Assembly (NCBI RefSeq): GCF_003918875.1
Contig: NW_025767419.1
Coordinates: 310,001 to 374,000 of the forward strand
Reading direction: 5' to 3'
Source of the DNA: Haliotis rubra
Taxonomy: Eukaryota
DNA length: 64,000 nt
The notes below the pieces were generated by a model. That model was not told the origin of the DNA. It made no database searches and worked only from the letters and a program-made list of their open reading frames with translations. Made by a program: the position numbers and the translations under genes. The stretch's first letter is position 1; each line of letters begins with the position of its first letter. Shown piece after piece: positions 1 through 64,000 of this stretch.

Positions 1-160
1 TGAACACCCGATCCCGTTAGTCGCCTCTTACGACAAGCATGGTTTACTTAATGTTCTAACCCGGACCTTCACGGGTGTAATATAACTGATATCAAAGGAC
101 ACTCGGTTGAGATTCTCTACTTTACTGAAGATCAATATTCTAACCCGGACCTTCACGGGT
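1..160 (-). mobile_element. Fragment of SINE-like family 3 (5' part) with a local duplication
   Basis: Reverse complement matches the start of the element at 30289 (acccgtgaag.tccggttagaa...catgcttgtcgtaagaggcgactaacgggatcggg). The segment 54-120 is repeated at about 137-204. Confidence 0.65.
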
Positions 161-225
161 GTGATAAAATTGATATCAAAAGACACGAGGGTGAGATTCT
201 CTATTTATCTCAACTGACCACTCAC

Positions 226-1612
226 CTCATACTCAACTTGTTTATCTGTGACCGGGTGACCTTCCTTCTTCCATCTGACCAGTCCCCCGTTTAAAAGCGA
301 CACATTGGTTATGCCGTGATACTGGATAAGAAAGTCTGTGGTTTACCAGCAACATATACGTTATACCTGGAATCCAGTCGGACAACGTTTAATTTAACTC
401 ACTGTCTACTTAAATCCATCTTAGCATACTGATTGCAAATAACTTCACGTAATGTGGTGTATTAATGTTTCAGGTGAATATTAACTGTCCTACCTTATAC
501 CGCTTCAAAATATCAGACATTTTGTCAGCCTAAACTTCAGTTTAAGAACTATTCTTTGTCTGCTTCAAAATGACTTCGCCGATAAGGCGCGGGCACGTAC
601 GTAGCTATACTTAGATCAAACTAGACTTTCCTCCCGAAGTAAAATATTTGCTCATTCAGTGATATGTTTTCAACAAGACGAAGTCTTTCAAAGGCGGATT
701 ATTTTGCGGACTTTGTTTTCCTCTATCAATAATATGTAAACTTAAATTTCCATACCCACTCCACCGGGGGCTCCACCCTACTATTCCAGGAAGGGTACTA
801 CTTCTCTGAATGCTGATATGTGGATAATATGGGGATAGATTCACAAAACATACCGGGATAGATTCACAAAATATACCGTTAACAGAGAATAATAGGTTAC
901 CCTTAACAGCCACCATCCTCGAGATGCTGCAAATCCGTTCAGTTGAACATTTTCGTACACGATCACATGACTTGATGAGTTAATGCCGAGAGATCTCAAG
1001 TAATCTTGAAAAACTCCGGGATCTTGTAGCCCCAAAGGGAGGTGTTGAGTGAAGGGGGCATGCTTTTTTATGTTGAGAAACTGTGCTCCTTCTATATGTT
1101 CACTGGCAAACAAAACGTGAACATGCATTCATTTAAAAATAAATGCATAATATTATCAAATATATTATCACAAATATTCTTAATTTTGTGAAAGAAAAAA
1201 ATAAATTGAGAAACGTAGTGTATAATGTATATATTCTGCAATTATAAAAAAAAATTTTAGAAAGATTTTCTAACTTAGTCGTTGCGGTGCATATGTTACA
1301 GTCAAAATCAGTCAATTTGTAAATCGCCTGAAAATTTCAGTCAATTTACAAATTGCCTGATTTTACACATTGACTGTTACATATACATCAGGTAGAATGC
1401 ACCTCCAAAATGCAACCTAACTTATTATTTAAATTACGAAACCAACATGCTCTACATTACGACATAGTAATGGGGTGCCGTTATCATTACCTCTTAAACT
1501 CATCCACAGAAGGCCCGGAAGGTCCAATGGTTGTATCAAAAATTCTCAAATCTTTGTTACCGGCGTTGATTTGACTTGACAGCCATTCCGGAGTTACCAG
1601 CGGAGAAACCAT
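226..1612 (-). CDS. Rhodanese/MPST-like sulfurtransferase, copy A (5' part only; continues off the left edge)
   Basis: Exons 1612-1491, 1102-901 and 321-226, all GT-AG and phase-consistent: MVSPLVTPEWLSSQ...EHIEGAQF...SHVIVYE...ASRGWWLLR-YHGITNVSLLNGGLVRWKKEG. These are typical N-domain motifs of tandem rhodaneses. An in-frame upstream ATG lies at 1654. Confidence 0.88.
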
Positions 1613-2331
1613 TTTGCTAACTCTGTAGCCCCTTCTGATCAGCGCAAATGCCATTGTGAAACTCGCTGTAGAGTAAATCGGGTCAGAACGTGACGCGGTA
1701 TCCTGAGTCCTTGAGAACCGAACGTGCACCACGCGCTCTGAGTAAATATCACTGACATAAATAGATATAGCGGTATCAGGACTGCGTGTACACCCGACGG
1801 TGAATTATTTTCTCCATGTAGAAAGATATATATCCCAGGTAGAGATAGCTCTGGTTCAAACTCCAACATTGTGTAGTCGTATCTCAATAATCCTCTCCAG
1901 GCGAGATCCGGCCTGGAGAAGGTAAACCAATGGTTGATAGTCTAAACATCTATACACGCCAACGGTTGAGGTGGTTCTAGTGCTTGATGAAAACAATTAT
2001 GGTAACTTTATGTAAACATTTACGTTTTAACATTCTTGTCATGTTAGTTAAGAGGTTTCTGGTCATGATCCAGATGGGCCGTATTGAATACAATATTCTA
2101 TAACATTTTTCTCAGCGAAATAGGCATGTTCTCATGAGCAAGGCAGGGCACTTGGCAATATTAAACATTACTGTTTTGAGAGGTTCCCTTAAGCTTTATG
2201 GGCCCGCTTTATGTACACGTTTGTCGTGCATAATATTCAATTGACGAACACATTGAAAACATCACATATGACGTAATATATCTGTTACTATACGTTACTG
2301 TGCTATACTCTATGCATTCCTATAGTGTTGA

Positions 2332-2615
2332 GGTGAGGTGAAATTGGGTTTAACGTCGTGCTTGATTATATTTCGTTCATATGATGACGTGCATGCGTGT
2401 GTATGTGTATGTGCGGCTGCTTGTACTAGCCCAGACTTTAGCTGGTTTTATAGTGCTAGCCCACTGTGATACCATGCCGCAGTGAAGCATGAATACCCCA
2501 CTCAGACACATTATACTGACTCCGAGCCGACCAGTCCTTGTTGTACCCATTAATGCCAAGCGCCAGGCAGGGACCAAAAGTACCATATTTTAACGTCTTT
2601 TGGTATGACGCGGTC
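2332..2615 (-). mobile_element. 5'-truncated long tRNA-SINE (family 1)
   Basis: Same body as 10029-10381 but without the tRNA head. 13-bp target-site duplication cctatagtgttga at 2319-2331 and 2616-2628. Confidence 0.85.
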
Positions 2616-4753
2616 CCTATAGTGTTGAATTAAATTGGTTCATCGGGCATAAAGCGTAAACCACGCAGGTACTCAAGTTGACAGTGTAGACATTTGCATA
2701 TTTCAGCTTGGCTAAATATGACCAAAATATACACGTTTAATGTATCGGTCAGGTGAATAGTACCTGAACCATTCTGTATAGTGTGTGTTGACAACTGGCG
2801 CATTGACACACTTTCGTCAGTCATCACTGTGTTGACATTGTGGTGCGCATGCGAAGGTTATATTGTCCTATGCATATTTGCCCTGGATAGTAGTCCACAT
2901 AGTGACATTAACGTGATAAACGATTAAATTATATTATTTAATGGATGTTTTACCCGACATGAATCGGCGTTATAACAGTATGAACTTGTTTGGCCAAACA
3001 ACAGAACCTCAATGGCTTCCGCCGTGGTTAGGCCAAATTCATTTTAGACTGATGAATTGCTCACAAACACAAAATCTAATAAATGCAACAAAACCAAATT
3101 TAGCAGTCACATGAAATCGACAGACCCACTCTGATGATTTGTCTCATAATTTTGGACACCCGAATTAAATAGTTGTTTAATAAACGATCATGATTTTGTC
3201 GTCACTTTTCGCTATTTTTACGTGGGGATGGGGATGGGGGTTGGGGGTTGGTAGGGGTCTGGGGCACTTGCAGGTAGAACAGTCAGGTGTACGAGTTGCA
3301 CGTGTGAATTGAAATTTCACTCCACAAGCTTGTTGATGACCACGCTTGTCAAAACCGAGGGAAAGGATATCAAAGAAAATATTCTGAACATTAGTTCTCT
3401 CAAAGTTACATTTTCAACCAAACACATTAAAACGCATTAAAACAACAACCTAGGATGAAACCTAGGTATCTCCCGATGACAAAGAGGGTTGGGAAGGTAC
3501 TGATGAGACACACAGGACGTGAATCAGTTACCTATATAAAAACGAAAGAAAAATATTCTTCCATCAGATGCTAATTTAATAGTCAAGAAGTACAAAACGA
3601 AATATATGCCGGGCATCGATCCACAAACGTAAATTTACATGCATAGTACGGGGCATGGTTTATTACATATCATTTTATTTTCATCAACATAAACATCAAA
3701 TCACCATGACAACTGTAACGATTAGAAGTATATATACTCGCTTAATACACTATCAACCGTCTAACAGAGATACTAATACATACCACGTATTGACTGGGAT
3801 GCTGTGTGACCATTGTAGCAGCATTTAGAGAACATGGTTGGAAATAGGAGCATGTGTGTCCGAACAATAAGTCGCTTTCAGCACCTAACTGGTCTCCCTT
3901 GACAGAACTATCAGTAACAGAAGTTCAGTAACATACACAAAACCACGTGTGAAGAACAAAGCCCGACGGAACGGAGTCTGTACTTGAAATGTGTTTTATA
4001 AAATTACCATGACAACGTCAAACACATTTCGTCTGGGACTCCTATCACAATGAGTCTATGCACAGACACACTATGCCTAACAACAGTTGATTATCATACA
4101 CTGATGCTTTAGCGTCAACTGACATTGATGTACATTAAAGAGACAAAACCATTTCCATGATCAAGGAAAGAGTCAACTGTATGATTCTAAATTTACCACA
4201 AGTAAATGTTTACGAGTCACAACCAATTACGTATAAAGCACAGAAAAACACATATGTCATGGATGTAATTACAGAACTGCTGACTTCAAATCAACGCTTT
4301 GTTCATAATGTAACGCTTCATTTTCCCGAGACAAAGGAGATAATTGAGCCATAAAGTCCAGTTTGCCGAACTGTAGTTTGGAATTGAGGATGTATTTTGG
4401 GGCTTGACAATGAATAGTCGAACCAAAAAATCGGGTAAAGAAATCGATATACAGTTCACAAACAACATGACGACTCTCTCCACCCCCCCTCCTCTCTCTC
4501 TCTCTTTCAAAACTTTTCATGCTATTAGTCAAATAAAAACGTTCGAATCTGATTGGAAAACATAGAAGAGACATAATCAATAACAGCCGCCCGTGGCGCT
4601 ACAATCGAGCTACGAAATTCGGAGCTATTTTGGCCGTTAGTTGACTCACTTGCTTTGGGAAGACGACGACTGTTAAACAGTCAGAATCAGAGGAAACTGT
4701 CTAAGTTGAAACATGAAGCTCATCATCAGATTTTCTTCGATTGCAACACTACA

Positions 4754-4913
4754 CATGGGCGGATCCAGGAATTTGAAAGGAGGGGGTTCAGGGGGTTCGA
4801 ACACCCCTCCATTGGCTCCGCCAACGCCAAAAAAAATCTTCAATTTGATCTTAAGTCATTTTCACTGAACCCCCTGGAAACCCCTGATCATCCCCACCCT
4901 GGATCCGCCACTG
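4754..4913. mobile_element. MITE about 70 bp downstream of the copy B stop codon
   Basis: TIR core ggcggatccagg / cctggatccgcc, flanked by a ctaca duplication. Absent at the homologous site in copies C and D (caatactacaaagcagaag). Confidence 0.75.
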
Positions 4914-4981
4914 CTACAAATCAGAAGCAGATTTCCAGGTCCAAAGACGTTGGATGATTATAGTCACTGGGCACGTTTTGA

Positions 4982-7900
4982 TCACAGTTTGCTGCTCTCC
5001 ACTTCGGCGGAAGAAGCTTTTTGTCCGTACTCCGTCCAGGAACCCTTCAAACATTCAATATATCTGCTTAGATTATACAGCTCGACAAACGTGAAGAAGT
5101 ACAACTAGGATAATTTGAAATATGAAAAAGATTCAAGAATACTCATTAGACATAAACACAAACAGGTAAATGTTTGGAATGCCAGTACAATCTACCGAGA
5201 ATGGATTATACTCACATAGTAGACGCTGACGTCATCCTTCCCACACACAGAGGCAGCCAAGGCGAGTGTACAGGCTGTGAAACCCACGTAACAGGTTGTC
5301 GTCATAGGTTGGTCCATCTTGACCCCCACTGACTGAAACACTGGACAACAGGACACATTCTACTACTTGTATGGATGTACATATACATGTATAGATTGAA
5401 AATGTACATGTGAATGTGAGAATATTATTGACCGATTGAAGCATGTGTTAAAGAAAGTCATCGAGAAATACACAAATGCTAGAATACCTACAGCGACAGG
5501 TGACATGTAGAGATGGACAATGTACATGTGAATGTGAGAATATTATTGACCGATTGAAGCATGTGTTAAAGAAAGTAATCGAGAAATACACATAGGCTAG
5601 AATACCTACAGTGACGCGTGACTTAAATACGTCACAATAGATATCCCTTTCTGCACACTGCCCTTAACGATAGGGGTGAAACGGTCTACCGCGGTATTTG
5701 TAGAACTGCGGTATTTTGCCTCGGTTCGGTATACCGTAATGCAATCCAAACATTCGGTATTTTCGGTTTTCGTACCGTCATTTTATTAACCTTTCAAAAC
5801 CCTTTTCAAAATGTCTTGATATCGAATCATTTTGTCAAAATCTACCTAGATATGATCATATCTCATGTACCGAACAGAAGGCTTTTGTACCGTACCGTGG
5901 TAAGAGCAAACCGTTTCACGGCTACTTAACGATCAGTTGTGATTTCTATGCAGAAACAAACCGTGAAGTTAAAAATAGAACGATTATTTCAGTTTCAGGA
6001 TGAAAAAGGTCTTAGCATGAACGTTCAATGTCTACCTTTCGGCGAGATCACAAGCTCAAATTATTTTCTGGACTTTTTTGTGATACTACTATTTCTTTAT
6101 ATTGCATTGTGAATCGTTTAAATCTTATGATCCCAAATACTAAGAGAATACAAATACCTTTTGTACATAATGTTAGGAGAATATAAACGGCAAACCCTTT
6201 CCATGTTGATAAGAAATTTCCGTTTTTAATCAGTTGATTGTAGGATTGCGACTTGATCTGACTTGTTATAAACATGTGTTATGAATCAATATCAAACAGT
6301 CATGATACTTGTGAACGCGAAAAAAGTAAACTTTCCTGAATGGAGAGTTACATTACCCTCACTCGTCACAAAGTTTCCACACGCAAAGGCATATCAATTG
6401 TTCACCTAAACAGTTGCAATCTACAAGACCACCTTAACTGCGAGTAATAATTTCTCCATGGTAACTCACATCCTAGAAGTTGGTCCTTCCCTTTGAGGGA
6501 GATGGTGTCGTCCTCGTACAGTGTCGAGTAGAAGATGTTGACGGCCCCGGGAATGTGCCCGGTTTGAAACGTCAGACCTTCTGACTTCAGTCCCACATAA
6601 TCCATGCAGAAAGTCTGAACTGTAGGTAGATTAAATACTGTTATGAAGCATTGAATCTCCGAACTCCTACAAAATCCATTGACATGAAAATTGTATCATT
6701 CAGGTTTTCTGTTATTTGGAAGTTTAACGGTATGTAATGGATGTTCAGTTATATTGATCTTGGGTCATTTCGATGCACACGTTAACAAATCTTCAAAATG
6801 TGTATGTGTGTGTCATCATATATTTGAACGTCTCTGTTTATATCACACGTAATTTGTGAATATAATTACATTTTGAGGGTTCTTTCTCTTTGCCATCAAA
6901 ATTGTCGGGGTGTCGAGTGTCCACGAACTGTCGGCCATCTCCGGGTTTGATGTCATCGTACAGCATTACCAGGCTTTTGTTGAACTTGACCGTTACGTCA
7001 CCGTTCTGGGAAATATTACCAGCATATATCCATTTTGGCTGACATGGGTTATAAATATTTACAAGGTCTGTTGACGCAAGATGGGTTTTTCACATTTGCA
7101 TCACAATGAAATGTCTTTCATATCAAAACTTCTTTGTTAAAGACATTTATTGTCTGAATATTAGTGGCATGAAGTTTTCCAACTGAGCACTCACCTCATA
7201 CTTGACCTCCTTATCTGTGACTGGGTAACCTTCCTTCTTCCATCTGACCAGTCCCCCGTTTAAAACAGACACATTCGTTATACCGTGAACCTGTTGAGAC
7301 AAAATAGTAACTACTTTACCAACAAAACTTTCCTTATTACTTTTAATTGTAGGGACAATCTAGCCATCACATTCTAGAGAGCATACATGCCACTAAAATT
7401 TCAGATAATAGAACGTCCCTCAGAATGGCACGCTAGATTATGAACCTGGAACATCATCGCATTCCTAGCGACACATTCGTTATAACATGTAGCTGTAGGG
7501 GTAATGTAGCCATCACATTCCTAGCGACACATTCCTTACAACATGTAGCTGTAGGGACAATGTAGCCATCACATTCCTAGCGACACATTCGTTACAACAT
7601 GTAGCTGTAGGGACAATGTAGCCATCACATTCCTAGCGACACATTCGTTACAACATGTAGCTGTAGGGACAATGCAGCCATCACATTCCTAGCGACACAT
7701 TCGTTATAACGTACAATGTGGTCATCACATTCCTAGCGACACATTCGTTACAACAATGTGGCTGTAGGGACAATGCAGCCATCACATTCCTAGCGACACA
7801 TTCGTTACAACATATAGCTGTAGGGACAATGTAGCCATCACATTCCTAGCGACACATTCGTTACAACATGTAGCTGTAGGGACAATGTAGCCATCACATT

Positions 7901-9159
7901 CCTAGCGACACATTCGTTACAACATGTAGCTGTAGGGACAATGTGGTCATCACATTCCTAGCGACACATTCCTTACAACATGTAGCTGTAGGGACAGTGT
8001 AGCTATTACATTCCTAGCGACACATTCGTTACAACATGTAGCTGTAGGGACAATGTGGTCATCACATTCCTAGCGACACATTCGTTACAACATGTAGCTG
8101 TAGGGACAATGTGGTTTTCACATTCCTAGTGACACATTCGTTACAACATGTAGCTGTAGGGACAATATGGTCATCACATTCCTAGCGACACATTCGTTAT
8201 AACAGGTAGCTGTAAGGACAATGCGGTCATCAAATTCCTAGCGACACATTCGTTATAACATGTAGCTGTAGGGACAATCAGTTTGCAGTGTCTTAAATAC
8301 CAACGTGAAGAGGATGCCTGTTTGGAGATTAAAATGCCGGAGAACTTATGACCTGGCCTTGAAAGAAAGGTCATACTAGTAAATAGAGAAAAGTACTTTA
8401 CTCTAAACAGCCACCATCCCCGAGATGCTGCCATTCCATTAAGCTGAACATTTTCGTACAGGATCACGTGACTTGATGCGTTAATGCCGAGAGATCTGAC
8501 ATAATCTTGAAATACGGAGGGATCTGGTAACCCAACAGGAAGATACTGAGTGTGGGGAGCATTCTTCACTATGTTCACAAGCTGGGCTCCTTCTATATGC
8601 TCACTGGAAAATAAAATTGAAAAGGCGTAAAAATTAAATAATATATTGTAGACAAGACATATATACATGCTGAAGAAGCAAAGCTGTACGTTATGATTAT
8701 TCCAGTTAAATCTTTTATAATGTGTGTACCATTTCAAACCTACTGTTCATAACATGCAGCATATTGTTAGTTTTGTCAAAACAAATAGATCAAATCCAGA
8801 CATATGCTTATTAAAAATGCTTTCAAATATACATGTATCTGGTCATATTATCAGTTTCATACCTTGTAGCCGATGTACAACAATTGTCTAATGTTAAACC
8901 TGAATGATGAATCAGAAACACATTTAGCCTACTGAAACGTAACATCGGTCGCACCTCCAAAACGCAGCCTGACATTTAGTGACTTTGTAAAACGGAGAAA
9001 TACAGCTTAACATTGTGTTCAAGGCACATGCTGTTACCTTTTAAACTCATCTATTGATGGTCCAGAAGGTCCTATGCTTGTATCCAAAACTCTCAGGTCT
9101 TTGTTGCCAGCTTTTATTTGACTTGAGAGCCATTCAGGAGTTACCACAGGGTCGACCAT
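4982..9159 (-). CDS. Rhodanese/MPST-like sulfurtransferase, copy B (complete, 7 exons, 297 aa)
   Basis: Exons 9159-9038, 8603-8402, 7290-7195, 7005-6870, 6619-6470, 5340-5216 and 5044-4982 total 894 nt, open frame, all GT-AG. Motifs: VTPEWL, HIEGA, RGWWLFR, LNGGL..W, FVDTR, GHIPGAVN, active-site TCYVGFTAC, and YYGSWTEY. Confidence 0.92.
5671..5924. mobile_element. hAT-like MITE in intron 5 of copy B
   Basis: TIR taggggtgaaacggt / accgtttcacggcta, 8-bp TSD cttaacga (5663-5670, 5925-5932), and subterminal cggta/taccg repeats. Absent from C and D. Confidence 0.82.
7460..8278. repeat. 56-bp minisatellite (about 14-15 copies) in intron 2 of copy B
   Basis: Unit cattcctagcgacacattcgttacaacatgtagctgtagggacaatgtagccatca, starting at 7460, 7516, 7572, 7628 and onward. 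Confidence 0.95.
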
Positions 9160-10028
9160 TTCGCTGAAGTCGGACTTTGAGTGCAATGTTCAGCGCTGAC
9201 TGATGTCGTGAGCTCCCCGCGGAGTAATTTCGGTCAGTAGGTCAAACTCACACGACTGCAGCTCAAGCCAGTTGACGACTGTGTAAACACTCCTGACAAT
9301 GAACGCTACTGAATATTGATCGATATATGTTCAATATCACCTGGTAGAAAAAATATGAGACTTAACAGTGATACTTGTTAGTTCAAACTGAAAACTATAT
9401 ATTGTTTAGGGCAACAGTGTGTATTTTTGTCCGTCGACCAGAAAGTGTATTTCGAACTCATGTGCTGCTCATTCATCGCCCGACCGAGTAGAATGTAATT
9501 TTGTTTGAGCAGGAGATATATATATATAATTTTTGCATTTAAACAGGGAGGACTGCCAGGCTGTAAAGGAAAAATAATGTGGTTCAGGGACTGAGACCGA
9601 CTAATGATACAGATGTCTCACTTTGTAACCGTAACACCTGATTTAATCTATTAAGATGTTCTCTGATGCTTTTCTCTTTTGTTCTCTTCTACTTGCGCAG
9701 TGCAGCCTGTGTTATGGATTCAAAATCTGCAAATTGGACAACACATGATTTTGCTGTATATATTTTGTATTTCCTGAATACAAAAGAAAACTGAATAAAT
9801 TAGTTTTTTAGACAGGTGCAGATTTCCCAGGCCAAAATAATATTACTGTGGAATCAAAGTAACAGAGATTTTGTCTTCTTTCATCTTAGACAGACCGACT
9901 CAACTTAGGGCCTCTAGGGACCGAAGCACTCGTGCTGGGTAGTTACTGCCTAAAGAAAATGAACGCCTTGAACTGTCAAATATGTACGTGACGATCGGCA
10001 ACAAGGCTCGTGATTCATAGTGTACAAG

Positions 10029-10381
10029 ACCGCCTCCGTGGTGTAATGGTTAGAGCGTCCGCACCGAGAGCGGAAGGTCGCGGGTTCGATCCCCGACCGC
10101 GTCATACCAAAAGACGTTAAAATATGGTACTTGTTGGTCCCTGCCTGGCGCTCGGCATAAATGGGTACAAGAAGGACTGGTCGGCTCGGAGTCAGTATAA
10201 TGTGTCTGAGTGGGGTATTCATGCTTCACTGCGGCATGGTATTTCAGTGCGCTAGCACTATAAAACCAGCTTAAGTCTGGGCTAGTACAAGCAGCCGCAC
10301 ATACACATACACAAGCATGCACGTCGTCATAGGAGCGAAATATTCTCAAGCACGACGTTAAACCCAAGTTTACCTCACTCC
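10029..10381 (+). mobile_element. Full-length tRNA-derived SINE (family 1; central domain resembles mollusc Meta/MESC SINEs)
   Basis: A box tggtgtaatgg, B box ggttcgatcc and a (cctca)-type tail. 14-bp TSD tcatagtgtacaag at 10015-10028 and 10382-10395. The empty homologous site is visible at about 22178-22195. The Meta/MESC assignment is from memory. Confidence 0.88.
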
Positions 10382-12780
10382 TCATAGTGTACAAGTACTG
10401 TTCACTCATCGATATGTTATCTCCCGATGACAAAGAGGGCTGGGAAGGTATTGATGAAAAAAAACAGGACGTGAATTAGTTACCTATAAAAAAGAAAGAA
10501 AACCATTCGTCCTTCAGATTGTAATTTAATGGTCATGAAGTACAAAACGAAATATATACCAGGCATATCCACAAACGGAAATTTACATGCATAGTACGGA
10601 GCATGGTTTATTACATATCATTTTAATTTCATCAACACAAACATCAAAACATCATGAAAACTGTAACGATTAGAAGTACATATACTCGCTTAATACACTA
10701 TTAACCGTCTAACAGAGATACTAATACATACCACGTATTGACTGGGATGCCGTGTGACCATTGTAGCAGCAGTTAGAGAACATGGTTGGAAATAGGAGCA
10801 TGTTTGCCTGAACAATAAGTCGCCTTCATGGCCTAAATGGACTCCCTTGACACAACTATTTGAAATTTCAGTAGCATACGCAATGTCATGTATGAAGAAC
10901 GGAACAGTCTGTATTTGAAATGTATACTTGTAACATTACCATGACAACGTCAAACAGATTCCGCCTGGGACTCCTTCTATCACATTGAGTCCACGCACAG
11001 ACACACTATTCCTAACAACAGTTGATTATCATACTATACACTGATGCATTAACGACGGAGTTTTTTCGGCCGTTAGTTAAATCCTTTGACTAGGGAAGAT
11101 GACAGCTGTTTAAAATCCAATGTAATGTTACATCAGTAGCAGTAGTAGATTATCGCCCTTTGATTATGTTCTTCAAAAAAGCATATTTTTTATAGCGGGT
11201 TTATTATATCGTTGGAGGTTGAGAGTGATCCCCTTGGCATTTTTGCAAGCCAGCGGCTCCAGCCGTGCAGTAAAAGAAATATGAGGATATAATAGGCAAT
11301 CCGATTGCATCGGAAAATATAGGACAACTAAGGTGTAACTACTCTCTACTTCTTACATATAGAGTATTTTAGTGTAAAGTGATTTTATCTATGTGAAGAA
11401 ATATACATGTAGTTGATTTGTGTGTTTTACCTGGGCTACAATGGAGATAAATTTGATGGAAACGAACCTTTTAAATTTCGTCAATTTATGTTATTGTAAA
11501 ATGAGGTTTGTACTTAGGATATATTTCACTTTTCAACCTGTATCAATTACTGAAGTCTTATTTTGTATATTATCCTATCTGGTTCATGTTATAAGGTATA
11601 GGACTTGTCAAATCACTTTGAAATAGGATATAGGATTTTATATGATCTATGATATGCGAAATAGGACATAGGATTTTATGGAACTTCATTGTAATTCAGA
11701 CCTTTGTTTTGTTTACAGCTTTTTACTAAATGAACGTGAGTTTATTGAAACACATCCTTCGGCAAGAAGATACATATATATGCCTTGAGAAGGAAAGCAT
11801 TAAAAGATAACAACAAGAGAATATTGGGTTCAAGGTCAGAGGTGAGGCTGATCTGTGGGCTGCCCTAATAAACAATGAGTATGTTAGGATGGGCAACTAC
11901 AGTTAGGATGGGCAACTACAGTTGCCAGCAGCAGCAATGGGCAACAATGTTGCCAGCAGCAAATAGAGCAATCGCATTTCTGCAGAAAAGCAGACAATAA
12001 TAAGGCAAAGCCAAAAGATTCCTATCCGCTGAGAAGCAGAAAGGTTAAACAGATTCCGGCTGAAGAGCCGTCCTGCCATAAATTTGAATATTGCCTAAGT
12101 ATTAATGATTGAGCCCACAACATCCAGGCCACCCCTAACATTTATTGACATAGGCATATATACACAGACATTACAAGCCCTTTGCCAATAATGTACAATC
12201 TGGAAACAGAAAGAAGAAAGAGATGGCTGGCAAGGGAAGGGTGGGAGGGAAGCGAAAATATAACTTAATGCAGGATACAAAGAGGATAGACTAACTGTGC
12301 GAATCTAAAAAATCAATGGATGAACAAAAGATGACGTAATCAGAAGTAGACACATGACGTCATTGGAATTAACATAACTGGAAGTTACGTAAGCAAACAT
12401 AAAAGAGCGGGAAGAATGAACTGAAAGTAAGTGTGAATGGTTTCAATAAATGCATTGAGTGTTAAGCACTAAATGAGAGTAATTTCAATCTGAGGACTGT
12501 AATAAATAACGACGAAACGAGGTTGGACAATGAAGCTCATGATCAGACTCTCTTCGATTTCAATACTACAAAGCAGAAGCAGATTCCCAGGCCCAAAGAT
12601 GTTGGATGATTATAGTCACTGGGCATCTTTTTGATCACTGTTTGTTGCTCTCCACTTCGACGGCAGAAGCCCTTTGTCCGTACTCCGTCCAGGAACCCTT
12701 CAAACATCCCATGTTTATGCTTAGATGATAAAACTCGACAAAACGTGAAATAGTAAATGTAGGGTAATTTGAAATATAAA

Positions 12781-12844
12781 CCGCCGCCATGTAGCTGGAA
12801 TATTGCTGAATGCGGCGTAAAGCTAAAGTCACTCACACACTCAC
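12781..12844 (+). mobile_element. Short SINE 3' tail insertion in intron 6 (also at about 17801-17856)
   Basis: ccgccgccatgtagctggaatattgctgaatgcggcgtaaa...cactcac, flanked by a tgaaatataaa duplication. Present in C and D, absent in B. Confidence 0.75.
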
Positions 12845-14307
12845 TGAAATATAAAAAAAGATTAAAGATTACTCATTGGACATAAACATAAACAGATTAA
12901 TGTTTGGAATGCCAGTACAATCTACCGATAATGGATTGTACTCACACAGTAGACGCTGACGTCATCCTTCCCACACACAGAGGCAGCCAAGGCGAGTGTA
13001 CAGGCTGTGAAACCCACGTAACAGGTTGACGTCATAGACTGGTTCATCTTGACCCCTACTGACTGAAACACTGGACAACAGGACACATTCTACTACTTGT
13101 ATGGATGTACATATACATATACATGTACAGATTGAAAATGCACATGTGAATGTGAGAATGTGATTGATTGATTGATTGGTTGATGGATGGATTGAAGTTT
13201 GTGGTTAAAAGAAAGTCATCGAGAAATACACAAAGGCTAGAATACCTACAGCGGCAGGTGACTTAAACACGTCACAATAGATATCCCTTTTTCTATTATG
13301 ATTTCTATGTAGAAACAACCAGTGAAGTTAAAAATAGCACGATCATTTCCGTTTTAGGATGAAAAAGGTCTTAGCATGAACGTTCAATGCCTACTTTTAG
13401 ACGAGATCGCAAGCTTGATTTTGTTCTGGACTTTTTTCTTGAATACTAATAATTCTTTATATTGCATTGTGAATCGTTTAAAACATATGATCCAAAATAT
13501 ACTACAATAATACAAATACCTTTTGTACATAATGTTAGGAGAATATAAAGGACAAACCCTTTCCATGTTGATACCAAATTTCCGTTTTTAATCAATTGAT
13601 TGTAGGATTGCGACTAGATCTGACTTGTTATAAACCTGTGTTATGAATCAATATCAAACAGTCATGATACTTGTGAACGCAAAAACTGTGACACTCGTCA
13701 CAAACACGCGAAAGCATGTCAATTGTTCACCTGAAAAAGTTGCAATCTCCAGACCATCTAGACTACGAGTACTATCTGCTCTATGTTAACAAACATCCTA
13801 GACGTCCATCAACGTTTCCTGTCCTATCGGTGACATCCGTCACAAACACACGTAAAAGCATGTCAATTCTTCACCTAAAAGGCTAAAACAGTTGCAATAG
13901 TCAAGAGGAACTAGACTACAAGTAATCATTTCTCCATGGTAACTCACATCCTAGAAGTTGGTCCTTCCCTTTGAGGGAGATGGTGTCGTCCTCATACAGA
14001 GCTGGGTAGGAGATGTTGACGGCCCCGGGAATGTGCCCGGTTTGAAACGTCAGGCCTTCTGACTTGACTCCGACATAATCCATGCAGAATGTCTGCACTG
14101 TATTGAACATTAAATACTGTTATAAAAACCTGAATCACAGAGCCCTTTATAATTTAATCTATCAACATGAAATCTGTATTATTCATTTTTTTTCTGTTAT
14201 TTGGACACTGTGAAAGGTTAACGGTATGTAATAGCTATATTCTGCTATTTGGACACTGTGGGACACTGTGTATATGTATTGACTGTGAAAGTTTAACGGT
14301 AGTATGT

Positions 14308-14664
14308 GAGGTGAGGTGAGGTGAAATTAGGTTTAACGTCGTGCTTGAGAATATTTCGCTCATATGACGACGTGCATGCGTGTGTATGTGTATGTGCGGC
14401 TGCTTGTACTAGCCAAGACTTAAGCTGGTTTTATAGTGCTAGACCACTGAGATACCATGCCGCAGTGAAGCATGAATACCCCACTCAGACACATTATACT
14501 GACTCCGAGCCGACCAGTCCTTGTTGTACCCAATAATGCCGAGCGCCAGACAGGGACCAAAAAGTACCATATTTTAACGTCTTTTGGTATGACGCGGTCG
14601 GGGATCGAACCCGCGACCTTCCCTCTCCGGGCGGACGCTCTAACCACTACACCACGGAGGCGGT
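14308..14664 (-). mobile_element. Family 1 SINE in intron 4 of copy C
   Basis: Reverse complement of the 10029 element with a (gtgag)n tail. Copy B shows the empty site (agtttaacggtatgtaat, about 6721). Confidence 0.88.
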
Positions 14665-17657
14665 TTTAACAGTATGTAATGACTATATTGATCATGACTA
14701 ATTTCGAAGCACAAAAGTTTAAGATGTATATGTGTCATATATTTAAACCTCAGATTCTAACGCTGTTCAAACTAGACGTAGTATTGAAAATTTGTGACTA
14801 TAAGTACTTTTTGATGGCTCTTTCTCTTTGCCATCAAAATTGTCGGGTAGTCGAGTGTCCACGAATTGTCGGCCATCTCCGGGTTTGATGTCATCGTACA
14901 GCATTACCATGCTTTTGTTCAACCTGACCGTTACGTCACCGTTCTAGGGAATATGATCAGCATATATCTATTTTGGCTACATAAGTTATAAATATTTATA
15001 CGGTCTGTTGAATCAATATGGTTTTTTTCCACATTTACATCACAACGAAAATTTCTTTCACATTAAAATTCCTTTGTTAAAGTTATTAATTGTCTGAATC
15101 ATAGTTACGTGATGTTTCCCAACGGAGCACCCACCTCATAGTTGACCTCCTTGTCTGTGACTGGGTAACCCTCCTTCTTCCATCTGACCAGTCCCCCGTT
15201 TAAAACAGACACATTCCTTATACCGTGAACCTGTGGAAACAAACCAGTAACTACTTTACCTTTGAAACTTTCGTTATAACAGATAACTGTAGGGACAATG
15301 TGGTCATCACATTCCTGGAGACCAAACATGCAACTGAAATTTCAGATAATAGAACGTCCCTCAGAATGGCACGCAAGATTATGAATCTGGAACTTAATGT
15401 TGAAAAGCACCACCGTTGAAATGGGGTAAACGTCGTGTTCAAGAATTTACTGATCGACGTGTATGCACGTTTTTATGCGACTGCTTGTACTATCCAGGAC
15501 AAATGCCGGGTTGTACTGCTGCTCGGCCATTTCTGGTGTCCCCGCCGTGATATTGCTGGAATATTGCTAAAGGCGGCGTTAAACCATAGGCATAGGAAAT
15601 TTACATGCATAGTACGGAGCATGGTTTATTACATATCATTTTAATTTCATCAAAACATCATGAAAACTGTAACGATTAGAAGTACATATACTCGCTTAAT
15701 ACACTATTAACCGTCTAACAGAGATACTAATACATACCACGTATTGACTGGGATGCCGTGTGACCATTGTAGCAGCAGTTAGAGAACATGGTTGGAAATA
15801 GGAGCATGTTTGCCTGAACAATAAGTCGCCTTCATGGCCAAATGGACTCCCTTGACACAACTATTTGAAATTTCAGTAGCATACGCAATGTCATGTATGA
15901 AGAACGGAACATAGTCTGTATTTGAAATGTATAACATTACCATGACAACGTCAAACAGATTCCGCCTGGGACTCCTTCTATCACATTGAGTCCACGCACA
16001 GACACACTATTCCTAACAACAGTTGATTATCATACTATACACTGATGCATTAACGACGGAGTTTTTTCGGCCGTTAGTTAAATCCTTTGACTAGGGAAGA
16101 TGACAGCTGTTTAAAATCCAATGTAATGTTACATCAGTAGCAGTAGTAGATTATCGCCCTTTAATTATGTTCCTCAAAAAAGCATATTTTTTATAGCGGG
16201 TTTATTATATCGTTGGAGGTTGAGAGTGATCCCCCTTGGCATTTTTGCAAGCCAGCGGCTCCGGCCATATTTTATGTGCAGTAAAAAGAAAAATGAGGAT
16301 ATAATAGGCAATCCGATTGCATCGGAAAATATAGGACAACTAAGGTGTAACTACTCTCTACTTCTTACATATAGAGTATTTTAGTGTAAAGTGATTTTAT
16401 CTATGTGAAGAAATATACATGTAGTTGATTTGTGTGTTTTACCTGGGCTACAATGGAGATAAATTTGATGGAAACGAACCTTTTAAATTTCGTCAATTTA
16501 TGTTATTGTAAAATGAGGTTTGTACTTAGGATATATTTCACTTTTCAACCTGTATCAATTACTGAAGTCTTATTTTGTATATTATCCTATCTGGTTCATG
16601 TTATAAGGTATAGGACTTGTCAAATCACTTTGAAATAGGATATAGGATTTTATATGATCTATGATATGCGAAATAGGACATAGGATTTTATGGAACTTCA
16701 TTGTAATTCAGACCTTTGTTTTGTTTACAGCTTTTTACTAAATGACCGTGAGTTTATTGAAACACATCCTTCGGCAAGAAGATACATATATATGCCTTGA
16801 GAAGGAAAGCATTAAAAGATAACAACAAGAGAATATTGGGTTCAAGGTCAGAGGTGAGGCTGATCTGTGGGCTGCCCTAATAAACAATGAGTATGTTAGG
16901 ATGGGCAACTACAGTTGCCAGCAGCAGCAGCAGCAGCAATGGGCAACAATGTTGCCAGCAGCAGCAATGGGCAACAATGTTGCCAGCAGCAAATAGAGCA
17001 ATCGCATTTCTGCTGAAAAGCAGACAATAATAAGGCAAAGCCAAAGATTCCTATCCGCTGAGAAGCAGAAGGGTTAAACAGATTCCGGCTGAAGAGCCGT
17101 CCTGCCATAATTTTGAATATTGCCTAAGTATTAATGATTGCAGCCCACAAGATCCAGGCCACCCCTAACATTTATTGACATAGGCATATATACACAGACA
17201 TTACAAGCCCTTTGCCAATAATGTACAATCTGGAAACAGAAAGAAGAAAGAGATGGCTGGCAAGGGAAGGGTGGGAGGGAAGCGAAAATATAACTTAATG
17301 CAGGATACAAAGAGGATAGACTAACTGTGTGAATCTAAAAAATCAATGGATGAACAAATGATGACGTAATCAGAAGTAGACACATGACGTCATTGGAATT
17401 AACATAACTGGAAGTGACGTAAGCAAACATAAAAAAGAATGAACTGAAAGTAAGTGTGAATGGTTTCAATAAACGCATTGAATGTTAAGCACTAAATGAG
17501 AGTAATTTCAATCTGAGGGCTGGAATAAATAACGACGAAACGAGGTTGGACAATGAAGCTCATGATCAGCCTTTCTTCGATTTCAATACTACAAAGCAGA
17601 AGCAGATTCCCAGGTCCAAAGATGTTGGTTGATTATAGTCACTGGGCATCTTTTTGA

Positions 17658-20600
17658 TCACTGTTTGCACTCCACTTCCACGGCAGAAGCCCTTTGTCCG
17701 TACTCCGTCCAGGAACCCTTCAAACATCCCATGTTTATGCTTAGATTATAAAACTCGACAAAACGTGAAATAGTAAATGTAGGGTAATTTGAAATATAAA
17801 CCGCCGCCATGTAGCTGGAATATTGCTGAATGCGGCGTAAAACTAAAGTCACTCACTGAAGTATAAAAAAAGATTAAAGGTTACACATTGGACATAAACA
17901 TAAACAGATTAATGTTTGGAATGCCAGTACAATCTACCGAGAATGGATTGTACTCACACAGTAGACGCTGACGTCATCCTTCCCACACACAGAGGCAGCC
18001 AAGGCGAGTGTACAGGCTGTGAAACCCACGTAACAGGTTGAGGTCATGGGTTGGTTCATCTTGACCCCTACTGACTGAAACACTGGACAACAGGACACAT
18101 TCTACTACTTATATGGATGTACATATACATATACATGTACAGATTGAAAATGTACATGTGAATGTGATTGATTGATTGATTGATTGAAGTTTGTGGTTAA
18201 AAGAACGTCATCGAGAAATACACAAAGGCTAGAATACCTACAGCGACAGGTGACTTAAATACGTCACAAAAGATATCCCTTCTGCACATCTTCTTCTTTA
18301 GTTATGATTTCTATGTAGAAACAACCAGTGAAGTTAAAAATAGCACGATCATTTCAGTTTTAGGATGAAAAAGGTCTTAGCATGAACGTTCAATGCCTAC
18401 TTTTAGACGAGATCGCAAGCTCGATTTTGTTCTGGACTTTTTTCGAGAATACTAATATTTCTTTATATTGCATCATTGTGAATCGTTTAAAACATATGAT
18501 CCCAAATACTAAAATAATACAAATACCTTCTGTACATAATGTTAGGAGAATCAAACCCTTTCCATGTTGATACCAAATTTCCGTAGGATTGCGACTAGAT
18601 CTGACTTTGTTATAAACATGTGTTATGAATCAGTATCAAAAGTCATGATACTTGTGAACGCAAAAACTGTGACACTCGTCACAAACATGCGAAAAGCATG
18701 TCAATTGTTCACCTGAAAAGTTTGCAATCTCCAGACCATCTAGACTACGAGTACTATCTGCTCTATGTTAACAAACATCCTAGACGTCCATCAACGTTTC
18801 CTGTCCCATCGGTGACATCCGTCACAAACACACGTAAAAGCATGTCAATTGTTCACCTAAAAGGCTAAACCAGTTGCAATCGTCAAGACCATCTTAACTG
18901 CGAGTAGTAGTTTCTCCATGGTAACTCACATCCTAGAAGTTGGTCCTTCCCTTTGAGGGAGATGGTGTCGTCCTCGTACAGGGCTGGGTAAGAGATGTTG
19001 ACGGCCCCAGGAATGTGTCCGGTTTGAAACGTCAGGCCTTCTGACTTGAGTCCGACATAATCCATGCAGAATGTCTGCACTGTATTGAACATTAAATACT
19101 GTTATAAAAACTGAATCACAGAGCCTTTTATAATTTAATCTATCAACATTTCCGTTTGTGGATCGATGCCTGGTATATATTTCGTTTTGTACTTCATGAC
19201 CATTAAAATTACAATCTGAAGGACGAATATTTTTCATTCTTTTTATAGGTGACTAATTCTCGTCCTGTGTGTTTCATCAATACCTTCCCAACCCTCTCTT
19301 TGTCAATGGGAGATAACATATCGATTAGTAAGCAGTACTTGTACACTATGAGGAGTGAGTCGTAATTGGGTTTAACGTCGTGCTTGAGAATATTTCGCTC
19401 ATATGACGACGTGCATGCGTGTGTATGTGTATGTGCGGCTGCTCGTACTAGCCCAGACTTAAGCTGGTTTTATAGTGCTAGCGCACTGAAATACCATGCT
19501 GCAGTGAAGCATGAATACCCACTCAGACACATTATACTGACTCCGAGCCGACCAGTCCTAGTTGTACCCATTAATGCCGAGCGCCAGGCAGGGACCAAAA
19601 AGTACCATATTTTAACGTCTTTTTGTATGACGCGGTCGGGGATCGAACCCACGACCTTCCGCTCTCCGGGCGGATGCTCTTACCACTACACCACGGAGGC
19701 GGTTTTAACTGTATGCAATGACTATATTGATCATGACTAACTTCGAAGCACAAAAGGTTAAGATGTATATGTGTCATATATGTAAACCTCAAACCCGTTC
19801 AAACTAGACGTAGTATTGAAAATTTGTGACTATAAGTACTTTGTGATGGTTCTTTCTCTTTGCCATCAAAATTGTCGGGTAGTCGAGTGTCCACGAACTG
19901 TCGGCCATCTCCGGGTTTGATGTCATCGTACAGCATTACCAGGCTTTTGTTCAACCTGACCGTTACGTCACCGTTCTAGGAATATGATCAGCATATATCT
20001 ATTTTGGCTACATAAGTTATAAATATTTATACGGTCTGTTGAATCAATATGGGTTTTTACATCACAACGAAAATTTCTTTCACATTAAAATTCCTTTGTT
20101 ATAGACATTAATTGTCTGAATCATAGTTACGTGATGTTTCCCAACGGAGCACCCACCTCAGAGTTGACCTCCTTGTCTGTGACTGGGTAACCCTCCTTCT
20201 TCCATCTGAACAGTCCCCCGTTTAAAACAGACACATTCTTTATACCGTGAACCTGTGGAAACAAACCAGTAACTACTTTACCTTTGAAACTTTCGTTATA
20301 ACAGATAACTGTAGGGACAATGTGGTCATCACATACCTGGAGACCAAACATGCTACTGAAATTTCAGATAATAGAACGTCCCTCAGAATGGTACGCAAGA
20401 TTATGAATCTGGAACACCACGGTTTAAATGGGGTAAACGTCGCGTTCGAAAGGATTTTACTGATTGACGTGTATGCACGTGTTTGTGCGACTGCTTGTAC
20501 TATCCATGACAAATGCCGTCTTGTACTGGTGTCCCCGCCGTGATATTGCTGGAATATTGCTACCATCCTCGAGATGCTGCCATTCCATTAAGCTGAACAT

Positions 20601-21317
20601 TTTCGTACAGGATCACGTGACTTGATGCGTTAATGCCGAGAGATCTGACATAATCTTGAAATAGAGAGGGATCTGGCAACCCAACAGGAAGATACTGAGT
20701 GCGGGAAGCATTGTTCGCTATGTTGAAAAACTGGGCTCCTTCAATATGCTCACTAGAAAGTGAAATTGAAAAGGCGTAAAACATTTAATAATCAATGGTA
20801 GAGAAAACTGACATATACATGCAGAACTAAGTAAAGCTGTATACATGTGATTGTACGTTTGTGATTATTCGAAGTTTTTCTAATTAAATCGCTTATAGTG
20901 CGCATATCAAACATACTATGCATAACATGAAGCATATTGTTAGTTTTGTCAAAACAAATAGATAGAATCCAGAGAGATGCGTATTAAATATGCTTTCACA
21001 TATACATGTATCTGGTCATATTATAAGTTTCATACTTTGTAGCCGAAGAACAACAAGTGTCTAATGTTACATCTGTCTACTGAAACATAACATCGGTCGC
21101 ACCTCCAAAACGGAGCCTGACATTTAGTGACTGTAAAAATGAGAAACAGAGCTTAATATTGTGTTCAATGTTACCTGCTACCTTTGGACTGTTACCTTTT
21201 AAACTCCTCTATAGATAGTCCAGAAGGTCCTATGCTTGTATCGAAAACTCTCAGATCTTTGTTACCAGCTTTTATTTGACTTGACAGCCATTCAGGAGTT
21301 ACCACAGGGTCGACCAT
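17658..21317 (-). pseudogene. Sulfurtransferase copy D, probable pseudogene (end of exon 2 and donor deleted)
   Basis: Exons 21317-21196, 20752-20563 (12 nt short), 20252-20157, 19975-19840, 19079-18930, 18082-17958 and 17717-17658. Exon 2 stops at ...ASRGW and runs into TAG inside a SINE fragment. The WLFR|GT end seen in copy B is missing. Confidence 0.78.
19352..19703 (-). mobile_element. Family 1 SINE in intron 4 of copy D (apparently recombinant)
   Basis: Same right flank as the copy C element. Its left flank is an inverted copy of 10381-10582. Confidence 0.85.
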
Positions 21318-23199
21318 TTCGCGGAAGTCAGGAACCAGTTTTGCCTGAGTGCAACAGCGCTGACTGATGTGAGCTCCCCGTAGGCCCTGTAGGTCAAACT
21401 CATATGACTTCAGCTCCAGCCAATTGACGACTGCGTGAACACCCCTGACAATGAACGCTACTGAATATTGATTGATAATATATTCAATACGATCTGGTAG
21501 AACAAAAATAGAGTGATGCTTGTTAGTTAGAGCTGAAAATATATATTGTTTAACGCAACACTGTGTGTGTTTCGGCTTTCCTCATCGCTTGACCGACTGT
21601 AATTTGCCCGTCGATCAGAATAACAGAATACTTCCGCCGACTCGAACTCAGGACCAACCAACGGCTCATTTATTTGATTCTTTACTTTCTTTATATTCAA
21701 TTTTAAAAATACACTTTCATGTATTAAAGGAAAAGAAACCGTTTAATGATGTCTAGCTTTGTGACAGTAACACCTAATTCAATCTATTTGCATGTTCTCT
21801 GCTACTTTTCTTTTGTTCTCTTCTACTTGCGCAGTGTAGACTGTGTTATGGATTCAAAATCTGCAAATTGGACAAAACATGATTTTGCTGTATATATTTT
21901 GCATTTCCTGAATACAAAAGAAAACTGACTGAATTGCTTTTTTAAAGATAGCTTCAGATTCCCAATAGCCACTTCTAAACAGGCCAAAATATAGTTACTG
22001 TAGAATCAGAGTTACATATGTCTTTTGCATTCTTTTATCTTAAATAGACCGACTCAACTTTAGCTCATGGTGTCCTTCAGGGACTGAAGCACTCGTGCTG
22101 GGTAGTTATTGCGTAAAGAAACTGAACGCCTTGAACTGTCCAAGACGTACGTGACGATCGGCAACAAGGCTTGTGTTTCACAGAGTTCAAGTACTGCTTA
22201 CTCATCGATATGTTATCTCCCCGTCCATATCGAAGCAACTGTCTGTCTCAAAGTACAACATGTCCAATTAAAACAAGAAAAGTAGACAGCTGACTATCAT
22301 TGTGAGTTAATGATAACAGGCCCGGTGATGTACGCCTCTCCGTGGTGGGCCTATAGAGGGGAATTTAATTATACATCCCCTTAGGGCTGATCCCCGAAGC
22401 TGTTTTTTCACTTGGTTACAAAAATAAACAAACAAGGAAGCTCCACTGCCCAGTCAGCTTTCCTCCGGTAGTAAAACCAATCATACTGAAGATGGTACTT
22501 GCCACGGGAGAAGAACCCGATCAAGAATATCTTGGTCAAACCAACTAAACACACACTACTTGAGTGTGCAAAAGCGACAGGATGGCCTGAAAATCCACGC
22601 ATGAATGGCAATCGCTAAAGTTGCATTGGGTAAATGCCTTGCCAATGTATGCTTACCTGACGGAGCAAAATCTCCGGGACCAATTCCGGTGCCTTACATG
22701 CACCGTGAGCCAGTTGAACCGTCAGGAACCTTTGCATGAGCAGAATGCTCAAGTGGCAGCAGACCCAAAACTTCCAATGGACGTCCGCGTCAACCTCTTT
22801 CTGATGGAAACTCTTCCGGCACAGAGTCAATTTGCCCTAAATTTATATTTTTGTTTCATTTGATTTTTAGGAAATTAATGATTTAACTTTAGATAAACGG
22901 AGACCAATTAAACAGCTGAATATTTTTTTTCCCAATCAAGAAGTTGAATTACGTATATATATATTCTATAATTTCTATTTCTTTACAACTTTCTGCAAAC
23001 TGTTCATTATATGAAGTTAATTATTGCGTCTATGCTGCGGCTCGAACTGTGGAGGAACTCCACACAGTTTCCAAAGAAAAAAGTATCTAATCCTAAGAAT
23101 AACACACCAAAGAAATACCGATTTCAAGTAAAACTAACCGAAACTATAAAATACATTTCATGGGTTGAGCTGTGCCTTACTTTAAGATCATCAGTGAAT

Positions 23200-24800
23200 C
23201 AAATGTCTAAAAGGCAAAAGTCGATTTGGAGAAAATTAGAACTGAATTACAAAACAACGCAAGACAAGATATTTCTGTAAAATATTGATTCCCTCAAGGC
23301 AAAATTAAGGATTTGCACTTAAAGAAAGAAAAGACATGGGAAAATAAAAATAAGTTTTTCAAGCAGAACAAACTCTTTAAAAATAATGAAAAGCACTTTT
23401 ACACTCACTGAAAACGAAAGGTGATATTGAGCGTAATTTACGGCCTCTCATGGACGCCAATCAAAGGTTCTGGGAACGATTGCGGTCTGTACCCGGCGAC
23501 TGTAACCTTGAGGCACCATGGGTCCGTGATTAGGATCACGCAGTGCATGAAAAAAATTGCTGGGTCGTTTGTCTGTTACATGTTACCAAACTGCCTGAAA
23601 AGTGTTATCAAAAAGTCCAAATCTAATATAACTCCTGATGGCATTCGACACCGGTATTGGAAACTGTTCTTCTGTGTCCAAACACCATTACTTTACTGTT
23701 TCAACTCTCACGTGGACAGAGGCGATGTTCCTCCCTGGTTCTGCAAAGGTCGCACAATACTCCTTCCCAAGAATGGAGACTTGGCTGATCCTCAAATCTT
23801 CCGCTCTATCACATGTTTGAATACACAATATAAAATATTCACAGGGTGTTTGACAAACCTCGTGTCATCTTTCTGCTCTTCTAATGATATAATGTATAGA
23901 GAGCAGAAGGGAGCAAGGAAGGGATGTTGGGGTGCAAGGATCAACGTCTTGTAGAAAATAATATTTTGGTTAAGGCTAAAAGATAGCACCGCAACCTATC
24001 CATGTCCTGGATTGACTACAAAAATACAAAGAGGCATACGACTCTGTCCCTCACGAATGGATTCTGAAGTCTCTTCATTGTATTGATCTCCCTGAGCGAC
24101 TACTTGATTTACTTAACTCGTTGCTCGTTGTGTGAACTTGAGATGTACTCCCAAGGGCAGGTGCAGACTTCGGAAGAGTAATATTCCTGGGGGACACCTT
24201 CAGTCCTTTGCTTTTTTGTTTGTCTCTAAATCCTTTGAGCTTTCTGCTCAACAGAGAGGAGGGATACCATCCCGCACCTCCTCAGCGCAGATCCCCAACA
24301 CCGCTTACTCATCTCCTATACATGGATGACATTGAGCTCCTTGCCAAAGGAGATACCAATTTGAAAGAGCAGGCTCTCCTTGTCGAGTCCTTTTCTAAAG
24401 AAATTGGCATGATCTTTGGACTGGACAATGTAATATTCTTCATTTGAAATTTGAAACGTGGCAAGGTAGTTAATGATGGATCGGTCAAGTTACATGGGGA
24501 TGAAGGAGTTATTGAGCATCTTGTGGAAGATCAGGCCTACACCTATCTTGGAATGAAAGTTCGAGACAAGCTCCAGAATGCCAAAATTCTGGACAAACTT
24601 CGGGCCGAGTATAAAACTTGCTTAAAGAATCACCAAATGTGGTTCTTAAAGAAACTATTTGCATGAAATGTCCATTGTGTAATGAATTTACAGAGAATGT
24701 CCAACACCTTGTCAGTGGAAGCCCTTCCTTGGCACAAACAGCATATCTTAAACGACATGATGGCATGACTCGTTGTTTCTACCACTGTCTTCGCCATGCC
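23200..24800 (+). mobile_element. Decayed non-LTR retrotransposon (RT plus CCHC-like region; R4/NeSL-type RLE clade)
   Basis: Frameshifted RT motifs: GRTILLPK..FRSITCLNTQYK, EQKG, SWIDYK..AYDSVPHEWI, GDTFSPLLFCLSLNPLS and HLLYMDDI. C-terminal CPLC..E.VQHLVSG...RHD. Confidence 0.82.
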
Positions 24801-27800
24801 TTACCAAACTGACTGTGTCAGGGTCAAAAGAACCCTCTCTGTTGCATACTGATTTTTATAATCTGTAAAACATAATAATAAAGGCAGTTGTAACATACAT
24901 ACAATCTGATCAGTATTACCCCGGATAATCTGGGTTATTACTGTCCTATTCCCATTTTACATAAAATCACCTGATCCCATATTTCAAGTAAGGATAAAAG
25001 TAAGTTCTACTTCTCGCTTCTGTAGAGGAGTAGAACATCCAATGATACCATGATTGTTATAGCCATAATGTACCCGAGTTGCCGAGGTTTTTTTGTGGCG
25101 CACATTTTCATAAGGTTTGAAAAGTTACGGTTGTGCGAGAATTGCGCTTACGTGGCCCTTGATCTACCTATGCCTATAAAATTACACAGAATGTAGAATA
25201 TATAATTTCTTATCCGAAAGCATACATTCAAGTGCAAGTACTTAGGCTGTTTAAAAAATAGACACTGCTACGTTTTGTTTTGACATCAGTGTAACACAAA
25301 TGAAAAAGAATATTTCACAACACCCGAAGATAAGACTTTTCTTTGTTTTTGATTATGTGGATATTTCTCTTCATAAGTATGCAATGAAAGATGCAAAACG
25401 ATAGCTCTTTTTGTATGGAACTATCAGAATAGTAATACTGATGTAAGGTTTGTCCAAATTGAGACATGGTTTATATTTGTTTTTACAATTTTCTTGGAAA
25501 TATAGTTACAATATTTTTAAATCGAATTTGAATTCATAGTGAATCGTAAAACGTAACTATATATAGGTTTACACTTTCTTAGAAAAGTTCAGATTAAAGT
25601 ATATTCATTGGGTTGAGTCCCATCCGTGATTCGAACCCACACCTTCAGAGTCAGGCACCAGACCCTCTCAGCCACCGCGGCTTTCACAAACGGAAGTTTG
25701 ACAACTGGTAGTCTAGACCACGGACTGTGCAGCCCTCTCTGATAAGTGCCAATTAGAAAGTGGTCAAATGTAACATAAGTTTTTTTTGGGATTGCACTTT
25801 CTCAGCAAATCAATATACATCATTGTTTTGTCTATGAAACGACACAAACACATTTAATGAACAAGACAATTCCTTTCAATATGCGTGCACATACATTTCA
25901 TAAAATATAGAGGTTAAATTCAATCGCTGTTAATTAACCTGTTCATATGAAACTGCAATATAGGTTCCAATATTGAATACTCCACACCATAGGAACTAAG
26001 GTACGTGTTTATATTTGTTTTTACATTTTTCGTTGAAATATAGTTACAGTCTGTTACCTGTTATCACAATATTTTTACATCGAATTTGAACTGATAGTGA
26101 ATCGTAAAATGTTAATTACAAACGCGCACCTGGCCAATCAATATACATCATTGTTTTGTCTATAAAACGACACAAACATATTTAATGAACAAGACAATTC
26201 CTTTCGATATGTGTGCATATACATTTCATAAAATATAGAGGTTAAATTCATTAACCTGTTCATATGAAACTGCAATATTGATCCGTCCCAATATTGAATA
26301 TTGCACATCATCGGAACCAAAGTACATGTTGTACAGTCAAGTACATGATGCCTACGTTTCTTCTTCCAACACTTATGTAAAAGTTTCAAGCATGATGTAC
26401 TACGCTAAATGTTTCAATTTCTTATGTTGATATTATTTAAACAAGTAAAAAGTTTCAAATAATGGCCTATATCAACTTATGATATGATACTGAACAAGGC
26501 TAAATGAAGATAATGAAATTAGTTTCATGAAAAAAATATCTATACAATACGCAAAATATCTATTCATTATAATACTGAAAGTGTAATCGGCAGGATATGG
26601 TGATTGTGTTACTTTTTTCAACCGACTTTTACCTCAAAGAAATTGCCAAATATGTACAACAATGTTGTCGCATGACATCACTACCGGTGACCGATGACCG
26701 ATTTCTTACAAAATGGCAGCTTCACTGACATGGGTACGCATGATTCTGTGCGGGTCCTTCCCTTGATTCAGGGATCGGTTTTTACATAAATATGTTATGT
26801 AAGTAATCAGAAACATCCTGACTTTCAGCGTATAGTCAACTGTTTGTGTTATTTTCATTGTAAGTAAGAGAAGAAGCCAGAAATGCCGATAATTACTGTT
26901 GTCGTGCTGCGTGATTTTGCATTAGTCATGGCGTCACGTTGCACATAAACTTTGCAATGAATAGCTTTTGTATGAATAGCTCAATTTACTGTGTCGTATC
27001 CTGTTTCTTACTACGAGACTGCTGTCATTCATATTCTAAAACTATTGAGCCAATGCATGCAACGAATAAACGAATGGATGTTTGAAAAAATGCTACGCAA
27101 TGTAAAAACTGAATTTGTATTTATATTATCACGCTGAATTTTTCTCTCAGGTGAAATTTCGCTATATATATACACTTGGAATATTCGAAGTGAACTTTAA
27201 GCCAATGATACTTGGTCTCTTTGTATTTTGGCACTTCCACTTTTAAATGACCAATGAACATAGATGTAGCAAATTAGGATTAGGAGCCACGTGACCATGT
27301 GGGTAATCCGAAATACTTGTCCCGCTTTAATGCGGAAATCGAATTTTCTATCAATCTCTAATTTAAACACATTCTGTGTTTTTACTGATCAAAAACGTTA
27401 ATAAACTGGTGCACTGTGAATTCAAAACAACTTTACACGTAAGTGAGCACACTTGTACTAGTTCAGTGCATAATTTCGAATTGCAGAATCGGAAAATCCA
27501 TTACATTTTAGTAACACCCGTTAGCTTGTCCAAGATACATCGCGCTCACATACAAGAGTGGTCACAGGTCACGTGATTCAAAATGACGCCGCTCACGTGC
27601 GAGAGATCGACTGAGATGTTTGATGGCTTGCCAATATTAACCTCTGGATATATTGATAACGAAAATAGGGCGCACTTGACTTATAAATACAAAGAAGACA
27701 TTCATATAAGTTTTCGTGGGCAATAATCGTAACGGGTGCGCGAAAGTGCGACAAAGGATTTCCTCTGTTGCGGCCTATAGACGTGCTTCATTCGTATTTG

Positions 27801-27820
27801 TGAGCGTTATGTAACTTATA

Positions 27821-29235
27821 CCCCCATTTCACTGGGCGCCGACCCATCAACGACCATCCAGATCTATGCCGATTCCAGTTTCCACACTCGAGCGGGCTCA
27901 ATATCAATCGTGGAAAAAAATCCCCAGATGTATGCAATTACGCTTGATATACGCTGAGGGGCGGTGGGGTAGCCTAGTGGTTAAAGCGTTGGCTCGTCAC
28001 ACCGAAGACCCGGGTTCGATTCCCCACATGGGCACAATGTGTTAAGCCCATTTCTGGTGTCCCCGCCGTGATATTGCTGGAATATTGCTAAAAGCGGCGT
28101 AAAACTAAACTCAGTCAGTGATATACGCTGAACGTACAATCAACGTACGCTTTATGCGACTATGATACGATGCACAGCTACTCTAGGCACGATCTGAACC
28201 GACTGCGAACATGTCCCGATTTTCCCCGATTCAACACGCTCAGGTGACGCTTTGATCACGTTCTGATCACGCTGGATGTTGGACATACGCCCATGGCGAT
28301 CCGTTGCAATTCTATTCACGCTTTATCCGATCAACTCCCGATTAATCTTTGATGATGTCACGATCAAATCGGCTAATTTTCCTGAAAATTCTGGTATAAC
28401 AGTTCACAGCCGCTCTTGATTTCTCCATTCACGGCTGCATTGAAAACATGGACCTCCAAGCTTTCCAACCATTGCTCATCCTCCAGCACCAGTTTCAACT
28501 TAACCAGAGACAAAGGATGATACTGTTGCTACGAATGTTGAACTTGAGAAGAAGAAGAAAAGCATTTTGGATGCACCCGTGGTTGGCTCAAGAGAGAAGA
28601 TTAATGTTTGGACACTATGATAGACTGACTGATGCGTGAGTTGAGATCTGAAGATACTTCATCATTTTCAATTACCTGAGGATGCCTCCTCTCATATTTG
28701 ATGAACTGCTCAACACAGTTGGTCCAATACTGGAAAAGTCGGAAACGAACTTCAGAAAAGCCCTTGAACCAGGACTGATCTGGCAGTCACCCTCAGGCAT
28801 ACTAAGTTTTAAGTACCCCACCCTCTCCTATGATTTCAGAGTCTCCGGGCACACAATTGGACAGTTCCTGCCTGATGTGAGTGGTGCTATAGTGGAACAC
28901 TACAAAGATGAGGTGACCAACTGCCCTGTTACATCTGAGGAATGGCGAAGAGTGAGCTTAGACTTTTAACTCAATTGGAACATGCCTCATGTCATTGGGA
29001 CCCTTGATGGAAAGCATGTTGCCATACGTAAACCTCCCAGATCAGAATCCCTCAATTGGTTTCCCTCCTGCTGATCCACTTCCCAACGATGACCAAGACA
29101 CACCCTACTTCATCCTGGCTGACGACGCATTTGCACTTCGAACGTATCTGATGAAACCTTACTCGAGCAGGGGGGACAGGAGCTGATCTCTGAACAGGAG
29201 CTGATCACCAACTGCAGGTTGTCAGAGGGCAAGGA
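27821..29235 (+). mobile_element. Decayed PIF/Harbinger transposon (internally deleted transposase pseudogene)
   Basis: Broken frames at 28448-29235: [53 protein letters not shown] and NCRLS. Probable left end ccccatttcactgg at about 27821. Contains a SINE. Confidence 0.8.
27958..28118 (+). mobile_element. Short tRNA-derived SINE (family 2, about 160 bp)
   Basis: ggggcggtggggtagcctagtggttaaagcg...ggttcgattccc head and tail gctggaatattgctaaaagcggcgtaaaactaaactca, flanked by a tgatatacgctga duplication. Other copies: 31220-31393(-), 31485-31645(+), 40617-40772(+), 45960-46222(-), 55368-55534(-). Fragments near 15527, 20527, 47220, 58540 and 63580. Confidence 0.88.
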
Positions 29236-30288
29236 TGGTAGTTTACATATATGACCGTATTAGAACAGAGGTTACGTGGGAAGATATGACATATGTAAGC
29301 TCTGTGGGACAGAGGTCGGGCCTCGCTGTTCAGATCGTGAAGCAAATTAGACAGAGACCTTTGAGTGATATAAGTGGTGAATTTAAGTAAGGAAGAAACC
29401 AATTTGTCTCGAAAAGTTCAATTCGCAAAGGAATTGCACCGTGAAGGAGTTTACAGGCGCATTACAAATAAAAGATGATTGTCAGGGGTGTGAACAATAA
29501 AACAAACAACTGTAATGTGCTTCACGGGGGATGAAGAGAGGAAAATTCTTCTGACGAGCGTCAATTTGATGGGTGCCATGGTATAAATTTTGTTATCTCG
29601 ATTTTCCGACCCGCATGATATTACTGGTAATATGTGCCGACCAATATTACTGGAATAACGTAAAAGCAACGTAATTACCACTCACTCACTTAGATTATAA
29701 CCAGACTCACTGACTTGGTAGACACATGTCTTCGTAGCCTAATTTCATAGATTGATGTTAATGAAGTTGATCACTGGATTGTCTGGTCCAGACTCGATCA
29801 TTTACAGACCGTTGCCATATAGCTGGAGTATTGCTGAGTGCGGTGTTAAACAAACCAACAAATAAATCATTAACCCTCTAAAGCAAAACTGACGAGATAG
29901 TTCCTGAGATGTGGACTGTGTGGCTGTGTGTAAGCAGCTTTGGACATTTTAGTACATGTTATTAAATTTGTTTGTATTTATTTAGTTATATTAAGTTAAT
30001 GATGAGAGGATATCACACAGCAGACACTCACCCCTTCATCTAAAACACGAACACAGGTGAGGTAAACGTAGTGCAAACCCCAAACAGCATTAGTGTTGTT
30101 GCATGCTATAAAGTGTGATACGACCTTGCCATATCTGAACGTGAGGCTAGACAACGTGTGTAAATATTTACAGAAGGATTTATATCACATTCATACACCA
30201 GAGTGATTCGGGGTCGTCGAATGATTTAAATTAAAGTTTGCAGGGCCTTGTGTTCATTTACAGGAACAGTATGTTAAATGTTTTACAG

Positions 30289-30531
30289 ACCCGTGAAGAT
30301 CCGGGTTAGAACTGATCTTCAGTAACCCATGCTTGTCGTAAGAGGCGACTAACGGGATCGGGTGGTCAGGGTCGCTGACTTGGTTGACACATGTCATCGT
30401 ATCCCAATAGCGTAGATCGATGCTCATGCTGTGTTGATCATTGGATTGTCTGGTCCAGCAGACTCGATTAGTTACAGCTCGACGCCATATAGCTGGAATG
30501 TTGCTGAGAGCGGCGTTAAACAACAAACCAA
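30289..30531 (+). mobile_element. SINE-like family 3 element
   Basis: acccgtgaagatccgggttagaa...ttgtcgtaagaggcgactaacgggatcgggtggtcagg...gccatatagctggaatgttgctgag, flanked by a tttacag repeat. Partial copies at about 29700-29860, 42140-42240, 54160-54320 and 57453-57635. Confidence 0.75.
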
Positions 30532-30942
30532 TTTACAGGAACTGTGTGTTCAACGTTGAACCTGTTTGTTGTTAATGTATCAAAACAATGAAACATCCTG
30601 CCTGATGTACTGATGGCATCTATGTTGTTAGATATGTTAAAGTAATATATAAACACCTTTGCTTAACGGCAAATAACGTCTACGCAATGCTACGAGTGGC
30701 TGAAAATATACGTCCACGCGTTGTTGGTAAACTGTAAACAGGAATCACGCAAAACGAAATTGTCAGACTTTTCATATTTTCAACACAAATCCATCTCTTT
30801 GAAGATGTTATCTGTAACAGGGTAACAGATCTGTCATCTGTCATGAATCACGTCGGGGCAGTCGTGCACGTGTGACGTCACGTGTCCAAGATAAAGACGT
30901 ACAGATGTACAAATAATCCGTCCATTAACATGTAATACCTGA

Positions 30943-31140
30943 AGAACAATGACAATTATTATGGATATACAACTTCTTTTTTTCTGTGGAGGCGACGTTT
31001 CGACATAGGTTCTAATGTCGTTGTCACTTGCTTTAGAACCTATGTCGAAACGTCGCCTCCACAGAATAAAAGAAGTTGTATATCCATAATAATAGTCATT
31101 ATTCTTCATCAACTCAACTTCTAAAATGCCCATCAAAGAA
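30943..31140. mobile_element. Penelope-like foldback insertion
   Basis: Inverted arms of about 75 bp (30941-31016 / 31033-31106), a cgaaacgtcg...aataaa motif, and a 13-bp flanking duplication atgtaatacctga (30930-30942, 31141-31153). Confidence 0.6.
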
Positions 31141-31219
31141 ATGTAATACCTGACTTTATGATGTCAGAAACCACTCGAGAAAGGTCGTGCAAGGGTCGAC
31201 AGGCTTCCAGTAGAATAGT

Positions 31220-31645
31220 GATTGAGTGATTGAGTGCAGTTTTACGCCGCTTTTAGCAATATTTATTCCATCAATATCACGGCGGGGAAGACCAGAAATG
31301 GGCTTCACACACTGTACCCATGTGAGGGATTCGAACCCGGGTCTTCGGCGTGACGAGCGAACGCTTTAACCACTAGGCTACCCCACCGCCCCTCTGTGTG
31401 TGTGTGTGTGTGCGTGCGTACGTGTGTGCGCGCGCGCGAGTGTGTGTTTTCATTCGTATATCTTGCAAACACAACATTGAAGTCGGGCGGTGGGGTAGCC
31501 TAGCAGTTAAAGCGTTCGCTCGTCACGCCGAAGGCCCGGGTTCGCTCCCCTCATGGGTACAAAGTGTGAAGCCTATTTCTTGTGTCCCCCGCCGTGATAT
31601 TGCTGGAATATTGCTAAAAGCGGCGTAAAACCCAACCCTCTCACT
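31220..31645. mobile_element. Head-to-head pair of family 2 SINEs separated by a (TG/CG) microsatellite
   Basis: Minus copy 31220-31393 and plus copy 31485-31645. Confidence 0.85.
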
Positions 31646-32689
31646 TGATTGAAGTCGGTGCTCTTGAAACAAATTACATCCTTGGAATCAGATATCGGGG
31701 ACCAAGCATCCTTCGAGTGACACCAAGATATATCCACTTATCCTCCTCCTGGCGGTAATGTACTACTTCCGTTAGCAGCGAAATGAGATGACACGCTCGA
31801 CTTTTCAAGTGGTATCTATACCAGCTCTATACTCTATAGATGATATTAAGTTACATAATGAAACGTTTATCAAACCATTCTAAAGTGCTTCGGTATCAAA
31901 CGACTACCTCTTACATTTCATAGTGTGGTAATAGGAAGCAACACTTATACGGTGTACAGCGAGTGTGAAGTGGACAAGGACTTCTTCCTTCTTTCTTACC
32001 TCAAACTGCCTTGAATCAAAATAGCATGGTTGTGTTAGTCACAAGAGTGAGTTTGAGTGAGCATAGGCGGATTGTCTCCATAATTTTGTGTGCAGGGTGC
32101 GCCTTTGTGGTGAAAGTTTGTTAAATGACCATTGAAACTCGGGTGAAAATGAAGTGTGCATCCCTCCTTTTCTCAATAGTGTGCACCCCCCTTTCTCAAA
32201 AAGCTGTATCCGCCCCTGGTGAGTGAGTTTAGTTTTACGCCACGTTTAGGCCTTGACTAATCAGTGTTGACTGCATGCGAATGTGTCTAATATGTAGAGT
32301 GAGTGAGTATAGTTTTACGCCGCTTTCAGCAATACCGGTAACTCGATTTTCGATTAACTAAAAGTTTGCTAATAGTACGTATATAACAACCAGTCTCCAT
32401 CATCCGAAAGAAAATGTACGGAATAACATATCCGAATTCGTACCTGTCTATAACGAGCTCAAAAGGACCACTAACTATAATTCGTTATAACCGTAGTTCG
32501 ATATACGCATTTCGACTAAAATATACAAGAGATCAATCAAAAGACAATTCGTTATCATCTTGTAATACATAATATCGGACAAATATTGTGTTTTAACCTT
32601 TATTACAATTTAAACAAGCAAAACATCGACAGCTATGAAATTAAGAGGAAAGTATTAAATATATATATATATATCTTTGGATTACAAGT

Positions 32690-32810
32690 GTATATGTATG
32701 TATGTACATGTATGTATGTATGTGCGTGCGTGCGTGCGTATGTATGTATGTATGTATGTATGTATGTATGTGTGTGTGCGCGTGCGTGCTTGTATGTATA
32801 CACGTGTGTG
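32690..32810. repeat. (TATG)n/(TGCG)n/(TG)n compound microsatellite
   Basis: Directly visible in the sequence. Confidence 0.9.
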
Positions 32811-33344
32811 TCTTTCGACAGTATTGTTCCTGATTTCAGTATTACCGCTTCTTCAATGCATACATTATCACGTTATTATTTAAAGGCAAAGGCAATCGTA
32901 TGATTACATTCTACAAAACATACACCAAACTAATTACATAAATGATAGCAGACAAAAACGACGGGATTAATAAACTTTCAAGGTGAAGGAATAAACACTG
33001 CGTTGTGACGTGAATCAGGTGTCTTGTTGATTTATGTACATAACTTGACACGCCCACAAAGTAACAGCATCAAAACAAAGTTCATATATATAGGATGTAT
33101 ATAGAAGAACAACAGGCAGACCCTAACGAACCAAAACAATGTCAGGAGAAGCCGCCTGTTTCATCGGGTAAACGCATCATGGTTGATAATTCATGAATAC
33201 TTTTGGTGATGGAGTGGAGATTGAGCACACAGTTTCATTAAATTAACCCCAAAATATCCATAATACCTAACATTTTTGTTCTAAAGGCAGATCGATGAAT
33301 TGAAACAAATTGACAGTGGAGTATATGTTCTTGCAATCAGCACA

Positions 33345-33868
33345 GGCAATGTTTTAATTACACTATAGTCAGGTATTGTCTTAATTACACTATAGTCAGG
33401 TATTGTCTTAATTACACTATAGTCAGGTATTGTCTTAATTACACTATAGTCAGGCAATGTCTTAATTACACTATAGTCAGGTATTGTCTTAATTACACTA
33501 TAGTCAGGTATTGTCTTAATTACACTATAGTCAGGCAATGTCTTAATTACACTATAGTCAGGTATTGTCTTAATTACACTATAGTCAGGCAATGTCTTAA
33601 TTACACTATAGTCAGGTATTGTCTTAATTACACTATAGTCAGAATTACACTATGTCTTAATTACACTATAGTCAGGCATTGTCTTAATTACACTATAGTC
33701 AGGTATTGTCTTAATTACACTATAGTCAGGTATTGTCTTAATTACACTATAGTCAGGTATTGTCTTAATTACACTATAGTCAGGTATTGTCTTAATTACA
33801 CTATAGTCAGGTATTGTCTTAATTACACTATAGTCAGATATTGTCTTAAATACACTATAGTCAGGCAT
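33345..33868. repeat. 27-bp minisatellite (about 19 copies) just downstream of the GPCR stop
   Basis: Unit ttaattacactatagtcaggtattgtc. It produces the spurious PDYSVIKTI ORFs. Confidence 0.95.
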
Positions 33869-33982
33869 TTTTCCAGCAGCGCGTTCACTTAGATATCCAC
33901 AGTGGGCACACAGATTAATCTGTGAAACACTTGTTACATCCGGGATGTGGGAAAACAAAAGTATCACGAACAGTTGCCGTAC

Positions 33983-35362
33983 TTAGGCTTTGCTGGTCAT
34001 CTTCATTGACAGACGGTGAATTTCACGACGAAAGTTTGCGTTCCAGAAGCTGTAGATTATAGGATTTGATGCACTTTGAAGAAAGTAGGACCTTTGAAAG
34101 ATGTGAAAGAGGACGAATCCTGCTCCGTCGAGCTCTGACAGAAGGTTCTTTTTGACAGAAGCCGCGATGGTCAGGGAAAGGTGGGGAAGGAACGACGCCA
34201 CAAACGTAACTGTTATCAGAAACATCATGAACGTTGTCCTTCTCGTTACTTTTGTTCGCTGTGAGCACCGTGTTTCACGTCTTGCACTTACAGATCTAGA
34301 ATTCGATCTGTTTCCACGTTCAATTAACGAAGTCTGGTCAGCAGTCGATACCATGGCTGGCTGATTTTCAGACTTCCCAGCTGCATCCAAAGATTTGATT
34401 CTTTGATCTGTGACGTCACTTTCATGGGAAATACTGTTCTCGTTCTTAGGAACACCGTCCCCAGATCCGCCATGTAATGGTGTTTCCCGAACGCCATCTT
34501 TACCACCGTGGTTCAAGGGCGCCAGTTCTGTCATAGGAAGTCTGCATTCGTCTTGGTCCGACTTGGAAGAACTTACAATGTCGACTGAAGTGTTTGGAGC
34601 ATTGACAGAAACATCTGTTGGTGTATCTAGAACCATTATCCTTTCCTCAACCCTTCTTCGTACAGAAACAGTCTCTTTGAACCTTTTCTGAAGTATGATC
34701 TGCCTCCAGATCAAGCTATACACAACTGCAATGGTCAGTGCTGCTCCAAAGAACACCAGGAACTGAACACCAAGGTACACAATGTGCAGTGTTGAACCGA
34801 TGAACTGGTCAGATAAGGAACAGTCCACTCCCGTGATGTTGATCCTGTCGGTTGGCACCGTCCTGCCACCATAGATGAAGCCGGCAGGGACGGCAAGCAC
34901 CACTGCCAGAGAGCAACAGATGGCAATGGAGATGTTGGCTACCTTTGTCGTCATCTGGATCTGTAGCGGACGACATATCTTCTTGAATCTGTCCACCGCT
35001 ACAGCTACAAGAACGCTTCCAGAGGCAATGGAGTTGATGGTCTCGAACAGCTTCATTAGACGACATATCTTGTATTCTCCGAAGGTGTACGTGTGTCTCA
35101 TATCAATGACCTCAAACGGGATGCTGGTGAAACAGTTGATGAGATCGAGGACAGCAAGAGCGATTACGAAACATCGGGTCGTGCTGGGCTTGAACTTAGC
35201 GATGTAGACGTAACACACCAACGAGTTTCCAAGGACGCCTATCAGCATCAGGATGACGAGGAAGAGGATGACAGGGAAATATTTAATGGCGTAGAGGTCG
35301 TCATGACGTCGTAGATATTCTTCGATCTCATTGCTGGTCAGATCTGAGATGTTTGAATTCAT
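33983..35362 (-). CDS. Rhodopsin-like (class A) GPCR, 459 aa, single coding exon; orphan, peptide-receptor-like
   Basis: Seven hydrophobic segments with GN (TM1), LAVLD (TM2), Cys at the top of TM3 and in ECL2, DRF..IC.P, FLP (TM6) and NPIIY (TM7), plus a long Ser/Thr-rich ICL3. A splice acceptor (ctttctatttaccag) lies 6 nt before the ATG and a candidate donor at about 36008, suggesting a 5'UTR intron. Confidence 0.95.
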   Translation of the reverse strand: MNSNISDLTSNEIEEYLRRHDDLYAIKYFPVILFLVILMLIGVLGNSLVCYVYIAKFKPSTTRCFVIALAVLDLINCFTSIPFEVIDMRHTYTFGEYKICRLMKLFETINSIASGSVLVAVAVDRFKKICRPLQIQMTTKVANISIAICCSLAVVLAVPAGFIYGGRTVPTDRINITGVDCSLSDQFIGSTLHIVYLGVQFLVFFGAALTIAVVYSLIWRQIILQKRFKETVSVRRRVEERIMVLDTPTDVSVNAPNTSVDIVSSSKSDQDECRLPMTELAPLNHGGKDGVRETPLHGGSGDGVPKNENSISHESDVTDQRIKSLDAAGKSENQPAMVSTADQTSLIERGNRSNSRSVSARRETRCSQRTKVTRRTTFMMFLITVTFVASFLPHLSLTIAASVKKNLLSELDGAGFVLFHIFQRSYFLQSASNPIIYSFWNANFRREIHRLSMKMTSKA

Positions 35363-37589
35363 TGTGGACTGGTAAATAGAAAGTGGTTTATGTAGTTGAA
35401 CAATCTGTTTAAGACAGCCTTGAAACTATTTCTCTTTTGTTATTCTTATTTACTGTTATATTTCTACATCACACTTTATATGCTTCCTGGTATTGATTTA
35501 GAAAGGAAGGAAAAACTATTATGTCACAGATAATACATTTGCCAGATTTTTCTCTAATCCCTACAAAATACACATATGTACCAATTAGCAATGTATTTAC
35601 AGGCACAGATTAAGAATGTTCAATTTCATAGTGAAAACAAATAATTCATAAATGTACACAATAAACTTTATCATATATGTACGTATTGGTGAAAAACACG
35701 TATTCATAGGAGAGGGTAAACTACTGAAATTATTTTCAGTTATCTTAAATCTCAGCGCATAATAGCATTACTGCAAAAATATTTTGTCGAAGAATCTTTC
35801 AGTAGGAATATTTATCACAAATGCAAAGTTTTCAGATTAAAAATAAATGTTGTTTAGTTATTTCCCGAATGATATAATCGAAATTATTTAACTGAAAGTT
35901 TACACCATAGGTATACAATATATAATTTAAATAATTTGACATATGCACATATCCTCTGTTTGTGTAGGGTTAAGAACTAACATGCGATAATATAGTCATT
36001 AGACTTACTTGTGATGTAGTTGGCGTCGCGGACAATGTATAGATGATGTGTTGTGGTGGTGCACTACAGATAGTAAACTGTGTTTGGCTTCAAAGTGACC
36101 GGACATATAAAGGATGAGGAAACACGATTCCCACACAAGGAAGTAGGGATATGTATTTCGGGATGCTTAAATATAGACGGAGCGTTTTCCAAATGTCAAT
36201 TAACAAGTTTCCAGATGGTGATATATTATCATTCGGCCCGACATATCGTCATGACAATTTTGGTCAGTAAATAACAAAACAGAATAAACTGCTTTAAAAG
36301 TTTTGTTTTTAGGAGCTGTGAGATCTTACCGGGCCAGTATAAGGTGAAGTCTGGCTGGTAATGTCCCTTTAACTGATAATTGTTGTGTATGCATTGTTTC
36401 TGGATCAAACAATGAATTTTAACACAGTGATTCGTTTCTGCAATGCAGTAGATGTCAAAGGCTCTGTGATCTTGTCGGATCTGTGCAAAAGGTGTAGTCT
36501 GAAAGTAATGTTCGCGGTTCTTTAAATAAGAACTTCAGCGTATGCATTGTTTCTGTACCAAACAATGTACTTCAACATGTTAGGCATGGTATTTCGCGAG
36601 GATGAGGGCGTGATTGAAGAGACAAGGACGTTCACGTCTACATTCACTCTAACCCTCGCCCCCTGTCAGGACGTTGATGATAATATTACTCTCATTTTGA
36701 CAGGGATCAAATAATGAGTGAATGTGACTATGTATTCAATTCCATGGGTGAAACCTTTACTTGTCGATGTTAGCCTCGTCAAACGGAGCACGGTTGGCCT
36801 AGCATTCCTGCCTGTACCAATGAGAATTGCGTCCCTTAGTTGTCCCACGATACACTGATCGTAGCATTGACTCTCTTGTAAGTCCCGATCATAATCCTTG
36901 GCTTTTCAGCATGTACCTATTTCACCAAAAGTTGACAGTGTTTCTGCATCAATCGTGTTAGGCTTTTCTAAAAATAAGATGAAGCGCACACCCATACCAC
37001 TGGAATCATAAGTGGCATTGGACTTCAGGCTTTCACTCACTTCGTCAAACAAGAGTGTTTATGGTAGCCTAGCGGATACCCGACCCGACGTCCATACCCA
37101 CTGTGGGAGCAAACTTTCAATCTACGCCGTGAGTCTTCCGCGCTAATACCGCTGAAATATTGCTGAACGTTGGGTAAAAGTTAACAATAACGCTAATGAA
37201 AATATAACCCGTCCATATGTGGTGTATGTTTTATTTTAAACTCCTCTTAAGTTACATCTGCATCATGTTAAACACAACATTTTGATCTGGCAAAAGTATA
37301 TGCTGTAAACATACACAAATGTCTCTCATTCGTTTTGACGTGATTTTGACGTCGTTATATTTACATACAGTATCTGATAATCGTGGCAAAATATTATGTT
37401 CATTCTGAACACAGAAAGGATTTTCTTGATTATTTGCCTTTTTAAAAAAGAATACAGTACGGTTACATCAAAATCTTTTCTACGATTCTCTGTTCTATGA
37501 CATACTTAATGAAATCTCCATCTACAGGGCATTTTCCACTGTACCGCCATAGATTATTTACTTCTCTATGTCCAAAGGTTCAGAGCAAT

Positions 37590-38000
37590 CTTTTAAAGAC
37601 TAGTGCGAAAATAATATGTGAAATTCTTAATTTCCTCATGAAATTCAGGAATAGGATGTTTTGGCAAGAAATAGGCATCCTCTAGGCATCAACTGTGCTC
37701 CCTTCCTTGTTGAACTACTTCTTCATGCATATCAGTTGAAATTCATGCTCGGATTGGTAAAATCAGTTGAAACTGAAAATATGTTCAACTCAAACTTAAG
37801 ATCGATAATCTGATCATATTGTTGAATGATGGTCAAGTAGCCAATGCCCATCTAAACTACATGAGCAGAGAGCAGTAAACTGCATCAAATAGTGTAATAG
37901 CAGGGTACCAAGAGATCAAGCCATAAGTACAGCTTTGAAAGATTTCTATCGTATGCAAGAGCACATTGTTAAATCTGATGCATCAGCGACATAAATGATT
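37590..38000 (+). mobile_element. Highly decayed reverse transcriptase fragment (Penelope-like)
   Basis: With one frameshift, 37660-37740 reads FWQEIGI-LGINCAPFLVELLLHAY. This resembles the QxxGIPMGxNCAPxxAxLFL RT motif. Confidence 0.5.
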
Positions 38001-38745
38001 TGTAAAGCAACTCCCTACTTTGACTAATCACATGTTCCTGTTAAGAACAATTGACCTGCCACTGCCTGTGTTTTGATGGTATCATCATTATTTGGAAGTA
38101 ATTCAACACATGCTTGACATAGTTGGAATCGTACAAAGATCTCTGCTTTGAGAGATTCCCTTTGATTATTGAAAGTGTTATACGATGGACAGTGACACAT
38201 CAAGTATCTGCCCTTTAATCCTGTAAACTGTGTGTGGCCTTTAGTGTCAGCAAACACGTGTTGAAAGAAAAACGCCAGTAAAATATTATTGCGTGTGGTA
38301 AAAATGTTGCTGAAATCCAATAGCAAGTTGCCACTCGTGCAGGAATAAATTAAAACATCCATCAAAAACAAGCACAGCGAGTGAGTGATTAACTGTGCTT
38401 ATACAATATTTCAAACGTGTCACATTATGTCAGTATTCTTGGATATTGTTTGAACAACTGTTTAAACAAATAACGTATTCATTCAGTCGGGACACGTTGT
38501 ATATATATATCATGTGGCACAATATATGGGCAATGATTTGGGATTATTTTTGATGGTCCTATCGAATTACATCGACGTGACATTTGACCTTGGGTCGAGG
38601 TTCCAGTTTCTCTCATCGATCACCGTGTACGATTTAAAAATCGTCTCCCCATTCGTCGGGTTATACCTGTTTAATCAGATGATTTAAAGATGCTGTTTGA
38701 AGTAAGCAGCCATTGTAAATATTCTATGGTTTCTGGACAACGAAT

Positions 38746-38888
38746 TATTGCAGTGAATGACGTATATTTGTCGTCTTTTTGAATGGCGTATATTTAACGT
38801 CTATTGCAGTGAATGATGTATATTTGTCGTCTTTTTGAATGACGTATATTTATCGTCTATTGCAGTGAATGAGGTATAATTCTCGTCA
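38746..38888. repeat. About 56-bp tandem repeat (2.5 copies) in the probable TTC38 3'UTR
   Basis: tattgcagtgaatgacgtatatttgtcgtctttttgaatg... repeated. Confidence 0.75.
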
Positions 38889-39143
38889 TTTGCCGTCCAT
38901 GTTATACATGTAACTTTGCCTACCTCCATATCGTGTAGCATTTTACTTACATACATATACAAAATAATTGTGATTTCCTTTCAACTTTCAGATATTGAGT
39001 GGCCTCAGCGTAAAGCGGTGCTGAGATAAAGAACAGATTATATGGCTCATTCAGCGTGGTGCGTCGCGAAACTGGACGTTCCGTCAGCATGACCTGTGTC
39101 AGCTCGACATAGGATCTCCCTAAACAGCGATGATCCTTGACCT

Positions 39144-61286
<22,143 letters not shown>

Positions 61287-62839
61287 CGTTTAATCACCCA
61301 GAACAGTGGTGTTGCCCAAGAGGTGTCAGTACAGGTAACAGCAGTTGAAAGGCACCTGACCTGCAGTACAGTTATCTCGCGACTGTCTTGCTTGGGGCGA
61401 GCTGAATATCCTTGACCTTAGCCCTGTCACCGGGTTGAAGTTAACGGTTGACTAAGCGCATATGTCCAACTGTTACAGTTACAGTACAGGAGCTAAGCCA
61501 GGACAAAATTAATGTTGCTCAACACCTTCCACATAAAAGGTCTGCCTACACAGTTTGATCCAGGAGAGCCTACTGAACATTTCTAGGTACTATGTAATCC
61601 CAAATTATAGGGTAGGTAAAAAGTTAGGGGTCATTCTTTGGTCCTACCCCTATAGCAAAATGCAGGCAAATGTTCGGGAGAAGGTGCAACATTGTGTCCC
61701 AGGACTTTCTTTGTAGTGAGCATCTTCATTATCATTATATGATTTTGTGAAGTTTATTTGAAGATTATGCAAAATCACTTAATTTTATGACACCAAATAA
61801 ATATAGATGGGGAAAAAAAGTAATTTCTTGACAAAAATCTTGTATTGTTTGAAAAGAAATCCCGGTTCTGAAAACAACCAACATCTCCTTTAATCTTCAA
61901 TATTCTGTTTAGTTATAAATGAAAATAGTATGTATATATCGCTACAATGGCAATTGAAGTTTAGTTTCTCGAAAAGGATGATTCTAACAATATAATACAC
62001 CGAATTGCAAGAGTCTTGAACGCTGTGTAATATATTAAACAAAACACATTTCTTAACTATGTCAATATTCTGTGTTGAACATGCTTTATCAATGGCATAA
62101 CTGCGTTACACCTAACCTTTTAGAATAAACAAAAAGGTTTTAGTGGAACATGCTTTTCATATACGCATATCTTTTGTGAAAATGGGGATATCTTTTGTAA
62201 AAATGGGGATTTCAGATTATGCCGGGTGTGTTTGACACACAACTGATATTACATATTTTCAGTGCTCCTTACGGGGAAGTGTAATGCTTCATTTGTACTC
62301 CCATGGATACGTATTTTTCAGACCACTCTTTCCTTCGGGTTTTGTTATTTCTTCAACAGTTAAACACAGCAATACGAGGGTTCAATATAGATTATCACGG
62401 CTGACGTAAGACAGCACTAACACCATTACATTACTGCATACAACTATTAGTAGCGATCTATATTATCACGCGTAGGTTTGTCTCGGGTTACGGGTGTAAA
62501 CAGGCTTCACCGAACCGGGACAGACAGATATAGATTTAGACGTCTTATGTACGTATGTGAGAGATATACCACACTTTCCTAGGTGTATCTGCCCCAACTG
62601 TAGGGGTATCGACCGACGCATCGATAAAAGGGTGGCTATATCCGTCTTATACCAGACTCTGGTCGAGTTGAAATGTAAAATAACTTTTTGTTTCGTATCC
62701 AGATTAAATATTTCAGGCTATGTTTACTTTCTTCTAAATGCATGTTTACACCCATACGTTGAGACCTTCAAACGTCTCCATTCGCATCAACCTTACAGGA
62801 GCACGTGATGCTGCAAGTTCTTGAAAGTATGAAATACAT

Positions 62840-63399
62840 CATTCTCTTCCCACAGAGGTTACTCCTGTCATATCTTCCTACGTAACCTCTGTTCTAATAC
62901 GGCCCTTTCATGGTGTGAGCGTTCAAGACTCGTGATTGGAGACAATCAGATTTAGTTTTGCAATCAGCAACGTTGTTTCAAAAGTGATCATTCGCAAGGC
63001 CTCGGTAATTTCCGTATGCTTCGAGAAAACTAAACTTCTTCCCCTGCGCGATGCGCAAACGTTTCTTCTAGACAGAACTCAGTTATGTTATGGAGGATCA
63101 GTGGCGTCTCCATCGCCCTCGTTGACAACGGACAAGCTAGCCATTAAACGTCTTGTGTGTAACATCAACACAAGTCCCCGGCAGATGGGGGATATTTGTG
63201 GCCCCACATTTGCTTGTGTTAGTCAAGTTGAATCTAAGTCTATGTAACAGGTGTTCTGATTGGATAGAAAGAAGGGAGATAATTTGTGTTGCGATCTTTT
63301 GCCGCTAGGGGATTTTACGAGAACCGGGAAATATGGCCGTATTAGAACAGAGGTTACGTAGGAAGATATGACAGGAGTAACCTCTGTGGGAAGAGAATG
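62840..63399. mobile_element. 560-bp non-autonomous DNA transposon (MULE-like: 65-bp TIRs, 9-bp TSD)
   Basis: Perfect TIRs at 62840-62904 and 63335-63399, TSD gaaatacat (62831-62839, 63400-63408). A degenerate TIR fragment also occurs at about 29253-29315. Confidence 0.88.
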
Positions 63400-64000
63400 G
63401 AAATACATATGATGAGCCAAGCAAATGTTTAGATGGGCCCTTACTCAGCACGTCGATTCTGGACATGCGCACTCAGACTTCTTGGTCACGTTCTGGGCAG
63501 TTGTCCAGTATCCAAGCGGAGATAGTAGGGAGACCTTATTATGGTCTCTGATCTATGATAGACTCTGGCGGTTGTTTCGAATCCCCTCATGGTTACAATT
63601 TGTGAAGCCCATTTCTGGCGTCCCCTGCCGTGATATTGCTGGAATATTGCTAAAAGTGGCGTAAAACCATACTCACTCAATCAATAGGCTACCACCACAG
63701 CCCCAGAGATTTAAGAACCAACTTTTAAAAATGATAAACCTTATTATGTGTAAGTGACTAACACGTCTCCCTATGCAAGAGGAGTCAAAGTCAAAAGAGT
63801 TTATTGCATTTAAGCTCTCCGGCCCACATACAAATATACATTTGTTACAGATAATATGCAATATACAGATAATACACAACACATCATGGAGTTCATTTCA
63901 CTCGCACATTCAGACACCTAGTCGTGGGCTGACATATGATATCGAACTGGACCTACTTTTTGCTACTGCATTATCTCTAATCTGGGTTGTGTTACTGACG

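Follow-up and report, generated by a model that had tools for sequence, protein, structure and literature searches.

Work on sulfane sulfur and H2S takes TST and MPST as its reference enzymes, and their specificity is attributed to a small set of residues: the positions after the catalytic Cys in the active-site loop, Arg186/188, Arg197 and, in MPST, the Ser250-His74-Asp63 triad. In human 3MST, 3-mercaptopyruvate is hydrogen-bonded by Arg188 and Arg197 (PMC12926118). In human TST, mutation of the Thr at the end of the loop (T253V) abolishes thiosulfate-to-cyanide transfer (PMC8533005). The rhodaneses of solved structure also include E. coli GlpE, whose loop reads CYHGNS (PMC8533005). Here we describe an array of six tandem rhodanese loci on the Haliotis rubra scaffold QXJH01000705.1, three of which (copies B, A and F) are intact. 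Four copies fall within the analysed stretch of 64,000 nucleotides (the window), and copy B is the only one of these that is both complete and intact.

Copy B occupies exactly positions 4982-9159 of the window, from stop to ATG, on the minus strand. The spliced model has seven exons and a 297-aa open reading frame, with the same sequence as RefSeq XP_046549007.1, which is named "thiosulfate sulfurtransferase-like". Exon 1 (9038-9159) begins with the ATG at 9159-9157. Exon 2 (8402-8603) belongs to the N-domain and encodes Val53 and Val64 at the positions of MPST Asp63 and His74. Exon 3 (7195-7290) is followed by exon 4 (6870-7005), which carries Asn175 and Ser184 for MPST Arg188 and Arg197. Exon 5 (6470-6619) encodes most of an insert (bases 6561-6619, approximately residues 185-205) located upstream of the GHIPG motif. 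Exon 6 (5216-5340) contains the catalytic loop, Cys252-Tyr-Val-Gly-Phe-Thr257, whose codons at 5276-5293 were given in the initial annotation and proved exact by an 18-base string search. Exon 7 (4982-5044) ends with the TGA stop at 4982-4984. Intron 2 contains a minisatellite (7455-8278, minus strand) of about 15 copies of a 56 bp unit, and every unit includes the acceptor-like sequence ccctacag as well as an incomplete copy of the exon 3 start; the minisatellite is wholly skipped in transcripts.

The CYVGFT gene of copy B is intact and transcribed, and selection constrains it. All six introns, with GT..AG ends, are bridged by spliced contigs from runs X8-X10 of a close relative, for which the RNA type is a guessed label (junctions 8603/9038, 7290/8402, 7005/7195, 6619/6870, 5340/6470 and 5044/5216, the fifth by an X9 contig). 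No contig bridging these introns was found in the DNA-type run X4. The exons of the bridging contigs differ from copy B by ~1%, as against ~8% from copies C and D. The dN/dS ratio is 0.28 between copy B and its H. asinina ortholog (Fisher p = 5e-8) and 0.16 between copies A and B, and it stays between 0.16 and 0.38 over all comparisons. The initial annotation had named expression of copy B and a dN/dS near 1, indicative of decay, as points to be checked; the gene is spliced and transcribed in the presumed-RNA runs of the close relative, and the ratios do not approach 1.

The protein encoded by copy B is confidently predicted to adopt the two-domain rhodanese fold. Full-length copy B matches PF00581 (Rhodanese) in two stretches (E = 3.3e-21); single exons gave Rhodanese matches below threshold only. 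The AF2 model has a mean pLDDT of 96.5 and a pTM of 0.94. Foldseek aligned it to TST (bovine and human) and MPST (human and mouse) with TM-scores of 0.81-0.86 and a probability of 1.00, and a search of the ESM Atlas returned generic rhodanese clusters only. TST (bovine 1RHD/1BOH/8Q5Z, human 8AGF) is the closest in fold (TM 0.84-0.86) and the best match in sequence (33-35% identity, E = 1.7e-46). MPST (human 4JGT/3OLH, mouse 5WQJ, E. coli SseA 1URH) shares the fold and the domain order (TM 0.81-0.84).

HMMER alignments to the solved MPST and TST chains, gap-free across the N-domain segment and the loop, were used to map the active-site residues, and they upheld the manual alignment of the initial annotation. 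The Cys252-YVGF-Thr257 loop aligns without gaps to CRKGVT of TST and CGSGVT of MPST. As in TST, the loop lies in the C-terminal domain and spans six residues, from the catalytic Cys to a Thr, and the Cys, Gly and Thr of the MPST loop (CG[ST]GVT) are all retained. The two positions after the Cys differ: TST has cationic residues at +1 and +2, whereas copy B has Tyr253 and Val254. Relative to MPST, Cys248 is kept as Cys252, Asp63 is replaced by Val53, His74 by Val64, Ser250 by Val254, Arg188 by Asn175 and Arg197 by Ser184. Asn175 also occupies the position of bovine TST Arg186, and the YDGSW motif reads YYGSW. Compared with TST, copy B has a shorter N-terminus and is longer by 15 residues around the EP...GH segment. 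In the AF2 model the insert forms a helix (residues 185-193, pLDDT 92-95), which from its position in the alignment would lie at the active-site cleft.

These data bear out the initial description of a divergent sulfurtransferase with a hydrophobic aromatic loop, in which the catalytic Cys is retained but neither the MPST triad nor the EPR arginine is present. The N-domain strings quoted there are present as given (LVNIVKNAPHTQYLPVGLP in B, FLNIKKHAPFTQHLPLGLQ in A and FFNIANNASRTQYLPVGLP in D). The missing triad had been regarded as distinctive; however, TST also lacks it, with E/V/K at those positions, and Val at the MPST His74 position is common to TST and copy B. The traits that do set copy B apart are the lost Arg186/188, a loop stripped of all its cations, and the insert, which had been overlooked.

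The same traits define a subfamily, whose signature consists of a Cys-Tyr loop, an insert of 15-17 residues, the absence of both substrate-binding arginines and YYGSW. We tallied these correlated features over 140 relatives, including 17 with a CY loop and 97 of the CGSG type. The segment from the EP motif to GH is 21-23 residues long in 15 of the 17 CY-loop proteins and six residues long in 90 of the 97 CGSG-type proteins. At the Arg188 position, CY-loop proteins have N or H and 92/97 of the CGSG type have R; at the Arg197 position, the former have S, C, T or A and 76/97 of the latter have R. The Asp of YDGSW is replaced by Tyr in 11/17 CY-loop proteins and retained in 96/97 of the CGSG type. 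The subfamily alignment shows no variation at Cys252 or Tyr253; across the 140 relatives, Cys252, Gly255 and Ala258 are nearly invariant. The loop-end Thr is present in all mollusc members, and a non-mollusc branch has A, K, S or N at this position, with loops such as CYNGNA, CYTGNS and CYNGNN.

The subfamily was described initially as lineage-specific. This holds for the exact CYVGFT motif but not for the subfamily, which has members in the chiton Liolophura sinensis and in further eukaryotic contigs too (from GCA_013332915.1, JGI sample 3300019028, ERR14707600 and SRR31837527). For the non-mollusc branch, a word search with P0012 retrieved no named relative. The subfamily is divergent and mollusc-centred, not abalone-specific. 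In the tree, copy B is placed outside a 57-row branch (SH-aLRT 99) that contains vertebrate-type TST and MPST and bacterial MPST. A molluscan TST-like clade (five Solemya velum paralogs and Argonauta hians) adjoins the CY-loop subfamily through a weak joining branch (SH-aLRT 73). Its members resemble the subfamily in lacking Arg188 and, in several paralogs, in having non-canonical loops (the clade's loops are CQLGVT, CRTGVT, CQTGMT, CTTGMK, CRTGMQ and CRTGVY). Unlike the subfamily, they have neither the insert nor Tyr at +1, and their EP...GH segment of 0-4 residues is shorter than that of MPST. The Tyr right after the catalytic Cys is found in GlpE, and the non-mollusc loops are similar to the GlpE loop; GlpE is a single-domain protein, unlike copy B, and the likeness is limited to the loop. 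Whether CYVGFT-type loops had already been characterised was another check proposed initially, and our literature search found no paper on such loops or on the subfamily.

None of the other copies in the window is both complete and intact. The 18-base string for C-Y-V-G-F-T occurs on the minus strand at exactly three sites, in B, C (13006-13023) and D (18018-18035), and all three copies encode T-C-Y-V-G-F-T-A-C, confirming the initial report. Copy A is truncated by the window edge: exons 1-3 lie at 226-1612 on the minus strand (1491-1612, 901-1102 and 226-321), and exons 4-7, with the loop CYIGFT, precede the window start. Its gene call has 308 aa and the H. asinina ortholog is P0002; copy A is an older intact paralog. 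In copy C (12635-15230, minus strand), exons 3-7 (15135-15230, 14808-14943, 13948-14097, 12946-13070 and 12635-12697) have intact frames and splice sites. We rejected a copy C with its own exons 1-2, as neither tblastn nor blastn found them in 15251-17636. Copy D has exons 1-7 at 17658-21317 (minus strand), all intact except exon 2, which has lost its last bases and donor and continues until an in-frame stop, TAG at 20560-20562. The truncated exon is joined to a 34-mer repeat-element fragment (20529-20562, minus strand) that recurs at 15536-15569, upstream of copy C exon 3, and at 28057-28090. The sole nearby GT (GGATG|GTAGCA) does not rescue copy D as a cryptic donor, since its use cuts 13 nt from exon 2 and shifts the frame. 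These lesions of C and D are known from one assembly. Outside the window, copy E (the P0007 gene) requires two frame changes within exon 2.

Introns of C or D differ from those of B by 13-17%, and those of C from D by 3-5%; these values are too high for alleles, and we therefore rejected the view that C and D represent alleles of B or its duplication in the assembly. Both are structurally damaged duplicates of B that arose recently in the H. rubra lineage. The comparison of C with D gave dN 0.021, dS 0.093 and a nominal dN/dS of 0.23, which we do not take as proof of function because it rests on 20 substitutions and its dS exceeds the intron divergence. The initial claim of amplification to four or more copies is overstated, since it includes the damaged duplicates C and D and copy A, whose loop is CYIGFT; the array in H. 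rubra comprises six loci with three intact genes.

Combining the alignments, the model and the conservation, we propose that the locus is a six-gene array of divergent rhodaneses in which copy B probably encodes a sulfurtransferase that forms a persulfide but has a changed donor or acceptor, a reading to which we assign a probability of about 0.55. Copy B would still form the Cys252 persulfide and hand on the sulfane sulfur by the usual ping-pong route. It lacks every cationic or polar residue that holds thiosulfate or 3-mercaptopyruvate in TST and MPST (at loop positions +1 and +2, Arg186/188, Arg197 and the MPST triad), and it has gained a helix-forming insert between the Arg188 and Arg197 positions. 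With the substrate-holding residues lost and the insert gained, the donor and/or acceptor is unlikely to be a small oxyanion. A compound that is neutral or hydrophobic, or a protein- or glutathione-bound persulfide or thiol, would be likelier. A bulky dietary or environmental organosulfur substrate, as suggested in the initial annotation, is speculation. Copy B is probably cytosolic because it has no N-terminal extension.

It is unlikely, though still conceivable, that copy B is what its RefSeq name suggests, an ordinary thiosulfate and/or 3-mercaptopyruvate sulfurtransferase in which the loop backbone amides and the loop-end Thr suffice for catalysis. Solved TSTs are its best matches in both sequence and fold, the loop length, Gly255 and Thr257 are retained, and GlpE is a recognised rhodanese with a Cys-Tyr loop, so that the loop alone forces no change of specificity. 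However, such an enzyme would have to work with Asn or His at the Arg186/188 position (R in 92/97 CGSG-type proteins), without Arg197 and both loop cations, and with the 15-17-residue insert between the arginine positions. Copy B also falls outside the well-supported branch of vertebrate TST and MPST and bacterial MPST, and scores 152.1 bits against the cut-off of 250 of the NCBIfam MPST equivalog model NF008557, a model that serves bacterial and archaeal annotation. Loss of every known substrate-binding side chain could also mean that the fold is non-catalytic and the Cys regulatory: a cation-free loop might bind nothing and serve only as a scaffold or redox sensor, or copy B might be a binding protein or pseudoenzyme. 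The variable loop-end residue of the non-mollusc branch agrees with this view. The invariant Cys252 and Tyr253, the nearly invariant Gly255, the Thr in every mollusc member, the six-residue loop geometry of active rhodaneses and the clear purifying selection all speak against it, and we consider it decidedly unlikely.

We give very little weight to the possibility that the cluster consists mostly of decaying duplicates, whose odd residues would reflect relaxed constraint rather than specialisation. The missing exons of C, the stop and lost donor of D and the two frame changes of E are what decay predicts, and the C-D dN of 0.021 fits relaxed constraint when the intron divergence of 3-5% serves as a neutral yardstick. 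Nevertheless, the B, A and F genes remain intact, B has spliced transcripts, dN/dS is low throughout, and the loop and insert are common to abalone and chiton. Decay therefore accounts for C, D and perhaps E, but not for the subfamily; for copy B itself, the spliced transcripts and the dN/dS against H. asinina refute it. Equally improbable in our judgement is that the subfamily uses its Cys-Tyr loop, additional helix and hydrophobic pocket for a chemistry outside the TST/MPST repertoire. By analogy with EanB, a rhodanese-fold enzyme that forms a C-S bond in ergothioneine synthesis, persulfide sulfur could conceivably pass to a neutral or aromatic small-molecule acceptor; alternatively, in grazing molluscs the protein could handle organic polysulfides or persulfides. 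The Foldseek matches of copy B include EanB structures, at the level of the general fold only (17-18% identity). A persulfide-forming sulfurtransferase with an altered donor or acceptor appears to be the likeliest function.

The two-domain rhodanese type itself is already known; this subfamily is uncharacterised. All of its specificity residues have been swapped together and a structured insert added, yet the gene has been kept from chiton to abalone, is transcribed and is under purifying selection. The subfamily provides a natural test that separates the residues needed for persulfide formation from those that govern substrate choice. The name "thiosulfate sulfurtransferase-like" is no evidence of TST activity, for instance in studies of sulfide detoxification in molluscs. 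The subfamily may also hint at an unrecognised molluscan sulfur donor or acceptor.

Copy B, the main gene of this study, is one of four rhodanese-gene copies (A to D) found in the window with tblastn and blastn. The window is eukaryotic DNA with a G+C content of ~39%. Exon boundaries of copy B were chosen from stop-free stretches with GT..AG ends, which places exons 1 to 7 on the minus strand at 9038-9159, 8402-8603, 7195-7290, 6870-7005, 6470-6619, 5216-5340 and 4982-5044. Spliced together, they form an 894-nt ORF whose 297-residue product matches RefSeq XP_046549007.1 ("thiosulfate sulfurtransferase-like [Haliotis rubra]") at every position; that entry came up in the 90% cluster to which the H. 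asinina ortholog belongs. The gene corresponds to 314982-319159 of scaffold QXJH01000705.1 (GCA_003918875.1), which puts the window at 310001-374000 of that scaffold. The same automatic label is attached to the gene in four species of Haliotis and in a chiton. The CYVGFT codons reported in the initial annotation are exactly at 5276-5293 and are repeated at 13006-13023 and 18018-18035. The three N-domain strings quoted there are all present in the window.

The copy B protein contains two Rhodanese stretches (Pfam). Among proteins of solved structure, human and bovine TST are closest to it in sequence (E ~1e-45 to 1e-46), with MPST behind (~1e-37). Against the NCBIfam MPST equivalog model it reaches 152 bits, under the cut-off of 250. 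An AlphaFold2 model built from 140 relatives (mean pLDDT 96.5, pTM 0.94) superimposes on bovine and human TST and on human and mouse MPST with Foldseek TM values of 0.81-0.86. Its fold is that of active two-domain rhodaneses.

HMMER alignments of copy B have no gaps across the N-domain motif and the loop. Human MPST Cys248 is kept as Cys252. Asp63, His74 and Ser250 are replaced by Val53, Val64 and Val254, Arg188 (bovine TST Arg186) by Asn175 and Arg197 by Ser184. Arg188, Arg197 and the proposed MPST triad have established roles (PMC12926118, PMC10135228). The triad replacements are as the initial annotation had aligned them, but the triad loss it emphasized is not distinctive. TST, with E, V and K at the three positions, also lacks the triad, and the loss is therefore not what sets these proteins apart. 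The unusual trait of copy B is the joint loss of Arg186/188 and both loop cations. In addition, the EP motif and GHIPG are separated by 22 residues in copy B, compared with 6 in MPST and 7 in a relative with the TST-type CRKGVT loop (15 extra versus TST). This insert, which had been missed, is a helix in the AlphaFold2 model (residues 185-193, pLDDT 92-95).

A search of 1.84 billion representative proteins with a ten-member profile gave 18,295 relatives at E <= 0.001. Among the best 150 of these, a Cys-Tyr loop combined with a long insert occurs in Haliotis, in the chiton Liolophura sinensis (CYVGYT) and in ~8 short contigs of metagenome, metatranscriptome or RNA-seq assemblies (CYIGHT, CYNGNA, CYTSLK, CYTGNS, CYNGVS and CYNGNN). 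Among the members found, exact CYVGFT is limited to the Haliotis type-B genes; types A and E have CYIGFT and type F has CYVGLT. The proposal of a lineage-specific enzyme thus holds for the exact loop, but not for the subfamily. We compared features across 140 aligned relatives, including 17 with the Cys-Tyr loop (CY-loop) and 97 with an MPST-like loop (CGSG-type). The EP-to-GH spacing is 21-23 residues in 15/17 CY-loop proteins and 6 in 90/97 CGSG-type proteins. The Arg188 position is N or H in 15/17 and R in 92/97, respectively; the Arg197 position is S, C, T or A in the CY-loop proteins and R in 76/97 of the others; and the YDGSW Asp is Tyr in 11/17 and D in 96/97. In these alignments, the loop, insert, arginine losses and YDGSW change co-occur.

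In an 86-sequence tree, the 15 long-insert CY-loop proteins form one group (SH-aLRT 90), within which chiton and abalone are joined with a support of 99. The group adjoins, through a weak branch (73), a molluscan clade of five Solemya velum paralogs and Argonauta hians, which has other odd loops and lacks the insert. Both lie outside a 57-sequence branch (99) of vertebrate-type MPST and TST and bacterial MPSTs. Solemya velum, a sulfide-symbiotic clam, has at least five paralogs of this neighbouring clade (P0128, P0131, P0145, P0166 and P0180) on one 104.7-Mb chromosome, with different loops (CQTGMT, CRTGVT, CTTGMK, CRTGMQ and CRTGVY).

Transcription of copy B was assessed by comparing contigs from four public sequencing runs with 4982-9159. 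Three putatively RNA runs (X8-X10) come from a single study, on a close relative (coded organism B) rather than on H. rubra itself, and the evidence is at the contig level; X4 is DNA-type. X8-X10 contigs bridge all six introns, every joint being at the predicted boundary. Five joints have CT..AC ends as read on the plus strand (GT..AG in the direction of the gene), and the sixth (5340/6470) consists of adjoining pieces of a single X9 contig. Exons 4-3-2-1 are joined in one contig and exons 6-5 in another; X4 contigs contain none of the spliced joints. The contig exons differ from copy B by ~1% (exon 4: 0/136), versus ~8% for copies C and D, and the transcripts therefore belong to the ortholog of B. 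The gene is thus transcribed in the related taxon.

In intron 2 of copy B, a 56-bp minisatellite of ~15 copies (7455-8278) carries in each unit the acceptor-like 'ccctacag' and, directly after it, part of the exon 3 start (TAACGAATGTGTC), so that ~14 decoy acceptors precede the genuine one. The spliced contigs skip the entire array (joint 7290/8402). Three more minisatellites, elsewhere in the window, have splice-donor-like motifs in their units: 43161-45385 (57 bp x 35, TTTAGGTGAGAG), which accounts for a strong GC skew between 42 and 46 kb, 33343-33869 (27 bp x 19, CAGGTATTG) and 50172-51377 (38 bp x 32, ACTCACC, or GGTGAGT on the opposite strand). That several splice-site-derived arrays should share a 64-kb window hardly looks coincidental. 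Intron 5 of copy B contains a 118-bp tandem duplication (5385-5622, 2 copies, 92% matches) and a very high-copy repeat (5682-5961), presumably a transposable element family, with a summed contig depth in X4 of ~31,000 versus ~100 in the flanks and many loose contig ends inside.

The array continues downstream on the scaffold with two further loci, in the order D-C-B-A-E-F. Exons 1-3 of copy A (1491-1612, 901-1102 and 226-321) are in the window and the others lie before its start; the complete gene on the scaffold has seven exons, encodes a CYIGFT loop and is called at 308 aa. Copy C has exons 3-7 only (15230 down to 12635), with all frames and splice sites intact; exons 1-2 are absent between 15251 and 17636 in this single assembly. 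Copy D has all seven exons, but in the same assembly exon 2 has lost its donor and last bases, is fused there to a repeat-element fragment and reads directly into TAG at 20560-20562. The only candidate rescue, a nearby GT, would shift the frame. The fragment belongs to a dispersed repeat, of which an identical 34-mer (TAGCAATATTCCAGCAATATCACGGCGGGGACAC) is present at 15536-15569 (upstream of C exon 3), 20529-20562 (the copy fused to D exon 2) and 28057-28090, the last running on into tRNA-derived-looking (SINE-like) sequence. Copy E (P0007, CYIGFT) can be read through exon 2 only with two changes of frame. This exon (L002:9958-10162, outside the window) reads in three frames, which indicates two frameshifts or assembly indels, and the RefSeq model, a 241-aa product, starts inside it. 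Copy F (P0008, 301 aa, CYVGLT) is apparently intact. In all, three genes, B, A and F, look intact.

In a tree of the copies, B groups with the C-D pair in an H. rubra-lineage clade (98/96) whose sister is H. asinina P0001; A and E are orthologs of H. asinina P0002 and P0006, respectively, and F branches earlier. Four paralog types are therefore older than the divergence of H. rubra and H. asinina, whereas C and D arose by recent duplication and are damaged. The amplification to at least four copies noted initially is overstated: C and D are damaged and A has CYIGFT rather than CYVGFT.

Decay of the gene would predict dN/dS near 1. By the Nei-Gojobori method, dN/dS is 0.28 between B and its H. 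asinina ortholog over nearly the full length (dS 0.23, Fisher p = 5e-8), 0.16 for A versus B (exons 1-2) and, for exons 3-7, 0.38 for B versus C and 0.33 for B versus D. The C versus D value, 0.23, comes from only 20 substitutions and carries little weight: intron divergence between the two is just 3-5%, so their dN of 0.021 is compatible with relaxed constraint since duplication. Decay thus fits C and D, not B nor the whole subfamily, and is the least probable explanation of the variant. Copy B is constrained and transcribed.

Rhodaneses follow a ping-pong mechanism via a Cys persulfide, and the five loop residues besides Cys are widely variable among them. E. coli GlpE, among the structurally solved rhodaneses, has the loop CYHGNS, and a loop-end Arg, Thr or Ser matters for sulfur uptake from thiosulfate (PMC8533005). 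Copy B retains the catalytic Cys and a loop of the usual length, with Gly255 in it and Thr257 at its end, and the persulfide would still be carried on Cys252. Ordinary TST or MPST activity could be reconciled with these residues, but the side chains known to bind thiosulfate or 3-mercaptopyruvate are all replaced by neutral or hydrophobic ones, and we consider it unlikely. A non-catalytic role might tolerate such replacements, but the kept Cys and Thr speak against it; it seems slightly less likely still. The replacements, together with a structured insert predicted between the two former arginine positions, suggest that the donor and/or acceptor has probably changed, with persulfides of glutathione or of proteins, polysulfide or some neutral acceptor as examples. 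We give this reading, a retained Cys252 persulfide with a changed donor and/or acceptor, a probability of roughly 55%. The dietary organosulfur substrate proposed in the initial annotation is speculation.

Full-text literature searches for rhodanese or sulfurtransferase with abalone or Haliotis, or for the loop motifs, returned no description of the subfamily and no characterized CYVGFT-type loop. Since loop variability is already a recognized trait of rhodaneses, the surprise is moderate. The variant itself is real, coherent and uncharacterized.
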